The notes under the pieces were generated by a model. That model searched no databases. It saw only the letters and a list, made by a program, of their open reading frames with translations, and had not been told where the DNA came from. The position numbers and the translations under genes are program-made. DNA of 64,000 nucleotides from an uncultured Anaerolinea sp. Its GTDB lineage: Bacteria > Chloroflexota > Anaerolineae > Anaerolineales > Villigracilaceae. Of this stretch, positions 1-64,000 are shown one piece after another (the first letter of the stretch is position 1; every line of letters begins with the position of its first letter). The stretch lies in the NCBI GenBank assembly GCA_964607645.1, contig CAZSLN010000001.1, positions 70,577-134,576 on the forward strand. Direction: 5' to 3'.

Positions 1-329
1 ATCCTAACCCCGCCTTGGAAGGCAGAAATATGCTTGACCCACTCAATATCCGATACTGGGATCTTTTCTTTCCTCATTCCCCAGTTGATCTGCAGAAAAT
101 TGCGATCGAGGAAATAGTTCGCTTTCGCTAATCCATAGATCCGGTAACCAAAGATCGGGATAAAAACTCCCGATAAGATCAATAAAAAAATATAGAGTGT
201 TAGGAATATCCCAATCTCCTCCGTAATGATCTGGAACAACGAAAAAATCATAAAAGCAAAAGCGATCGCTAGCAAAACGGAATGAATGATCAACCCTCTC
301 TTTCGAGCGGGTGGAAATTCACTGATCAT
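1..329 (-). CDS. membrane protein with bacterial PH (bPH_2, YdbS/YdbT-like) domain; 5' part only, gene runs off the window
   Basis: Not in the ORF track because no stop lies inside the window. My own translation of the minus strand from the ATG at 329-327 gives MISEFPPARKRGLIIHSVLLAIAFAFMIFSLFQ...LTLYIFLLILSGVFIPIFGY (two hydrophobic helices). It continues YFLDRNFLQINWGMRKEKIPVSDIEWV, the usual bPH_2 pattern. The ATG overlaps the TGA of the upstream DegT gene (ATGA). Confidence 0.55.
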   Translation of the reverse strand, partial: MISEFPPARKRGLIIHSVLLAIAFAFMIFSLFQIITEEIGIFLTLYIFLLILSGVFIPIFGYRIYGLAKANYFLDRNFLQINWGMRKEKIPVSDIEWVKHISAFQGGVR

Positions 330-1495
330 CAGGCAAGCTCCTGCTTTAGCACGTCACATACATATTGAACTTGTTCTAAGGTCATAACTCCGCTAAATGG
401 TAATGCAACACCGCGCAATCCCAAGTCTTCGGTAACTGGGTAATCTCCGGGTTGATACCCAAATTTTTCTACCATGTAGGGTTGTAAATGAATGGGTAAG
501 AAGTATGGTCGAACAGGTACACCTTTTGCTTCCAAGTTAGAAGCAAATTGCTGACGGTCGATCTTCTTCGCCAAACGAATGACAAATACGAACCAGGACA
601 TTCTGGTGGTCTCAGGCGCAAGGATCGGCAATTCGACCTCCGTTACATCCGCTAATTGTTCAAGATACCATTTAGCAACCTGCTCACGGCGGGCGATCAT
701 ACTATCTACCCGTGTAATCTGGCTTATTCCAAGCGCCGAAGACATTTCGTCAAGGCGGTAGTTGTAACCTAGGTATGTGTGAGACAACCAAGTATCCCCT
801 GGAGCACGACCTTGGTTGCGAAGGGCTTTCATCAAATTTGCGGCGGTGTCATCGTTGGTGATGACAATTCCACCCTCACCGGTAGTGATCTGTTTGTTGG
901 GGTAAAAAGCAAAAATGCCGAATTTTCCAAACAAGCCAGCATTTTTGCCTTTATAGGTTGCTCCTAAAGCCTCACAAGAGTCTTCGATGATCTCTAAATG
1001 ATACTGCTCGGCGATCTCAAGAATGGGGTCATAATTCGCTGGTTGGCCAAATACATCCACTGGTAGGATCGCCTTCAGCATGCCCTTACCCGCGTTTTTG
1101 CGGGGCAGCCATTTTTTTGCCTTTTCGCCCCCGGTGGCAATATCCTTCACCGCCTGTCGCAACTGGTCAACGCTAATATTGCCAGTTTTATAGTCTACGT
1201 CTACATAAATCGGCACGGCGTTTTCAAACAACAAAGCATTGGTGGAAGCGACAAAGGAAAAAGGAGATGTAACCACTCTATCTTCCGCTGTTATTCCCGC
1301 TGCCCGAACGGTCAAGTGCAACCCAGCCGTCCCAGAATTAACCGCGATAGCATGTTTAACACCAATGTATTCGGCAACTTTTTTCTCAAACTCCACAACT
1401 TTCGGACCAAGGCTTAGTATTGGAGTATTCATCACATCCATTACAGCTTGACGATCCGCTTCGGTTAGATCAGGGGAAGACATAGGGATTTTCAT
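329..1495 (-). CDS. DegT/DnrJ/EryC1/StrS-family PLP-dependent sugar aminotransferase
   Basis: 388-aa ORF. Family-typical N-terminus (SPDLTEADRQAV..., NSGTAGLHL) and PLP-lysine region FAFYPNKQITTGEGGIV. The start overlaps the upstream gene's stop by 4 nt. Confidence 0.9.
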   Translation of the reverse strand: MKIPMSSPDLTEADRQAVMDVMNTPILSLGPKVVEFEKKVAEYIGVKHAIAVNSGTAGLHLTVRAAGITAEDRVVTSPFSFVASTNALLFENAVPIYVDVDYKTGNISVDQLRQAVKDIATGGEKAKKWLPRKNAGKGMLKAILPVDVFGQPANYDPILEIAEQYHLEIIEDSCEALGATYKGKNAGLFGKFGIFAFYPNKQITTGEGGIVITNDDTAANLMKALRNQGRAPGDTWLSHTYLGYNYRLDEMSSALGISQITRVDSMIARREQVAKWYLEQLADVTEVELPILAPETTRMSWFVFVIRLAKKIDRQQFASNLEAKGVPVRPYFLPIHLQPYMVEKFGYQPGDYPVTEDLGLRGVALPFSGVMTLEQVQYVCDVLKQELA

Positions 1496-2739
1496 AGCGA
1501 AGTTCCACTTCTTTCCAGCATTGCGGCTAATTGTGCGAGCAACACTGCTTCCAGATCAGTAAGCTTCACCATTCTATTCATGGTGCCGGCTCTCGGTTTT
1601 ACTTCAACTTCCTGATTTTGCAATCCGCGCTCACCAACGGTCACCCGTATGGGGCATCCGATCAGATCCGCGTCATTAAACTTAATGCCAGCCCTTTCAT
1701 CGCGAACATCCAATAACACAGTGATGCCTACCTCCGCCAGCCGATCATTTATATCCCGAGCGATCTGAGCGGTATCCATTGTGCTGCCCGGGAGGTTCAT
1801 GAGATACACCTGAAACGGCGAAAAGGGAGCGGGAATTTTCAACCCTCTTTCATCCGAAGCAGTTTCAGCAAGGAACTTAAGGATATTCTCAGGGATAACA
1901 ACATGATCAGCGCCGCATTGAAAAGCCTTGTTGCTCGATAACGGTCTTGAACATGCGGGGCAGGCTTCCCCAACGTTCATCAACGTCACATCAGCGACGA
2001 TGTCCGCTGAATAATCCCGATCGATATTCGTATTGAGCAGGTGGCAGCCACCCTCATTCGCGCCAGCGACCAAGTTTTTGGATTTCGCGACAATTGAATC
2101 AACGATGATCATAGCGTTGGTGACCCCGATCGGTGAGGCATACCCCGGTATCGCGCCGGTCGCGAGAATTTCATCTTGCGTAGCTAAGCGATATTCGCCA
2201 ACTAGCGCGGTAAGTTTTTCATCACTCAACTGACGGTCACCCCTCAGAACAACAAAGAGGAATTTCCCGTCCGAAACCCGCGTGAACATCAATGCTTTCG
2301 CTGTCTTTGTTGGTGAAACTTTTAAGAAATCTGCGAGACTATTGATCGTGCTGCACTCCGGGGTCTTAATTTTTTCGAGAGGTTTCATTTCTTCAGCAGA
2401 ATCCAGAGCGACCCTAGATTCCACTAAAGTGGTTCGCTCAGCGAAATAACATTCCGGGCAAAACAAAACGTCAAAGTCCCCGTCATCGTGCGAGAGGTAA
2501 TAATTGCCACTGGTTTGGGAACCCACGGCAAGCAAGCCAACATCTTCCAGCCATTCCAATTTTTCAGAAAAGCTACCATTCAATAATGCTCGAATTTTTT
2601 CTATGGTTTCTTGCCCCAGCGGGAGCCAGCTCAAATCTCGCTGAAGGTAAGAGGCTCTGTATAAAAAGGAAGCCCCTGGGGTTCTAAATTCAGAAGGGGC
2701 TGATCGTTGGGTCTGGATGTTTAGATCAGAATAATTCAT
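1492..2739 (-). CDS. prolyl-tRNA synthetase-like protein with INS/YbaK-type editing domain and class II anticodon-binding domain, apparently lacking the catalytic core
   Basis: 415-aa ORF. The N-terminal ~50 aa resemble bacterial ProRS (LNIQTQRSAPSE...ASFLYRASYLQ...SWLPLG). The central part resembles the ProRS INS domain (TAKALMFTR..FLFVVLRGDRQLSDEKL, GAIPGYASPIG, GANEGGCHLLNTN). The C-terminus resembles the anticodon-binding domain (APFQVYLM...LLDVRDERAGIKFNDADLIGCPIRVTVGER). I find no fRDE-type motif 2 and no GxGxGxxR motif 3, and the protein is about 150 aa shorter than bacterial ProRS. Confidence 0.75.
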   Translation of the reverse strand: MNYSDLNIQTQRSAPSEFRTPGASFLYRASYLQRDLSWLPLGQETIEKIRALLNGSFSEKLEWLEDVGLLAVGSQTSGNYYLSHDDGDFDVLFCPECYFAERTTLVESRVALDSAEEMKPLEKIKTPECSTINSLADFLKVSPTKTAKALMFTRVSDGKFLFVVLRGDRQLSDEKLTALVGEYRLATQDEILATGAIPGYASPIGVTNAMIIVDSIVAKSKNLVAGANEGGCHLLNTNIDRDYSADIVADVTLMNVGEACPACSRPLSSNKAFQCGADHVVIPENILKFLAETASDERGLKIPAPFSPFQVYLMNLPGSTMDTAQIARDINDRLAEVGITVLLDVRDERAGIKFNDADLIGCPIRVTVGERGLQNQEVEVKPRAGTMNRMVKLTDLEAVLLAQLAAMLERSGTSL

Positions 2740-3170
2740 TATGGTTTTTCGTCTTCCGTTCGTTCGGGGCTGTCGTCCAGTCCCAAGTCAATTTTTTCTT
2801 CCATCTTCATTTGGCCTCGTAAAAAGGCCCCTTCTTCCGTAACAAAAGCGATGGTTGTCACATCACCCCAGATCCGTCCTGTGGAGCGAATCTCGAGTTT
2901 TTGTGTGGTGATATTGCCCTTAACCGCCCCGGCGACGATCACGGTAGCTGCCCGGATGTTTTCGCAGGTAACTTTGCCGCTTTCCCCAACCACAAGCATA
3001 CCTTGCAAGCCAATTTGTCCTTCAAACGTTCCCTCAATACGAACACCACCTGAACCGCTGATCTTTCCTTCCCAGACCAGCCCAGGGCCAAGGATAGAGT
3101 TAATCCTTTCCATGGAAGGAACGGTAATGGAGGGTTGTGTTTGTGAGGGCGATGCGTTTCGTTTAAACAT
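2739..3170 (-). CDS. bactofilin-family cytoskeletal protein
   Basis: 143-aa ORF with a repetitive beta-helix pattern: GSGGVRIEGTFEGQIGLQGMLVVGESGKVTCENIRAATVIVAGAVKGNITTQKLEIRSTGRIWGDV. The stop shares 1 nt with the next start (TAATG). Confidence 0.85.
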   Translation of the reverse strand: MFKRNASPSQTQPSITVPSMERINSILGPGLVWEGKISGSGGVRIEGTFEGQIGLQGMLVVGESGKVTCENIRAATVIVAGAVKGNITTQKLEIRSTGRIWGDVTTIAFVTEEGAFLRGQMKMEEKIDLGLDDSPERTEDEKP

Positions 3171-3221
3171 TTAAATATCCAATCAATTTAGTTAAGTTAT
3201 TTTACCGTTAATTACTTGGTT

Positions 3222-3261
3222 CTTTAAAAAACAAGAAGCCCTTACAAAGAAGGGCTTCTTG
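3222..3261 (-). terminator. rho-independent terminator after fabI
   Basis: Perfect 12-bp stem (caagaagccctt at 3232-3243, aagggcttcttg at 3250-3261) with a 6-nt loop. On the minus strand it is followed by a TTTTTT run (plus-strand aaaaaa at 3226-3231). It lies 20 nt past the fabI stop. Confidence 0.7.
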
Positions 3262-3280
3262 AATTTGGTCAGAACTGTAA

Positions 3281-4072
3281 TTACTCTTCCTTCTTCAATG
3301 GGTTTGATGCTGCCATGATATTGTACCCACTATCAACATAATGCACTTCTCCGGTAACATGCGATGACCAATCAGAGCAAAGGTAAACGGCTGCGTTGCC
3401 GCAATCTTCCGCGGTAACGTTCTCGCGCATCGGCGCCATTTCAGCAAAATTCTTGAGCATATCCTTAAACCCACTTACGCCGCTAGCGGCAAGGGTTCGA
3501 ATAGGACCAGCCGAGATCGCGTTGACACGAATCCCCTGTGGGCCAAAATCGGATGCCATATAACGCGTACTAGCTTCCAATGCCGCCTTGGCAACCCCCA
3601 TCATATTGTAATTGGGGGCAACTTTTACCGAACCATAATAGGTAAGGGTTAGTAAAGCGGCGCCTTTATTTAGGATAGGTTGAAAAGCTTTTGCGATCGC
3701 CACAAAGGAATACACACTGATATCCATCGCCAAGTGAAAACCCGCTCGGCTGGTATCGTAATAATTTCCATTTAGCTCTTCCTTGTTAGCAAAGCCGATC
3801 GAATGAACAATGATGTCAATATTTCCGAAATGGCTTTTCGCTTTTTCCACCACATCCGCGATCTCAGCATCCGAAGCGACATCACATTGTTCCACAAAAC
3901 TCACACCCAATTGTTGAGCAAGTGGCTTCACTCTCTTTTCCAAGGCTTCCCCAGCGTAGCTAAAGCCTAGGTTAGCGCCTTCTCGGGCAAAAGCCTGCGC
4001 AATGCCCCAAGCGATCGATCGATCATTCGCGAGCCCAAAAATTAATGCGTTCTTTCCGCTTAGTAATCCCAT
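3281..4072 (-). CDS. fabI: enoyl-[acyl-carrier-protein] reductase (NADH), FabI
   Basis: 263-aa [29 protein letters not shown]-terminus and Y-x6-K region [12 protein letters not shown], both typical of FabI. Confidence 0.92.
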
Positions 4073-4677
4073 TATTCCTCCAGGTTTGTTTTTTCAGGTA
4101 TTAAGAACCGCCAAGGTTTTGAGTACCAAGGCTCCGGTACACTATATAAACCCACTCGTGCGCCAATGGTCACGGTTGAATCAGGAATATTTTTGTAGGG
4201 TTCGATCCATAGGCCGCTATTTTTATCGGTGAGATCAATGCCATTTTGTTGGTTGGTTATTCCAAATGCTTTTGTCAATTTGCCGGGGCCATTGCTCCAG
4301 CTTAGTTCTTTCACGCCAGCTCGGTTTTCGACTACGATCGCTTGACCAACCTGTATCCGCACCCCGCGGATCAGAACTGCCGCTGGAAACCCGAATCGCT
4401 CCGTAACTACATTGAGCATCCAATGATGCCCATAGGTGAAATAGACGTAAGCATAGCCCGGCTCACCATACATAATGGCGGTTCTTTTTGTCTTTCCCGC
4501 TTTGGCATGGCAGGCAAGATCTGTTTCGCCAACATAAGCCTCGGTTTCGCTGATGACCCCTGCGACTTCTCCTAACGGATTGCGAAAAACGAGCCGCGAA
4601 CCCAACAAGGCCCGAGCCACTTCTACAGTTGGTTGATCAAAAAAACTCTTAGGGTAAGGGGTATTATTCGAGATCAC
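4072..4677 (-). CDS. mpg: DNA-3-methyladenine glycosylase (AAG/Mpg family)
   Basis: 201-aa [20 protein letters not shown] and [18 protein letters not shown] are characteristic of the Mpg/AAG family. Confidence 0.88.
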
Positions 4678-5330
4678 GCTTGCAGTGATTCAATGTGAGA
4701 ACAATCACCGATCACGTTCACGCGCCATTTGTGCTGCATCGGAAAATAGAGAAACGACGCGAAGGAGGTGTTTTGCAAAATAAATCGCGGTGATTCGTTA
4801 TTGCTTTGCGGGGAGATACCCATAATAGAGAGCAGAAGCATATTCATCAATGCCCCGTGGGTTACAACAAGGTATTTTCCGGGCGGTTTTAGTAACAAAT
4901 TATGTAAAGCGGCACAAGCTCTTAGGTACAAAGACCAATCGCTCTCACGAGATTCATCAGAGGAGGAAAACGGATTCGGGTGATTCAATTTCTTTTTGGA
5001 AAGTTTTACTTCTTTAAATGTTTGGCCAGAGAAAACGCCCATATCTCTTTCCATCCAGATCGGGTCATATTCCAATTCTGGGAGGTTTAAGTTTTTTGCC
5101 AAAATTTGGGCTGTTTCACTGGCTCGTCCAAGCGGGCTCGAAATAACAAAATCAAATACAGTTCCGGTTCTCAACCAACGATCAGCAAGCGCTTGTGCTT
5201 GCTTTTGTCCCAATGGGGTCAGTGGGTAATCCATTTGACCTTGCATGCGGTTCTCAAAATTCCCCACAGATTCGCCGTGCCGCAGGAAAGTGATCTCAAA
5301 AATGGGGTCGTTCTCAGATGACCAGCTCAT
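4674..5330 (-). CDS. histidine phosphatase family protein (phosphoglycerate mutase-like)
   Basis: 218-aa ORF. RHG motif ITFLRHGESVGN and distal His in LVVTHGALM. Confidence 0.8.
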   Translation of the reverse strand: MSWSSENDPIFEITFLRHGESVGNFENRMQGQMDYPLTPLGQKQAQALADRWLRTGTVFDFVISSPLGRASETAQILAKNLNLPELEYDPIWMERDMGVFSGQTFKEVKLSKKKLNHPNPFSSSDESRESDWSLYLRACAALHNLLLKPPGKYLVVTHGALMNMLLLSIMGISPQSNNESPRFILQNTSFASFLYFPMQHKWRVNVIGDCSHIESLQA

Positions 5331-6292
5331 TCGTTACCCGGTTCATTTTTTACCAAATAGACCGGTCTGCCTTTTACTTGTTGGAAGATGTATCCAATGT
5401 ATACACCAATGAACCCAAGCAAGATCATGATGATGCCGCTGGCGATCAACAACACAGCCATCAGCGAGCTCCATCCTGGGACAATCTTTTCATTCATACC
5501 AGCTGCCCATAAAAATAAGACATAAGCGATCTGCGCAAGAGCCAATAAAATGAAAGCCCCACCAACACTCAGACCAATATATAGCGGCACTAGCGAAAAT
5601 GAAAAAACAGCGTCAGACGCAAGCCGTACCATTTTACCGAGAGAGTATTTTGAAACGCCCGACATTCTTTGGGCTTCATTGTAAGGAAGGATGATGGTGC
5701 GATATCCCATCCAGGCGATCATGCCGCGCAAGAAACGATGGTACTCTGGCATTGCCTTAAGGGCATCTAAGGCTTGGCGTGACATTGCGCGAAAATCGGC
5801 GGAACCCGGGTTGATGTAGGTGCCGCTGATTTTGTTAATGATGGAATAGAACAAGTTCGAGGTGATTTTTTTTAGAGCGGGAAGATTCTGGTTTTCAGCG
5901 CGTTGGGTCTGAACGATATCATAACCTTGCTCGACCAACCCAACCATTTCCGGAATCATTTGCGGCGGGTGCTGTCCATCACAATCCATTGAGATAATGA
6001 TATCGCCGGATGTCTTGTCCAGACCAGCGGTCAAGGCGGCTTGGTGACCAAAATTTCGGCTTAGATAAACACCTTGTACTCGGTCATCCCCAGCTTTAAT
6101 GGTTTCGATCAACTTTCCAGTACCGTCCCGAGAACCATCATCAACGTAGATAATCTCGATCGCGTAGGGCAAAGATGTAAGAACCTGCACCAAGTTGTTG
6201 TGTGAGGACGCCAATACGTCGATCTCATTGAATACTGGAATGACGATGGAAAGTTTTTTGGTCATGTTGGTAATTCTAAAGTTATTCGGCAA
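5327..6292 (-). CDS. family 2 glycosyltransferase, polyprenyl-phosphate sugar transferase type (GtrB/ArnC/DPM1-like)
   Basis: 321-aa ORF. LSIVIPVFNE, VDDGSRDGT, DCDGQHPP, plus two C-terminal hydrophobic helices. Confidence 0.85.
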   Translation of the reverse strand: MPNNFRITNMTKKLSIVIPVFNEIDVLASSHNNLVQVLTSLPYAIEIIYVDDGSRDGTGKLIETIKAGDDRVQGVYLSRNFGHQAALTAGLDKTSGDIIISMDCDGQHPPQMIPEMVGLVEQGYDIVQTQRAENQNLPALKKITSNLFYSIINKISGTYINPGSADFRAMSRQALDALKAMPEYHRFLRGMIAWMGYRTIILPYNEAQRMSGVSKYSLGKMVRLASDAVFSFSLVPLYIGLSVGGAFILLALAQIAYVLFLWAAGMNEKIVPGWSSLMAVLLIASGIIMILLGFIGVYIGYIFQQVKGRPVYLVKNEPGNE

Positions 6293-6313
6293 TTATTTCA
6301 AATTGACTTTTGA

Positions 6314-7990
6314 TCAAACCGTGACCTTATGGTCGTTCGCCAATATCCGCACGGTTCGCTCAACCTCTTCCTTTTTCATTTCAGCGGACCAACCAAGTGA
6401 CCTGCCCATCGCATCTGCGATTTCCTCGATCAATTCCAATTGGTAATTTCCTAACCAAGCCAAATTGGTACGCCTGATCAAAATGTCTTCAATATGAACC
6501 GCTTTTTCGGTCCGCACAAGGAACTCGATCTCCCGATCGGTAATTTGGTCACAATGCCGCAGCGATTTTGGGGAACCCAAATCAAGGAAATCGGCTACTT
6601 CCTTGGCGCGGGTGCCATAGCGATCAAAAAGGAGTTTCGAAGAGAATTTCTTTGGATCGGTTTTTGAAGCGATCTTTTTGATGAACTCAACCTGAGCTAA
6701 CCCAACCACAGGGTAATCCCGCCCGCCACCAAGGGGGAGATTCGATGTATCTTTTATTCGGGAACGCCCAAGAACGCCCAAACAAAGATCTGCCACTTGC
6801 TCACTAAAAGCACGGTAACTGGTCCACTTCCCACCAACCAGCGAGATAATCTTTACACCATCAACTTCATCTTCCTTGATGGAGTGATCTCGCGTGATCT
6901 GGCCAGCGGTTTTTGCTTTCATCGCTTCTAATGGCCGTACACCCGAAAAAGTGAATACGATCTGTTCTTTTGTGATAGAAATAGATGGAAAAACCCGATT
7001 CACTAATGTAATAAAGTAGTCGATCTCGGGCTCGGTGATTGAAATGTTATCGGGGCTCTCGATCGGAAGATCGCTGGTTCCAATAATGACCTTATCGTAG
7101 AACGGGAAGATCAACACGATCCTACCGTCTTTGTTTTCGAAAAAGAATTCATTCTTACCAATCGCGGTTCGCAGCGTGGGGTTATCCACTATGATGTGCG
7201 AACCTTTTGTTCCGCCAATGTATCGGTGATTCAACCCAAATCCTTGGTTGGTCACATCGATCCACGGACCAGTGGCGTTGATCACCAGCTTTGGTTTGGT
7301 AACGAACAACTCGCCGGTCAATTGGTCTCGCAATTGAACAGATCCATCAACAATTTTCTCCACCGCCACGTAATTCAACGCGTTAGCGTGGTCGCCCTCG
7401 GCCTCACCGTCCACCACCAGTTCCACTACATATCTCTCGGGGGAGAGAATGGATCCATCAAAATAGGTGGCGGTATATTTAATGTCTTGCGATAATGCGG
7501 GGTACTTCTCGAGAGACCTCTGGCGATTCTCGAACTTGTGAGGAGGAACTGTCTTTTGCGCTTTGGTAAAGGAGTCGTAGAAGATCAGACCAATTTTAAT
7601 AACAACCGCACCACGTTCGGAGGGTTTGTTGAGTAGATTTAAAAATTTGAGCGGGGCATTTAGCAAACCCGAAAAAAGCTTGAACATTGGCACCACGGTC
7701 GGAAGCGGCCTTACCAAATGAGGAGCGTTTTCGATCATTCTGTTGCGTTCGCGCACCGCTTCCCTTACCAAGCGGAATTCGCCGTTTTCAAGGTAGCGAA
7801 TTCCGCCATGGGCCATATGAGATGATGCGGCGCTTGCGCCAGCACAAAAATCCCCTTTATCAACCAGTAAAACATCCACCCCATTTAAGGCAAGATCCCT
7901 GAAAGTTCCTGCACCGTTCACTCCCGCGCCAATAATCAGCACTTCTGGTGAATGCGACTTCAATCCCTCAATGATCTTTGCTCTGTTCAT
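6314..7990 (-). CDS. glpD: FAD-dependent glycerol-3-phosphate dehydrogenase/oxidase
   Basis: 558-aa ORF. N-terminal dinucleotide fold LIIGAGVNGAGTFRDLALNG. Length and HGGIRYLE motif match the GlpD/GlpO family. Confidence 0.8.
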   Translation of the reverse strand: MNRAKIIEGLKSHSPEVLIIGAGVNGAGTFRDLALNGVDVLLVDKGDFCAGASAASSHMAHGGIRYLENGEFRLVREAVRERNRMIENAPHLVRPLPTVVPMFKLFSGLLNAPLKFLNLLNKPSERGAVVIKIGLIFYDSFTKAQKTVPPHKFENRQRSLEKYPALSQDIKYTATYFDGSILSPERYVVELVVDGEAEGDHANALNYVAVEKIVDGSVQLRDQLTGELFVTKPKLVINATGPWIDVTNQGFGLNHRYIGGTKGSHIIVDNPTLRTAIGKNEFFFENKDGRIVLIFPFYDKVIIGTSDLPIESPDNISITEPEIDYFITLVNRVFPSISITKEQIVFTFSGVRPLEAMKAKTAGQITRDHSIKEDEVDGVKIISLVGGKWTSYRAFSEQVADLCLGVLGRSRIKDTSNLPLGGGRDYPVVGLAQVEFIKKIASKTDPKKFSSKLLFDRYGTRAKEVADFLDLGSPKSLRHCDQITDREIEFLVRTEKAVHIEDILIRRTNLAWLGNYQLELIEEIADAMGRSLGWSAEMKKEEVERTVRILANDHKVTV

Positions 7991-8013
7991 AAGGTGGTTA
8001 TCTCCTGTTAGGT

Positions 8014-8937
8014 TTATTTTGCCAGCACCGTGAAAACGTCCTCCAAACCTGCTTCGGTGGTTTGGATCAGATCGTATTCCAATCCAGCTTCTTTCATTTT
8101 ATCCTTTAAATCTCGTTTGTGAAAATTTTCATCTAGTACCATTTTTAGATGATTGCCGGCCAGAACAGTCCTTTGAATTCCCTTTTGGGTTGCCCCCCAT
8201 TCAAGACAGCCTAACAAATTAGGAGTAAACACTTCTACAACTTTTCCCTTGATAAAAATCGTTTTCAAATTTGTTGGAGAATCTAACGCGAGCAATTTTC
8301 CATTTCGCATCACTCCAACCCGGCCACAATATTCGGCCTCATCCATGTAATGTGTTGTAACCAAAACAGTCACGCCATCTTCAGCCAAGCCGTAAATCAA
8401 ATCCCAAAACACACGGCGAGCATTTGGATCAACCCCTGAGGTTGGCTCGTCTAAAAATAAGAGCCTGGGGCTGTGAACCAAGGCTATCCCTAACGCCAAC
8501 CTTTGGCGCCAACCGGTTGAAAGGTCCTTGGTAAGAGCTTTTTGGTGACCGAGTAAGCCTACGTGGTCAAGTGTACCGCTGATGGCTAGTTTATCGGTGA
8601 TGCCATACACACCAGCGTAAAACTGCATATTTTCCCAAACGGTGAGGTCATCATAGATCGCGAATTTCTGTGACATATACCCAACCCGCTGACGCACTTC
8701 ATCGGTCTGTCGGTAGGAATCGTAACCCAAGACTTTTGAATAGCCGCTATCTGGGGATAACAAACCCAAAAGCATTCGTATGGTGGTTGTTTTTCCAGAC
8801 CCGTTCGGTCCTAAATAGCCAACAATCTCGCCAGCTTCCACATCAAAAGATAAATTATTTACAGCGATAAAATCGCCAAACCTACGTGTGAGGTCTCTAA
8901 CTTCAATAACCGTATTTTTTTCGTTTTCGCGTTTCAT
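8014..8937 (-). CDS. ABC transporter ATP-binding protein (ABC-2 exporter type)
   Basis: Walker A GPNGSGKTT, signature LSTGWRQRL, Walker B LLFLDEPTSGVD. Confidence 0.9.
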   Translation of the reverse strand: MKRENEKNTVIEVRDLTRRFGDFIAVNNLSFDVEAGEIVGYLGPNGSGKTTTIRMLLGLLSPDSGYSKVLGYDSYRQTDEVRQRVGYMSQKFAIYDDLTVWENMQFYAGVYGITDKLAISGTLDHVGLLGHQKALTKDLSTGWRQRLALGIALVHSPRLLFLDEPTSGVDPNARRVFWDLIYGLAEDGVTVLVTTHYMDEAEYCGRVGVMRNGKLLALDSPTNLKTIFIKGKVVEVFTPNLLGCLEWGATQKGIQRTVLAGNHLKMVLDENFHKRDLKDKMKEAGLEYDLIQTTEAGLEDVFTVLAK

Positions 8938-9869
8938 TCTTCATCCCTTGCTGAGAGGCTAATAAAAACATCTTCCAAACCAGGGGCAACGATCTTGGAA
9001 TCAATAAATTCATATCCATTATCTTCGATCGTCTTTTTACAACTCACAGTGACCTTTTTTTCCATATCGGGGTCAATTTGCAGGTGGATCTTATCGCCGA
9101 AAGTACGGACATCTAACACACCGGGCAAGTTTGTCATCAGGTGCTTGATCTTTTGGACCGGCTTAGCCTGAATCTCCAACACCCTACCGATGTAATTATT
9201 CCGCATTTCTGAGGGAGTGCCCTCAGCGATAATCTTGCCATGACGCATAAATCCGATGCGATTACAGCGGGCAGCCTCATCCATATAAGGAGTAGTGAGC
9301 AATACACAAAAACCGCCTGTGGTCATATCCATCGATAACTTAATAATCAACTGCCAAAAATCTTGCCTCGTTACCGGATCGACACCCGTGGTGGGTTCAT
9401 CGAGCAGCAGCACCTTTGGCCGGGTGACCAAGGCAGAAGCCAAACCGAGTTTTTGCTTCATACCACCGCTCAAATTTCCCGCGAATCGATCTCTGAAAGG
9501 CATTAGCCCTACAAATTCGAGAATATTATTACATAAAGGTTCCCATTCGCCGCTTTTCAACCCACGTACCTCGGCAAAAAATCGGATGTTCTCCATGACA
9601 GTCATATCTTCATACAAAGAAAAGCGTTGCGATAGATAACCAATGTTCGCCCTTGCTTCATCAGCTTGCTTGGCAACATCGTAGCCACAGACTGTTATGC
9701 TTCCATGATCCGGTCGTAGCGCACCTACCAAAAGGCGCAAAGTAGTCGTTTTTCCTGCCCCATCCGATCCGACGAGACCATAGATCTCGCCCGCGGCAAT
9801 ATTGAGATCGATACTCGATACCGCCACAGTGTGCCCAAATGTTTTTCGCAGGTTTTTTACTTCAATCAT
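8934..9869 (-). CDS. ABC transporter ATP-binding protein (ABC-2 exporter type)
   Basis: Walker A GSDGAGKTT, signature LSGGMKQKL, Walker B LLLLDEPTTGVD. 4-nt overlap with the next ATPase gene. Confidence 0.9.
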   Translation of the reverse strand: MIEVKNLRKTFGHTVAVSSIDLNIAAGEIYGLVGSDGAGKTTTLRLLVGALRPDHGSITVCGYDVAKQADEARANIGYLSQRFSLYEDMTVMENIRFFAEVRGLKSGEWEPLCNNILEFVGLMPFRDRFAGNLSGGMKQKLGLASALVTRPKVLLLDEPTTGVDPVTRQDFWQLIIKLSMDMTTGGFCVLLTTPYMDEAARCNRIGFMRHGKIIAEGTPSEMRNNYIGRVLEIQAKPVQKIKHLMTNLPGVLDVRTFGDKIHLQIDPDMEKKVTVSCKKTIEDNGYEFIDSKIVAPGLEDVFISLSARDEE

Positions 9870-9890
9870 AAAATGCCTCGCTTCGAGACT

Positions 9891-11240
9891 CTATTCAACT
9901 ATGAACTTCACATCAGCAGGCATACCGGGTTTTAATTTGCCTTCTGGGTCAGAGATCTGTATCTTGATGGCGAATACAGTTGTTTTCCGTCCATCACTTG
10001 TTTGTACGTTTCGCGGGGTGAATTCTGCCTTATCAGAGATCTGAACGACTGTACCCTCGAATATTTGTCCATCAAAGGAGTCAGCGGTAACTTCCACTCG
10101 TTGACCTAGGGAAATCTCGCCATAGCGATCCTCAGCGATAAACACGGTAAGGGACAGCTGTGAAAGATCAATAATACTGAAAACGATCGTTCCGGGATTC
10201 ACAACTTCCCCCACTTCAACGTTGCGCATCTGCACAACACCATTTATGGGCGATTTCACTACCAGTTTAGCCACCTGTGCGTCGATCAACTCAAGGTTTG
10301 CCGCCGCAACCTGTACAGCAAGAGCTGCTTGGTTGTGCTGGGAGGTTGCCTGAGCAAGAGTCACTTCTGCCAGCTTAAATTTGGTTGAGCGATCACCTGT
10401 TTTATAGGTCAAGATCTTCGACTGTATTGCGTCAACCCGAGTTTGGGCAACCTGATATTTTGCTCTTGCGTCTAAAATATCTTGAGCACCTTCGGTGCTC
10501 AACGCGTCAGCGTATTCTTTTTGAGCGTCAGCCAATTCAGTTTTAGCGTCTTCAAAGTTAGAATCTGCTTCAGTATTCATTTCTGTGCCATCACTGGCTT
10601 CGCCAACTTGATCCACAACATCCTGAGCAATCACATACCCAACCCGAGCTGCGGCTAAACGGTTTTCAGTGGATAAAAATTCTTGTCCAGCAGATCGTTC
10701 TTCCACGGAAATCAAATTCGTTTTGGCGGTTTCAACATCTGTTTTTGCGCTTGCTTCTGAATCGAGCAACACTTTGAATTCTTCATCCAATGAGAAATAC
10801 CAACCTGGTTGGTCAAATTCTGTTGGGTTCGATCCGGACCAGTTTTCAGTACGAAGTTTTATGTCGTCGGCATTGGCGGTATCAGAGGCAGTATCATATT
10901 GCAATTGTGCCAGCGCGACAGCCTGTTTTGCGGTCTCTTCACTGGCCATAACAGATTCAAGATTTGATTTTGCCAATTTTTGCTGAGCTAACATAACAGC
11001 GCCGTCCAAACCAAATAGTTTATCGCCAATGGCAACTGTTTGCCCAAGGTCTCTGGAAACTTCAACTATTTTTCCATTGACCTCGGGAGAGATTGAAACT
11101 TCAACAGCCTCTACACTGCCGGATGCGGTAATAGCGGCCACCTCGTTTGATTGAATAAAAAAGAAAACTGAATAGCTGATAATGATGAGCAGTAATACAC
11201 CCACAATGGCTTTAACTGGAAGCGGGATTTGATTTTTCAT
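9891..11240 (-). CDS. HlyD-family membrane fusion / periplasmic adaptor protein
   Basis: 449-aa ORF. N-terminal TM helix, long Ala/Gln/Glu-rich coiled-coil centre, C-terminal beta-barrel region (GMPADVKF). Confidence 0.85.
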   Translation of the reverse strand: MKNQIPLPVKAIVGVLLLIIISYSVFFFIQSNEVAAITASGSVEAVEVSISPEVNGKIVEVSRDLGQTVAIGDKLFGLDGAVMLAQQKLAKSNLESVMASEETAKQAVALAQLQYDTASDTANADDIKLRTENWSGSNPTEFDQPGWYFSLDEEFKVLLDSEASAKTDVETAKTNLISVEERSAGQEFLSTENRLAAARVGYVIAQDVVDQVGEASDGTEMNTEADSNFEDAKTELADAQKEYADALSTEGAQDILDARAKYQVAQTRVDAIQSKILTYKTGDRSTKFKLAEVTLAQATSQHNQAALAVQVAAANLELIDAQVAKLVVKSPINGVVQMRNVEVGEVVNPGTIVFSIIDLSQLSLTVFIAEDRYGEISLGQRVEVTADSFDGQIFEGTVVQISDKAEFTPRNVQTSDGRKTTVFAIKIQISDPEGKLKPGMPADVKFIVE

Positions 11241-11271
11241 AGTAGTTACTCCTAATAGATAAGTTGAAAAT

Positions 11272-12399
11272 TTAGTCCAAACGTTTTTTGAATCTCATTG
11301 CTGCGGCTGTCATAATTACAACGCCGAATACGGCTAAGGCGATCACATCGTTCACGATCATTTCTAAGCCAACACCCTTTAGTAGCAACACCCTAATGAT
11401 GATCAAGTAATACCGCAACGGGATCGCGTACGAAATGATTTTCAGAAAATCTGGCATCGCGTCCAGTGGGAAGAAGAATCCTGAAATGAACAGACTTGGT
11501 AGCAAGATCATCCAAACTGAAAGCATTGCCTCTTGCTGAGTATTCGCCATGGTAGAAGCAAATAACCCGATGCCCAAACCCGAAAGTAAGAACAGCGCGG
11601 AAACCGCCATGATCAAGATCATTGGCGAGCGAATAGGAACATCGAACCAATAGTGACCTATCAGCAAGACCTCGAGTGTATCGAACATCGCCAAAATGGT
11701 GTAAGGAAGGATCTTTCCAACCACCAATTCCCAAGAACGAATTGGCGTTACGATCAACTGCTCGATCGTTCCTCGCTCCCTTTCACGCACAACAGCTGTG
11801 GCCGTAAGAATGGCTGTGATCGCGAATAAGATCATGCCAATAACCCCCGGAACCATAAAGTACGCCGAGATCATATCGGGGTTGTACCAAACCGTTGAAC
11901 GGATCTCAACAGGCTGTTGTAATTGCCCCCCAATGCCTGCCCGATTAAATTTTTCGGTTAGCACTTTTGTTGAGTAACTTTGCCCTATAAATTGTGCCGC
12001 AGATAACGACGTTGCCGCTATTGTCGGATCGGATCCATCTAGGATAAAAGAAACCTGCGCGTTACCAGAAGCTACTCGTTGAGAATAATCTGGCGGAATG
12101 ATAAGGCCGGCCTTTGCTTGCCCCTTATCGATCCAGTTTCGTAATTCCGCTTCCGAACCTACCGCACCGTTGATCGAAAAATAATCAGCGGCCCGAAAAG
12201 CGTCCAAAAGCTCACGAGACTGAGTGGAATAACTTTGGTCATAAACAACCAAAGAGACATTTCGCACATCACTATTTGCTGAATACCCCATAACAAACAA
12301 CTGCACAATTGGGATGATCAGGATCATGATCAGTGTTCGTTTATCGCGAAATATTTGGATGAACTCTTTTCGAATAATCGCAAAAAGCCTTGAATTCAT
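11272..12399 (-). CDS. ABC-2 type transporter permease
   Basis: 375-aa ORF. One N-terminal TM helix, a large extracytoplasmic loop, then five hydrophobic helices. Sits in an operon with the two ATPases and HlyD. Confidence 0.85.
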   Translation of the reverse strand: MNSRLFAIIRKEFIQIFRDKRTLIMILIIPIVQLFVMGYSANSDVRNVSLVVYDQSYSTQSRELLDAFRAADYFSINGAVGSEAELRNWIDKGQAKAGLIIPPDYSQRVASGNAQVSFILDGSDPTIAATSLSAAQFIGQSYSTKVLTEKFNRAGIGGQLQQPVEIRSTVWYNPDMISAYFMVPGVIGMILFAITAILTATAVVRERERGTIEQLIVTPIRSWELVVGKILPYTILAMFDTLEVLLIGHYWFDVPIRSPMILIMAVSALFLLSGLGIGLFASTMANTQQEAMLSVWMILLPSLFISGFFFPLDAMPDFLKIISYAIPLRYYLIIIRVLLLKGVGLEMIVNDVIALAVFGVVIMTAAAMRFKKRLD

Positions 12400-13019
12400 T
12401 TGCCCTCCGTATACCTAAAATTGGGATCATTCTTGATACCATTCAAAAATACATCAATGAAAGTATCAAGCGAATTAGATTTGATTTCCGGATTGATGTA
12501 ATCGCTCAACAACATTTCCGTAAAAAAGTAAGATATTAGGGTTCCAACAAACACCCTTATCAGTAAAACAGGTGGAATGGGTTTGATTTGCTGTCCAAAA
12601 TTGTTGAATTTTGCGCTCAAAGCCACGATCTCAGGTTGAACCTTGCTAAGCAAGGACGCCGCATGCTTCCCTTTGAACTCGATCATCTCGATCAGAAGTA
12701 AATTGAGAAATTCGGGGTTGGTCTCTAGTACTTTCACCATCCTACCCGCGCTTAAACGGGCGAATTCATCCATCGTAGTTGCCTCAATTTTTGCGAACCA
12801 AGGGAACAGTTGAATTAAAGGATGTCTATCGTTGATAATGGCATCAAAGATATCTTCTTTAGAGGCGAAGTGGTTATAGATACTGCCCAAAGCAAAACCG
12901 GATTGCTTTGCGATCTGCCGCATCGAGGTGCCGGCATAACCCTGCGTAGAAAAAAGGTCGTAGGCAGCATCGAGGATCTTTGCAGGGGTATTATCTGATT
13001 GGTTAAGTAATTCGGTCAC
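12396..13019 (-). CDS. TetR/AcrR family transcriptional regulator
   Basis: 207-aa ORF. N-terminal HTH GYAGTSMRQIAKQSGFALGSIYNHFASKEDIF. First gene of the exporter operon. Confidence 0.9.
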   Translation of the reverse strand: MTELLNQSDNTPAKILDAAYDLFSTQGYAGTSMRQIAKQSGFALGSIYNHFASKEDIFDAIINDRHPLIQLFPWFAKIEATTMDEFARLSAGRMVKVLETNPEFLNLLLIEMIEFKGKHAASLLSKVQPEIVALSAKFNNFGQQIKPIPPVLLIRVFVGTLISYFFTEMLLSDYINPEIKSNSLDTFIDVFLNGIKNDPNFRYTEGK

Positions 13020-13028
13020 ATTTCTCCT

Positions 13029-13042
13029 AACGAACGTTCGTT
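13029..13042. promoter_or_regulatory. candidate TetR operator (perfect 14-bp palindrome)
   Basis: AACGAACGTTCGTT is its own reverse complement. It lies directly upstream of the tetR ribosome-binding site (AGGAGA, minus strand, 13023-13028) in the tetR/MFS divergent region. Confidence 0.5.
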
Positions 13043-13132
13043 CGTATCCCTATTTTATGCACTTATGCAATTCTGTCAATTGTTTTAAGGGGTCTCGGTT
13101 CTATCTTCGTTGATAAAGTTTTTTCGGTATCA

Positions 13133-14413
13133 TTGGTACAATCAATAGTACTTATGCAAAATGAACGCCATGATCATTTGAAGTTTAATATTTCTGTCAG
13201 CCTTATGGATGCCGCCTTTTTTGGCATTGGAATGGGCTTTGGTTCGTTTGGCACGATCATCCATCTTTTCTTTACCAAAATGACCACCTCTGCGTTGTTA
13301 ATTGGGCTGATCCCCGCTATCCATAACGTTGGCTGGCAAATCCCACAATTATTCGCAGCTGGATGGGTTTCTAAAATGGAACGATTCAAACCGGCTGTTT
13401 TGGCTATGACCATCCACGAGAGACTTCCTTATCTTGGTTTAGCAATTTCGGCTTGGATCCTGTTCAAGTTCGGCGCTGCCATCGCTCTTCCAATTGCCTT
13501 CATTATGTTAATTTGGCAAGGGATTGGTGCCGGTATCACTGCAAACCCCTGGCAAAGTCTGATCGCTAAGATCATCCCCCATGAAAATCACGGGACGTTC
13601 TTCGGCGCCCAGGCGGCTATTGCTAATATTCTTATGAGCGGCTCCGCTGTCGCAGCGGGTTACTTATTAGATAAATGGGATGAGCCGGTCAACTTCATTT
13701 CGACTTTCTCATTTACCTTTGTTGGAATGGTCATTTCGTACATTTTTCTTTCCTATACCCGCGAAACGAAAGTTCCATTAGCCATAGACCATCATAACGA
13801 CTTGCCTTTTTGGACCGTCGCTAAAAACATACTCGAGCGCGACCATAACTTTCGTTGGTTTTTAGCCTTCCGAATCCTTTTTCAATTTGCCACAATGGGC
13901 TTTTCGTTCTACATTCTTTATGCCCTCAAAAAATTCAATATGGGGAATATCACCGCGGGTTACCTAACAGCAACCCTTACCATCACCCAAACCATCGCTA
14001 ACCTTGGAATGGGCTGGATGGGAGATCGCTTCGGGCATCATTCTATGTTGGTTTTAGGCACTGCATCCTCGGTGCTAAGTGCTTTGGTTGCCTGGCTTGC
14101 TCCGGGAATCGGCTGGATGTACTTGGTCTTCTTTTTCTCAGCACTCGCAAATGTTGCCTTTTGGACGATCGGTATTGCTATGACGGTAAGATTTGGTTCT
14201 CCAAAAGAACGTCCCGTTTACATCGGTCTGGCAAACACCCTCATCGCCCCGGCATCGATTGCCGCTCCCATCATTGGCGGGTGGATTGCCGATTCGATTG
14301 GTTTTAATGTCACTTTCATCGTATCGCTCATATTTGGGCTAATCACTACAGGTCTATTGTTAGTTCTTGTTAGAAATCCTCGCGTTTACATCGAAGAAAA
14401 AAGCCCGATTTGA
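13133..14413 (+). CDS. MFS transporter
   Basis: 426-aa ORF with about 12 hydrophobic segments. The track start is TTG; an ATG at 13154 is an alternative start. Confidence 0.8.
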   Translation: MVQSIVLMQNERHDHLKFNISVSLMDAAFFGIGMGFGSFGTIIHLFFTKMTTSALLIGLIPAIHNVGWQIPQLFAAGWVSKMERFKPAVLAMTIHERLPYLGLAISAWILFKFGAAIALPIAFIMLIWQGIGAGITANPWQSLIAKIIPHENHGTFFGAQAAIANILMSGSAVAAGYLLDKWDEPVNFISTFSFTFVGMVISYIFLSYTRETKVPLAIDHHNDLPFWTVAKNILERDHNFRWFLAFRILFQFATMGFSFYILYALKKFNMGNITAGYLTATLTITQTIANLGMGWMGDRFGHHSMLVLGTASSVLSALVAWLAPGIGWMYLVFFFSALANVAFWTIGIAMTVRFGSPKERPVYIGLANTLIAPASIAAPIIGGWIADSIGFNVTFIVSLIFGLITTGLLLVLVRNPRVYIEEKSPI

Positions 14414-14612
14414 GTTTTTTGCATTCTTTTCCTACAAAATGATTAATTGTTGACAAATTATCAAGATTTTTAGACAACCGTCACTATTTATTTTTTTGAA
14501 TTTGTGTTAATATTTGTCATACAATTAACCGTATACTTTTAGGTTCAGTTATTTTGGCGAAGTTGTTTGCCTTAATGAAAGCAATACATTCATTCCTAAC
14601 GGAGGAGAAATT

Positions 14613-15899
14613 ATGCGTCACCTGAAGTATTTACTTGTAATGCTCGCCGTACTATCCATGGTGCTTTCAGCCTGTGCACCCGCTGCACCCGCTACCGAAG
14701 TACCAGCCGCTGAAGCACCCGCTGCTGAAGCTCCCGCTGCCGAAGCACCTGCTGCTGAAGCTCCCGCTGCCGAAGCACCCGCTGCCGAAGAAGGCGCCTT
14801 CCAGATTCCTGACGTCGTTGAAGGTCAATTTAACGTCGCTATGGTTCTGATTGGCCCACATAACGATGGTGGTTGGTCACAGGCTCACTTCGAAGGCCTC
14901 GAATATATCGCCGCCAACGTCCCCAATACCCACATTGCCTATATCGAAAACGTTCCTGAAGGTGCAGATTCCGAACAAGTTTTCCGTAGCCTCGCCCGCA
15001 AAGGCTTTGGCTTGGTCTTCGGTACCTCCTTTGGTTTCGGCGATTCCATGGAAATTGTTGCTGGTGAATTCCCCGAAACAATGTTCATCCACAATACCGG
15101 TATCAAATCCAATGGAACCAACTTTGGTAACTTGATGGGCGCTATGGAAGATATGAAATATCTTGCTGGTATGCTCGCTGGTGCCCGCGCCAAGAAAGAC
15201 GGCAACCCCAAACTTGGTTATATGGCTACCTTCCCCATTCCCGAAGAAATTCGTTTGGGTAACGCCATTGCCCTCGGTATGAGAAAAACCTGCCCCGAAT
15301 GTACCATGGATGTCCGCTGGATCAACACCTGGCACGACCCCGTCATTGAAAAAGAAGCTGCCGCTTCCCTCTTTGATGCTGGCGCTCAGGTTGTATTCAC
15401 TGGTGCAGATACCCCCGCCGTTGCTGACGTAGCTCAGGAAAAAGGCAAATGGGGCGTCACCTATGACTGGTACGGTTCCTGCAAAGTAGAACGTTGTCTC
15501 ACCGCCCCTTACTGGGTGTGGGGACCCGTTTATGCCAAGATCACCGAACAAGTAATCGCTGGCACCTATGTCCCTGGTTGGGATTACTTTGATGCCGAAA
15601 CCGGCGCACTTGGCCTCTATGGCTTTATGGATGGTCAGGAAATGACTGCCGGCGTAAAAGACCTCGATCCCGAAGTCATCGCTATGGTTGAAGACACCCT
15701 TGCCAAAATGCTCGCTGGCGAATTTACCCGCTTCGACGTCTTCGCTGGCCCGATCAATGACAACACCGGCAAAGAAGTTGTTCCCGCCGGCTCCAAACTC
15801 GAGCAGAAAGACCTCGACGCTTTCCCCGAATACAATCTTGGTTGTACCTATTGTATGAAGTGGTGGGCTGAAGGTATTACCGCCGAGCTTCCCAAGTAA
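14613..15899 (+). CDS. BMP-family (PnrA/Med-like) ABC transporter substrate-binding lipoprotein
   Basis: 428-aa ORF. Signal peptide with lipobox (LSAC), a repetitive PAAEA linker, then a BMP-type periplasmic-binding fold (FNVAMVLIGPHNDGGWSQAH..., GADTPAV). GGAGGAG RBS 8 nt upstream. Confidence 0.85.
   Translation: MRHLKYLLVMLAVLSMVLSACAPAAPATEVPAAEAPAAEAPAAEAPAAEAPAAEAPAAEEGAFQIPDVVEGQFNVAMVLIGPHNDGGWSQAHFEGLEYIAANVPNTHIAYIENVPEGADSEQVFRSLARKGFGLVFGTSFGFGDSMEIVAGEFPETMFIHNTGIKSNGTNFGNLMGAMEDMKYLAGMLAGARAKKDGNPKLGYMATFPIPEEIRLGNAIALGMRKTCPECTMDVRWINTWHDPVIEKEAAASLFDAGAQVVFTGADTPAVADVAQEKGKWGVTYDWYGSCKVERCLTAPYWVWGPVYAKITEQVIAGTYVPGWDYFDAETGALGLYGFMDGQEMTAGVKDLDPEVIAMVEDTLAKMLAGEFTRFDVFAGPINDNTGKEVVPAGSKLEQKDLDAFPEYNLGCTYCMKWWAEGITAELPK
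14703..14792 (+). repeat. in-frame tandem repeat, 6 x 15 bp, encoding (PAAEA)n linker
   Basis: Units are cca gcc gct gaa gca / ccc gct gct gaa gct / ccc gct gcc gaa gca and so on. There is a near-exact 30-bp period between 14718-14747 and 14748-14777. Confidence 0.9.
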
Positions 15900-15915
15900 T
15901 AAATTCTGTACTACC

Positions 15916-15950
15916 GCGAGCCAGGTCAATAGATCTGGCTCGCTTTTACT
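15916..15950 (+). terminator. intra-operon hairpin with U-tract after the binding-protein gene
   Basis: gcgagccag (15916-15924) pairs with ctggctcgc (15935-15943), followed by TTTTACT. It lies between the SBP stop and the ATPase start. Confidence 0.6.
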
Positions 15951-15963
15951 CCGTACTTAATAA

Positions 15964-17550
15964 TTGAATATGGAAATCATTATGAGTGACAAAACCTTAG
16001 TACAGAGCTTTAATGAAGAAGTAGTATCAATGCAGTCGATCACCAAGCAATTCCCAGGCGTCTTGGCAAATGACCGCGCGAACTTCAACCTGATGAAGGG
16101 TGAAATTCACGCCCTTTTGGGAGAAAACGGTGCTGGTAAAAGCACCTTGATGAACATTTTGACCGGTCTTTACAAGCAAGACCAGGGCTCGATCATTGTT
16201 CATGGAAACAAAGAATCATTTTCTTCACCAAGCCAGGCCATAGCCGCTGGTATTGGAATGGTTCACCAACATTTTATGCTTGTTCCAACCCACACAGTTA
16301 CCGAAAACGTTTTATTGGGCCTAAAAGAACCCGCCTTCCGCATGAATCTTTCTAAGTACGATGATCTTGTGCGCGATCTAGGCGAAAAAATGGGATTACC
16401 CATTGACCCAACCAATAAGATCTGGCAATTATCCGTTGGCGAACAACAGCGTGTAGAGCTGATAAAAATTCTATACCGAGGGGCTGATATCCTCATTTTG
16501 GATGAACCAACCGCGGTTCTCGCCCCCTTAGAGATCGAAACCTTCTTTGAAACATTACGAAAAATGACCGCATTAGGTAAATCGATTATTTTCATTAGCC
16601 ACAAATTGAACGAAGTACTTGAAATTGCTGATCGAGTTACCGTTATGCGCAAAGGCAAAGTAACAGCCGCCGGCATTGACCCCACCGGTATGACCGTTAG
16701 AGATCTTGCCAAGCTCATGGTAGGGCGAGATATTACCTTTGATGTAACGAAAAAAGACTTGGTCCCCGGCGAAGTCGTCCTTTCAACGGAGAACCTGAAT
16801 TGCCTCAACGATAAAGGTCTGCCTGCTCTGCAAGGGCTTAGCCTCAATGTCAGAAAAAATGAAATCGTTGGCTTAGCCGGTGTTGCTGGAAATGGCCAGC
16901 GTGAGTTAGCCGATGTACTTACAGGTCTTCGCGAATGCAGCAGCGGAAAAATTATCATAAACGGGGCGGATATTACCAATCAAGACTCACTTACCTTTAT
17001 TGAGCATGGAATTTCTCATGTTCCAGAAGATCGCCACTACGTTGGGTCTGCCCACAACCTTAGCCTGGCCGATAACCTGATCATGAAAAGTTATCGACAC
17101 CCACCTATCTCTCCCAAATGGACGATCAACCAAGCCGCTGTCGTGAAAAACGCGACAGAACTTCGCGCGTCTTATGATATTGCTTCCCCATCCATCAATA
17201 CCCCAGTGCGTTTACTTTCCGGCGGTAATTTGCAAAAAGTTATTCTTGCCCGCGAGATCTCCTCTGAACCCTCGGTTATGGTAGCAATGCAGCCTACACG
17301 AGGCTTGGATGTAGGAGCAATCGAAGGGGTACAACAATTACTTCTTAAACAACGAGAAGCCGGCGCTGGAGTTTTGCTTGTTTCGGAAGAATTGGAAGAA
17401 TTACTTGCCCTGAGCGACCGGATCTATGTCATTTATGACGGCAAAATTATGGGCGAAGTCACCGATAAAGATATCGAAAAGATTGGTATGATGATGACCG
17501 GAACGCCCTTGGATAAGATTCTTGAAATTAAAGGGGTAGAAAATGCCTGA
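15964..17550 (+). CDS. ABC transporter ATP-binding protein with two fused cassettes (sugar/nucleoside importer type)
   Basis: 528-aa ORF. Cassette 1: GENGAGKST, LSVGEQQRV, ILILDEPT. Cassette 2: LSGGNLQKV, VSEELEE. The track start is TTG; ATGs at 15970 and 15982 are alternatives. Confidence 0.9.
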   Translation: MNMEIIMSDKTLVQSFNEEVVSMQSITKQFPGVLANDRANFNLMKGEIHALLGENGAGKSTLMNILTGLYKQDQGSIIVHGNKESFSSPSQAIAAGIGMVHQHFMLVPTHTVTENVLLGLKEPAFRMNLSKYDDLVRDLGEKMGLPIDPTNKIWQLSVGEQQRVELIKILYRGADILILDEPTAVLAPLEIETFFETLRKMTALGKSIIFISHKLNEVLEIADRVTVMRKGKVTAAGIDPTGMTVRDLAKLMVGRDITFDVTKKDLVPGEVVLSTENLNCLNDKGLPALQGLSLNVRKNEIVGLAGVAGNGQRELADVLTGLRECSSGKIIINGADITNQDSLTFIEHGISHVPEDRHYVGSAHNLSLADNLIMKSYRHPPISPKWTINQAAVVKNATELRASYDIASPSINTPVRLLSGGNLQKVILAREISSEPSVMVAMQPTRGLDVGAIEGVQQLLLKQREAGAGVLLVSEELEELLALSDRIYVIYDGKIMGEVTDKDIEKIGMMMTGTPLDKILEIKGVENA

Positions 17551-18676
17551 GCCAACAAAATCGATCGAAAAGAAAAGCTTTTCCTTCCCTTATAAAGTAC
17601 GAGTAGAGCCAAGGCTTGATGAGATCACCTGGTGGCAATCCCTATCGATCACCATCTTTGCTCTCGTGCTTGCCCTGCTCATTGGCGCACTCATTCTCGC
17701 TGTCGTTGGCGGCGACCCATGGAAAGCCTATGCGCATATCGCTAAAGCCAGCTTCGGCGATATTGGCGTTTTTTCCGATACGATGGTCAAAGCCATACCA
17801 CTGATCTTGGTTGGTTTGGCAAGCACCGTTGCCTTCCGCATGAAACTATGGAATATCGGTGCTGAAGGTCAATTCTTTCTGGGTGCTTTTGGCGCAAGTA
17901 TGGTTGTTCTTCTTCCAGTTCTTCCTGCCGATTCCCCTCAATGGCTCTTCATACTGGTGATGATGTTGTTTGGTATTACTTTTGGGGCTTTATGGGGCTT
18001 TATCCCGGGCTATCTCAAGGTCAAATTTAATGTAAACGAAGTTATTTCCTCCTTGATGATGAACTATATCGCCTTCAAATGGAATGACTTTTTCATCTAC
18101 GCCGTATGGTCCGAAGGTGGCTTTCAGATGTCCAAGATGTTTCCAAAGAACGCTTGGCTTCCCCGTCTCTCTGATTATGGCAAGATCATTCCCGAATTGC
18201 GCGGGCTAACCACCCATTTCGGACTCATTTTCGCCCTCATTGCTGTCGTGATTATTTGGTTCATTCTTTACCGAAGCAAATGGGGTTACGAAATTAGGTT
18301 GATTGGCGATAACCCCAAAGCAGCCAACTATGCCGGCATAAAATTAGGTAGAAACACCATTTTGGTTATGATGCTCTCTGGCGGTTTAGCTGGCTTAGCC
18401 GGCATGTCTGAGATCAGCGGCGTAGTACATCGTTTACAAGGCGCGATATCCCCAGGCTACGGCTTTACCGGGATCATTGTGGCTTGGCTGGCAAAATTAA
18501 ATCCGTTCCTGGTAATTGTCGTTTCGATCTTGTTTGGCGCCCTGATTCTTGCTGGGCGAGAGATCCAACCTTCTGGTATTCCAAAACTTATCCAAGGCAT
18601 CATCTTAGTCTGCTTGATTGCCAGTGATTTCTTAGTACGAAATCGTATCCGCGTCTTCCGAAAGGTACAGGACTAA
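17543..18676 (+). CDS. ABC transporter permease (BPD_transp_2 type)
   Basis: 377-aa polytopic membrane ORF overlapping the ATPase gene by 8 nt. Confidence 0.85.
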   Translation: MPEPTKSIEKKSFSFPYKVRVEPRLDEITWWQSLSITIFALVLALLIGALILAVVGGDPWKAYAHIAKASFGDIGVFSDTMVKAIPLILVGLASTVAFRMKLWNIGAEGQFFLGAFGASMVVLLPVLPADSPQWLFILVMMLFGITFGALWGFIPGYLKVKFNVNEVISSLMMNYIAFKWNDFFIYAVWSEGGFQMSKMFPKNAWLPRLSDYGKIIPELRGLTTHFGLIFALIAVVIIWFILYRSKWGYEIRLIGDNPKAANYAGIKLGRNTILVMMLSGGLAGLAGMSEISGVVHRLQGAISPGYGFTGIIVAWLAKLNPFLVIVVSILFGALILAGREIQPSGIPKLIQGIILVCLIASDFLVRNRIRVFRKVQD

Positions 18677-18681
18677 TACCC

Positions 18682-19650
18682 ATGGATCCAATTATTATTT
18701 TACAAGCCGGCGTGGCATCAGGTACTGTGCTGTTATTTGCCACACTAGGTGGAATTTTTTCAGAACGCGCAGGGGTAATGCAATTGGGTTTGGAAGGTAT
18801 GATGCTTTTAGGAGCTATGACAGCCTTTAGCATTACCGTTAAAACTGGAAACCCTTGGCTGGGATTGCTTGCTGCTATGTTAGCAGGTGGTTTACTTAGC
18901 CAAATTCACGCTTTCATCACTATCACACTCCATGCCGATCAAGTTGTTAGTGGTCTTTCACTAACGTTTGTAGGTACTGGTATTGCTTTGGTCTTTGGTG
19001 AATCTCTCAGCAAAGCCGGCGTGATCTCCCTAATCCCAAAATTATCTATCCCGTTCCTTTCGCTGATCCCAATTCTGGGGAAGATCTTCTTTACCAACCA
19101 AAGTGTCCTTGTTTATGTTGGGTACGCGCTTGTTCCGTTGTGCTGGTACTTCATCTACCGAACCCGCCCCGGTATGCACATGCGCGCCGTTGGTGAACAG
19201 CCTTCCGCAGCAGATTCCCTTGGCATCAATGTTTACCAAACAAGGTATTTCTATGTCTTTGTTTGCGGTCTTTTTTCAGGGTTAGCCGGCGCTACTATCA
19301 GCCTCGCCATATCCCCAGGTTGGTTCAGCGAGCTAACCACCGCTGGTCAGGGCTGGATCGCGATCGGTTTGGTGATCTTCTCTCAATGGGATCCGATTAG
19401 GGCCATGGTTGGTAGTTACACTTTTGGCGCTTTGCGTAGGTTAGTTCTTGATATTCAAGGCCCTACAACTCTCCTCAGCTTCAGAAATCCTTTTTACTAC
19501 AATCCTTATCTCGGCATTTTCCTAACAATGCTTCCCTACGCTTTCACGATCGTTGTACTAATCTTTGGTTCTTACAGTGCGATGAGAAAACGTATTGGAG
19601 CCCCGGCCGCTCTTGGTATCCCGTACGTTCGAGGCCAGCGCGGAGTTTAA
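18682..19650 (+). CDS. ABC transporter permease (BPD_transp_2 type)
   Basis: 322-aa polytopic membrane ORF, 5 nt after the preceding permease gene. Confidence 0.85.
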   Translation: MDPIIILQAGVASGTVLLFATLGGIFSERAGVMQLGLEGMMLLGAMTAFSITVKTGNPWLGLLAAMLAGGLLSQIHAFITITLHADQVVSGLSLTFVGTGIALVFGESLSKAGVISLIPKLSIPFLSLIPILGKIFFTNQSVLVYVGYALVPLCWYFIYRTRPGMHMRAVGEQPSAADSLGINVYQTRYFYVFVCGLFSGLAGATISLAISPGWFSELTTAGQGWIAIGLVIFSQWDPIRAMVGSYTFGALRRLVLDIQGPTTLLSFRNPFYYNPYLGIFLTMLPYAFTIVVLIFGSYSAMRKRIGAPAALGIPYVRGQRGV

Positions 19651-19658
19651 TTTACACA

Positions 19659-19701
19659 TTAGCCCATTCGATTATCTAATAATTGAATGGGCTAATTTTT
19701 T
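19659..19701 (+). terminator. rho-independent terminator of the BMP ABC operon
   Basis: ttagcccattc (19659-19669) pairs with gaatgggctaa (19685-19695), followed by TTTTTT. Confidence 0.75.
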
Positions 19702-19850
19702 ACTGCCATCTTTAGTAGTACAATTTATCACAAGTAAAATTTTTACCTTCGTAGGTCGACGGTCGTTCTTATGAACGGCGTGGGGTTTTACACTCGAAAA
19801 GTGCCGCCAACTGGATTTCTTATTATTAACTATTTAAGGAGACCGAAATA

Positions 19851-20723
19851 ATGAGCATTTGGAAAGAGTATCATCAACCCCAAACCATCCCACAAGCAAT
19901 AAGCCTCTTAAACACCTGTGCTGAACCAAGCAGTATCATCGCTGGTGGTACCGATTTAATGCTTGACTTGAACCAGGGCAACCACGCTCCTGTCAACGCT
20001 CTCATCGATATTACCGAGATACCCGAACTAAAGGGCATTGAGATCGTTGGGGAAGAAATTGTCATTGGCGCTTGCGTTACGCACAATCAAATTGTGAAGA
20101 ACCAAGCCGTTCTCAATAACGCTGACGCGCTCATCGAAGCGTGCGGCCTTATCGGCGGCCCGCAGGTACGTAATTCCGCAACGATCGGCGGCAACGTGGC
20201 ACACGCCTTGCCTGCCGCTGACGGAACGATCGGCCTGTTATCGCTCAATACCCAAGTTGAAATATCATCTATCGATGGTCAGAGGCGAATCCCCATCACA
20301 CAATTCTTCGTAGGTCCCGGAAAATCCATCCTCGACCCCAAGAAGGAATTTTTAACCCGCTTCTTCATCCCACTCAAACAAAAAAATCAGGGTTCCGCCT
20401 TCAAACGCATTATGCGTGCCCAAGGTATTGCCCTTCCAATATTAAATTTATCCGTTTGGATCGAACGGTCTGAAGATAAGATCGTTGATGTTCGAATCTC
20501 GATCGGTCCAGCTGGCCCTGTTCCGTTTAGGGCGGTAAAGACAGAGGAAATGCTCAAGGGTATGGTCTTCAACGATGATGCAATCGCGAAAGCACAGCAA
20601 TCCATCCTTTCCGAAGCAAAATTCCGAACCAGCGCTCGCAGGGCAACCTCAGAATACCGCCAACAATTGGTAACCGAGTTATTTAAAAATACCATCCACC
20701 AGGCCTGGAAACGGACCTTTTAA
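19851..20723 (+). CDS. molybdenum hydroxylase FAD-binding subunit (XdhB/CoxM/YgfM-like)
   Basis: 290-aa ORF. FAD_binding_5 motif IIAGGTDLMLDL and ATIGGNVAHA. AAGGAG RBS upstream. Confidence 0.85.
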   Translation: MSIWKEYHQPQTIPQAISLLNTCAEPSSIIAGGTDLMLDLNQGNHAPVNALIDITEIPELKGIEIVGEEIVIGACVTHNQIVKNQAVLNNADALIEACGLIGGPQVRNSATIGGNVAHALPAADGTIGLLSLNTQVEISSIDGQRRIPITQFFVGPGKSILDPKKEFLTRFFIPLKQKNQGSAFKRIMRAQGIALPILNLSVWIERSEDKIVDVRISIGPAGPVPFRAVKTEEMLKGMVFNDDAIAKAQQSILSEAKFRTSARRATSEYRQQLVTELFKNTIHQAWKRTF

Positions 20724-20733
20724 TTAGGAATTC

Positions 20734-23541
20734 ATGATCATGGAAAATAAATTAATTACATTAAATGTTAATGGTAAGACCTATCAGCTTCCACGCATCC
20801 CTGGCGAAACCCTCTCAGACCTACTGCGCTTACGCTTAAAATTAACCGGCACAAAGATCGCCTGCGAAGAATCAGAGTGCGGTGCTTGTACCGTTATTAT
20901 GAATGGTGAATCGGTTCTTTCTTGTTCTACCCCCTCCGAAAAAGCCAATGGAAAATTTATTACCACGATCGAAGGCCTTGCCAAGGAAGAGAATGGAAAA
21001 ACTGTTCTCCACCCTCTGCAAGAAACCTTTATCAATAACGGCGCAGTCCAATGCGGTTTCTGCATCCCTGGCCAGATCATGACCGCCTATGGTTTGCTAC
21101 AACGCGAACCCAACCCAACCTCATCCGATATTCATCACGCCCTAAAAGATACACTTTGCCGTTGCGCTGGTTACCCAACCATCGAGCGCTCCATCCTAGA
21201 AGCAGCTGAAAGCCTCAGAAATAACCATGCCGTCGAAAAAATGGCGAATTCCAGCAACGATGGCACTCATAAAGTTGTTGGCACAGCCCAAGCCCGCCCC
21301 GATTCCGTCGAAAAAGTGACAGGCAAGGCAATCTATTCCGATGACCTTGTCTTCGAGGATATGGTATTTGGCGCTGTACGCCGGGCATTGGTCCCCCATG
21401 CCTTTGTACGTTCCATCAATATCGAAAAAGCCAAGGCGTACCCCGGAGTTCTCTCCGTTCTCACCGCCGAAGATATTCCCGGCGAAAAATATCACGGATT
21501 GGTGATCTACGATTGGCCTGTAATGGTTGGTATCAACGAACGAGTTCGCTACGTTGGCGATGCTATCGCAATTGTCGCGGCTGAAACCACCGAGATCGCC
21601 CGCGCGGCCGCCGACTTGGTTGAGGTCGAATTCGATCTTCAGCCTGTAATTTCTGATCCAGTTATTTCTCGTCACCCTGAATCGGATACCCTTCACCCCA
21701 ATGGCAATTTACTCAAACATATCAAAGTAAGAAAAGGCGATGTTCAGCAAGGCTTTGACTCCGCTGATATCGTGATGGAAGAGATCTTCCATACCCCTAG
21801 CACTGATCACCTTTTTATGGAGCCTGAGTGCAGCGTAGCTGTTCCCACCAAAGAAGGCCGCATGGAGATCTATGTGGGTTCCCAAATCCCCTACCAGGAT
21901 CGCTTACAGGTCGCCCGCACTCTTGGTGTTGCCGAAGACCGTGTTAGGATTGTTGGCCAATTGATGGGCGGCGGTTTTGGCGGTAAAGAAGACATTGCTG
22001 GTCAGATCCACGCGGCTATGTTGGCTCAAAAATTAAATCGTCCAGTCAAGATTCTTTGGGATAGGCACGAAAGCCTCCTCGTTCATCCTAAAAGGCATGC
22101 TACCCAGATCAAAGTTAAGATCGGCGCGATGAAGGACGGTACATTAGTTTCTGCCCAAACAGAACTCTATGGTGATACCGGCGCGTATGCCTCTCTCGGC
22201 GAAAAAGTACTCACTCGCGCGACCACCCACTCCGCTGGCCCATATATCATCCCCAATGTACATGCAGATTGTTACGCCATGTATACCAACAACCCGCCCG
22301 CCGGCGCATTCCGCGGTTTTGGCGTTTTACAATCCGCTTTTGCTATCGAATCCGTTATGGATATGCTGGCTGAAAAATTGAACATCGACCGCATCGAACT
22401 TCGCAGAAAAAACGCCCTTCGAGTAGGTGCGGAAACCAGCACCGGTCAGGTTCTGCGTGATAGCGCTGGTTTGGTTGATTGTATTGATAAAGTACAAGCC
22501 GAAATGATTCGTGTTTCAGGCCTACCCCAAGCAGATCTTTTCAAGCCACGAAAAGTACAAGGGGCCGAACACCTCGTGCGGGCATGGGGGTTTGCTTCTG
22601 CCTTCAAAAACACCGGCCTCGGTGGCGGAGCCGATGATTGCTCCGGCGCCCATGTTGAGTTATATCCTACCGGCAAATTCCAAGTTCGCTCAGCGGCCGC
22701 GGAACTAGGTCAGGGCTTGGTAACCGTCATGCAATTGGTTGTTTGCGAGGAATTATCCCAGAACCCTGAAAACGTTAAGGTTTTGGTAATGGATACTGAC
22801 CTTACCCCCAATGGTGGTCCAACCACAGCCTCCCGCCAAACCTTTGTAACCGGTAATGCCTCCAAATTTGCCGCAATTGAAATGCGTAATTTGATCACCG
22901 GCACCATCGCTGAGAAATACGATGTTGATCCAAATCTTATAAAATTCTCTCCCGATGGCTTGCTTGTTTCAGGGAAGAATATTCCATTTACCCAGGTTTA
23001 CCTGGATATGGTCGAAATGAACGTAAAACCCCTTGCCGAATACGAGTATCACGCCCCTGTTACCACTCCGCTTGGCGTAAAAGGCGATATGCATGTTGCC
23101 TTCTCTTTTGCCTCACAGGCTGCCGAGATCGAAGTAAACCAGAACACCGGCGAAGTGAAAGTAATTCAAGTCATCTCCGCCAACGATGTTGGTAAGGTGA
23201 TCAACCCGGTTGGCCTTCAGGGCCAGGTTGAAGGCGGCGTTGTTATGGGTGTTGGGCATGCCTTGCTCGAAAACTTCATCACAGAAGATGGCTATGTGAT
23301 CACCGATAGAATGTCACGTTACCGAATTCCTTCCATTATGCACACACCGCTCATTACATCGATCGTAGTCGAAGACCCCTCCGCGGATGGTCCTTACGGC
23401 GCCAAAGGTGTTGGCGAGATCGTTCTCATCCCCACCCCGCCAGCCATCACAAACGCGTTATACAACATCACCGGGCTTCGCTTACACAATCTGCCGGTAG
23501 ATCAGGAAATGGTTCTTAAGCACTTGGTAGAAAATAAGTAA
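20734..23541 (+). CDS. fused [2Fe-2S] + molybdopterin-binding subunit of a xanthine dehydrogenase/aldehyde oxidoreductase-family enzyme (XdhD-like architecture)
   Basis: 935-aa ORF. Two [2Fe-2S] motifs (CEESECGACTV; CGFCIPG...CRCAGY). Moco-domain motifs LMGGGFGGKED and AKGVGE. Confidence 0.88.
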   Translation: MIMENKLITLNVNGKTYQLPRIPGETLSDLLRLRLKLTGTKIACEESECGACTVIMNGESVLSCSTPSEKANGKFITTIEGLAKEENGKTVLHPLQETFINNGAVQCGFCIPGQIMTAYGLLQREPNPTSSDIHHALKDTLCRCAGYPTIERSILEAAESLRNNHAVEKMANSSNDGTHKVVGTAQARPDSVEKVTGKAIYSDDLVFEDMVFGAVRRALVPHAFVRSINIEKAKAYPGVLSVLTAEDIPGEKYHGLVIYDWPVMVGINERVRYVGDAIAIVAAETTEIARAAADLVEVEFDLQPVISDPVISRHPESDTLHPNGNLLKHIKVRKGDVQQGFDSADIVMEEIFHTPSTDHLFMEPECSVAVPTKEGRMEIYVGSQIPYQDRLQVARTLGVAEDRVRIVGQLMGGGFGGKEDIAGQIHAAMLAQKLNRPVKILWDRHESLLVHPKRHATQIKVKIGAMKDGTLVSAQTELYGDTGAYASLGEKVLTRATTHSAGPYIIPNVHADCYAMYTNNPPAGAFRGFGVLQSAFAIESVMDMLAEKLNIDRIELRRKNALRVGAETSTGQVLRDSAGLVDCIDKVQAEMIRVSGLPQADLFKPRKVQGAEHLVRAWGFASAFKNTGLGGGADDCSGAHVELYPTGKFQVRSAAAELGQGLVTVMQLVVCEELSQNPENVKVLVMDTDLTPNGGPTTASRQTFVTGNASKFAAIEMRNLITGTIAEKYDVDPNLIKFSPDGLLVSGKNIPFTQVYLDMVEMNVKPLAEYEYHAPVTTPLGVKGDMHVAFSFASQAAEIEVNQNTGEVKVIQVISANDVGKVINPVGLQGQVEGGVVMGVGHALLENFITEDGYVITDRMSRYRIPSIMHTPLITSIVVEDPSADGPYGAKGVGEIVLIPTPPAITNALYNITGLRLHNLPVDQEMVLKHLVENK

Positions 23542-23557
23542 AAGGAAACCAGAATCC

Positions 23558-24826
23558 ATGCAAAAATTTATTGGATACAAATGCTCCCTTTGCGGAAAAA
23601 GCTATGACGCGGATGATAAGATCTACACCTGCTCGGTAGATGGTGGTAATTTGGATGTGATCCTCGATTTTGATTCGATCAAGAAGACCATATCCATCGA
23701 GACAATAACGAACTCTCGTGATAACTCCATTTGGCGATACCTGCCTCTACTACCTGTAGAAAAGAAGATAGGCGACCAAACACCAATGCAGTTTGTTGGT
23801 GGAACACCAATGTTTAGGCACCCTCAGGCAGCCGAGTTTGGAATTAATGACTTGTTCATCAAAGACGAAAGCCGCAATCCCACCGCCAGTTTCAAAGACC
23901 GCGCAAGCGCTATCGTGGTTACCCGCGCGAAGGAGATCGGCTCTGAGGTCGTGGTTACAGCCTCCACTGGTAATGCCGGCGCGGCGTTGGCTGGAATTTC
24001 CGCCGCGGTTGGGCAACGATCGATCATTTTTGCCCCAAAAACCGCTCCATCCGCAAAAGTAGCACAGTTGTTAGTGTATGGCTCACAAGTAATTTTGGTA
24101 GATGGCACCTATGATGATGCCTTCGACCTTTCAGTTCTAGCCTCTACCGAGTTCGGGTGGTATTGCCGAAACACTGGCTACAACGCCTTCACTGTAGAAG
24201 GTAAAAAGACCGCGTCCTTCGAGGTGTGGGAATATTTCTATCACCAACAAGCTTTGCAAGGCCCAAAAAACGGCGTTGTCAATTTTGATAACCTTACCGT
24301 GATGGTATCCGTTGGCGACGGCAATATTATTTCTGGTATTCATAAAGGTTTCAAAGACCTCTACCAATTAGGCTGGATCAGCAAAGTTCCGCGCATCATT
24401 GGCGTCCAATCCGAAGGTTCCGCTGCTGTTGCCAATGCCTTTAACAACCATAGCGAAGAGATTATCCCCGTCAAAGCCACCACCCTTGCCGATAGCATCT
24501 CCGTAGACCTCCCGCGCGACGGGGTACGTGCCGTTAGGGCAGCTACCGAAACCGGCGGAACTTACATTCTCGTCCCTGATGAAGAGATCGTAAAAAGCAT
24601 AGCTCTGCTTGGAAAAATCGGCATCTTCTCGGAACCGGCTGGTGCGACCGCCTATGCCGGGTTCCAAAAGGCGGTAGCATTGGGATTATTTGACCGGAAT
24701 TCTAACGTAGTTGTCTTTAATACTGGCAGCGGATTAAAAGATGTCAACACAGCTATGAAGGCGGTACAACCAGCGCCGATCATTGAACCGACCCTCGCGA
24801 ATGTAAAACGGTTGATAAAAGGGTAG
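23558..24826 (+). CDS. threonine synthase-like fold-type II PLP enzyme with N-terminal Cys4 zinc ribbon
   Basis: 422-aa ORF. YKCSLCGKSY...YTCSVDGG ribbon, PLP-lysine motif NPTASFKDRAS, ASTGNAGAALA. It starts 16 nt after the hydroxylase gene stop. Confidence 0.75.
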   Translation: MQKFIGYKCSLCGKSYDADDKIYTCSVDGGNLDVILDFDSIKKTISIETITNSRDNSIWRYLPLLPVEKKIGDQTPMQFVGGTPMFRHPQAAEFGINDLFIKDESRNPTASFKDRASAIVVTRAKEIGSEVVVTASTGNAGAALAGISAAVGQRSIIFAPKTAPSAKVAQLLVYGSQVILVDGTYDDAFDLSVLASTEFGWYCRNTGYNAFTVEGKKTASFEVWEYFYHQQALQGPKNGVVNFDNLTVMVSVGDGNIISGIHKGFKDLYQLGWISKVPRIIGVQSEGSAAVANAFNNHSEEIIPVKATTLADSISVDLPRDGVRAVRAATETGGTYILVPDEEIVKSIALLGKIGIFSEPAGATAYAGFQKAVALGLFDRNSNVVVFNTGSGLKDVNTAMKAVQPAPIIEPTLANVKRLIKG

Positions 24827-24868
24827 TTCTGCCAAGTTTTTTTGAATTTCAATTTATACTAAAGGAAT

Positions 24869-25954
24869 ATGTCGCAATCATCTTGGGATCAACCTGTCAA
24901 AAACATATTTCTACTCACAATCGTTGCCATGCTATTTTTTATAGCATGGCAAATCCGTGAGATTTTTACCCCACTGATTATTTCCGCGCTTATTTCGTAT
25001 TTGTTTAGCCCACTAATCAATCTTCTTACCCATAAAACCAACCTTCCACGCAAGGTATCCGCAAATATCATTTTTTTTGTTATCGTCATCACGATCATCG
25101 TCCTTTTAGTTGCTGTGATCCCTACCGCGTTTTCTGAAATTGGAAAAATCGTTTCAGATCTAAATGAATCCCTCATTTCTTACCAAATAAAATATGCCTC
25201 ACCCATCATAATCCAAAATATCCCGGTTCATTTAGGCGATTATATTGGGTTCATTCGCGATAGTATTACCCTTGATTTCAGTCCGGCAATCGATGAAGCG
25301 AACAAAACCTTTGAACTTATCCGCACAACCTCTAAGGGGTTTCTCTGGTTTCTTGTCATTATTGTTACGACCTATAACTTAATGACAGAATGGGAAACCT
25401 TCCGTCAATGGCTTTTTGGATTGGCTCCTTTAAAATACAATGAAGATCTTTGGAAGCTCTATTATGAGATCCGAACGGTGTGGATGAACTACCTCGGAGG
25501 GCAGATCAGGCTGATGATCGTCCTTGCTGTGATCTACGCTGTTGCTTGGTCCACAATTGGGTTACCTGGCGCGATATTTATCGGTCTGCTAGCTGGCTTT
25601 CTCAACTTGGTTCCAGAAGTTGGTCCCGGTATCGCGGCGGTCATCGCCATAACAGTAGCCTGGTTAGAAGGTTCAACCTTCTTACCGATAAGCAATGAAT
25701 TTTTCGCGCTTCTTACTGGAAGTGTTTATTTAATCTTAAATAATGTAAAAACCATCTATCTTCAACCCAGAATTTTGGGGAAAAGCGTTTACCTTCATGA
25801 AGGAATCGTTTTTGTAGCGATCATTGCCGCGGTCATCCTTCAAGGAGTGATCGGTGTTTTGATCGTAGTGCCTGTATTGGCTTCTTCTTTCATCATCAGC
25901 AGATATGTTCGCAACAAAATACTCGGAATCGATCCATTTCCGCCACAAAATTAG
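24869..25954 (+). CDS. AI-2E family transporter (PerM/UPF0118)
   Basis: 361-aa polytopic ORF with family-typical LNLVPEVGP and YLQPRILG segments. Confidence 0.8.
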   Translation: MSQSSWDQPVKNIFLLTIVAMLFFIAWQIREIFTPLIISALISYLFSPLINLLTHKTNLPRKVSANIIFFVIVITIIVLLVAVIPTAFSEIGKIVSDLNESLISYQIKYASPIIIQNIPVHLGDYIGFIRDSITLDFSPAIDEANKTFELIRTTSKGFLWFLVIIVTTYNLMTEWETFRQWLFGLAPLKYNEDLWKLYYEIRTVWMNYLGGQIRLMIVLAVIYAVAWSTIGLPGAIFIGLLAGFLNLVPEVGPGIAAVIAITVAWLEGSTFLPISNEFFALLTGSVYLILNNVKTIYLQPRILGKSVYLHEGIVFVAIIAAVILQGVIGVLIVVPVLASSFIISRYVRNKILGIDPFPPQN

Positions 25955-25985
25955 CGCCAAAATATATCGAATAGCAGGAAAAACT

Positions 25986-26927
25986 ATGACCGTAAAATTT
26001 TCAATTATTGCCCCAATTTACAACGAAAAAGACAATATCAGCGAACTGTACCGACGAATTTCCGAGGTTATGAATAGCACCAAAGCCAGTTGGGAATTAA
26101 TTCTGATCGATGATGGTTCACAGGATGGCTCAACCGACCAAATAGCGGCCCTCGCGACAGTAAATAAAGAAGTAGTCCCCCTCATTTTTGCCCGAAATTT
26201 CGGGCACCAAATTGCGGTTACTGCCGGCTTGGACAATTCTCACGGCGAAGCGGTGGTGGTAATTGATGCTGACCTACAAGACCCGCCCGAAGTGATCTTA
26301 GACTTGATCAAAAAATGGGAAGAGGGTTACGAGGTTGTTTATGCGGTTCGAGCAGAACGTAAAGGTGAAAGCTGGTTCAAATTAGTTACAGCTTCTCTCT
26401 TCTATCGGCTCATTTATCGCATTACCAATGTAAAAATTCCGCTGGATACCGGCGATTTTCGATTGATCGACCGCAAGGTGGTTGATGTAATGAATAGTAT
26501 GCGGGAACGACATCGCTTCCTGAGGGGAATGGCGTCGTGGGTAGGTTTCAAACAGATCGGGGTAAATTACATTCGTGAACCACGTTTTGCGGGTGAAACG
26601 AAATACCCACTCAGAAAAATGATCGCGTTCGCGGTAACTGGGATCACTGGTTTTTCCTATTTTCCGCTACAAATGGCGACATGGATCGGGTTCGTCGCGG
26701 TTCTTATATCGCTGATAGCCATTCCCGTGGTCATCATTGAGCGACTAACTGGCTCCCAAGCCTTTTTAGGGCAAGCAACAACCTTGATCGCGGTTCTCTT
26801 CTTTGGTGGCGCCCAACTCATCTCGCTTGGCATCATCGGCGAATACATTGGCAGGATCTATGACGAAGTCAAGGGGAGACCTTTGTATGTGTTACGTGAT
26901 AAAAAATATATCAACGATAGGAAATAA
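25986..26927 (+). CDS. family 2 glycosyltransferase, polyprenyl-phosphate sugar transferase type (ArnC/GtrB-like)
   Basis: MTVKFSIIAPIYNEKDN, IDDGSQDGS, DADLQDPP, plus two C-terminal TM helices. I prefer the ATG at 25986 over the track start at 25905, which would overlap perM by 50 nt. Confidence 0.85.
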   Translation: MTVKFSIIAPIYNEKDNISELYRRISEVMNSTKASWELILIDDGSQDGSTDQIAALATVNKEVVPLIFARNFGHQIAVTAGLDNSHGEAVVVIDADLQDPPEVILDLIKKWEEGYEVVYAVRAERKGESWFKLVTASLFYRLIYRITNVKIPLDTGDFRLIDRKVVDVMNSMRERHRFLRGMASWVGFKQIGVNYIREPRFAGETKYPLRKMIAFAVTGITGFSYFPLQMATWIGFVAVLISLIAIPVVIIERLTGSQAFLGQATTLIAVLFFGGAQLISLGIIGEYIGRIYDEVKGRPLYVLRDKKYINDRK

Positions 26928-26929
26928 GA

Positions 26930-28117
26930 ATGCCCATCAATTTTGACGAAATCATCGAACGCCGCGGTACTGATTCAGTAAAGTGGGATCTATTTTCCAC
27001 CGATATTCTCCCGATGTGGGTTGCGGATATGGATTTCAAGGTGCCTGAACCGATCACGAAGGCCTTACATAAAACTGTAGACCATAGCGTTTTTGGGTAC
27101 ACCATGGATAGCAAAGCATTGCGACAAACGGTTGTCGACCGTATGAAAAAACTTTACGATTGGGATATCGACGAATCATGGGTAGTTGCCACCACCGGCT
27201 TAGTTAGCGGTTTTTTTGCCGCCTCCAATATGCTCTGCAAGCCAGGCGATGGCTACCTGATCCAAACACCGGTATATATGCCCTTCAACCAAATACAAGA
27301 TGCATTAGGTTTTATTCGACAGGAAAACCCATTAACTCCCATCGTCGATGGCAACAAATTAAGGTCTGAGATGAATTGGGATAATTTCAATGCTGCCTTT
27401 CATAGCGATGGTCACCCAACCAAAATGTTCCTGTTATGTAATCCTCATAACCCCATTGGTAAATGCTTTAACCGCGAAGACTTGAAAAGAATGGCGGAAA
27501 AATGTGTTGAAGAAGGCTCCGTCATCGTCTCTGATGAAATTCATAGTGAATTGCTTCTTGGCGATAACATACACATTCCCATCGCCTCGATCTCAAAGGA
27601 AATTGAAAAAAACTGCATAACATTAGTATCCCCATCTAAGACATTCAACATTGCCGGCTTATTCTGTGGTTTTGCCATCATCTCTGATGATGAATTGCGC
27701 AAGAGCTTTAGGAAAACCTTAGACAAAATGACCTTACATGTGTCTGGGTTATCCTTTGTGGCAGCGCAAGCCGCTTTTTCGGGCGACTGTGACCCATGGT
27801 TAGGTGAACTAAAAGCTTATCTCACTCACAACCGCGATATTCTTGTCACTTATATCGATACCAATTTACCCAGCGTTATCACAACCATCCCTGAAGCCAC
27901 CTATTTAGGCTGGCTAAGTTTTGAAGACCATATGGCAAAAGGAACCATCGGAAGCGACCCCTCTGATTTTTTCTTGAAGAAGGCAAAAGTAGTGCTCAAT
28001 AATGGCGCTGCTTTCGGTACCGGCGGAGAGAAATTTGCCCGTATTAATTTTGGTTGCCCAACATCCTTGCTCAATGAAGGTTTGGGAAGAATCAAAAACT
28101 CATTGCTGAAAGACTGA
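26930..28117 (+). CDS. PatB/MalY-type class I/II aminotransferase (cystathionine beta-lyase-like C-S lyase)
   Basis: 395-aa ORF. N-terminal RRGTDSVKWD and PLP-lysine motif SPSKTFNIAGL. Confidence 0.85.
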   Translation: MPINFDEIIERRGTDSVKWDLFSTDILPMWVADMDFKVPEPITKALHKTVDHSVFGYTMDSKALRQTVVDRMKKLYDWDIDESWVVATTGLVSGFFAASNMLCKPGDGYLIQTPVYMPFNQIQDALGFIRQENPLTPIVDGNKLRSEMNWDNFNAAFHSDGHPTKMFLLCNPHNPIGKCFNREDLKRMAEKCVEEGSVIVSDEIHSELLLGDNIHIPIASISKEIEKNCITLVSPSKTFNIAGLFCGFAIISDDELRKSFRKTLDKMTLHVSGLSFVAAQAAFSGDCDPWLGELKAYLTHNRDILVTYIDTNLPSVITTIPEATYLGWLSFEDHMAKGTIGSDPSDFFLKKAKVVLNNGAAFGTGGEKFARINFGCPTSLLNEGLGRIKNSLLKD

Positions 28118-28139
28118 TCTAAGATCAATAGGATCCTTT

Positions 28140-28988
28140 TTGAAACTAATTGACATCATCCAAAGAAATAACGACCTAAAACCGTGGACCGAAGGGGAAC
28201 GAATTCCCTGGGACGACGCTGAGTTTAGCAAACGAGTGCTGAAGGAACACCTTTCGCAGGAGAGCAGCGCAGCCAGCAAGCAGATGAAGGTGATCCAGAA
28301 AGAATGCGCCTGGATCTTTAATAGCTTGATGAAAAATCAGCCCGGAAAGATATTAGATCTTGGCTGCGGCCCGGGCCTTTACACCGAGATCTTTGCTCAA
28401 AAACGCAATCACTGTGTTGGCATCGATTTTGCTCCTGCCGCCATTGAGTACGCAAAAAAACACGCCACCAAAAATTGCGTTTACGAATTGGGCGATATTC
28501 GTCAAGCCGACTTTGGCGAAGGGTACGATGCGGTGGTTTACCTATTCGGTGCCATTAATTTATTACCCACCGAAGATGTAAAGAAGATCTTAAGAAAAGG
28601 TTACACCGCCCTCAAGCCAGGTGGTTTCATCTTGATTGAATCCTCCAGTATCGAATCGGTTGACCAGATCGGTAATCAACCATCCATGTGGTATAGCGCG
28701 GATGAAGGCCTCTTCTCAACCAATCCGCATCTTTGTTTAATGGAATCCTTTTGGGATGATAATAGCAACACCGCCACTGAGCGTTATTACATCGTTGATA
28801 GCGAAACAAACTCGGTTCAACACCATTGCGCTAGCACAAAAGGGTATGAAGAAGAAGAGTTGGAGGCGCTTCTCACTGACGCTGGTTTCCATTCTATAGA
28901 ATTTTTCCCGAACCTTACAGGAGAAGACCCTGAAGAAATTGAAGAATTCACCACGCCAGAATTCACCATCGTGATGGGGAAAAAATAA
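28140..28988 (+). CDS. class I SAM-dependent methyltransferase
   Basis: 282-aa ORF with a TTG start. SAM motif ILDLGCGPGLY, and an N-terminal IPWDDAEFSKRVLKEHLSQ segment seen in this family. Confidence 0.75.
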   Translation: MKLIDIIQRNNDLKPWTEGERIPWDDAEFSKRVLKEHLSQESSAASKQMKVIQKECAWIFNSLMKNQPGKILDLGCGPGLYTEIFAQKRNHCVGIDFAPAAIEYAKKHATKNCVYELGDIRQADFGEGYDAVVYLFGAINLLPTEDVKKILRKGYTALKPGGFILIESSSIESVDQIGNQPSMWYSADEGLFSTNPHLCLMESFWDDNSNTATERYYIVDSETNSVQHHCASTKGYEEEELEALLTDAGFHSIEFFPNLTGEDPEEIEEFTTPEFTIVMGKK

Positions 28989-29033
28989 ATTTACCCACCT
29001 ATCTTTAGAAATTCTTTTTACAAAGGAGTTTAT

Positions 29034-29789
29034 ATGAAAATTAAGTTCATCATAGTGCTACTAAGCCTTTTACTCCTAACAGCCTGCACTCGTCCCACGA
29101 AAACCTATGTGCCAACCATTTTGCCATCGGCAGGTCCAACAGAAACCGTTGAAGTGAAGATCGCATCCACACCCGCCGCAGCCGTGTTGCCTACCCTCGA
29201 AACGGCTACACCTGACGTTTCACTACCCGCTACACCGTTTACGTCCTTCACCGTCCATTCGTTTGCCGAAGGAATGATGTTCCGCACCAACCCCGGTGTT
29301 CTGTTCGACGCGATGCGCTTGCTCGGAGAAGAGGATGAACTAACCGTGCTTGGCACCGCGCCTGGTAACGAGTGGATCAACGTAACGATTGCTGATGGAA
29401 CAGAAGGCTGGGTTTTTCGTCAATTACTTACCTCTGACGTTGACCTGACCCAGATTAAGGTGATCCAACCTGAAAACGTAGATGTTTTCACTGCCAAAGT
29501 AAACGATGTTGCCGGGAATCCGATCCAAGGTATCGCCTTTAACATTTCAACCGAAGGCACTACCGTTGTGGTAGTAAGCGATAAAAATGGCGATGTCTAT
29601 TGGTACCACCCCACGGATCTATCAGGTACTTGGTTGATGCAAATGACCGGAATCGCTTGTGAGAGCAATGTTTGGGAAGATGACACCTGCGCCAATTACA
29701 AAGCTGGTTTCACAGGTAACGTCGAACCGGTCTCTACAAGTTTTGAATTGCCATATTCCGGAGACCCGCTGCAATTTATTTTTAAATAA
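29034..29789 (+). CDS. lipoprotein with SH3b-like and carboxypeptidase-regulatory-like domains
   Basis: 251-aa ORF. Lipobox LLLTAC. SH3b-like segment FRTNPGVLFDAMRLLGEEDELTVLG..EWINVTIADGTEGWV. AAGGAG RBS upstream. Confidence 0.65.
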   Translation: MKIKFIIVLLSLLLLTACTRPTKTYVPTILPSAGPTETVEVKIASTPAAAVLPTLETATPDVSLPATPFTSFTVHSFAEGMMFRTNPGVLFDAMRLLGEEDELTVLGTAPGNEWINVTIADGTEGWVFRQLLTSDVDLTQIKVIQPENVDVFTAKVNDVAGNPIQGIAFNISTEGTTVVVVSDKNGDVYWYHPTDLSGTWLMQMTGIACESNVWEDDTCANYKAGFTGNVEPVSTSFELPYSGDPLQFIFK

Positions 29790-29792
29790 AAA

Positions 29793-29819
29793 AGATGGAT
29801 GGGGATCACCCATCCATCT
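29793..29819 (+). terminator. stem-loop after the lipoprotein gene (no clear U-tract)
   Basis: agatggatggg (29793-29803) pairs perfectly with cccatccatct (29809-29819). The downstream sequence lacks a T-run. Confidence 0.45.
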
Positions 29820-30155
29820 AACGTTCTGGTTATTTTACGTTCATGTTAGGATATTTTTTGAAGAAGGATATTCTGGATTCCACATTCGAGTCATGGTGAA
29901 CTACCGGCATTTGATGCAATTCGCCAGCAAACTAACTATTTCCGTACCTTCTCCAAAAGTGCTTCGGTTCTATATTTTCTATCGTGAACCTCCTTTCATG
30001 ACTTTTATGTCACTACACTTACAATACAACTTAACCAAACCTTTTTCAACCAACAAAAACGTAAGTTTATTTAATTAAAAATATTATTCTTCACAATGTA
30101 CAAAATGGGATTATAATATGATTTGTCTGACAACTTTCTCCCAAAGGAGTTTTTA

Positions 30156-31622
30156 ATGGCTACAATCGATCTAACCATCAACAAAACAAAGCGTCAAAGA
30201 GCAATCCAACGGGCTCGGGAAAAGAACATTATTATCCCAACCTACGCCCAAATGAAAGACCCCAGCAAGATCCCCGCAAAGATCAAACAAGAGTTAGGCT
30301 CGATCGGTTTATGGGATATTCACCCCCGTAATTTATTCCGTATCAACTGGCACAACGAAGCCAAGAACTCGGGTGGCGGATTCGGCAATGTTAACTATAT
30401 TGAACTGCCGTCTTCTATTACCGGTGTCAAAGCTCGCATTGTAGCGATCGTTGGCAAGTGGTTCCCTACCGGCGCTCACAAAGTTGGCGCTGCCTTCTCT
30501 TGCTTAGTCCCCAGATTGGTTACCGGCCAGTTCGACCCAACGACCCAAAAAGCCGTTTGGCCTTCTACTGGTAACTATTGCCGTGGCGGCGCGTATGATT
30601 CAGCCTTGCTTAGCTGCGAATCGATCGCGATTTTGCCTGAAGGCATGAGCCGCGAACGTTTTGAATGGCTTGCCAAGGTTGCCGGCGAAACCATTAAGAC
30701 ACCTGGTTCCGAATCCAACGTCAAAGAGATCTTTGACAAATGCAACGAATTACGCAACTCTGGTCAAGATCTAATGATCTTCGATCAGTTCCAGGAATAT
30801 CCCAACTATCTTTGGCACTACACCGTTACTGGCCGTGCTATGGAAGAAGTCTTCAAACAGATCGCCCGCCCCGGTGACCGCTTCCGCGGTATCACTTCCG
30901 CCACCGGTTCCGCCGGTTCCATCGCCAGCGGCGATTACATGAAGCAGCTTTACCCCGAAAGCAAGATCGCGGCAAGCGAAGCTTTGCAATGCCCAACTTT
31001 GCTTGAAAATGGTTTTGGCGCTCACCGTATCGAAGGTATCGGCGATAAGCATGTACCTTGGATCCACAACACCAAGAACACCGATCTGGTTGTAGCCATC
31101 GATGATAACGCCGTGGTCAACCTAGCCCGTTTGTTCAACGAACCCGCCGGCAAGAAATTCCTTGCTAGCCAAGGCGTTTCCGAAGCTACCATTGCCCAGC
31201 TTGATCTTTTGGGCTTCTCCGGCATCTCCAACGTGCTCACCGCTATCAAGATGGCGAAATACTATGAGATGGATGAGAACGATGTCATCTTCACCATCGC
31301 AACCGACTCCATGGAATTGTACAAGAGCCGCCTCGTTGAAATGCACGAAGAATTTGGCGAATACAATGAATCCACCGCTGCTTGCGATTTTGGCCGATGG
31401 TTACTTGGACAAGGCATCGACAATATGCTCGAATTGACCTACCCAGAAAAACGTCGCGTTCACAACCTTAAGTACTTCACCTGGGTTGAACAACAGGGCA
31501 AGACCTATAATGAGATCCAGGATATGTGGTATAACCCCAATTTCTGGACCGATATCCAAAAGCAGGCTGACGAAGTGGACGAACTCATTGTTGAGTTCAA
31601 CAATGAAGTTGGACTTACTTAA
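30156..31622 (+). CDS. long-form fold-type II (PALP superfamily) PLP-dependent enzyme, uncharacterised subfamily
   Basis: About 488 aa from the ATG at 30156, preceded by AAGGAG at 30144-30149 (the track TTG at 30123 is rejected). Candidate PLP-lysine in FPTGAHKVGAA. CysK/TrpB-like segments STGNYCRGGA and HRIEGIGDKHVPWI. Extra N- and C-terminal extensions. Confidence 0.7.
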   Translation: MATIDLTINKTKRQRAIQRAREKNIIIPTYAQMKDPSKIPAKIKQELGSIGLWDIHPRNLFRINWHNEAKNSGGGFGNVNYIELPSSITGVKARIVAIVGKWFPTGAHKVGAAFSCLVPRLVTGQFDPTTQKAVWPSTGNYCRGGAYDSALLSCESIAILPEGMSRERFEWLAKVAGETIKTPGSESNVKEIFDKCNELRNSGQDLMIFDQFQEYPNYLWHYTVTGRAMEEVFKQIARPGDRFRGITSATGSAGSIASGDYMKQLYPESKIAASEALQCPTLLENGFGAHRIEGIGDKHVPWIHNTKNTDLVVAIDDNAVVNLARLFNEPAGKKFLASQGVSEATIAQLDLLGFSGISNVLTAIKMAKYYEMDENDVIFTIATDSMELYKSRLVEMHEEFGEYNESTAACDFGRWLLGQGIDNMLELTYPEKRRVHNLKYFTWVEQQGKTYNEIQDMWYNPNFWTDIQKQADEVDELIVEFNNEVGLT

Positions 31623-31637
31623 TTTTTAGATTTCGCG

Positions 31638-31679
31638 AAGAACAGGTAGAATTGAACAATATCTACCTGTTCTTTTTTT
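31638..31679 (+). terminator. rho-independent terminator
   Basis: aagaacaggtaga (31638-31650) pairs with tctacctgttctt (31662-31674), followed by a T-run to 31679. Confidence 0.8.
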
Positions 31680-31683
31680 AAAT

Positions 31684-32298
31684 ATGACAACCCTCCTTTC
31701 CTCAACCCCTCTTCTAATTCTCTTATTCTGCCTGTTCGGTTATCTTGCTGGCTCACTCATGCCCTCCGTCTGGATCACCCGCGCCATCAAGGGCGTTGAT
31801 GTTCGTGATCACGGTTCAGGGCATGCTACAACCACCAACACCATCCGCCAAGCTGGGTTTTTGGCTGGCGGGTTTGTCTTCCTTCTTGATGTACTAAAGG
31901 GTTTTATGCCCACTTACTTGGCAGCGCAAATGATCCCAAACCCTTGGGCTCCTGTATTGGTGGCTGTCTGCGCGGTCATTGGCCATTGTTGGCCGATATT
32001 CGGTGGTTTTAGGGGCGGGATGGGTCTAGCCACTGCCGGTGGCGGGCTTTTGGCATTGAACCCACTTGCTCTGCTGATCGCGGTTGGTGTTCTAGTGACG
32101 TTGATATTGATCCTCCGCCATGGCGCGAAAGCCACCATCTTTGCCGCTCTTCTCATTACACCTGTTTTTTGGCTTTTTAACCTACGCGGCATGATCTTAT
32201 GGATGGCGGGATTCTTTGCCCTTATTATTTCCATTAGGTTTTTAAGCGATTGGAATCGCAAATATCGCGAGCTTTGGTTGGACCGGGAAAAGAAGTAA
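31684..32298 (+). CDS. plsY: glycerol-3-phosphate acyltransferase PlsY
   Basis: 204-aa polytopic ORF with PlsY motifs DHGSGHATTTN and GGMGLATAGG. Confidence 0.85.
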   Translation: MTTLLSSTPLLILLFCLFGYLAGSLMPSVWITRAIKGVDVRDHGSGHATTTNTIRQAGFLAGGFVFLLDVLKGFMPTYLAAQMIPNPWAPVLVAVCAVIGHCWPIFGGFRGGMGLATAGGGLLALNPLALLIAVGVLVTLILILRHGAKATIFAALLITPVFWLFNLRGMILWMAGFFALIISIRFLSDWNRKYRELWLDREKK

Positions 32299-32319
32299 CT
32301 CGAGAAAACCAACACGGCT

Positions 32320-32859
32320 ATGATCCAGGACGAATCCCTTGTTCTTGTTTGTATCTTTCCTAAGCTTCGGGATGCCGAGATCGCCCGTTTGTTTGGCTGG
32401 TATCGCATTCCTTTGCGCAACTCCCCAAAAGTTGTTTCGGTTGACGCTTTGGCGTTTTATCAGCCGAAAAATTTTGGCAAAAATGGCGGCCGCATCATGC
32501 ACTACGCTAAAGTTCGCGGTCATGAACTAAACACCCGCAAAGAACTTCTAAGAGACGAACCGGATCATCCCCATGCCAACGAAGAATATTTCAAGATTCA
32601 AATCGGAGAGCTTGAATCCCTTCCCACACCGATCGTTTCTGGACCATGGAAGCGTTTTTCTTTCTTTTATACAACCGGCGAACACCTGAAGTCAGCACAA
32701 AATCTATCGGATCTGATCATACGTAATGAAGAGAGGTTAATATTATGGAAGACTCTTCGAGAACGGGCTGCAAAAGATCAGGTTTACCAAGTTAACTTGC
32801 CAGAACTACCCATTTCAAACGATATGTTATTAAAGATTTTAGGTCTTAGCAACCTATAA
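32320..32859 (+). CDS. hypothetical protein, no domain recognised
   Basis: 179-aa ORF in the gap between plsY and the hydantoinase, on the same strand. Ordinary soluble-protein composition. No clear RBS. Confidence 0.5.
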   Translation: MIQDESLVLVCIFPKLRDAEIARLFGWYRIPLRNSPKVVSVDALAFYQPKNFGKNGGRIMHYAKVRGHELNTRKELLRDEPDHPHANEEYFKIQIGELESLPTPIVSGPWKRFSFFYTTGEHLKSAQNLSDLIIRNEERLILWKTLRERAAKDQVYQVNLPELPISNDMLLKILGLSNL

Positions 32860-32882
32860 TCTTCCAGCGAAAAGGATTTCTA

Positions 32883-34295
32883 ATGAAAAAGATCTTGCGA
32901 AACGGAACATTGGTTACGGCTTCTGATACCTACAAAGCCGATATATTGATCGATGGTGAGGTGATCTCAATGATCGGCCAAAACCTTCAGGATACTGACG
33001 CACAGGTTATTGATGCCAGCGGGAAATACATTTTCCCGGGTGGTATCGATCCTCATACCCATTTTGACCTGCCAATGTTCGGAACAGTCTCCTCCGATGA
33101 TCATTACACCGGCAACAAGGCTGCAGCTTTTGGCGGCACCACCACGGTCATGGATTTTGTTGTTCAGGAAAAAGGTGGGTTCCAAAAATCCTTAGATCTT
33201 TGGTATAAGAAAGCGGAAAAATCTGCCATCGACCACTCATTCCATATGAACCTCACTCACTTTGATGATGAAGTAGCTAAAGAGCTTCCTGTATTGATCA
33301 ACAATGGCGTTACCACCCTAAAGGTATTTACCGCCTATAATGGGCGGCTTCGGTTGGATGACCGAAATATTTTCAAAGCACTGATAAAAGCTAAAGAACA
33401 CGGTATGTTGGTGATGGTTCATTGCGAAAATGGTGACATTATTGAAGAACTCATTCCAAAAGCCCTTGCCGCTGGCAATACCTCCCCCGCCTGGCATGCC
33501 TATACTCGCCCAAAATGGGGGGCTGTGGAATCAACGATGAGGATGTGCGCGATGGCACAACAAGCCGATGCCCCTGTTTACATTGTGCATATGAATGCCG
33601 GCGGCGAAGCCAATATGCTTCAATACTCACGCGAGCGCGACGTAAAAGTGATGGGCGAAACCTGCCCCCCCTATCTATTCTTTTCTACCAAGCACATGGA
33701 AAGACCAGATGGCGCAAAATGGATATGCTCCCCACCAATGCGGGATGAAGAAGATAATCAGCGGTTATGGGAAGCCCTTTCCAACAACACTCTGCAAACC
33801 ATTGGCACAGACCATTGCCCCTTCTTTTTTGATGGAACCAAAGCCATTCAATACGAAGGTAAATCGATCGCTATCCCTGGCAAGGAATTGGGCAAAGATA
33901 ATTTCACCCAAATTCCAAACGGTCTACCCGGTGTTCAAGACCGCTTACCGATCCTTTGGAGCTATGGTGTTCGAACCGGCAAGATCACGATGAACCAGTT
34001 TGTTGCCTACACCAGCACCAACCCAGCCAAGATCTTTGGACTTTACCCACGCAAAGGTGCCCTTGTGCCCGGGGCTGACGCAGATATTGTGATTTGGGAT
34101 CCAAACAAAGAAATGACTTATGGTGTGGCTAACTCGCACCAACGAACCGATTACAACCTTTATGAAGGCTGGAAAATTATTGGTTACCCTGAAAAAGTAT
34201 TATTGCGTGGGGAAGTGATCGTAGATGGAGAGAACTGGTTAGGAAAAGTTGGGGGCGGTAAATATCTGAAGAGAACGGAAGGTTTGGTGATCTAA
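32883..34295 (+). CDS. dihydropyrimidinase / D-hydantoinase (cyclic amidohydrolase)
   Basis: 470-aa ORF. Metal ligands GGIDPHTHF, carbamylated-lysine context TLKVFTAY, MVHCENG, IGTDHCPF. Confidence 0.88.
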   Translation: MKKILRNGTLVTASDTYKADILIDGEVISMIGQNLQDTDAQVIDASGKYIFPGGIDPHTHFDLPMFGTVSSDDHYTGNKAAAFGGTTTVMDFVVQEKGGFQKSLDLWYKKAEKSAIDHSFHMNLTHFDDEVAKELPVLINNGVTTLKVFTAYNGRLRLDDRNIFKALIKAKEHGMLVMVHCENGDIIEELIPKALAAGNTSPAWHAYTRPKWGAVESTMRMCAMAQQADAPVYIVHMNAGGEANMLQYSRERDVKVMGETCPPYLFFSTKHMERPDGAKWICSPPMRDEEDNQRLWEALSNNTLQTIGTDHCPFFFDGTKAIQYEGKSIAIPGKELGKDNFTQIPNGLPGVQDRLPILWSYGVRTGKITMNQFVAYTSTNPAKIFGLYPRKGALVPGADADIVIWDPNKEMTYGVANSHQRTDYNLYEGWKIIGYPEKVLLRGEVIVDGENWLGKVGGGKYLKRTEGLVI

Positions 34296-34957
34296 CGCTT
34301 TAGTAATTCGATAGTGCGGGGATGGTCTGCGTAAACACCCCGATACGCTTCAGGCAATAAAGCCGCGATTTGACACATTACCTCGTCTGTCGCGGTTTTT
34401 AATGCCTCTTCCTTTCCCATCACGGGTAGTGGTGGAATGGTAAACGCTTCACCGATCACGAGCTTAACCTTAGATCTTCTGAAGCGCTTGAGATTACCAA
34501 GTATATTTTTATCTTCTGTGCCGGTCATCCCTACCGGAATAACCGGAAATCCTGAGCGAGCCGCCAAGTAGGCAACGCCGTGTTTTCCTTCCTGAAGCGA
34601 TGCGGTGTGCGAACGAGTGCCTTCTGGAGCGATCACCAAAGAATTCCCCTCGTTCATCAAATTGATCATTTTACGAAGCGCTTTTAGGTCTGGGTTGTAA
34701 CGGTCTATAAAAACAAAATTGAGTGCCTTGGCGATAACACGGATCCACGCTGCTTTTTCCCATTTTTCAGCAACCGGAATGAACATGTCATACCGATCGA
34801 ACTGATAATGGAACATACCGATATCGATGAAACCAATATGATTTACGGCGGCAACAAAACCTCCCTTTTCAGGAAAGTGTTCCACCCCGGTGATCTCTAC
34901 ATCCGCGATGGAATTGATAATCAGGATAATTAGACCACGTAAAAACTTACGAATCAC
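34292..34957 (-). CDS. 1-acyl-sn-glycerol-3-phosphate acyltransferase (PlsC family)
   Basis: 221-aa ORF with H-x4-D motif (AVNHIGFIDI) and APEGTRS. Confidence 0.85.
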   Translation of the reverse strand: MIRKFLRGLIILIINSIADVEITGVEHFPEKGGFVAAVNHIGFIDIGMFHYQFDRYDMFIPVAEKWEKAAWIRVIAKALNFVFIDRYNPDLKALRKMINLMNEGNSLVIAPEGTRSHTASLQEGKHGVAYLAARSGFPVIPVGMTGTEDKNILGNLKRFRRSKVKLVIGEAFTIPPLPVMGKEEALKTATDEVMCQIAALLPEAYRGVYADHPRTIELLKR

Positions 34958-35609
34958 CTAACAATTCCTTCAAGCGTGGATGTTCAGCATAATAACCGCG
35001 ATATTTTTCAGGAAGCATAGAACCGATACGGCACATAATTTCGTCGGTAGCCTTCAATAACCCGGCGTCATCGGAACTTTTGATGGGAGTTAATGTAAAT
35101 GTTTCCCCGGCTGAAATATGGATCTTGGAACGTTTGAATTTCTTCAAATTCGCAACAATTAATCTATCTTCTGTTCCTGTGATCGCAACCGGTAAAATTG
35201 GCATTCCGGTTTTGCTTGCAAAATAGGAGACGCCCGGCCTTGCCTGCAGCAAAGATTCTGTTTTAGAGCGAGTACCTTCAGGCGCGATGACAAAAACGCC
35301 GCCGTTTTTCAATCGTTTCAAAACTTCCCGTATCGCTTGTAAATCCGCATCAAACCGATTGATGAAAAAACCACCAACGGAAAGAACTAAAGGTTTGAAC
35401 AGCCAATGATCCTTGTATTTCTCAGCTACCGGCATGATCAGATCTTGTCGATCAATAAAATAATAGAGCAGCGCTGAATCCAACCGACCAAGGTGATTGG
35501 CCGCAATGATGAAACCGCCACTTTGTGGAACGTTTTCATAACCGCTGATCGTAATATCCGAAATCAAACGCATGATGATCTTGATCAAAAATCTTACGAT
35601 ATTTTGCAT
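34947..35609 (-). CDS. 1-acyl-sn-glycerol-3-phosphate acyltransferase (PlsC family), tandem paralog
   Basis: 220-aa ORF with H-x4-D motif (AANHLGRLDS) and APEGTRS. Collinear similarity to the downstream copy, down to the C-terminal ...LLPEKYRGYYAEHPR / ...LLPEAYRGVYADHPR. Confidence 0.85.
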   Translation of the reverse strand: MQNIVRFLIKIIMRLISDITISGYENVPQSGGFIIAANHLGRLDSALLYYFIDRQDLIMPVAEKYKDHWLFKPLVLSVGGFFINRFDADLQAIREVLKRLKNGGVFVIAPEGTRSKTESLLQARPGVSYFASKTGMPILPVAITGTEDRLIVANLKKFKRSKIHISAGETFTLTPIKSSDDAGLLKATDEIMCRIGSMLPEKYRGYYAEHPRLKELLGDS

Positions 35610-35667
35610 AAAGGAAATTCCCTAACATTGTTGAAATTTGGTATGACTGCCGCAAAAAGGGAATGAA

Positions 35668-36027
35668 TTACCAATTATGACCAGTCGATGAATAATTCTC
35701 GAGCATCTTATTAAAGATTGCTTCATCAGCCGGAGTGATACTTATGATCTTATATCCCTCGATAAAAGCCGAAGTGTCAAATGGATCAGGTTTGATCCAC
35801 ATAACCCGTGCGACAAAAGTTACGAAATTTCTCTCGAATATTTCGCCGGTGAGATCGATTCTCAGCGTGTAATCTCGATTTACTCCGTGTGGTTTTACCG
35901 AATCCAATCGAAAACCGCGCGGGCTAATATCTGTAATATAACCAAACAACTCTAAAGTTACATTCTCAAATACCTGAACATAATATGAGAATTTTCTCCG
36001 GTTGTTTGTTCTGTTTTCATTTGGCAT
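35668..36027 (-). CDS. single-domain PilZ (c-di-GMP-binding) protein
   Basis: 119-aa ORF with RxxxR (RTNNRRK) and D-x-S-x-x-G (DISPRG) PilZ motifs. Confidence 0.7.
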   Translation of the reverse strand: MPNENRTNNRRKFSYYVQVFENVTLELFGYITDISPRGFRLDSVKPHGVNRDYTLRIDLTGEIFERNFVTFVARVMWIKPDPFDTSAFIEGYKIISITPADEAIFNKMLENYSSTGHNW

Positions 36028-36242
36028 ATTTTATCCTTAGGTGCGAAAATAATTATAGATTATTCCCGCCAAACCTTCAAGCAGTACATCTTGTTGTTCA
36101 ACCTGTTGAAAGATAACAAACCATTAATTTCAAAAGGTTTTAAACTGATAGTTGCTTAAATATGGCGTATTATACTAAAATGAAACAGAAAAGTTAACAT
36201 CTATTAATTAACCAAGTTTTTTATAAATTTTTTCATAACCTT

Positions 36243-37913
36243 ATGACCATCATCGTTCAACCACGATCATTTTTTCTTTTTGGAATTGCCATCTTCGCTC
36301 TGATCACCGCGATTCTTGCCTGGAACCGCCGTGGCTCACGCGGGGGGATCAGCTTGATGTTTACCCTTCTCCTTGTTACTGGGTGGTGCGCTTTTAGCGC
36401 GATCGACAGCTCTGCTGATGTGTTTGAACAAAAAATCTTCTTTGCCAAAGTTGCCACTACTTGTATCTTATTTGTACCTACATTTATGTTGATCGCTGTT
36501 CAGGAAATACTCACCGACTCTGAAGTAGCCAAAACGCATTTAGTTACATATATGGTTTTCCCAATCTTGATAACCATTATCGTTTGGACAAATGATCTTC
36601 ACTTGCTCTATTGGGCAGGATACAAGGTAACAAACCCAGATCTTAACCTCATAACTTTCGAGCACTCCATTTTTTACTGGATCAATATTCTGTACCAATT
36701 TGGCATTCTTGCCCATACAACTTTTATGCTGGTAATGGCCACCAAGGATAAAAAAAGTAGGACAAAAGCTTATTTGTTACTTTGCGGCGTAATGGCCCCC
36801 TGGCTAACAACAACCTTATATTTACTTGGGTTAACTTTCATTCCCAATCTTGATATCTCGCCTTTTGGTTTTCTAATCACAGCACCCGTTTTTCTCGTTG
36901 GCATAAATCAATTCGACTTGCTTGAGATCGGGGCTGCCGGGAGAATAACCTACACAGATAGTACAAAAGACGCAATCATCATTCTTAACAACCAAGAGAA
37001 TATTGTTGACGCAAATCGATCCGCAAAAAAATATTTTGGGGTAACAAAAGGGGCGAATATCAATGACTATCCTCAGATCGCAACCGCGATAAGTAATAAA
37101 CAAACCGATTCGAGCAATACCTATTTTTCGAATAACATCGAGGTCGCGCTTGATTCTGATTGGCTTACACTTAATCTGACCATAGAGAATACGCTTGGCA
37201 AGGATGGATCTGTCCTTGGCAAAGTCATGATCTTTCGCGATATCTCATATGCCATCACATTGGCGAAAGGTCTACACGAGGCTGAAATATTAGCGATCCA
37301 GGAAAACGAACAAAAAAGACTCGGTAAAGAGATCCACGATCGCATTTCACAAGGTCTGTATTCATTGTCACTTTTCAGTGCTACCGCAAAAAACCATGCT
37401 CTACGGGGCAATTATGTCGCCGTGATGGAGGTAATCGACGACATCAACGGTATGGCTCAGCAAGTAATCAAGGAAACGAATTTGTTGTTTTACGAGTTGG
37501 AGCCAGAGTCTTTTTTTAAGATCGGGATTGTTAAGGCACTAACGGAACAGGCAGAAGTAATTGCAAACCGTTATGACGTCAGGATCAAGTATCACTTCAA
37601 TTTCACAAATACGATTCCGTTAGAATTTCAAAAAAATCTTTACAATATCATTTCTGAGATCAATAATCATGTTCTAAATTTATCTAGACCAGACGAAATA
37701 ATTATCTCGCTGACAGACGTCTCAGACCACTTTAAAATTGAAGTTGCAATTTTAGACAACAAAATGATAAAATCAGTATTAACACAAAACCACATCGATA
37801 AATTTGATAACTTAATAGACAAATTTCATAAGCTTGACGCACGCTTTGAAATCATCGACGCAACCCCTGGTAAAAAATTTATCATTGTTGAGTTACCCAT
37901 TTTATATTTATGA
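36243..37913 (+). CDS. sensor histidine kinase: N-terminal 7TM domain, PAS-like region, HisKA_3 dimerisation domain, atypical ATPase domain
   Basis: 556-aa ORF. About seven N-terminal hydrophobic helices. H-box EIHDRISQGLYSL (NarX/DesK type). The C-terminal region aligns to HATPase_c only loosely (see findings). Confidence 0.75.
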   Translation: MTIIVQPRSFFLFGIAIFALITAILAWNRRGSRGGISLMFTLLLVTGWCAFSAIDSSADVFEQKIFFAKVATTCILFVPTFMLIAVQEILTDSEVAKTHLVTYMVFPILITIIVWTNDLHLLYWAGYKVTNPDLNLITFEHSIFYWINILYQFGILAHTTFMLVMATKDKKSRTKAYLLLCGVMAPWLTTTLYLLGLTFIPNLDISPFGFLITAPVFLVGINQFDLLEIGAAGRITYTDSTKDAIIILNNQENIVDANRSAKKYFGVTKGANINDYPQIATAISNKQTDSSNTYFSNNIEVALDSDWLTLNLTIENTLGKDGSVLGKVMIFRDISYAITLAKGLHEAEILAIQENEQKRLGKEIHDRISQGLYSLSLFSATAKNHALRGNYVAVMEVIDDINGMAQQVIKETNLLFYELEPESFFKIGIVKALTEQAEVIANRYDVRIKYHFNFTNTIPLEFQKNLYNIISEINNHVLNLSRPDEIIISLTDVSDHFKIEVAILDNKMIKSVLTQNHIDKFDNLIDKFHKLDARFEIIDATPGKKFIIVELPILYL

Positions 37914-37922
37914 GAGAAGGCT

Positions 37923-38552
37923 ATGACAACTAAAGTTTTTATTTGCGACGACCATGATATTTTGCGAAAAGGTCTTCGCTCATTACTTCAGACCGTACAG
38001 GATCTTGAAGTAGTTGGAGAAGCGGCAGATGGGGAAACTGCAGTCGAAATGATCAAAGAATTAGAACCAGATGTGATCTTGATGGATCTGCTTATGCCTG
38101 GCATTGGGGGTGTTGAGGCTATCAGACAAATTAAGAAATTGAATCAAGAGTCACACATTTTGGTTTTGTCGAGCTCGCATGAGGATGAACTGGTCGTCTC
38201 ATCTATTCGTGCTGGCGCCATTGGATATCTGGTTAAAACATCTTCACCAGATGATTTAATCGATGGTATTAGACGTGTAGCGAACGGCCAATCCGTCTTA
38301 CCACCCGATATTTCTAATAAACTTCTATCCGCTATGCAGGATCCGAGGATCCCTAGCATAACACTGACTCACCGCGAGATCGATGTACTAAAGTTGATCG
38401 GCGAAGGGTTATCAAATCGTGATATCTCACAGGTTCTTGAGATTTCCGAAAATACGGTTATTAGCCATGTTGGAAGAATTTTAAACAAGTTAGAACTCGA
38501 TAACCGAACGCAAGCCGCGTTATACGCGCGAAAACAAGGTTTGGTTCGATAA
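37923..38552 (+). CDS. NarL/LuxR-family response regulator
   Basis: 209-aa ORF. Receiver motifs ICDDHD and VILMDLLMPG. LuxR HTH LTHREIDVLKLIGEGLSNRDISQVLEISENTVISHV. Confidence 0.9.
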   Translation: MTTKVFICDDHDILRKGLRSLLQTVQDLEVVGEAADGETAVEMIKELEPDVILMDLLMPGIGGVEAIRQIKKLNQESHILVLSSSHEDELVVSSIRAGAIGYLVKTSSPDDLIDGIRRVANGQSVLPPDISNKLLSAMQDPRIPSITLTHREIDVLKLIGEGLSNRDISQVLEISENTVISHVGRILNKLELDNRTQAALYARKQGLVR

Positions 38553-38571
38553 TTTGCATTTTTTTAGAATT

Positions 38572-38608
38572 AGCGTTCTGTTCAGATCATGAACAGAACG
38601 CTTTTTTT
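38572..38608 (+). terminator. rho-independent terminator
   Basis: agcgttctgttca (38572-38584) pairs with tgaacagaacgct (38590-38602), followed by TTTTTTT. Confidence 0.85.
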
Positions 38609-38709
38609 ATTCCTTGAATTTGCGTGATGTAACCGCAAATTGGTGATAACGACGTACCGCCTTGATGGTATTATCATTGAAAAATAGACCACCTAAAGCG
38701 AGGTAATTT

Positions 38710-39918
38710 ATGGAAGACGCTGTAATTGTTGATGCCATCCGTTCCCCGATCGGTTCCCTTGGAGGAAGTCTGGCGAAAGTGCGGCCTGATGATCTGGCTG
38801 CCTTCATCCTAAGAAAATTAATTGAACGCAACCAATTTGACCCAAACGAGACCGATGAGGTCATCTTGGGATGCGCCAATCAGGCAGGGGAAGATAACCG
38901 CAATGTAGCGCGTATGGCTTTATTGCTTGCTGGCATTCCCTATATTGTGCCAGGGCTTACGGTCAATCGATTGTGCGCTTCTGGTTTGGCCGCCATCAAT
39001 ATCGCTGCCCGCGCCATTCGTGCCGGAGATGGTGATATCTTCTTGGCAGGGGGTGTTGAATCGATGTCTCGCGCGCCGTACTCCTTCCCCAAGGCCGATA
39101 GCGCTTTTGCTTTTGGAAATTTGGTAGCCTATGACACCGCGCTCGGTTGGCGATACCCCAACCCTGTGATGAAAGAAATGTATAAGACAGAAAGTATGGG
39201 CGAAACCGCTGAAAATATCGCGGACCTAAAACCACACATTACCCGCGAAAAGCAAGATGAATTTGCCGCCAACTCACACCAAAAAGCGATCAAAGCAATT
39301 GACGCTGGCACCTTCACCGAAGAGATCATACCGATCGAGATTCCGCAAAAAAAGGGGGACCCTACGATAGTAAGCATCGATGAGCGACCCCGCCGCGATA
39401 CCAATGCTGCCAGTTTATCAAAATTAAAACCAGCGTTTCGGGCAGAAGGCGGTACAGTTACCGCTGGTAACTCATCTGGATTAAATGATGGCGCTTCAGC
39501 TGTTTTGATCATGTCAGAGAAAAAAGCGAGACAACTAAATCTCAAGCCACTTGCCCGGATTGTTTCTATGAGCTCCGCGGGAGTATTACCGGGCACAATG
39601 GGTTTGGGACCCGTACCGGCAACCCACAAAGCGCTTTCCAGAGCAGGATTAAAGATCACTGATATTAACCTGGTGGAACTGAACGAAGCATTTGCCATCC
39701 AATCTCTGGCGGTTATGGAAGACCTAAATCTGGATGTAAATATCGTCAATGTGAATGGCGGTGCCATTGCTCTTGGTCATCCGTTGGGATGCTCTGGGTC
39801 ACGCATTCTCACTACTCTTTTGCATGAGATGCGAAGGCGAAGTGGAGCAAGATACGGTTTAGCGACCCTTTGTGTTGGGGTTGGCCAAGGCGAAGCAACC
39901 ATTATTGAAAAGCTATAA
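38710..39918 (+). CDS. acetyl-CoA C-acetyltransferase (thiolase II)
   Basis: 402-aa ORF. Nucleophile Cys in [10 protein letters not shown]-terminal [17 protein letters not shown] and CVGVGQG. Confidence 0.9.
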
Positions 39919-40031
39919 AAAAAACGAACCTATCTTAAAATGGCCTAGCCCCGAGCTAAGCCATTTTCTTTTTAATTGGGTTGTTGATGTATCATAATAG
40001 AAAAGGTCACCTTTATAACAGAGAGATCAAA

Positions 40032-41318
40032 ATGAAACAAATCAAACAAATCATCATTTTTGGAATATTGTTTTTCTTGGTAAGCTGCGCAATCCCTCAG
40101 CCCATCCAGACCAGCGAATCCACACCGAACGGGTCGGCTATATCCGGTGTTGCTACGGAAAAAGCCACCCTTCCATCTAAAATAATCGCCCCAACCGATG
40201 CGCAAGCAGTAATTACAGCAGTTGCGCAGATTACCGGGCAAGAAATAAACATCAACAAGCTAACTATGGTAAACACTCTTGATGGCTGGGCCTGGGCGGC
40301 AAACACCACTAATTCAACTATCCTAGTTCGCACATCGGATGGAGCTAACACATGGATGGACGTTTCACCTCCAGATGAGTACCGCATCACGAATTCGAGC
40401 TTTATCGGCAGCCAAAATGCCTGGCTAACGGTTCTTGACCTAAAAGAAAATTGGGGAGTTTTGTCTACTTCAGATGGAGGCGCAAGCTGGAATTTGCTTC
40501 CATCATTCGACCCGATCAAGGGGGCAAATGTTACTTTCCTTAACGAAAAGGTCGGTTTCGCTGAAATAGCCGATATCGGCGCGGGTAACGCGTATATCCG
40601 GCAATATGAGACCGCTGATGGCGGCCAAACTTGGTCTCTCTTACCTTTGATCTCACCCGACTCAGGAGCTAATTTGTCGGAAGGCACCATACACCTTTGC
40701 AACATCTGCGGAGATGTGCTTTACACGGATATGGAACGGGCAATGATCATAAAAGGTGAGATGGCGAACGAACCTAGCGGCATAGTAAATATTGCTTATT
40801 CTAGTGACCGTGGTTTCAATTGGAGCAATAGTAGTGTTTCACTACCTGAAGAGTATAAAAACGGAAATATTGCCCCTTTTATGCCCAAATTTGATGGCTC
40901 TCAAGGGGTTCTGCCAATCAACGTCACAAAATCCAAAGATGACGGCTCTCTTGAATTTAGCATGCTATTTATTTACCAAACCACTGATAATGGTTCTACA
41001 TGGCAATTACAGGATAGCCGGCTAAACGTTGGCGCGGTATACCTTGAAACACCACAATATGCCTCATCCAAGGATATTTTTGTTCGATGCGCTGATGGAC
41101 TGTGCTATACCAATGACGCGGGGGCAACCTTTGTCGTGAACCCCTCCTCACTCCATTTTGGGTTCAACGCACCGCAAGCGGATTACGTTTCCAGTTTCCA
41201 ATTTGTTACCAGCCAGAATGGCTTTGCGGTCGTTGGCGCTGAAACCGCGTCTCAAGTCTGGGTTACCAATGATTTTGGGGTTCAGTGGTCAAGGTTGCAG
41301 CCGAGGCTGCTCCCATAA
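40032..41318 (+). CDS. lipoprotein with BNR/Asp-box beta-propeller repeats (Ycf48/sortilin-like)
   Basis: Start chosen at MKQIKQIIIFGILFFLVSCA (lipobox). Repeated Asp-box-like motifs: TSDGANTW, TSDGGASW, TADGGQTW, SSDRGFNW, TTDNGSTW, TNDAGATF, TNDFGVQW. Confidence 0.7.
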   Translation: MKQIKQIIIFGILFFLVSCAIPQPIQTSESTPNGSAISGVATEKATLPSKIIAPTDAQAVITAVAQITGQEININKLTMVNTLDGWAWAANTTNSTILVRTSDGANTWMDVSPPDEYRITNSSFIGSQNAWLTVLDLKENWGVLSTSDGGASWNLLPSFDPIKGANVTFLNEKVGFAEIADIGAGNAYIRQYETADGGQTWSLLPLISPDSGANLSEGTIHLCNICGDVLYTDMERAMIIKGEMANEPSGIVNIAYSSDRGFNWSNSSVSLPEEYKNGNIAPFMPKFDGSQGVLPINVTKSKDDGSLEFSMLFIYQTTDNGSTWQLQDSRLNVGAVYLETPQYASSKDIFVRCADGLCYTNDAGATFVVNPSSLHFGFNAPQADYVSSFQFVTSQNGFAVVGAETASQVWVTNDFGVQWSRLQPRLLP

Positions 41319-41356
41319 CCACGCCTTCCTCGCAATTCAAGTAGAATTCCTTACCT

Positions 41357-42007
41357 ATGGCAAAAACATCCAAAGTTTATGTGGTCTGGAAAGGCCGAAC
41401 TCCCGGAATTTATGATAACTGGCCCGAATGTTTAGAGCAGGTAGATAGATTTGTTGGCGCGCAATATAAAAGCTTTGCTACACTATCCGAAGCGAAGAAA
41501 GCCTTTGTTTCTGGGCCTAGCTATGTTGCCACTAAAAGCAGACAGACATTCGGCGACCCTGTTTCTAAAACAGGAAAAACGATTGTTCGCAGGAAATCGG
41601 CTCCAATCTCGCCGGCTTTGGCGGTAGACGCGGCTTGTAGCGGCGTGCCTGGTCCTGTTGAATGGCAGGGGGTCATTTTTGGTAAAGGAAAACTTGCTTT
41701 CAAATCCACTTTATACCCCGATGGAACCAACAATATAGGCGAATTTTTAGCGATCGTCGATGGTATCCGCTGGCTGATCAAAGAAAAAAGTGATCTGCCA
41801 ATTTATAGCGATTCTAAAAACGCGATTCTATGGATAAAAAATAAAAAGTGCAAAACAACTATGAAGCGTACCGCGAAGAATGTCAGCCTTTTCAAATTGA
41901 TCGACGAAGCCGAAGTATTTTTAACAACGACGAAACATACCTTCGCTCTTCATAAATGGGAAACCGAAGCTTGGGGTGAAAACCCAGCTGACTTTGGCAG
42001 AAAATGA
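41357..42007 (+). CDS. rnhA: ribonuclease H with N-terminal hybrid-binding (RNase H1 N-terminal/caulimovirus-type) domain
   Basis: 216-aa ORF. KVYVVWKGRTPGIYDNWPECLEQV...YKSFATLSEAKKAF is the HBD pattern. Catalytic-core segments AVDAACSG, NNIGEFLAI, IYSDSK, and the C-terminal WGENPADFGRK, as in Bacillus halodurans-type RNase H. Confidence 0.85.
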   Translation: MAKTSKVYVVWKGRTPGIYDNWPECLEQVDRFVGAQYKSFATLSEAKKAFVSGPSYVATKSRQTFGDPVSKTGKTIVRRKSAPISPALAVDAACSGVPGPVEWQGVIFGKGKLAFKSTLYPDGTNNIGEFLAIVDGIRWLIKEKSDLPIYSDSKNAILWIKNKKCKTTMKRTAKNVSLFKLIDEAEVFLTTTKHTFALHKWETEAWGENPADFGRK

Positions 42008-42528
42008 TCCCAACCTCTTTGGTGCTTCTTGATTTTCAAAATGATTTTTTCCCGAACGGAGGGTACGAAATCTCCGGTTCTTTTCTCGCGGCAAAAAAAG
42101 CTCACGCCATCTTACAGTGTTTTCGTGATCATGGTGGTCATACCATTCACGTTCAGCACGAGAACCGTTCGAACGGCCTAAGCTTCTGCGTTCCAGGAAC
42201 AGATGGAATTCGCATCCATGACTTAGTGGCACATTACGAAGGGGAACCAATCGCTTATAAAAACTCGCCTAATTCCTTCGAAAGCAGCGAGCTCGATACC
42301 CTCCTAAGATCAGCGCGAACATCTAGGGTCCTCCTTTGCGGCATACAGCACGAGATGACCATCACGCAAACAACCAAAGCAGCGTTATCCCTTGGGTTCC
42401 AAGTTGTCCTAATTCAGGATGCCTGCGCTGGGATGGAGGACAGCCTATTGGGAGAATTAAAGCAATTCTGTACAGTTCAAAATACAGAAAAAATCCTTCT
42501 TTCGCTATCGATGGAAAGAGGTTACTGA
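42004..42528 (+). CDS. isochorismatase-family (cysteine hydrolase superfamily) protein
   Basis: 174-aa ORF. LVLLDFQNDFF N-terminal strand, AYKNSPNSF, LLCGIQHEMTITQT. The start overlaps the rnhA stop (ATGA). Confidence 0.75.
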   Translation: MIPTSLVLLDFQNDFFPNGGYEISGSFLAAKKAHAILQCFRDHGGHTIHVQHENRSNGLSFCVPGTDGIRIHDLVAHYEGEPIAYKNSPNSFESSELDTLLRSARTSRVLLCGIQHEMTITQTTKAALSLGFQVVLIQDACAGMEDSLLGELKQFCTVQNTEKILLSLSMERGY

Positions 42529-42560
42529 TACACCTTCCCGCTTTTTGATCCTTTCTGAAC

Positions 42561-42588
42561 TTGACAACCTTGGCTCAAAGCGTATAAT
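42561..42588 (+). promoter_or_regulatory. sigma-70-type promoter of the serS leader
   Basis: TTGACA (42561-42566), 16-bp spacer, TATAAT (42583-42588). Both hexamers match consensus exactly. Confidence 0.7.
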
Positions 42589-42595
42589 CCCAATT

Positions 42596-42850
42596 AATAG
42601 ATAAATTTACCCAAAGCAAAGTACCCTAAAGGTCTATCCAGAGAGGCATCGGTTGGTGAGAGATGCTAGGCTAGAAGGGGAAGTCCACTTTGGTGGTCAT
42701 TTTGGCCAATTGCTCTCGGAGGGATCCTTAGGATCGTAAGAGAGACGGGGCGAGCCCGTTACAGCGAAAAGAGATTCTATTCCATTAAATAGATAACGCA
42801 GGTGGTACCACGAGCCGCCCCTCGTCCTGCAATGAGGGGCGGTATTTTAA
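42596..42850 (+). promoter_or_regulatory. T-box leader (tRNA-sensing riboswitch), probable Ser specifier UCC, with terminator
   Basis: AGAGA box (42640-42644). GGUGAGA-type distal-loop sequence. GAAG-UCC-A specifier candidate (tcc at 42684-42686). F-box CCGTTA (42756-42761). T-box core AGGTGGTACCACG (42800-42812). Terminator gccgcccctc/gaggggcgg (42815-42842) followed by TATTTTA, just upstream of serS. Confidence 0.85.
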
Positions 42851-42870
42851 TTAATTCAAGGAGGTACTAA

Positions 42871-44142
42871 ATGCTCGATATCAATTTGATCCGTGAAAAC
42901 CCTGAGGTTGTAAGAAAAAGCTTGCGGGATAGACAATCTGACCCCGCGCCTGTGGATGAGATATTAGTATTGGATGTAAAACGGAGAGAGCTTCTCGTTG
43001 AGGTTGAAACCTTGAAGGCTGAAAAGAACGTTGTTTCAAAAGAGATCAGCCAGATGAAAGACCCCGAACAGCGCAAAGAAAAAGTAGATGCTATGCGGCT
43101 TGTTGGGGATAAGATCAGCGAATTGGACAAGGTGTTGGCCGAAATCGACATCCGCCTAAAAGCCCTCACGTCGATCCTTCCAAACATCCCCGACCCACGA
43201 ACCCCCTACGGTAAGGATGATTCCGAGAACATCGTCATTAAAACAGTTGGCGAGCAAAAGTCCTTCGATTTTGAGCCAAAACCACACTGGGAGCTTGGAC
43301 CTAACCTTGGAATTATCGATTTTGAACGCGGTACCAAGTTGACAGGCTCACGCTTTTACGTGCTGAGCGGTGATGGCGCGCGCTTGCAGCGAGCCGTGAT
43401 CGCTTATATGCTCGATCTACACACCCGCATTCAGGGTTACCGCGAACAGTATTTACCCTTTATGGTAAAAAGCGAAACCGTTTATGGCGCCGGACAATTA
43501 CCCAAATTCGCCGATAACCTGTACAAAGACCACGAAGAGGACTTGTACTTCGTCCCGACCGCCGAGATACCACTAACCGGCCTTCATATGGATGAGGTAT
43601 TGGAAGAAGCCAGCTTGCCAAGAATGTATACCGCCTACACACCCTGCTTTCGGCGTGAAAAAATGAGCGCCGGCAGGGATGTGCGTGGCATCAAGCGCGG
43701 CCATCAGTTCGACAAAGTCGAGATGTATATTTACAGCAAACCAGAAGAATCAGAAGTCTTGCTTCAAAAAATGCTTTCCGACGCTGAAGCTACTTGTGTC
43801 GGTCTCGGTCTCACTTATCGCGTAAAACAGCTATGCACCGGTGATATAGGTTTTGGCGCTACCATGACATACGACCTTGAAGTTTGGGCGCCTGGCTGCG
43901 ATGAATGGTTGGAAGTGTCCTCCGTATCAAATGACACCGATTTCCAATCACGGCGCGCCAATATCAAATACCGTCCTACAGAAGGCGGGAAACCAAGATT
44001 ACTGCACACCCTCAATGGCTCGGGGTTAGGTCTACCCAGAACGATGATCGCGGTGATGGAAAACTACCAACAAGCCGATGGATCCATACTCATACCTCAG
44101 GCCTTAAAACCCTGGATGGGCGGGGTCGACGTAATTCGATAA
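42871..44142 (+). CDS. serS: seryl-tRNA synthetase
   Basis: 423-aa ORF. N-terminal coiled-coil arm (MLDINLIRENPE...), class II motifs (CFRREKMSAGRD, GSGLGLPRTM). AGGAGG RBS upstream. Confidence 0.95.
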   Translation: MLDINLIRENPEVVRKSLRDRQSDPAPVDEILVLDVKRRELLVEVETLKAEKNVVSKEISQMKDPEQRKEKVDAMRLVGDKISELDKVLAEIDIRLKALTSILPNIPDPRTPYGKDDSENIVIKTVGEQKSFDFEPKPHWELGPNLGIIDFERGTKLTGSRFYVLSGDGARLQRAVIAYMLDLHTRIQGYREQYLPFMVKSETVYGAGQLPKFADNLYKDHEEDLYFVPTAEIPLTGLHMDEVLEEASLPRMYTAYTPCFRREKMSAGRDVRGIKRGHQFDKVEMYIYSKPEESEVLLQKMLSDAEATCVGLGLTYRVKQLCTGDIGFGATMTYDLEVWAPGCDEWLEVSSVSNDTDFQSRRANIKYRPTEGGKPRLLHTLNGSGLGLPRTMIAVMENYQQADGSILIPQALKPWMGGVDVIR

Positions 44143-44156
44143 TTAACCCCAAAAAC

Positions 44157-44189
44157 GATCTGCTGTATGCCTTAAACCTACAGCAGATC
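44157..44189 (+). terminator. stem-loop after serS (no U-tract)
   Basis: gatctgctgta (44157-44167) pairs perfectly with tacagcagatc (44179-44189). No T-run follows, so it may only be an mRNA-stabilising hairpin. Confidence 0.4.
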
Positions 44190-44197
44190 GGCCTACA

Positions 44198-44707
44198 ATG
44201 AATGCGGGAGCATTTTTTATGATCAATTTTCTTTTTCTACTTTTGTTCCTCATTTGTTTATTTGGCTTGGTCATCCCCATTTTTCCTGGCCTCCAATTGA
44301 TGTGGGGTGGAATGCTCATCAGACTGATCCTTGAAGTGGTGTTTTTAAAAGGTCAATTCAACTGGGTTCTCTTCACCATCATCACCATCTTGATGGTCAT
44401 AGGCACCGTTGTTGATAATGTTATTCTGACCATAAAACTTCGCAAAGCGGAAACACCCTGGTTCTCGATTTTAGGTAGTTATTTGGTTGGGTTTATAAGC
44501 GGGGTTTTTCTAACACCATTGATCGCCCTGATAACCACACCTTTAGCGTTATTAATGTTTGAAACAATTCGCCTAAAAGAAATAAAAACAGCCATGGTCT
44601 CGGTTCGAGAATGGCTGTTTAGTGTTGGTTGGATTTTTGTAATTCGATTTGGAATTGGGATCTTGATGATCTCAGCTTGGGGTATCGCAATTTTGATCGT
44701 TAACTAA
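44198..44707 (+). CDS. DUF456-family small membrane protein
   Basis: 169-aa ORF with four hydrophobic helices and an IPIFPGLQLMW segment typical of DUF456. Confidence 0.65.
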   Translation: MNAGAFFMINFLFLLLFLICLFGLVIPIFPGLQLMWGGMLIRLILEVVFLKGQFNWVLFTIITILMVIGTVVDNVILTIKLRKAETPWFSILGSYLVGFISGVFLTPLIALITTPLALLMFETIRLKEIKTAMVSVREWLFSVGWIFVIRFGIGILMISAWGIAILIVN

Positions 44708-44713
44708 AAAAGC

Positions 44714-45796
44714 CTAAGATTTTACTTCAGGGCTGGCATCTTTGTTTTCTGATGAGTCGTCTTCAGATCCGCCAGAATCGCTATCATCTTTTTCCGGTTC
44801 AGAATCCGGCTCTTCAATATCAGGATGGTCCGATGTATCGTCGCTACCATTTGTACCAGTATATGCATCTGATGAGTTATCCTCTTCAGAAGGAACGATG
44901 GAAGAATCACCTCCCGAATCGTCCGTTTCATTTTGAGAATCCTCAATCGAGGAATCATCTATAGATGATTCATTCATTTCTTGGTCTAAATCATCGTCAG
45001 AGGATTCGGTGCTTGTTGAAATTGTGTTGTCATCGGATGGTTTATGAAGGAAGGTGGGCGTCATAATGATGGTTACGCTTTCACCCGCACGAAGGATCGT
45101 AAGCTGTTCAACTTCAATGATCCCATCATCCGTTTCGCCAATAATATGAACAGCGGAACCGAGCGGAACATTTAGGTTGGCGAACTCGTCGATCTCTACT
45201 CTAACAACTACTCCGCTAATTGTCCAAAACTCTCCATCAATTTTTTCAACGATCCCGTCGAAGGATACCTGTTCAAATCGCCCTTCGGAATACAACTCAT
45301 TAATCTCATCAACTCTTTCTTTATCAAAAGTAGATTCGAGATTCTGTTTGGTGGTTGAATCAAAAACAAAAAATAAACGAACGCCTTCCCAACTGCGCTT
45401 TACGGAGTATAGATTATCGCCTGGTAATGCTCCATTGGATGCTTGAACTAAACCAGTGCCGCTTGAAAAAAGAACCGCAACAACAACAAAAGCGGATAAA
45501 GCCATTCGCTGAACACGAACATTTAGAAAATCAAAACCGTGCTGCCAAACTGTTTTTGCCTGCTTCTTCTGCTCGCCTTGAGCCAAAGTCGCCATTACTC
45601 GGTTTTTCGCACGTATCTTAGAATTCGAATCTGGCATCTTTGCGGGAACACTCTGAGCGAATAACGCCATTTCGACCATTACCTGGATCTCATCCCGATA
45701 GTCAGGGTAAAGAGATAGACAAGATTCGAGATCCTGGCCATTGCTGACCGAATCTAATGTTTCGCTAAAAGCAGTGTATATGTCAATTTTTTTCAT
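44714..45796 (-). CDS. putative anti-sigma factor (single TM, DUF5667/DUF5666-like ectodomain, polyacidic tail)
   Basis: 360-aa ORF overlapping the ECF sigma gene by 4 nt. TM helix MALSAFVVVAVLFSSGTGLV. PGDNLYSVKRSWEGVRLFF segment. C-terminal ~100 aa rich in Ser/Asp/Glu. Confidence 0.7.
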   Translation of the reverse strand: MKKIDIYTAFSETLDSVSNGQDLESCLSLYPDYRDEIQVMVEMALFAQSVPAKMPDSNSKIRAKNRVMATLAQGEQKKQAKTVWQHGFDFLNVRVQRMALSAFVVVAVLFSSGTGLVQASNGALPGDNLYSVKRSWEGVRLFFVFDSTTKQNLESTFDKERVDEINELYSEGRFEQVSFDGIVEKIDGEFWTISGVVVRVEIDEFANLNVPLGSAVHIIGETDDGIIEVEQLTILRAGESVTIIMTPTFLHKPSDDNTISTSTESSDDDLDQEMNESSIDDSSIEDSQNETDDSGGDSSIVPSEEDNSSDAYTGTNGSDDTSDHPDIEEPDSEPEKDDSDSGGSEDDSSENKDASPEVKS

Positions 45797-46332
45797 TGGT
45801 TATTGCTCATTATTTTTTTCAATGCGGCCAGCGCCCTGAACTGAAGCTGCTTGATCGCGTTTTCGTTTTTATTCATTAGCGCCGCGGTTTCTTCGATCGA
45901 GTATTCGAGGTTGAACCTGTAGTTCAACACATCTTGTTGCTCGGCGGTTAGGTTTGTCATTGCGGCTGCTAACATTTTTTTCTTTTCCTTGGCTTCAACC
46001 TCACCTATGAGGTCCGTACCGTTATCCACGATCTCTTCATTCAAGATCGTTTCTGGCTTTTTGTAAACCTTGCGGTAGTGATCCACTATGATGTGGGAGG
46101 CGGTTAAAAAAAGCCAACCTTTAATATTTGTTTCAGGAAACTTATTCTTTTTAGTGACTTCGATCAACCTGATAAAGACTTCGCTCGCGATTTCTTCAGC
46201 GAGGTCATCGTTATTTACTCGGTAGTTGATGTAGCGATATAGATCGGGATAATATTGCTCAAATATCCTATCGATCGATTCTCGATCACATTTCAGAATT
46301 CCTACATAATTATCTTTGTTAGAATTTAACAT
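45793..46332 (-). CDS. ECF-type RNA polymerase sigma-70 family factor
   Basis: 179-aa ORF. Region 2 (YYPDLYRYINYRVNNDDLAEEIASEVFIRL) and region 4 HTH (YSIEETAALMNKNENAIKQLQFRALAAL). Confidence 0.88.
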   Translation of the reverse strand: MLNSNKDNYVGILKCDRESIDRIFEQYYPDLYRYINYRVNNDDLAEEIASEVFIRLIEVTKKNKFPETNIKGWLFLTASHIIVDHYRKVYKKPETILNEEIVDNGTDLIGEVEAKEKKKMLAAAMTNLTAEQQDVLNYRFNLEYSIEETAALMNKNENAIKQLQFRALAALKKIMSNNQ

Positions 46333-46480
46333 TCGGGTATTTTTGCTCTGTTAATTGAAGTTGGAAAATAGATAACAGTCTTCCAACATAATCCTAAACG
46401 ATAAACCCAAAATTTTCCTAACAAAAATGATAGCTATGTATTGTTGTTTCAATTTTAGAGTCGTAGATTAGGTTAAAAGG

Positions 46481-47665
46481 TTACGGGGTAGATGGTCTTA
46501 TTTCATTAACACGACCAAATTCCTCCAAGAACAATTTTGCCAACGCTTTATTATAAATAATAAGGATGTTTTCGTCATTTTGTCTTTCGGCGTTCGCTGT
46601 GAAATTGTAGGAACCTGTCACTACAATTTCTTCATCAATGATCATAACCTTGTGATGCATTAGTCCATCATTACCATCTGGAAGAACTTGTATGCCCGAA
46701 TTGATCAGTTGTTCAAACTCAGAACCACCAGATTTAAGGAGTTGACCATCTAATACCCCACTAATGATCAATCCATTATTAAATTGCCCGATTAATACTT
46801 CCGAATAATCTTCCGCGGTCATGGCGTACGCCATAAAATAGATGCTTTTTGTTGAATTTTTCAGCAAATTTACGATCACTCTGGCGATCTGGTCATCCGG
46901 CGAAAACAAACTTTCGATCTTCGTACCATTAAGGTCAACAATTCGGTAAGGAGTGTCGATCTTTGTGTCAGTTCCAAAGAAATGAGCTGAGAACATTTCA
47001 TCAAATTCAGTCTCATAGTTTGCGGCTATCTCCTCATCAGCGATCCGCATGAGATTGTTATTATCTACATAAAAACTATCGTAGGTGTAATTTGCTGACC
47101 CTGTCCAAACCTCAACTCCATCGATGATGAGAAATTTATTGTGCATCAGGCTTGAGGTGTCATCCCCAATAATGGGAATTCCAGCGGCAAGTAATCGTAT
47201 TACCGACGAGCTATCAAGGCTATCACTTTCCATTACCATTCGAACGGTTACTCCCCGCTTGAAAGCGTTGATCAGGGCTCTTTCGATCAGGTAATGGTCA
47301 AAACTATAAATCGCCAAATCAATTGAGACCTTCGCGCCATCGATCGACTCGATCAGTTTCGTTTCTATGCCATCTTCTTCATAATACGCTAAGCCCGACC
47401 TCGGTTCAGTAAAATACACATCGACCAAGGAACTGGTATATCCATAGCCAACCGGCAGATCAACCTGATCAAACACCAGCGCTGTTTCAGACTTTGGGGT
47501 TGCTGTACCTATCAAGGGTGTAATTATTGGGTTGTTCGTCAAATCTACTGGGTCTTTAAATCCGCAACCGGGTATCGACATACATACCATAAGCGCGATG
47601 ATAAGCCGGATACTATTCTTGAAGTTTTGATCGAATTTGTTGGTTTGCATTTTTAGCCTACCCAA
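46481..47665 (-). CDS. phospholipase D superfamily lipoprotein with two HKD motifs
   Basis: 394-aa ORF. Lipobox (SIPGCG). HKD motifs HNKFLIIDGVEVWTGSANYT and HHKVMIIDEEIVVTGSYNFT. Confidence 0.8.
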   Translation of the reverse strand: MGRLKMQTNKFDQNFKNSIRLIIALMVCMSIPGCGFKDPVDLTNNPIITPLIGTATPKSETALVFDQVDLPVGYGYTSSLVDVYFTEPRSGLAYYEEDGIETKLIESIDGAKVSIDLAIYSFDHYLIERALINAFKRGVTVRMVMESDSLDSSSVIRLLAAGIPIIGDDTSSLMHNKFLIIDGVEVWTGSANYTYDSFYVDNNNLMRIADEEIAANYETEFDEMFSAHFFGTDTKIDTPYRIVDLNGTKIESLFSPDDQIARVIVNLLKNSTKSIYFMAYAMTAEDYSEVLIGQFNNGLIISGVLDGQLLKSGGSEFEQLINSGIQVLPDGNDGLMHHKVMIIDEEIVVTGSYNFTANAERQNDENILIIYNKALAKLFLEEFGRVNEIRPSTP

Positions 47666-47712
47666 ATTCTATCAAAATAAATGGGCAAACATCAAAGGTA
47701 TAATCCTACCCA

Positions 47713-49308
47713 ATGAGCAATTCATCGTCTTCATCGAACAAACAGATCGCCCGCGCCGCAAGTACGGTGATGTTTGCTTATGTTTTAAGTAATCTTGTTG
47801 GTCTCATGAGACAGGTATTAGTATCAAATACTTTCGGCACCAACTCCCAGCTCGACGCTTTTTATGCCGCTGTGACCATCCCAGATCTGTTATTCAACCT
47901 TCTTGCCGGTGGAGCGCTCGCCTCGGCTTTCATCCCCATTTTCACAGATGTGCTAAAAAAAGAGAATTCTAGGCAGGCTTTCGATCTCTTTTCTTCCATC
48001 GTCAGCCTTATCCTGCTGGTATTGGGGATCGGTTCACTAATTACGGTCTACTTCGCCCCAACCATCGTTAGTAAGGTTATTTTTGTTTTTCAGCCTAACC
48101 TTGATAGCGGCTTGCTGCAACTAACTATCAATCTATTACGCATCATTATGATCGCCCCCACCATTTTTGGCATCAGCGGAATCGTGATGGGCGTGCTGAA
48201 CACCCACCAAAAGTTCCTCATCCCCGCCTTAGCGCCGGTGGTCAATTGGCTTGGGTGGATCATTGGTATCGTGTTCATTGTGCCAACCCAAGGCATCTTT
48301 GGTTTGGCTTGGGGATATGTAATTGGTGCTTGTTTGCATCTGCTCGTTCAAATCCCGGCTTTGCTGAGCCTCGAAAAGATTTCCATCCCATCCGCAAAAG
48401 ACCTGATGAGCAACAAGGTCGTCCAGATCTTAAAGTTGATGGGGCCGCGCTTATTTGGGGTCGGAGCCGTTCAGATCAATTTCTTGATCAATACCATGTT
48501 AGCTGCCTCTCTCGGCGAAGGCAGCCTTTCAGCCATCAACGTGGGTAGAATGATCATGACCATGCCATTATTCGTGATCGCCCAAGCCATCGCTACGGCA
48601 GCCCTTCCTACCTTTTCGGCACAAGTGGCAAAAAATGAAAAAACCGATATGGTTCATTCACTTACGGCTACCCTTCGCGGAGTTTTAGTCCTATCGATCC
48701 CCGCCAGCATTGGTTTGATCATCCTGCGAAGCCCAATCACTGCTATTTTGTTTCAGCGCGGAAAATTTGACGCTCATTCCACAGAACTGGTTGCTTGGGC
48801 TATCCTTTGGTACACCGCGGGGTTGGTTGGCCATGCCATTGTGGAAATTCTTTCGAGGGCGTTTTACGCGCTTCATGATACAAAAACACCCGTCACCATT
48901 GGTATTTTGGCTATGGGTTTGAATGTGGTTTTAAGTTTTGTTTTCGTGGCTTTGTTTACAAAAGTGTCGTGGATGCCCCATGGCGGATTGGCGTTGGCGA
49001 ATTCACTTGCCACAGCGATCGAGGCAGGTTTCCTAATCTACTACATCCGAAAACACCTAGGTGAAATTGAAACCAAAGCTTTAGGAATCAGTTTTTTTCA
49101 ATTTACCATCGCCAGTCTGCTGATGGTTCTGTGTATCTATGGCTGGCAGTTGTTTTCCGCGGGATCTGGCGATTGGATCGAAGTTCTTGGCGGCGTTGTC
49201 TTTGGTGCGATTGCCTATTTATTCGGCTTGATACTATTACAAATTCCCGAGTTAAGCATTGCCCGAGCGTTTCTCACAAAAATTCTCAGCCGCGTTTCTC
49301 GCCGCTGA
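47713..49308 (+). CDS. murJ: lipid II flippase MurJ
   Basis: 531-aa polytopic ORF with a MurJ/MviN-type N-terminus (AASTVMFAYVLSNLVGLMRQVLVSNTFG...DAFYAA..IPDLLFNLLAGGALASAFIP). Confidence 0.88.
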   Translation: MSNSSSSSNKQIARAASTVMFAYVLSNLVGLMRQVLVSNTFGTNSQLDAFYAAVTIPDLLFNLLAGGALASAFIPIFTDVLKKENSRQAFDLFSSIVSLILLVLGIGSLITVYFAPTIVSKVIFVFQPNLDSGLLQLTINLLRIIMIAPTIFGISGIVMGVLNTHQKFLIPALAPVVNWLGWIIGIVFIVPTQGIFGLAWGYVIGACLHLLVQIPALLSLEKISIPSAKDLMSNKVVQILKLMGPRLFGVGAVQINFLINTMLAASLGEGSLSAINVGRMIMTMPLFVIAQAIATAALPTFSAQVAKNEKTDMVHSLTATLRGVLVLSIPASIGLIILRSPITAILFQRGKFDAHSTELVAWAILWYTAGLVGHAIVEILSRAFYALHDTKTPVTIGILAMGLNVVLSFVFVALFTKVSWMPHGGLALANSLATAIEAGFLIYYIRKHLGEIETKALGISFFQFTIASLLMVLCIYGWQLFSAGSGDWIEVLGGVVFGAIAYLFGLILLQIPELSIARAFLTKILSRVSRR

Positions 49309-49317
49309 TCCGGCTTT

Positions 49318-49776
49318 CTACACTACCATCGCCCAATAAACAATACTAACAATGATACCCAAAATGATCCCGCCAATTACTTCAAGCGGTGTGTGGCCGA
49401 GCACTTCACGCAATTCTTTATCCGAAATAGGATGACCGCTTAGCAATTCGTTGATCAAAATATTGATCATTTCAGCATGCCGGCCAGCCTCACGCCGAAC
49501 ACCCATTGCGTCGTAGACCACGATCATCGTGATAGCGACGGCAATGGTGAAAACAGGGTTATCAAACCCTTCGTGCAGGCCTATACCAAATGTTGCGCCA
49601 ACCATCAGGGCTGAATGTGAACTTGGCATACCGCCAGCACTCAATAAATAGCCCCAGTTCCATTTTCCTTTTCGAAGGTATTCAACGGGGGGTTTTAGTA
49701 TTTGGGCAAGAAACCAGGCAATGATTGCCGTCATCAAGGATGGATTATTTAGCAAGGAAGAAAAGAACATATTCAT
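49318..49776 (-). CDS. divergent PAP2 family membrane protein (DUF212; acid phosphatase/vanadium haloperoxidase-related)
   Basis: 152-aa ORF with GGMPSSHSALM and VGHTPLEV segments typical of DUF212. Confidence 0.75.
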   Translation of the reverse strand: MNMFFSSLLNNPSLMTAIIAWFLAQILKPPVEYLRKGKWNWGYLLSAGGMPSSHSALMVGATFGIGLHEGFDNPVFTIAVAITMIVVYDAMGVRREAGRHAEMINILINELLSGHPISDKELREVLGHTPLEVIGGIILGIIVSIVYWAMVV

Positions 49777-49994
49777 TCCCCTTTTTGCCCTACACCATTC
49801 GGATCGATTTTCTGGATCCGTAATTGAGCTTTTTCCAACAAAGACGAACAGTGTGTCGCCAGAAGTTGACCTCTTTCGTATAACGCGATCGATTCTTGAA
49901 GCGGGTGGCTCTCACTCTCAAGTTGAGCTGCTATCTTTTCCAATTCCACGAAGGCCTGCTCATAGCTTAGTTTTTCAATCGAATTCTCACTCAT
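49773..49994 (-). CDS. xseB: exodeoxyribonuclease VII small subunit
   Basis: 73-aa ORF (LSYEQAFVELEKIAAQLES...LQESIALYERGQLL), directly downstream of xseA. Confidence 0.88.
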   Translation of the reverse strand: MSENSIEKLSYEQAFVELEKIAAQLESESHPLQESIALYERGQLLATHCSSLLEKAQLRIQKIDPNGVGQKGE

Positions 49995-49995
49995 G

Positions 49996-51231
49996 TTATT
50001 TCTCCGTCTTTATCTCTGTAACTACAACCACCAAGCTTCCATCATAAAGAGTTACATCCAACTCACTCTTTGGGTTTGCTTGGGAGGCAGTTTTAATGAT
50101 CTGTTTGGTTGCGCGATCTTGTACGATTGCATATCCTCTTTTTAGGATACCATGCGGGTTGTTTGATTCAAGCCTTTTAAGCAAGCCATCCAACTGCGAT
50201 CGCTTTATTCCAAATATATTTTCGTTTGCCCGATTCAACCGTTGCGATAAGCCATCAACGACTTGGCTTTGCGTCATAAGAGCGCGGGCTGGGGAAAAAT
50301 AACTCAACCGTGACCGTAAAACACTGAGTTCATCATCAAGTTGACGAATCAACCCTTCCGAAAAATCCTGTAGGAGCTGCCCATAAGCTTCAATCTGTCC
50401 TTGTAGAAGGTCGATCGAAATGGGGGTAGCTATTTCGGCGGCTGCTGTCGGTGTTGGAGCCCTCATATCTGAGGCGAAATCAACCAAGGTAAAATCGATC
50501 TCATGGCCAACCCCTGTGATAACCGGCGTTTTGGAATCCGCCACAGCGCGGGCTACTTGTTCGTTATTAAAGCTCCATAGGTCTTCTATGGAACCACCAC
50601 CCCTGGCGAGAATGATCACATCAAGGTTTGGCACCTGGTTTACCTGTTTCAATGCTTTGATGATCCCGGCTGGGGCATCTATCCCTTGTACCAAGGTTGG
50701 CGCTAACCACACCGTAACCAATGGTAGGCGCCGCGAAAGGGTGTTAAGAATGTCTTGTAAGGCTGCCCCTGTTTCGGAAGTGACCACCCCGATATTTAAG
50801 GGTGAAGGCGGGATGGGACGTTTGCGGCTTAGGTCAAACAACCCTTCCGCTTCCAATTGTTTTTTTAGCCTGGCAAATTCGGCATAAAGTTCTCCCTCCC
50901 CCGCGACCTTCACCTGGTCTACTACCAGCTGGTATTGGCCGCTTACTTCATACAGGCTCAAACTTCCATGAACCTGCAGCGAGATCCCTTCTTTTATAGC
51001 AATACCCTGATTTTTAAAAGCACTGCTTTTCCACATCACACACTTCAGTGAGGCGTTTTGATCCTTCATCGTGAAATAAAGATGCCCTGATGTAGCTCGC
51101 GTAAAATTCGATACCTCTCCTTGAACCCATACATTGGAAAACAATGGCTCGTTTTCGATGGTAAGTTTAATGAGGCGGGTAAATTCAGAGACGGTTACCG
51201 AACGATCTCGCGTAAAGTTTTCGAACAACAT
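49996..51231 (-). CDS. xseA: exodeoxyribonuclease VII large subunit
   Basis: 411-aa ORF. OB-fold N-terminus (VWVQGEVSNFTRATSGHLYFTMKD) and RGGGSIEDLW motif. Confidence 0.92.
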   Translation of the reverse strand: MLFENFTRDRSVTVSEFTRLIKLTIENEPLFSNVWVQGEVSNFTRATSGHLYFTMKDQNASLKCVMWKSSAFKNQGIAIKEGISLQVHGSLSLYEVSGQYQLVVDQVKVAGEGELYAEFARLKKQLEAEGLFDLSRKRPIPPSPLNIGVVTSETGAALQDILNTLSRRLPLVTVWLAPTLVQGIDAPAGIIKALKQVNQVPNLDVIILARGGGSIEDLWSFNNEQVARAVADSKTPVITGVGHEIDFTLVDFASDMRAPTPTAAAEIATPISIDLLQGQIEAYGQLLQDFSEGLIRQLDDELSVLRSRLSYFSPARALMTQSQVVDGLSQRLNRANENIFGIKRSQLDGLLKRLESNNPHGILKRGYAIVQDRATKQIIKTASQANPKSELDVTLYDGSLVVVVTEIKTEK

Positions 51232-51364
51232 AAAATGAACAAGACCTCTTTAGAGTACCAATGTACCAAAAAACTGAAGGAGCTATTAAGTTACAATAGC
51301 AATAGGTACTATCATTTTATCAACATAACCAACAAAACAATTAAATTGAGTAGCAGGACCAACA

Positions 51365-51853
51365 ATGAAAAGAATATGGGCGTCTTGGCGCATGAAATAT
51401 ATTAGTTCCGCTGATAAACAACCCGGTTGCGCCTTTTGTGAAGCATTGAAGAAAGAGGATTCCGAGGAGAACTTGATCGTTCACCGTGGCAAAAATTCCT
51501 TGATTATTTTAAATAAATATCCTTACGCCAGCGGGCATCTGATGGTCGCCCCCCTCGCTCATGTAGCCAATATAGAAGAATTAGACGCTGAAACCGGAAA
51601 CGAGATCTTTCAACTAATCACGCGCAGTACCACTACTCTGAAAAAGATATATCGGCCCGAAGGGTTTAATATCGGCGCTAATTTAGGTCAAGCTGCCGGC
51701 GCCGGTATTCCCGGACACCTTCACTTTCATATCGTTCCTCGTTGGAATGGCGATACAAACTATATGTCGACCATTGGAGAGATCAGAGTTATCCCCGAAG
51801 ATATTCCAGTTACCTATAAAAGGATAAAAGAACAACTACATAATTCGCTCTAA
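51365..51853 (+). CDS. HIT family protein (Ap4A phosphorylase/ATP adenylyltransferase-like branch)
   Basis: 162-aa ORF. CAFC near the N-terminus and histidine triad GHLHFHIVPRW. Confidence 0.8.
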   Translation: MKRIWASWRMKYISSADKQPGCAFCEALKKEDSEENLIVHRGKNSLIILNKYPYASGHLMVAPLAHVANIEELDAETGNEIFQLITRSTTTLKKIYRPEGFNIGANLGQAAGAGIPGHLHFHIVPRWNGDTNYMSTIGEIRVIPEDIPVTYKRIKEQLHNSL

Positions 51854-51865
51854 AAAGAAAAACCT

Positions 51866-53173
51866 ATGAAAATTAAATCGATATTTTTTGCCGTGATCCT
51901 AACCATCCAACTTAGCGCTTGCATATTGCCTGCGCAAACATCGGGTGACCTTGAGAAGACAGAAAACAACGCAGCCCAAGCACTCTCCTCCGACAAAGCA
52001 ACCCTTCCTTCTACCCAAACAAGTTCCCCCACAGCTACCGCTGTGCCAACACAAACCAGCGTTCCCCCCACTCAACCCCCCGTGGCCTTCGGGCCTGGTT
52101 TGGAGGATTTCCCGTTGGGAGTCAATCCGCTCACTGGATCATCTGTTCAAGATCCGGAACTACTAAAACTACCCGCGGTACTCATTTCCATCACCAACTT
52201 TCCACCATCTGCCCGTCCTCAATCCGGTTTATCTTATGCTTCTTGGGTGTATGAGCTTTATATCTCAGAAGGAATGACTCGTTTTCTCTCGGTGTTTTAC
52301 GGAGACTATCCACAGCTTGCCAAACCTAGCCAACCGCTGCCGGTATCTACCGTATTGGCGGCAAACGTTACCGCTACCCCCGCTGCTGTCAAGGTTGACG
52401 CGGAAATACCAAGCGCGATGATCGGTCCGATCCGCTCGGGGCGCTTACCGTACGCTTACATTCGTGATTTTTACCGCAGTTCTTGCCTCGTGTATGCTGG
52501 CGCTACTGTCCAAATTCGCAACAAACTAAAAGGTTGCTCCCTCATTTTTGGCAGCGATGAGGGCAATATCAACAGCGCCATGTTGGATGTAACCAAATTA
52601 CAAACTTTGGCTGAAACAAACTTGGTGCCAAACAGTCCATTCAACTACACCGGCAATTCCTTCACGGAGATCGCGCCGCCAAATGGCATACCCGCATCTC
52701 AACTAGATATCTTCTATAGTTACCTCAACCAGGGTCAGTGGCTTTTTGATGAAACAACGGGTAAGTACCTGAAATTTGAAGATTTTGCCGACGGATCGGG
52801 AAAATTTCGCCCGATGACCGATCGCTTGAACGGCCAGCAATTAGCTTATTCAAATGTGATCGTGCTATACGCCGAACATACTGTTCTTGATCCTTATATC
52901 ATCGATGTTTCTCTTGGCTCAGGAGAACGGGGCAAAGCGGTCATTTTTAGGGACGGCCAAAAATATAACGCCGTATGGACCACGATGAACGGTGCATACG
53001 AAAAAGAAACTGGCATGCGAAGGCCGATTCGCTTTGAGGACGAAGCTGGCAACCCGTTCCCGCTAAAACCCGGGCAATCTTGGGTGCATCTCTTTACTCC
53101 ATATGCGTATATCGAGGATAAAATGGCGGGTGTTTGGTTGTTACGGTTCGTCGCCCCCGCTGGAACAAAATAG
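51866..53173 (+). CDS. DUF3048-family lipoprotein (YerB-like)
   Basis: 435-aa ORF. Lipobox LSAC, Pro/Thr/Ser-rich linker, then PAVLISITNFPPSARPQSGLSYASWVYELYISEGMTRFLSVFYGD, typical of DUF3048. Confidence 0.75.
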   Translation: MKIKSIFFAVILTIQLSACILPAQTSGDLEKTENNAAQALSSDKATLPSTQTSSPTATAVPTQTSVPPTQPPVAFGPGLEDFPLGVNPLTGSSVQDPELLKLPAVLISITNFPPSARPQSGLSYASWVYELYISEGMTRFLSVFYGDYPQLAKPSQPLPVSTVLAANVTATPAAVKVDAEIPSAMIGPIRSGRLPYAYIRDFYRSSCLVYAGATVQIRNKLKGCSLIFGSDEGNINSAMLDVTKLQTLAETNLVPNSPFNYTGNSFTEIAPPNGIPASQLDIFYSYLNQGQWLFDETTGKYLKFEDFADGSGKFRPMTDRLNGQQLAYSNVIVLYAEHTVLDPYIIDVSLGSGERGKAVIFRDGQKYNAVWTTMNGAYEKETGMRRPIRFEDEAGNPFPLKPGQSWVHLFTPYAYIEDKMAGVWLLRFVAPAGTK

Positions 53174-53220
53174 AACCGACTTTAGGATTGACTTAATACT
53201 GTTAACTTTATAATTAGAGT

Positions 53221-54855
53221 ATGAAAACGATATTCCTTCATACTCTAATTTTTTGTTTTGTAGCGGCCTCTTGCCGATCTATTCCCCAAACCACTGCCGT
53301 CTCTGTAGAACCATCGCTTTCCACAGAGGGTCCAGCCCCCGCCGTCACTGCCCCTCAACCAACCCCCACCCCTTTCTTTGTTCAACCGACCCAAGCGCTT
53401 GCACCTTCAAAAGTAAACGGACCCGACTTGGAAAATTTTTCAGCCGAGATCAATCCACTAACCGGCTTGCGGGTGGAAGATCCATCCTCGTTGCAATTGC
53501 CAGCGGTATTAGTATCCATCAGTAACTCACCCATTACCGCGCGACCGCAAGCTGGGTTGTCGTTTGCTTCCCATGTTATTGAGCTGTTCATTGGTGAGGG
53601 AACCACTCGCTTCTTGGCTGCTTTTTACGGCGATCTACCAAAGCGCATTCCCCAGAACAAATCAAAATGCGAGGAGAACTTCGAAGCCCGGCAGCAGTAC
53701 AAAACCTGGGTCGGTAACCGAGTATGGTTCGACGAGAACAAGAACGGTCTACAGGATCCTTGGGAAGCGGGAATTGGTGGGGTTGCCTTGGAATTGCTAA
53801 AGGCAGATGGCGTCACATCCATCGCTACCACTTGCACAGACTCCAACGGGTTCTATTCCTTCGACGCTTCCAAAGTCGCCCAAACTGGTTACTTTATCAA
53901 GGTTGATACTTCGCTCCCTGCCACCAAACCCAACGCTGGCTTTAGAAACAATGACAGCGACCTGATCGATTCAAATGGTCTCATCCCTTTCTTTTATTTC
54001 GGAAAAAGCGATGAAAATATCGACATCGGCTTCATCGAACAAGCTGGAGAATTGCTCATTGCCGATTCCGACATCGCCCCAGATAGAACATATGTCGGCC
54101 CGATCCGTTCCGGCAGGCTCACTTATGATGATTTCAACCGTATGTTTCCTTCTAGCTGTTTGGTGTTTGCAAGCGCGGGGGAGGGGATTCTTGAACGATT
54201 AAAAGCTTGTGAGATCATCTACGGCGAGCGAGCGGATACCCCAAACACCTCGCTGCTCGATGTCGATCATCTAAAAGAATTAGCCGAAGGGAACAAAGTT
54301 AGCAACATTCCCATCAATTACTCGGGCAACCTTTTCTCACAACAAGTGCCGGATAATGGCAATCCTGCCAGCAGCTTGCTGGTTTCATTTCACCAATTCG
54401 CACAATCGCAATGGCAATATGATTTGGTCTCCGGAAATTACTCGCGATTTACCGACAACATCGATGCCAGTGGGCTTTTCCACGCTGATATCGATCGACT
54501 CACCGGCCGGCAGATCACCTTCGAAAATGTCATCGTTGTTTTAGCTGATTACAACGTTTTCAGGCATGGACAATATGATGTTGATCTGTGTTGCGGACTG
54601 GAAGGGTATGCCTTCCTTTTGCGAGACGGAAATATCTATAAGATCCGCTGGAGCACCAACAATGGCGAATGGGAAAGGACCACCGGCCTGCTCAGACCGA
54701 TCAAGTTCATCGGGGAGGACAAACAACCCTTCCCATTAAAACCCGGCAGAACCTTTATTACCTTGATGACCAAAAACTCGGCGATCTCGGAAAAAACTCC
54801 AGAAGTTTGGCAAGCGATCTTCGCGATGCCGGATGATTTTGCCCCAATTGAATAA
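53221..54855 (+). CDS. DUF3048-family lipoprotein paralog with inserted SdrD-B/Cna-B-like domain
   Basis: 544-aa ORF. Lipobox-like AASC. PAVLVSISNSPITARPQAGLSFASHVIELFIGEGTTRFLAAFYGD. Insertion VGNRVWFDENKNGLQDPWEAGIGGVALELLKADG...TDSNGFYSF is absent from the upstream paralog. Confidence 0.75.
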   Translation: MKTIFLHTLIFCFVAASCRSIPQTTAVSVEPSLSTEGPAPAVTAPQPTPTPFFVQPTQALAPSKVNGPDLENFSAEINPLTGLRVEDPSSLQLPAVLVSISNSPITARPQAGLSFASHVIELFIGEGTTRFLAAFYGDLPKRIPQNKSKCEENFEARQQYKTWVGNRVWFDENKNGLQDPWEAGIGGVALELLKADGVTSIATTCTDSNGFYSFDASKVAQTGYFIKVDTSLPATKPNAGFRNNDSDLIDSNGLIPFFYFGKSDENIDIGFIEQAGELLIADSDIAPDRTYVGPIRSGRLTYDDFNRMFPSSCLVFASAGEGILERLKACEIIYGERADTPNTSLLDVDHLKELAEGNKVSNIPINYSGNLFSQQVPDNGNPASSLLVSFHQFAQSQWQYDLVSGNYSRFTDNIDASGLFHADIDRLTGRQITFENVIVVLADYNVFRHGQYDVDLCCGLEGYAFLLRDGNIYKIRWSTNNGEWERTTGLLRPIKFIGEDKQPFPLKPGRTFITLMTKNSAISEKTPEVWQAIFAMPDDFAPIE

Positions 54856-54867
54856 CTTGGAGGTTAT

Positions 54868-55551
54868 GTGAATAAATATGTTTCTGAGCTGGTCAATACC
54901 CTCGAAAAAAATCGCGATCCTCAAAAAGCAAAACCGATGGAAGCCTATATGCGGAACCAATTTCCGTATCTTGGCATTAAATCGCCTGAACTGTCGAGCC
55001 TAACTAGCTCGTTTTATTCAAGAAACGGGCTTCCAGCTGTTCAGGAGTTATCCGAGATCCTCCAAGATCTTTGGCAAGTACCGGAAAGAGAATATCAATA
55101 TATTGCGGTTGGTTTACTTTCTCGGATGACCAAGAAAATATCGGATGATTTCATCGGCACTATTGAATACCTGCTGGTTACCAAACCCTGGTGGGATACC
55201 GTAGATGCCATTGCCGGTAGTACTGTCGGTGTCCATTTTCAACGCTTTCCCGATGTGATGAATTCGACCTTGCCAAGATGGAGAATCTCTCCCATTTTTT
55301 GGCTGCGACGCTCCGCACTTTTATTCCAACTGAACTACAAAGAGAAAACGGATTTCGTTACCCTTTGCCAGATCATCGAAGAAAACATTGGTTCAAAAGA
55401 ATTTTTCATCAACAAGGCCATTGGTTGGTCTCTTAGGCAATACTCCAAGTACAATGAAATCAAAGTTCGAGAATTTGTATCCGAAACGAACCTTCACCCA
55501 CTCAGCAAGCGTGAAGCCCTAAAGTGGCTTGAACGAAAGGCAAACAAATGA
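54868..55551 (+). CDS. DNA alkylation repair protein (AlkD-like HEAT-repeat family)
   Basis: 227-aa ORF with a GTG start. FWLRRSALLFQL and NKAIGWSLRQYSK segments typical of the family. Confidence 0.75.
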   Translation: MNKYVSELVNTLEKNRDPQKAKPMEAYMRNQFPYLGIKSPELSSLTSSFYSRNGLPAVQELSEILQDLWQVPEREYQYIAVGLLSRMTKKISDDFIGTIEYLLVTKPWWDTVDAIAGSTVGVHFQRFPDVMNSTLPRWRISPIFWLRRSALLFQLNYKEKTDFVTLCQIIEENIGSKEFFINKAIGWSLRQYSKYNEIKVREFVSETNLHPLSKREALKWLERKANK

Positions 55552-56756
55552 CCCCTTCCCCAAGCGAAACCCCTGTGATCCTTGCCGCCAAACGCACCCC
55601 TATAGGAAAATTCCAGGGTGCGCTTAGTTCCTTTACAGCGACCGAACTCGGAGCGTTTGCCATCAAAGCAGCAATCGCTGAGTTGCCGGGGCTTGATCTT
55701 GCCGCGGTCGACGAAGTTTTGATGGGGAATGTTGTTTCTTCCGGTTTAGGGCAAGCCCCGGCCAGGCAAGCCGCGATCAAAGCAGGCTTACCCACTTCCA
55801 CTTGCGCTACGACCATCAATAAAGTTTGCGGTTCCGGCCTAAAAACAGTGATGCTTGCCAGCCAAGCTATTAAAGCAGGAGATGGCAGTTTATTTATCGC
55901 GGGCGGAATGGAATCTATGTCGCGCGCGCCGTACCTCCTGCCCGGTCGAAATGGCGAATTGCGCTATGGTAACGTGACCTTGATCGATTCGTTGCTCAAC
56001 GACGGCTTATGGGATTCATTTGAAAATTGGGGGATGGGAAATGCCGCGGAATTTATCGCGACGGAATACGGTATTAGCCGTGAAGAGATGGATCAGTATG
56101 CCCATCATAGCCACCAAAAAGCCGTAAAAGCCATGCAAAACGGAGCATTCGTTCATGAGACTGCCAGCGTATCGATCACAGACCGAAAGGGGGCAATTTC
56201 TATTGTCTCCGCGGATGAGAGCCCGAGAGCTGATGTATCAGTTGAAAACCTTGCGAAATTAAAACCATCCTTTATCAAAGATGGAAAAGTGACCGCAGGC
56301 AATGCTTCTACCTTAAACGATGGGGCTTCGGCTTGTATCATCGCGAGCCTTGAATATGCCAAAGAAAACTCTCTCACCCCGATGGCGCGGGTGGTGGCAA
56401 CTGCACAAGTGGCGGTTGAACCAAAATTTCTTTTCGCGGCTCCCGCCCAAGCTATGCCGCTCGTCCTCAAACGATCGGGGTGGCAGCTTGCGGATGTGGA
56501 TTTGATCGAATTGAACGAAGCCTTTGCGGCTCAGGTATTAGCGAACGGGAAAGCGCTCACTTCCGCCGGCTGGAACTGGGATAAAGTTAATATCAATGGC
56601 GGTGGAATATCTCTAGGACATCCACTTGGAGCAAGCGGAACTCGTGTTTTGGTTACTCTTATACACGCTCTAAGGCAAAACAACTTACGTCGAGGTATGG
56701 CTTGCCTCTGTCTTGGCGGCGGTGAAGCAGTCGCCGTTACTATTGAAATCATTTAG
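55548..56756 (+). CDS. acetyl-CoA C-acetyltransferase (thiolase II), second copy
   Basis: 402-aa ORF. INKVCGSGL nucleophile, NINGGGISLGHPLGASG, CLGGGEA. 4-nt overlap with the upstream gene. Confidence 0.9.
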   Translation: MTPSPSETPVILAAKRTPIGKFQGALSSFTATELGAFAIKAAIAELPGLDLAAVDEVLMGNVVSSGLGQAPARQAAIKAGLPTSTCATTINKVCGSGLKTVMLASQAIKAGDGSLFIAGGMESMSRAPYLLPGRNGELRYGNVTLIDSLLNDGLWDSFENWGMGNAAEFIATEYGISREEMDQYAHHSHQKAVKAMQNGAFVHETASVSITDRKGAISIVSADESPRADVSVENLAKLKPSFIKDGKVTAGNASTLNDGASACIIASLEYAKENSLTPMARVVATAQVAVEPKFLFAAPAQAMPLVLKRSGWQLADVDLIELNEAFAAQVLANGKALTSAGWNWDKVNINGGGISLGHPLGASGTRVLVTLIHALRQNNLRRGMACLCLGGGEAVAVTIEII

Positions 56757-56768
56757 TGTTTATAAGGT

Positions 56769-57281
56769 ATGAATATGGATCAAATCACCTACAAACAATT
56801 GGCAAAAAAATACGGCAAAGGCTTTTCCGCTTTGGAGAATGCCCTCAGCGCCATTCCTAAAAAAGCTTGGTCATTTAAACCCACCCCTGAGGAATGGAGC
56901 ATTTCCGAGATCATTGTTCACCTGGTCGATTCGGAGGCAAATGCCATGCTGCGAATTCGCGTTCTTTTTGCCGAAGAAGGCCGTACTTTAATGGCTTACG
57001 ACCAAGATATATGGGCAAGTAAACTAAATTACCTCAATACAGATCTCGATAATTCCATGTTTTTGCTCGAAGGAATACGAAAATTTACCCACTCATGGCT
57101 AAAAAGTATCACCGTTAGTGATTTCCAAAATTACGCGATCCATCCGGAATACGGCGAACCCTATTCCTTTGAAAAATGGATGGTCATTTACTCAAACCAC
57201 ATCTACTCTCACATCGATCAGGTAAATAAAAATTACACCCTATGGAAATCACAACGAACACAAAAAACAAAAAACAAGTAA
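56769..57281 (+). CDS. DinB-family (DinB_2) protein
   Basis: 170-aa ORF with four-helix-bundle His motifs (VHLVDSEANAMLR, HIYSHIDQ). Confidence 0.75.
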   Translation: MNMDQITYKQLAKKYGKGFSALENALSAIPKKAWSFKPTPEEWSISEIIVHLVDSEANAMLRIRVLFAEEGRTLMAYDQDIWASKLNYLNTDLDNSMFLLEGIRKFTHSWLKSITVSDFQNYAIHPEYGEPYSFEKWMVIYSNHIYSHIDQVNKNYTLWKSQRTQKTKNK

Positions 57282-58870
57282 CTAAAGATCGTCTTTACGA
57301 TTTTGTCATTATCGGTTCTGGCTTTGGGGGCAGTGTCTCCGCGCTCAGGCTGGTAGAAAAAGGGTACAAAGTGCTGCTTCTTGAAAAAGGAAAGCGCTGG
57401 CAAGATGACGATTTTCCCAAAACGAACCTGATTTTCTGGAAGTATATTTGGGCTCCCTATATTCGATCCTTCGGTATTTTACAAATAAGTGTTTTAAATG
57501 GTTTGATGGTGTTACATGGTGCCGGTTTTGGTGGCGGCAGCCTTGGCTATGCAAATGTTCTCGAAATCCCCTCGGATGATTCCTTTGCCACCCCCGCCTG
57601 GAACACTCCGATCCCTTGGGGAAAGGTTCTCGCTCCGCATTACAGCACAGCGCAAAGGATGCTCGGCGCGAACAAGAATCCTCAATTGTGGAAAGCGGAT
57701 GAAATATTAAAAGAGATTGCTCTCGAGGGGGATCGACCCAATAGTTTTCGCGAGACGATGGTAGGCGCTTATTTTGGCGACCCTGATAAAACCACCCCAG
57801 ATCCCTACTTCAACGGAGAAGGCCCAGCCCGAAACGGCTGCCAATTTTGCGGCGGTTGTATGATCGGCTGCCGGTATAACGCTAAGAACACCCTCCCCAA
57901 AAATTACCTTCACCTTGCTGAAAAAAAGGGCTTAGAGGTTCTCACCGAAGCCGAAGTGACGGATGTGACCAATAATCCGGCCGATAAGTCTTATACGGTC
58001 AGCTATAAAAATTCCACAGGGTTATTTAGCAGCACAAAATCGGTATCCTCAAAAAAAGTGGTTTTTTCTTCCGGCGTCATGGGTTCGATCAAATTACTGC
58101 TAAATCTTCGTGATGTGAAAAAATCTCTACCCAACCTGTCACCTCAGCTTGGCAATTCCATTCGAACCAACAGCGAAGCCTTGTTGGGTTCGGTTGCCCG
58201 CCCCGATGATATTGATTACTCGATCGGCGTATCGATCAGTTCGATCATCGATACCGATGAGATCACCCGTGTGGAACCAGTTCGCTATCCCGCCGGCTCT
58301 GACTTAATGCGATTCATAAGCGCCCCGCTCATCGACCTAAATAGCGGCATCCCAGCTAGAATACTGCAAAGCCTTGCATGGGTTGTCCATCATCCGATCG
58401 ACACATTAAGATCTTTCGTACTCCCAAACTGGGCAAAAAAAGTCACTATTTTGCTCATTATGCAGCATATCGATAACCGAATGAATTTTAGGATCGGCAG
58501 AAGTTTTTGGACTTTGGGGCGAAAGGGTTTGGTCACCGAACAAGTACCCGGCCACGAGATCCACGCTCAAGTAACAGGCTCGCATCAGATCGTTCGCAAG
58601 TTTGCCCAAAAGACCAATGGGGTTGCCCTTGGTTCCCTTGGCGAGAATGTCCTCAACCTGCCAACCACCGCTCATATTCTTGGGGGCGCGCCGATGGGGT
58701 CTACCGCTAACGAGGGAGTGATCAGCGATTCCTTTGAGGTTCATAATTACCCCGGATTGTTCATCATTGATGGTTCTGTTATGCCGGCTAACCCAGGCGT
58801 GAACCCCAGCCTTACGATCACCGCTATGGCAGAATTTGCCATGAGCAAAATACCCGCCAAAAACGCATGA
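57242..58870 (+). CDS. GMC-family FAD oxidoreductase (cholesterol oxidase/long-chain alcohol oxidase-like)
   Basis: 542-aa ORF. YDFVIIGSGFGGSVSALRL dinucleotide fold and C-terminal IIDGSVMPANPGVNPSLTI. The only in-frame ATG overlaps the DinB gene by 40 nt. Confidence 0.8.
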   Translation: MEITTNTKNKKQVTKDRLYDFVIIGSGFGGSVSALRLVEKGYKVLLLEKGKRWQDDDFPKTNLIFWKYIWAPYIRSFGILQISVLNGLMVLHGAGFGGGSLGYANVLEIPSDDSFATPAWNTPIPWGKVLAPHYSTAQRMLGANKNPQLWKADEILKEIALEGDRPNSFRETMVGAYFGDPDKTTPDPYFNGEGPARNGCQFCGGCMIGCRYNAKNTLPKNYLHLAEKKGLEVLTEAEVTDVTNNPADKSYTVSYKNSTGLFSSTKSVSSKKVVFSSGVMGSIKLLLNLRDVKKSLPNLSPQLGNSIRTNSEALLGSVARPDDIDYSIGVSISSIIDTDEITRVEPVRYPAGSDLMRFISAPLIDLNSGIPARILQSLAWVVHHPIDTLRSFVLPNWAKKVTILLIMQHIDNRMNFRIGRSFWTLGRKGLVTEQVPGHEIHAQVTGSHQIVRKFAQKTNGVALGSLGENVLNLPTTAHILGGAPMGSTANEGVISDSFEVHNYPGLFIIDGSVMPANPGVNPSLTITAMAEFAMSKIPAKNA

Positions 58871-59547
58871 AGCAATACAAATGCTTGTTGTTCGACCTAG
58901 ATGATACGCTATTAGATTTTAAGATCGCAGAGAAGTTTGCCTTCAACAAGTTGATGGAACAAAACAACCTGCCGCTGACAGACGAAGTCTTTCAGCGGTA
59001 TTGCGCGATCAACAAAGAAGTCTGGGATGACTTTGAAAAACATCTTCTGACAGCAGATGAAGTGAAGTACAAGCGCTTTGAGCTTTTTTGCCAAGCATAC
59101 GCCTTAGCGCTCGACGCGGTCGTTCTTGGCGATCAATATTTGGATAATTTATCCCAAAGTTATGAGCTGATCGAAGGCGCGATCGATCTTCTAGACAGAC
59201 TCAAAACAAATTACAAGTTGGTGTTGGTAACAAATGGCCTGAGTAAGGTACAAAACCCAAGGATCCGCTCTTCGCGAATGGATGAATTCTTCCCTTTGGT
59301 TTTTATTTCAGAAGAAGTGGGCTGTTCAAAACCTTCCAACCAGTTTTTCCAACACGTTTATAACCAATTGGGTGAAATAAAAAAAGAGGACATCCTGATC
59401 ATTGGTGACAGTATGTCCTCAGATATGCTGGGTGGGCGTAATTTTGGGATCGACACATGCTGGTTCAATCCAAATCAACAAGCGCGGAAATTTGATGTGA
59501 CATTTGAAATTACCCATCTGAATGAACTCAATAAGATATTGCTCTAG
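58867..59547 (+). CDS. HAD-superfamily hydrolase, YjjG-like nucleotidase subfamily
   Basis: 226-aa ORF. Motif I LLFDLDDTLLDF, motif III/IV K...GDSMSSD. 4-nt overlap with the upstream gene. Confidence 0.8.
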   Translation: MKQYKCLLFDLDDTLLDFKIAEKFAFNKLMEQNNLPLTDEVFQRYCAINKEVWDDFEKHLLTADEVKYKRFELFCQAYALALDAVVLGDQYLDNLSQSYELIEGAIDLLDRLKTNYKLVLVTNGLSKVQNPRIRSSRMDEFFPLVFISEEVGCSKPSNQFFQHVYNQLGEIKKEDILIIGDSMSSDMLGGRNFGIDTCWFNPNQQARKFDVTFEITHLNELNKILL

Positions 59548-59550
59548 CTT

Positions 59551-60303
59551 CTATTCCTTTTCCTTTTCACTCGCAACATAGATCTTTATCGCACGCAAAA
59601 ACGCGGCCGACAGATCCGGGTGCAACTGGTCGAAATTCTTTCTAAACCGTTCGTCGTCATTGTAAAGATGACCTAAACCCTCTAGTTGGTCTAAATTCGG
59701 CGCCCAGAAAAACGCCATATGATCGCGCCAACGTTGAACCAAACCTTGGATCTCTTCGCTGCCCGGATCAAGTGTTAGCGACTTAGCCAACTCCGCATAA
59801 ATATCCATTCCCTCCTGTAAGATCGCCTGTTGTTTATCCTTGGAATACTCTTTCCAGCGTTTGTTTGAATCTCGCACCGTTTTAGGGTCATACATTTTTT
59901 CGGCTTCTTCGGCATATATTTCTTGCTGTTCATCGGTAAAACCAGAAAACATATTTTTGTCTGTCATCGTCTTTACTCCTGTTAAATGGTAAATCGTGGA
60001 TGTGATCGTCTGATGAAGTTTTTGGTATTGGACGATCTTCCGGGATATGGTTTGTTTATGTTGATCCAGGGCTTGTAGAAGATCAAAATCGGGGCGAGTT
60101 AGTATTTCTTTTATCTCACGAAGGGAAAGACCCAACTCTTTATAAAATAGGATCTGCTGCAATCGTAAAACTGCGTCTTCACCGTAGCCCCGATATCCAT
60201 TCGACCTAACCACGGAGGGTTTTAAAAGGCCGATCGAATCATAATAATGCAGGGTTCGGGTAGAGATCGAAGCGAGTTTTGAAAGTTCCTTTACAGTCAT
60301 CAT
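59551..60303 (-). CDS. MerR-family transcriptional regulator with TipAS-type C-terminal domain
   Basis: 250-aa ORF. HTH MTVKELSKLASISTRTLHYYDSIGLL. The C-terminal ~140 aa resemble the TipAS antibiotic-recognition domain. Confidence 0.85.
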   Translation of the reverse strand: MMTVKELSKLASISTRTLHYYDSIGLLKPSVVRSNGYRGYGEDAVLRLQQILFYKELGLSLREIKEILTRPDFDLLQALDQHKQTISRKIVQYQKLHQTITSTIYHLTGVKTMTDKNMFSGFTDEQQEIYAEEAEKMYDPKTVRDSNKRWKEYSKDKQQAILQEGMDIYAELAKSLTLDPGSEEIQGLVQRWRDHMAFFWAPNLDQLEGLGHLYNDDERFRKNFDQLHPDLSAAFLRAIKIYVASEKEKE

Positions 60304-60309
60304 AAAGCA

Positions 60310-60340
60310 ACTATAAACTATACCGTTACGTTAATGTCAA
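60310..60340 (-). promoter_or_regulatory. MerR-type promoter with 19-bp spacer
   Basis: Minus strand reads TTGACA (60340-60335), a 19-nt spacer TTAACGTAACGGTATAGTT, TATAGT (60315-60310), then 6 nt and the ATG at 60303. Confidence 0.5.
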
Positions 60341-60350
60341 GAGGGGTTAT

Positions 60351-62777
60351 TTACAAAGCTCGAGGGAGTGTTACGGTAAATTTCGTACCCTTCCCCACGC
60401 GAGTGTTGAGTTGAATCGTTCCGCCAATCCGGTCTAAAAGCGATTTCACAATGAACAATCCGATACCAGTACCTTGGATCTGTTTTTCGATCGCGTTGGT
60501 TCCCCTAAAAAACCGCGAGAAAAGGAACGGCACATCCTCTGCCGGTATTCCGATTCCTGTATCCTGAATTGTGAAAACCATATTTTCTGATGAAAAATGG
60601 ATTTTCACCTTGATACTTCCGCCGCTCGGGGTAAATTTTAGGGCATTCCCGATCAGGTTACCAAAAATCTGATTGATCGAGACCTCATCTGACATAATTG
60701 AATCGGACTGAACCCCCTCATCCCGGGTGATCGAATGCTCTAAATGAATGTTTTTCTCTTTTGCTTGAATTTCTAATTTTGTAAAGAGATCATTAAATAG
60801 GTTGAGCATATTGATCATTTTGTAATGCAGATGCGGTTGTTGACCTTCCATTTTTCCCGCAGTCAAAATATCATCGATCAATAACTTCTCGCGGTCCAGT
60901 TCACCTTTCAATATGTCCCAAAATTCAATACGTTCCTCTTGGGTCTTAGAGCCATCCATCAGGTTCGCCATCAGCATCATAGTAGCGATCGGGGTGCGCA
61001 ATTCGTGAGTGGCTTTGTTAATAAAATCTGATTTAATTTGTTCTAACCTGGCCCGCTCACTAATATCTCGAACGATCGCGGTTACTTCATTGTTGCCGCT
61101 GTATTGTATCCGTGCCTCGACCACACGACGCGAATCATTCCCTTCGAATAAAAATTCAACATTCTGGAGTTCATTCGTTTCTACAGCTTCATTGATGGCA
61201 GACAATATTTCGATCACTCGGTTCGGTGGCAATAGAGATTCAATAGATTTCCCAACATATGTTTCAATTTCGGTGCTTAGTGTATCGTCAATGCTTGGCT
61301 TGATATCAACGATCATCCCATCCCGCGAAATTCTAAAGATCATATCGGGTACAGCTTTTAGTAAGGCACTCTTCCTTTTTTCACTTTGCGCCAATTCTTT
61401 TTGGTACTTTTGTCTCATTAACGCGTTCGAAATGATATCGCTCACCATCTTGATCAGAAGCACACTATCCAGAGACCAAGTGAGAGATTTCTTAACTGAA
61501 TCAAAACCGAGGAATCCTATCAAGTCATTATCCGAGATCAAAGGAACCACAAGAATCGATTTAATATCCTGAGATTCTAATATTTCTCGTTCAGCATGAG
61601 CCGCTTTTGGTAGCCGCGAAACATCAGGGACATTGATCACTTCAAAACGCCGCAATTTCTTCAACCACCAAGGAAACACCGCCTGAGGCAGATCAACTAG
61701 GTTCTCTTTCTCAGGAGAGATCCCTTCCGCCACCCACTCATGCGAATTGGTCATTGTCATATCTATGTCGTTAAAAAAGAACACATAGCTGCGATCTACG
61801 TCCATCAATTCGCCAATATCACCCAACACCCCATTTATCTCCGAATCGATCTGATCTATCGGAAGATTGATCAATTTGGTTGAAATTGTTGTTAGCGTTT
61901 CCTCAAATTTATGCCGGAATCCCAATTGGGCTTGTTGCTGTTGATTGGTTAACTCATCTTGAATGCGTTTTGTTATATCTCTTGAAGCTAGGTAAAGCCT
62001 AAAATGATTAACCTTCCCGCGCCATTCAAAATTCTTCCATTCTCCCTTTTTTGTTCTCATTCGATTGATAAATTCAAGGTCGGAATTTGCTATTAATGCC
62101 GCGTGAATTGCTTGTATACTGATTTCTTGATCTTCGGGATGAACGAACGAATAAAAAGATTTGCTTAGCAGGTCTGGGCTATCATATCCAAGCGTCCAGG
62201 CCCAAGCATTATTCACTTTAAGTATCTTGCCAGAAGGCTCGGCTACCATCATAAGATCATTTGTCACGCCGAAAAAAGTATCAGCGTCGGCAACCTGCTC
62301 ATTGATGGTTTCTTCTTTTTCGAATCGCTGGGTGATATCGCGAGAAATTCCTAGAACACCAATGATCGTTCCATCGGAATTTTTTAAAGTCGTTTTTATG
62401 GTTTCTAAAAGAATTTTTTTTCCATCAGGTAATACGACCCAATCATTGTTCTTCCACTCAGATTGGTTTTTGATGACCAATTTATCTTCAGTGACAAAAA
62501 TATTAGCTCGCTCTTCATCAAAAAGCTGATGATCCGTTTTGCCAATAACATCTTCCACTTTACGCCCAAAAAATTGAGCTAAGCTTTCATTTACCCCAAT
62601 ATACACGCCATCTAGGTTTTTACAAAAAGCAAAATCCGCCATCGAATTAATAACAGATAAAAAAGAAGGAAACATATCATCCTGGGTAACGGAATTCTTC
62701 TCCAGAATAATATTCTCCCTTTCCTTTTTGGGAACTTTGTTCGTTTTTAACTCAGTCTTTGTGGTTTTATTTGTCAT
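60351..62777 (-). CDS. multi-sensor (PAS-PAS-GAF-PAS) histidine kinase
   Basis: 808-aa cytoplasmic ORF. H-box THELRTPIATM, N-box GNALKFT, G-boxes QDTGIGI and GTGIGL. Confidence 0.88.
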   Translation of the reverse strand: MTNKTTKTELKTNKVPKKERENIILEKNSVTQDDMFPSFLSVINSMADFAFCKNLDGVYIGVNESLAQFFGRKVEDVIGKTDHQLFDEERANIFVTEDKLVIKNQSEWKNNDWVVLPDGKKILLETIKTTLKNSDGTIIGVLGISRDITQRFEKEETINEQVADADTFFGVTNDLMMVAEPSGKILKVNNAWAWTLGYDSPDLLSKSFYSFVHPEDQEISIQAIHAALIANSDLEFINRMRTKKGEWKNFEWRGKVNHFRLYLASRDITKRIQDELTNQQQQAQLGFRHKFEETLTTISTKLINLPIDQIDSEINGVLGDIGELMDVDRSYVFFFNDIDMTMTNSHEWVAEGISPEKENLVDLPQAVFPWWLKKLRRFEVINVPDVSRLPKAAHAEREILESQDIKSILVVPLISDNDLIGFLGFDSVKKSLTWSLDSVLLIKMVSDIISNALMRQKYQKELAQSEKRKSALLKAVPDMIFRISRDGMIVDIKPSIDDTLSTEIETYVGKSIESLLPPNRVIEILSAINEAVETNELQNVEFLFEGNDSRRVVEARIQYSGNNEVTAIVRDISERARLEQIKSDFINKATHELRTPIATMMLMANLMDGSKTQEERIEFWDILKGELDREKLLIDDILTAGKMEGQQPHLHYKMINMLNLFNDLFTKLEIQAKEKNIHLEHSITRDEGVQSDSIMSDEVSINQIFGNLIGNALKFTPSGGSIKVKIHFSSENMVFTIQDTGIGIPAEDVPFLFSRFFRGTNAIEKQIQGTGIGLFIVKSLLDRIGGTIQLNTRVGKGTKFTVTLPRAL

Positions 62778-62783
62778 GATCGT

Positions 62784-63173
62784 TTATAGGGGGTGAAGGA
62801 TCCCGTTGATCTTTTCGATTAAATCGCTGACAACAAATGGCTTAAGAACATACCCAACCGCACCAAGGGCGAAGGCTGAATCAATATCCTTCTGCGATGT
62901 TTTCGCAGAAATGAATAGGAATGGTATAGCGCTTAACTCTGTATCCCCATTGATCTCTTTTTTCAACTGAAGGCCATCTGGGGGCGGCATCATCATATCG
63001 CACAAAATGAGATTTGGCTTCTGGGTTTTGATCATTTCCAAGCCTTCTACACCGCTTCGTGAACTTGACACAGCATAACCTTCCCGTTTAAGCAAGGCGA
63101 CAATTCCAACCGAAAACTTTATATCGTCATCGATCAGCAAGATGCGTTTTGAAGGTTTTTGAGAAGTATGCAT
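62784..63173 (-). CDS. single-domain response regulator (receiver only)
   Basis: 129-aa ORF. LLIDDD, ILCDMMMPPPDG, YVLKPF. Its stop lies 6 nt upstream of the kinase gene start. Confidence 0.88.
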   Translation of the reverse strand: MHTSQKPSKRILLIDDDIKFSVGIVALLKREGYAVSSSRSGVEGLEMIKTQKPNLILCDMMMPPPDGLQLKKEINGDTELSAIPFLFISAKTSQKDIDSAFALGAVGYVLKPFVVSDLIEKINGILHPL

Positions 63174-63249
63174 AATGGATATTATTTATTATAACAATGG
63201 ACTAGAAAAATCGGGTCTAATTCTGGTACTCTCAGGATAGAATAGAGGA

Positions 63250-63921
63250 ATGGCTACTTATAATTACGATTTTACTCCGATTTACGAAGACGATGACCTT
63301 CTTGTGGTGAATAAACCAAGCGGTTTGAGTGTAATCCAAGAAGGGTGGGACCCCTCTGCCCCATTTTTAGTTCAACTATTACGCCAAAAGTATCCTGACC
63401 TTATGATCGTCCACCGTTTAGACAAAGAAACCAGCGGATTGATGGTTTTCGCGAAAACAAAAGAAGCCCACCGCGAGCTGTGCATTCAGTTTGAACGGCA
63501 CATTGTCAGCAAAAAATATTTCGCTGTTGTAGTAGGCCAACCAAAATGGGAAACCCTTACCGCCAAGAACCGCTTAGCGTTTGGTATGGGGAAAAAACAT
63601 CGAACCGTGGTAGATAACGCCAAAGGTACGAGCGCTGAAACAGAGCTCACCGTAGTGGAACGTTATAATGGCTATGCGCTCGTTGAGGCAAACCCAAAAA
63701 CAGGTCGAACTCACCAAATTAGAGTGCACTTGTACGCCCGCGGTTTGCCAATTTTAGGCGATAAGCTTTACGGCACCAACACAACCGATCTGATCGATCG
63801 AGTTGCCTTGCATTCAGGCAGCCTGCAATTGGTTCACCCGACCACGAAAGAAGAAATGACCTTCACGATCCAGCTTCCCGTGGATATAAAAAAAGCGATC
63901 AAAAAAATAAAAGCCGGCTAA
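63250..63921 (+). CDS. RluA-family pseudouridine synthase
   Basis: 223-aa ORF. Catalytic motif HRLDKETSGL and GRTHQIRVHL. Confidence 0.88.
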   Translation: MATYNYDFTPIYEDDDLLVVNKPSGLSVIQEGWDPSAPFLVQLLRQKYPDLMIVHRLDKETSGLMVFAKTKEAHRELCIQFERHIVSKKYFAVVVGQPKWETLTAKNRLAFGMGKKHRTVVDNAKGTSAETELTVVERYNGYALVEANPKTGRTHQIRVHLYARGLPILGDKLYGTNTTDLIDRVALHSGSLQLVHPTTKEEMTFTIQLPVDIKKAIKKIKAG

Positions 63922-63940
63922 GTTTCAGCCGGCTATTGTT
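63911..63940. terminator. hairpin shared by the convergent rluA and a downstream minus-strand gene
   Basis: agccggct (63911-63918) pairs with agccggct (63926-63933), a self-complementary octamer. A T-rich tail follows. The rluA stop sits in the loop. Confidence 0.55.
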
Positions 63941-64000
63941 TAGGAAATTTTTCTTGATTCCATATAGAACCGTTTCTCATGGGCCTCGCCCATTGAGAAT

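Follow-up and report, generated by a model that had tools for sequence, protein, structure and literature searches.

A ProRS-derived gene lacking the aminoacylation core in Anaerolineales: a candidate anticodon-guided Ala-tRNAPro trans-editing factor

The locus and the architecture of its product

The window analysed here, a whole stretch of 64,000 nucleotides from an uncultured Anaerolinea sp., carries on its reverse strand an open reading frame with an ATG start (positions 1492 to 2739, (-) strand) that encodes a ProRS-derived protein of 415 aa, the short form, in which the aminoacylation core is absent. Upstream lies a bactofilin gene (2739 to 3170, (-) strand) whose TAA stop shares the sequence TAATG with the start codon of the ProRS-derived gene, and downstream a DegT/DnrJ/EryC1 aminotransferase gene (329 to 1495, (-) strand) whose start overlaps the ProRS-derived stop (ATGA). 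Translational coupling joins the gene to bactofilin and DegT, neither of which is linked to translation, and this counts against a role for its product in tRNA editing. The bactofilin neighbour is kept at all orthologous loci examined; PF01041 (DegT) is found in orthologous loci, downstream in most of them, and the order bactofilin-X-DegT is fixed in Anaerolineales/Chloroflexota relatives, being retained at approximately 50% protein identity. DNA repair, fatty-acid and sugar genes are mixed in the surrounding cluster, which as a whole looks like a conserved mixture of unrelated housekeeping genes. No tRNA gene and no Rfam family was detected in the window, and hence no T-box or tRNAPro link, and there is no proS among its large open reading frames.

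Only two Pfam families match the 415-aa protein, tRNA_edit (PF04073; residues 126-238, E 6e-20) and HGTP_anticodon (PF03129; residues 310-401, E 2e-16), and tRNA-synt_2b (PF00587) does not match even at E<=1, although E. coli ProS, the positive control for that family, scores 128 bits. This is exactly the outcome predicted by an earlier reading of the DNA from its letters (the sequence-only reading). Motif presence was judged by profile scoring and Pfam, since FRDE and TxE patterns are too strict for Anaerolineae, whose true ProRS read WRDD at the FRDE site and MTHEE at the TxE site. Profiles of the core score approximately zero in the short form, where true ProRS reach 180-277 and 59-115 bits, and both equivalog-level models fall below their cut-offs: PRK09194, the NCBIfam proS equivalog, at 217 bits (cut-off 558) and TIGR00409 at 141 (cut-off 307).

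Alignment locates the loss. A phmmer comparison with E. faecalis ProRS (2j3l) pairs residues 3-65 with 3-68, 71-276 with 201-409 and 285-400 with 447-561, and a family profile compared with E. coli ProS pairs 1-60 with 1-64, 70-268 with 206-410 and 277-395 with 448-567. Residues ~65-205 and ~411-447 of E. coli ProS have no counterpart; some 141 + 37 ProRS residues are replaced by about 17, leaving a net deficit of approximately 160 residues of the class II active site. The lost stretches carried part of motif 1, the TxE loop, motif 2, the GxFxLG segment and motif 3, and with motif 1 its dimer interface has gone. Of the parts of a bacterial-type ProRS the class II core is missing, motifs 1, 2 and 3 all being absent in the alignment, while the INS editing domain, which ProRS carries between motifs 2 and 3, and the C-terminal class IIa anticodon-binding domain (ABD) are both present. 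The sequence-only reading had put the absent part at roughly 150 residues with motifs 1 to 3, and the missing PF00587 match, the near-zero core profiles and the alignment gaps bear it out; no intact motif 2 or 3 emerged from Pfam, the core profiles or a fold search. Judged by this sequence, the short form should be unable to activate proline or to charge tRNA.

Four parts can be delimited. The N-terminal remnant of the class II core (residues 1-110; 2410 to 2739, (-) strand) is defined by the family profile, phmmer, a pLDDT of 82-97 and a dN/dS of 0.069, and comprises the ProRS N-terminal helices (1-66) followed by four beta-strands at 72-102; the deletion that removed the rest of motif 1, the TxE loop and motif 2 falls between residues ~57 and ~70. 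Pairwise, its match to ProRS is weak; the family profile places the N-terminus on ProRS 1-60 only, in keeping with the earlier suggestion of some 50 ProRS-like residues. A MAFFT placement of the N-terminus on the motif 2 region conflicts with this profile and was rejected as an artefact. The INS domain, of YbaK fold, follows (residues 111-255; 1975 to 2409, (-) strand). The C-terminal core remnant (residues 256-300; 1840 to 1974, (-) strand), recognised from the alignment series, the domain boundaries, the structure and a dN/dS of 0.17, consists of one long strand (268-277) and a helix (283-293) that is the counterpart of the motif 3 helix; the glycines and arginine of motif 3 have been deleted or lost, as has the GxFxLG segment. 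The ABD (residues 301-402; 1534 to 1839, (-) strand; dN/dS 0.054) closes the protein and is, as had been proposed, a normal class II domain. An AlphaFold (AF2) model of the protein is confident (pLDDT 92.6, pTM 0.86), and its best fold match in the PDB is the P-type ProRS 2j3l (E 2e-34, TM 0.75).

Intact, dead-core and short forms in one slot

The short form has more than 3500 homologs, the best 120 of which all share its architecture, and relatives of ~400 aa number in the thousands in Anaerolineales/Chloroflexota (for example, in genomes OW818655.1 and JAXLVS010000001.1). In Anaerolineaceae-type genomes the slot beside bactofilin is occupied by an intact P-type proS (loci L019 and L020, scoring 92-93 bits for PF00587), and elsewhere by a dead-core form of 567 aa (L034) or 525 aa (P0265); intact, dead-core and short forms all adjoin the same bactofilin gene. 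Across the alignment series, motif 2, TxE, GxFxLG and motif 3 of the long dead-core forms are eroded point by point. Dead-core ProRS, with about 110 clusters at 50% identity, is a large and undescribed family. Since a single slot holds all three forms, they constitute a series of decay in place, from intact enzyme through dead-core proteins (567 and 525 aa) to core-excised proteins of ~400 aa, and the short gene is the positional ortholog of the housekeeping P-type proS. In 98 of 100 bootstraps the short forms branch from among the dead-core forms; strict monophyly of the short forms has 60% bootstrap support, so that we make no claim of a single excision event. The genome scan used a single ABD peptide as query, with at least 600 matches listed, and so provides no argument for the absence of a gene from any genome.

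Neither the positional orthology with housekeeping proS nor the existence of full-length dead-core relatives had been noticed in the sequence-only reading.

Purifying selection acts on every part of the ProRS-derived gene. The dN/dS is 0.11 for the whole gene and 0.05 for its neighbours; by part it is 0.07 in the N-terminal remnant, 0.20 in INS (the highest), 0.17 in the C-terminal remnant and 0.05 in the ABD. The identical protein was found in five independent metagenomes, gene copies that encode it show synonymous differences only, and the reading frame is intact in relatives at ~50% identity.

Editing-site, cysteine and anticodon-binding residues

Residue conservation was compared at 38 sites in short (n=138), dead-core (n=116) and true ProRS (n=79) sequences, and at none of these sites was a class-specific substitution found. 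The complete-looking editing domain that had been described from the letters, with its TAKALMF lysine, GYASP loop and histidine, holds up in this comparison: the fold of the INS superfamily is present (PF04073) together with the catalytic lysine and the GxxxP loop. K148 in TAKALMF (2296 to 2298, (-) strand), the equivalent of E. coli K279, is 100% conserved in all three classes; K279A abolishes post-transfer editing in E. coli ProRS and is the standard editing-dead mutant (PMC3973320; bioRxiv 10.1101/2020.09.11.293571). In the loop G199-Y-A-S-P203 (2131 to 2145, (-) strand) G199 is 100% and P203 91-99% conserved in all classes, and H233 (2041 to 2043, (-) strand), corresponding to E. coli H369, is 100% conserved throughout. 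In E. coli numbering, T257, I263, K279, D350, G362-A-N364 and H369 reach 100% in short, dead-core and true sequences alike, and L266 is invariant within the family. Ala specificity in the E. coli INS is set by I263, L266 and H369, with H369 as the gatekeeper that excludes Pro-tRNAPro (bioRxiv 10.1101/2020.09.11.293571); this Ala-specific cis-INS pocket is matched here by invariant I132, L135 and H233.

Two CxxC pairs flank the domain, the first (C94-P-E-C97; 2449 to 2460, (-) strand) at its N-terminal base and the second (C260-P-A-C263; 1951 to 1962, (-) strand) at its C-terminal base. C94 is invariant and C97 at least 97% conserved in all classes, C260 is invariant and C263 at least 97% conserved, and 95-99% of the sampled genuine P-type ProRS carry the pairs as well, in line with the initial remark that such a split pair occurs in some ProRS. 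The four cysteines suggest a putative metal-binding zinc knuckle at the base of INS. Conservation of the ABD residues D344, R346, G351, K353, F354, D356, D358 and G361 is ~100% in all three classes. By itself INS is not specific for any tRNA; it relies on the ABD reading G35/G36, acceptor-stem identity being irrelevant to INS editing (PMC3973320).

Proposed function, alternatives and significance

The aminoacylation core is lost while INS and ABD are kept and conserved, and the protein is therefore most likely a stand-alone, anticodon-guided proofreader, a design that would be new for the ProRS family. Specifically, we propose, with a probability of roughly 0.62, that it is a free-standing Ala-tRNAPro trans-editing deacylase (‘ProRS-ed’), probably serving an E-type ProRS; trans-editing targeted to tRNAPro is the reading that the evidence best supports, and both the deacylase activity and the Ala-tRNAPro specificity are predictions from the conserved residues. 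The ABD would bind the tRNAPro anticodon at G35/G36 in just the way that full-length ProRS does, the scaffold would hold INS in the position that it has in that enzyme, and the 3' end of mischarged Ala-tRNAPro would enter the INS pocket and be hydrolysed, although with the core gone the CCA end may reach INS by another path than in ProRS. On this proposal, the P-type proS of an Anaerolineales lineage would have lost its aminoacylation site first and most of the dead core by excision later, retaining the putative zinc knuckle, INS, the ABD and a small scaffold made up of the helices at the N-terminus, four strands and the helix of motif 3, and an E-type ProRS that lacks editing would have taken over aminoacylation in these genomes. 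That an Anaerolineae branch gave prolyl-tRNA synthesis to an acquired E-type ProRS and turned its ancestral proS in place into an Ala-tRNAPro proofreader is a scenario to which we give even odds.

Species with an INS-less ProRS normally need a trans-editor for Ala-tRNAPro (PMC3973320). E-type ProRS, which has no editing domain, is abundant in Anaerolineales (at least 120 Anaerolineales matches to an Anaerolineales E-type probe) and sits in a conserved slot of its own, usually without an adjoining P-type copy; among 80 E-type loci from a metagenome scan, none had the bactofilin slot, a dead-core form or a short form. A T. thermophilus E-type probe (100% to 1h4q) returned only Deinococcota-like matches. 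The partner is probably this editing-less E-type enzyme, the two being paired, we infer, within the same genome. Alternatively, the partner may be a P-type ProRS that itself carries INS, as many Anaerolineae have an intact enzyme of this kind, and a plain Ala-tRNAPro editor would then be redundant.

This last point lends some weight to a trans-editor with a changed substrate (Cys-, Ser-, Thr- or Aze-tRNAPro, or another tRNA) working beside an Ala-editing ProRS. Specificities in the INS superfamily are diverse (PMC11295145), the paralog ProRSx is altered in tRNA specificity (PMC9437257), and INS has the highest dN/dS of the four parts. However, true ProRS has identical residues both in the Ala pocket (I263, L266 and H369) and in the ABD signature, with no class-specific change at the 38 sites, and we consider a changed substrate unlikely.

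Slightly less likely still is that the protein binds tRNAPro for a purpose other than editing, with INS as no more than a binding module: it might sequester or chaperone tRNAPro, or regulate or feed an envelope pathway that depends on aminoacyl-tRNA, jointly with the co-transcribed bactofilin and DegT genes. The overlapping start and stop codons, a gene order that survives at ~50% protein identity, and an intact, strongly constrained ABD all fit such a role. Against this, the catalytic and pocket residues of INS are all invariant in ~250 dead-core and short sequences with a mean identity of 35%, which would be unexpected if hydrolysis were dispensable. Sister lineages moreover keep an ordinary housekeeping proS in the same slot, so that the neighbourhood is inherited and is no evidence for a shared pathway, and the cluster itself mixes genes for DNA repair, fatty acids and sugars.

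We give very little credence to the protein being half of a split or heteromeric ProRS, its core supplied by another polypeptide in a complex that still aminoacylates: split or fused aaRS exist (PMC11580382) and the ProRS N-terminus and motif 3 helix are retained, but the missing parts are two non-contiguous segments, the orthologous long forms decay point by point with no clean split, and no open reading frame for the missing segments occurs in the window or at any orthologous locus examined. A functionless decaying pseudogene or annotation artefact, which absence of the parent enzyme's essential core might suggest, is already refuted by the data, the conservation and synteny check proposed at the outset having returned thousands of orthologs, the best 120 of uniform architecture, conserved gene order, a dN/dS of 0.11, closest copies that differ only synonymously, one identical protein in five metagenomes, a confident fold and an intact frame.

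The proposed Ala-tRNAPro trans-editor can be placed among known systems. P-type ProRS (E. faecalis 2j3l, E. coli ProS) is its direct evolutionary parent, the positional ortholog in sister genomes, with which it shares the N-terminus, an INS with identical editing residues, the ABD, the domain arrangement and the CxxC...CxxC pair; unlike its parent, it is without the ~160-residue class II active site and falls far below the NCBIfam equivalog cut-off. With ProXp-ala, YbaK and ProXp-x/-ST1/-ST2/-7/-8/-9 it has in common the YbaK/INS fold and the conserved catalytic lysine, and the task predicted for it, to clear mischarged tRNAPro in trans, is the one that ProXp-ala performs. ProXp-ala reads the acceptor stem, YbaK has no tRNA specificity (PMC3973320, PMC11295145), and all these factors are single-domain, by definition lacking a dedicated RNA-binding domain (PMC11295145), whereas the short form has its own ABD and a core remnant and derives from cis-INS rather than from YbaK/ProXp (the YbaK equivalog TIGR00011 gives 23 bits, its cut-off being 153). 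Its nearest analogue is crenarchaeal ThrRS-ed, a Ser-tRNA(Thr) hydrolase with an editing domain and an ABD that proofreads in trans for the editing-less ThrRS-cat (PMC7373986, PMC11295145); it too is synthetase-derived, does not aminoacylate and has kept both domains. ThrRS-ed differs in amino acid system, in its DTD-like editing fold and in domain of life, and its homology to the short form is limited to the ABD (NF011500, 20 bits against a cut-off of 362), making the latter an analogue and not a member. Relative to ThrRS-ed, pairing with an editing-less synthetase is for the short form a deduction, and a graded decay series is visible at one locus. ProRSx, a Streptomyces ProRS paralog, is another P-type ProRS that, duplicated or diverged, took on a new role (PMC9437257), but keeps aminoacylation and changes tRNA specificity, whereas the short form lost aminoacylation and keeps ProRS-like ABD residues. 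A literature search, with most subscription-journal papers outside its reach, found no description of this architecture.

In descriptions to date, the INS superfamily comprises one cis domain and single-domain free-standing factors (PMC11295145); a ProRS-ed would add a multi-domain trans-editor with its own anticodon reader, a bacterial ProRS counterpart of ThrRS-ed, and would imply a bacterial ProRS-cat/ProRS-ed split analogous to that of crenarchaeal ThrRS. How anticodon binding by the ABD steers the CCA end to the distant INS has been named an open question (PMC3973320) and has been called ‘poorly understood’ (PMC11295145). For structural and kinetic studies of this steering, a natural protein of 400 aa that consists of INS, scaffold and ABD offers a minimal construct, and if the proposal is correct the short form would prove the class II core dispensable for ABD-directed INS editing. 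The presence of intact, dead-core and core-excised proS at one locus provides an unusually clear case, in a universal housekeeping gene, of stepwise pseudo-enzymisation with subfunctionalisation, for which displacement of the synthetase was probably the trigger. In public records, thousands of these proteins bear the label ‘proline--tRNA ligase’; such labels miscount ProRS in Chloroflexota MAGs and can mislead inferences of completeness or metabolism.

Domain composition and constraint

The 415-aa product of the minus-strand ORF at 1492-2739 (ATG start) carries an aminoacyl-tRNA editing domain (PF04073; residues 126-238, E 6e-20) and a class IIa anticodon-binding domain (ABD; PF03129, residues 310-401, E 2e-16). 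Relaxing the Pfam threshold to E<=1 still brought no match to PF00587, the class II core; E. coli ProS, the positive control for this profile, scored 128 bits. With phmmer, the protein aligned to the solved structure of E. faecalis prolyl-tRNA synthetase (ProRS) in three separate pieces (window residues 3-65, 71-276 and 285-400 on ProRS 3-68, 201-409 and 447-561), and E. coli ProS displayed the same pattern against the family profile (family 1-60, 70-268 and 277-395 on ProS 1-64, 206-410 and 448-567). Hence, relative to the parent enzyme, two non-contiguous stretches of ~141 and ~37 residues are gone, with ~17 residues in their place; these stretches include the remainder of motif 1, the TxE loop, motif 2, the GxFxLG segment and motif 3. 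The N-terminus matches weakly in pairwise comparison; its placement by MAFFT on the motif 2 region was an artefact, the family profile assigning it to ProRS 1-60 only.

A sequence-only reading had recognised a ProRS N-terminus, a split Cys pair (CPEC...CPAC), a complete-looking editing domain (INS) with the TAKALMF lysine, GYASP loop and GGCH histidine, and a normal class II ABD at the C-terminus, had noted that ~150 residues spanning motifs 1-3 were gone, and had predicted the Pfam result; these observations are confirmed. The protein falls outside the proline--tRNA ligases, having no core and scoring 217 bits on the NCBIfam proS equivalog (cut-off 558), and outside the single-domain YbaK/ProXp families, being multi-domain and scoring 23 bits (cut-off 153); it belongs to the INS superfamily by fold and active site.

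More than 3500 homologs were found among 5.8 billion proteins. All of the top 120 share both Pfam domains and a length of 389-424 aa, with identities of 47-53%; those with a named source come from Anaerolineales, Anaerolineae or Chloroflexota MAGs and carry the annotation 'YbaK/EbsC family protein' or 'proline--tRNA ligase'. Five independent metagenome assemblies hold the identical protein, and gene copies encoding it differ at synonymous sites only. Comparison with an ortholog at 96% identity gives dN/dS 0.11 (dS 0.18), with constraint on all parts (core remnant 0.07, INS 0.20, linker 0.17, ABD 0.05); for the neighbouring bactofilin and DegT genes the value is 0.05. An AlphaFold2 model from a 103-sequence alignment (mean pLDDT 92.6, pTM 0.86) has bacterial ProRS structures as its top PDB matches (2j3l, E 2e-34, query-normalised TM 0.75), which suggests that remnant, INS and ABD keep a ProRS-like relative arrangement. 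Both outcomes that would have overturned the sequence-only reading are contradicted: neither profile nor fold shows an intact motif 2/3, and the orthologs, dN/dS and conserved synteny argue against a lineage-specific decaying pseudogene. It is virtually certain that the protein is ProRS-derived, dead for aminoacylation and under selection.

A dead-core family and its origin at one locus

The neighbourhood is constant, comprising Pur_DNA_glyco, FabI-like SDR, bactofilin and ProRS-derived genes, usually followed by DegT, bPH_5 and DUF92; in the window, the gene overlaps the bactofilin stop with its start (TAATG) and the DegT start with its stop (ATGA). GT2 and His_Phos_1 genes precede this series in Anaerolineales, where the order from GT2 to DUF92 is kept at ~50% protein identity (window 329-6292 and the orthologous loci L006, L008, L010, L012 and L103); the genes are functionally unrelated and several start and stop codons overlap. 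Elsewhere in the window, G+C falls to 0.38 at 36001-38000 (~0.46 in the remainder), around an ORF (36243-37913) with an N-terminal 7TM histidine-kinase domain (HisKA_7TM).

Searched exhaustively, 1.84 billion representatives yielded about ten 50%-identity clusters of the ~400-aa form. Next in rank came proteins of 490-590 aa, matched in three stretches, which retain the ProRS N-terminus, a conserved SYRQLP stretch, both CxxC pairs, INS and ABD; motif 2, TxE, GxFxLG and motif 3 are scrambled, and Pfam found no PF00587 in 12 of 13 tested. Profiles of the N- and C-terminal parts of the true core separated the classes cleanly: genuine ProRS scored 180-277 and 59-115 bits respectively, short forms ~0 on both, and ~110 of 118 long representatives mostly 0-80 and 0-40. 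These dead-core proteins (490-610 aa, without a Pfam core match; representatives P0248, P0252 and P0255-P0388, loci L025, L034, L065 and L082) form about 110 clusters at 50% identity in Anaerolineae and Ardenticatenia, and a Calditrichia chromosome (L065) holds a borderline one; many carry the annotation prolyl-tRNA synthetase.

Locus position is decisive for the descent of the window gene from an intact proS. The same bactofilin adjoins an intact proS of P-type (the bacterial, INS-containing form) in L019 (Anaerolinea sp.), L020, L022, L028 (Anaerolineaceae) and L046 (Leptolinea sp.), with PF00587 at 92-93 bits in L019 and L020, and the bactofilin-DegT slot is occupied by dead-core genes in L034 (567 aa) and, exactly, in the 1.48-Mb contig encoding P0265 (525 aa), the nearest dead-core sister. 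Aligned, this same-locus series shows stepwise decay. From L019 through L034 to P0265, motif 2 reads TKWRDDPRPRAGLIRVREF, AAWSPTP-AGGGLFRSRLPF and VIHGETQ--AQGLFGVKIAT; the TxE loop reads MTHEE, then PGQDA, and is deleted in P0265; the GxFxLG segment reads GNIFKLGTRYT, then GEMLLADPTYS, and is scrambled in P0265; motif 3 reads GSYGIGVGR, GKYSLALTR and AQLVFDLGR. The short form has the first three deleted and has lost the motif 3 Arg. Neighbour joining on the shared INS and ABD columns placed the short forms inside the dead-core forms before any true ProRS joins (98 of 100 bootstraps); their strict monophyly has 60% support only, so the core may have been excised more than once. A 523-aa ORF at L037:2443-3456, scoring between the classes (106/41 bits), resembles an early intermediate, with motif 2 (KFRDEYRSRGGLLEAREF) still recognisable, no GxFxLG segment and a deletion of ~40 residues that takes in the TxE region.

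The finding is wider than first noted. Pseudo-synthetases that descend from ProRS and keep a live-looking editing site and an anticodon reader form a large and diverse family, apparently undescribed; its most reduced member is the window gene, whose origin can be followed at one locus. We found no description of dead-core or short forms in the literature covered, many subscription papers lying outside its scope; ProRSx is the sole ProRS entry in a 2022 review of aaRS duplications (PMC9437257), and large-scale aaRS surveys list YbaK/ProX-type relatives only.

Predicted editing function

Among 138 short, 116 dead-core and 79 true sequences, T257, I263, K279, G300, G336, D350, G362, N364, H369 and D378 (E. 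coli numbering) are 100% conserved, the ABD signature (D510, R512, G517, F520, D522, G527, P529) is essentially invariant and the four cysteines are kept in 95-99%; L266 never varies within the family. The usual editing-dead ProRS is the K279A mutant (PMC3973320; bioRxiv 10.1101/2020.09.11.293571), L266 and H369 tune the pocket, H369 keeping Pro-tRNAPro out (bioRxiv 10.1101/2020.09.11.293571), and editing depends on G35/G36 rather than the acceptor stem, INS itself lacking tRNA specificity and relying on the ABD to read these bases (PMC3973320). INS, ABD and scaffold in ProRS geometry, and nothing else, would therefore suit anticodon-guided editing of Ala-tRNAPro without synthesis. From sequence and this established biochemistry, we consider the protein to be probably (roughly 60%) an anticodon-guided Ala-tRNAPro trans-editing deacylase; the original interpretation is supported.

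Every INS superfamily member except cis-INS is single-domain, as the sequence-only reading had stated for the free-standing factors, and trans-editing factors generally lack RNA-binding domains (2024 review, PMC11295145); the window protein differs from YbaK/ProXp in being multi-domain with its own ABD. In function it comes closest to crenarchaeal ThrRS-ed, a stand-alone editing factor that is drawn as a hydrolytic domain joined to an ABD and works for a shortened ThrRS lacking an editing domain (PMC11295145, PMC7373986). The editing fold of ThrRS-ed is different, so it is an analogue and the window protein is not a member.

The cysteines make up a CxxC...CxxC pair, which sits at the base of the INS insertion (window C94/C97 and C260/C263; E. 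coli S224/S227 and S396/G399). The pair occurs in 95-99% of genuine P-type ProRS sampled (Chloroflexota, Spirochaetota, Bacillota and others) and is absent from E. coli, suggesting a widespread putative structural zinc site missing in model enzymes.

The charging enzyme

Since the window protein is unable to serve as the ProRS of its cell, there must be another. A full-length E-type ProRS adjoins an intact P-type gene at two genome-scan loci, L031 (Anaerolineales MAG) and L089 (Ktedonosporobacter), and the L031 E-type protein gave 120 matches at at least 75% identity, many named Anaerolineales or Anaerolineae. E-type ProRS lacks the INS. In species with an INS-less ProRS, Ala-tRNAPro is normally removed by the trans-editor ProXp-ala (PMC3973320). 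An economical model is that an E-type enzyme would have displaced the ancestral P-type enzyme, the old gene being kept for its editing module. Among the E-type matches and metagenome loci searched, no same-contig or same-genome link joined a short-form gene to an E-type ProRS without an intact P-type; we give an E-type partner about an even chance.

The E-type slot is itself conserved (MazG-like, LOG, E-type proS, optional P-type proS, DNA_alkylation), the P-type copy being present in L031 and L096, absent from L097-L102 and from most other Anaerolineales contigs, and found at 2 of 47 metagenome loci with at least 2 kb downstream. E-type followed directly by intact P-type was seen at L031:7867-11209, L096:6001-9262, L089:7137-11122, L120, L124, L126 and L131, in some Anaerolineales MAGs and Ktedonosporobacter rubrisoli, and resembles the dual-ProRS arrangement reportedly described for Bacillus thuringiensis.
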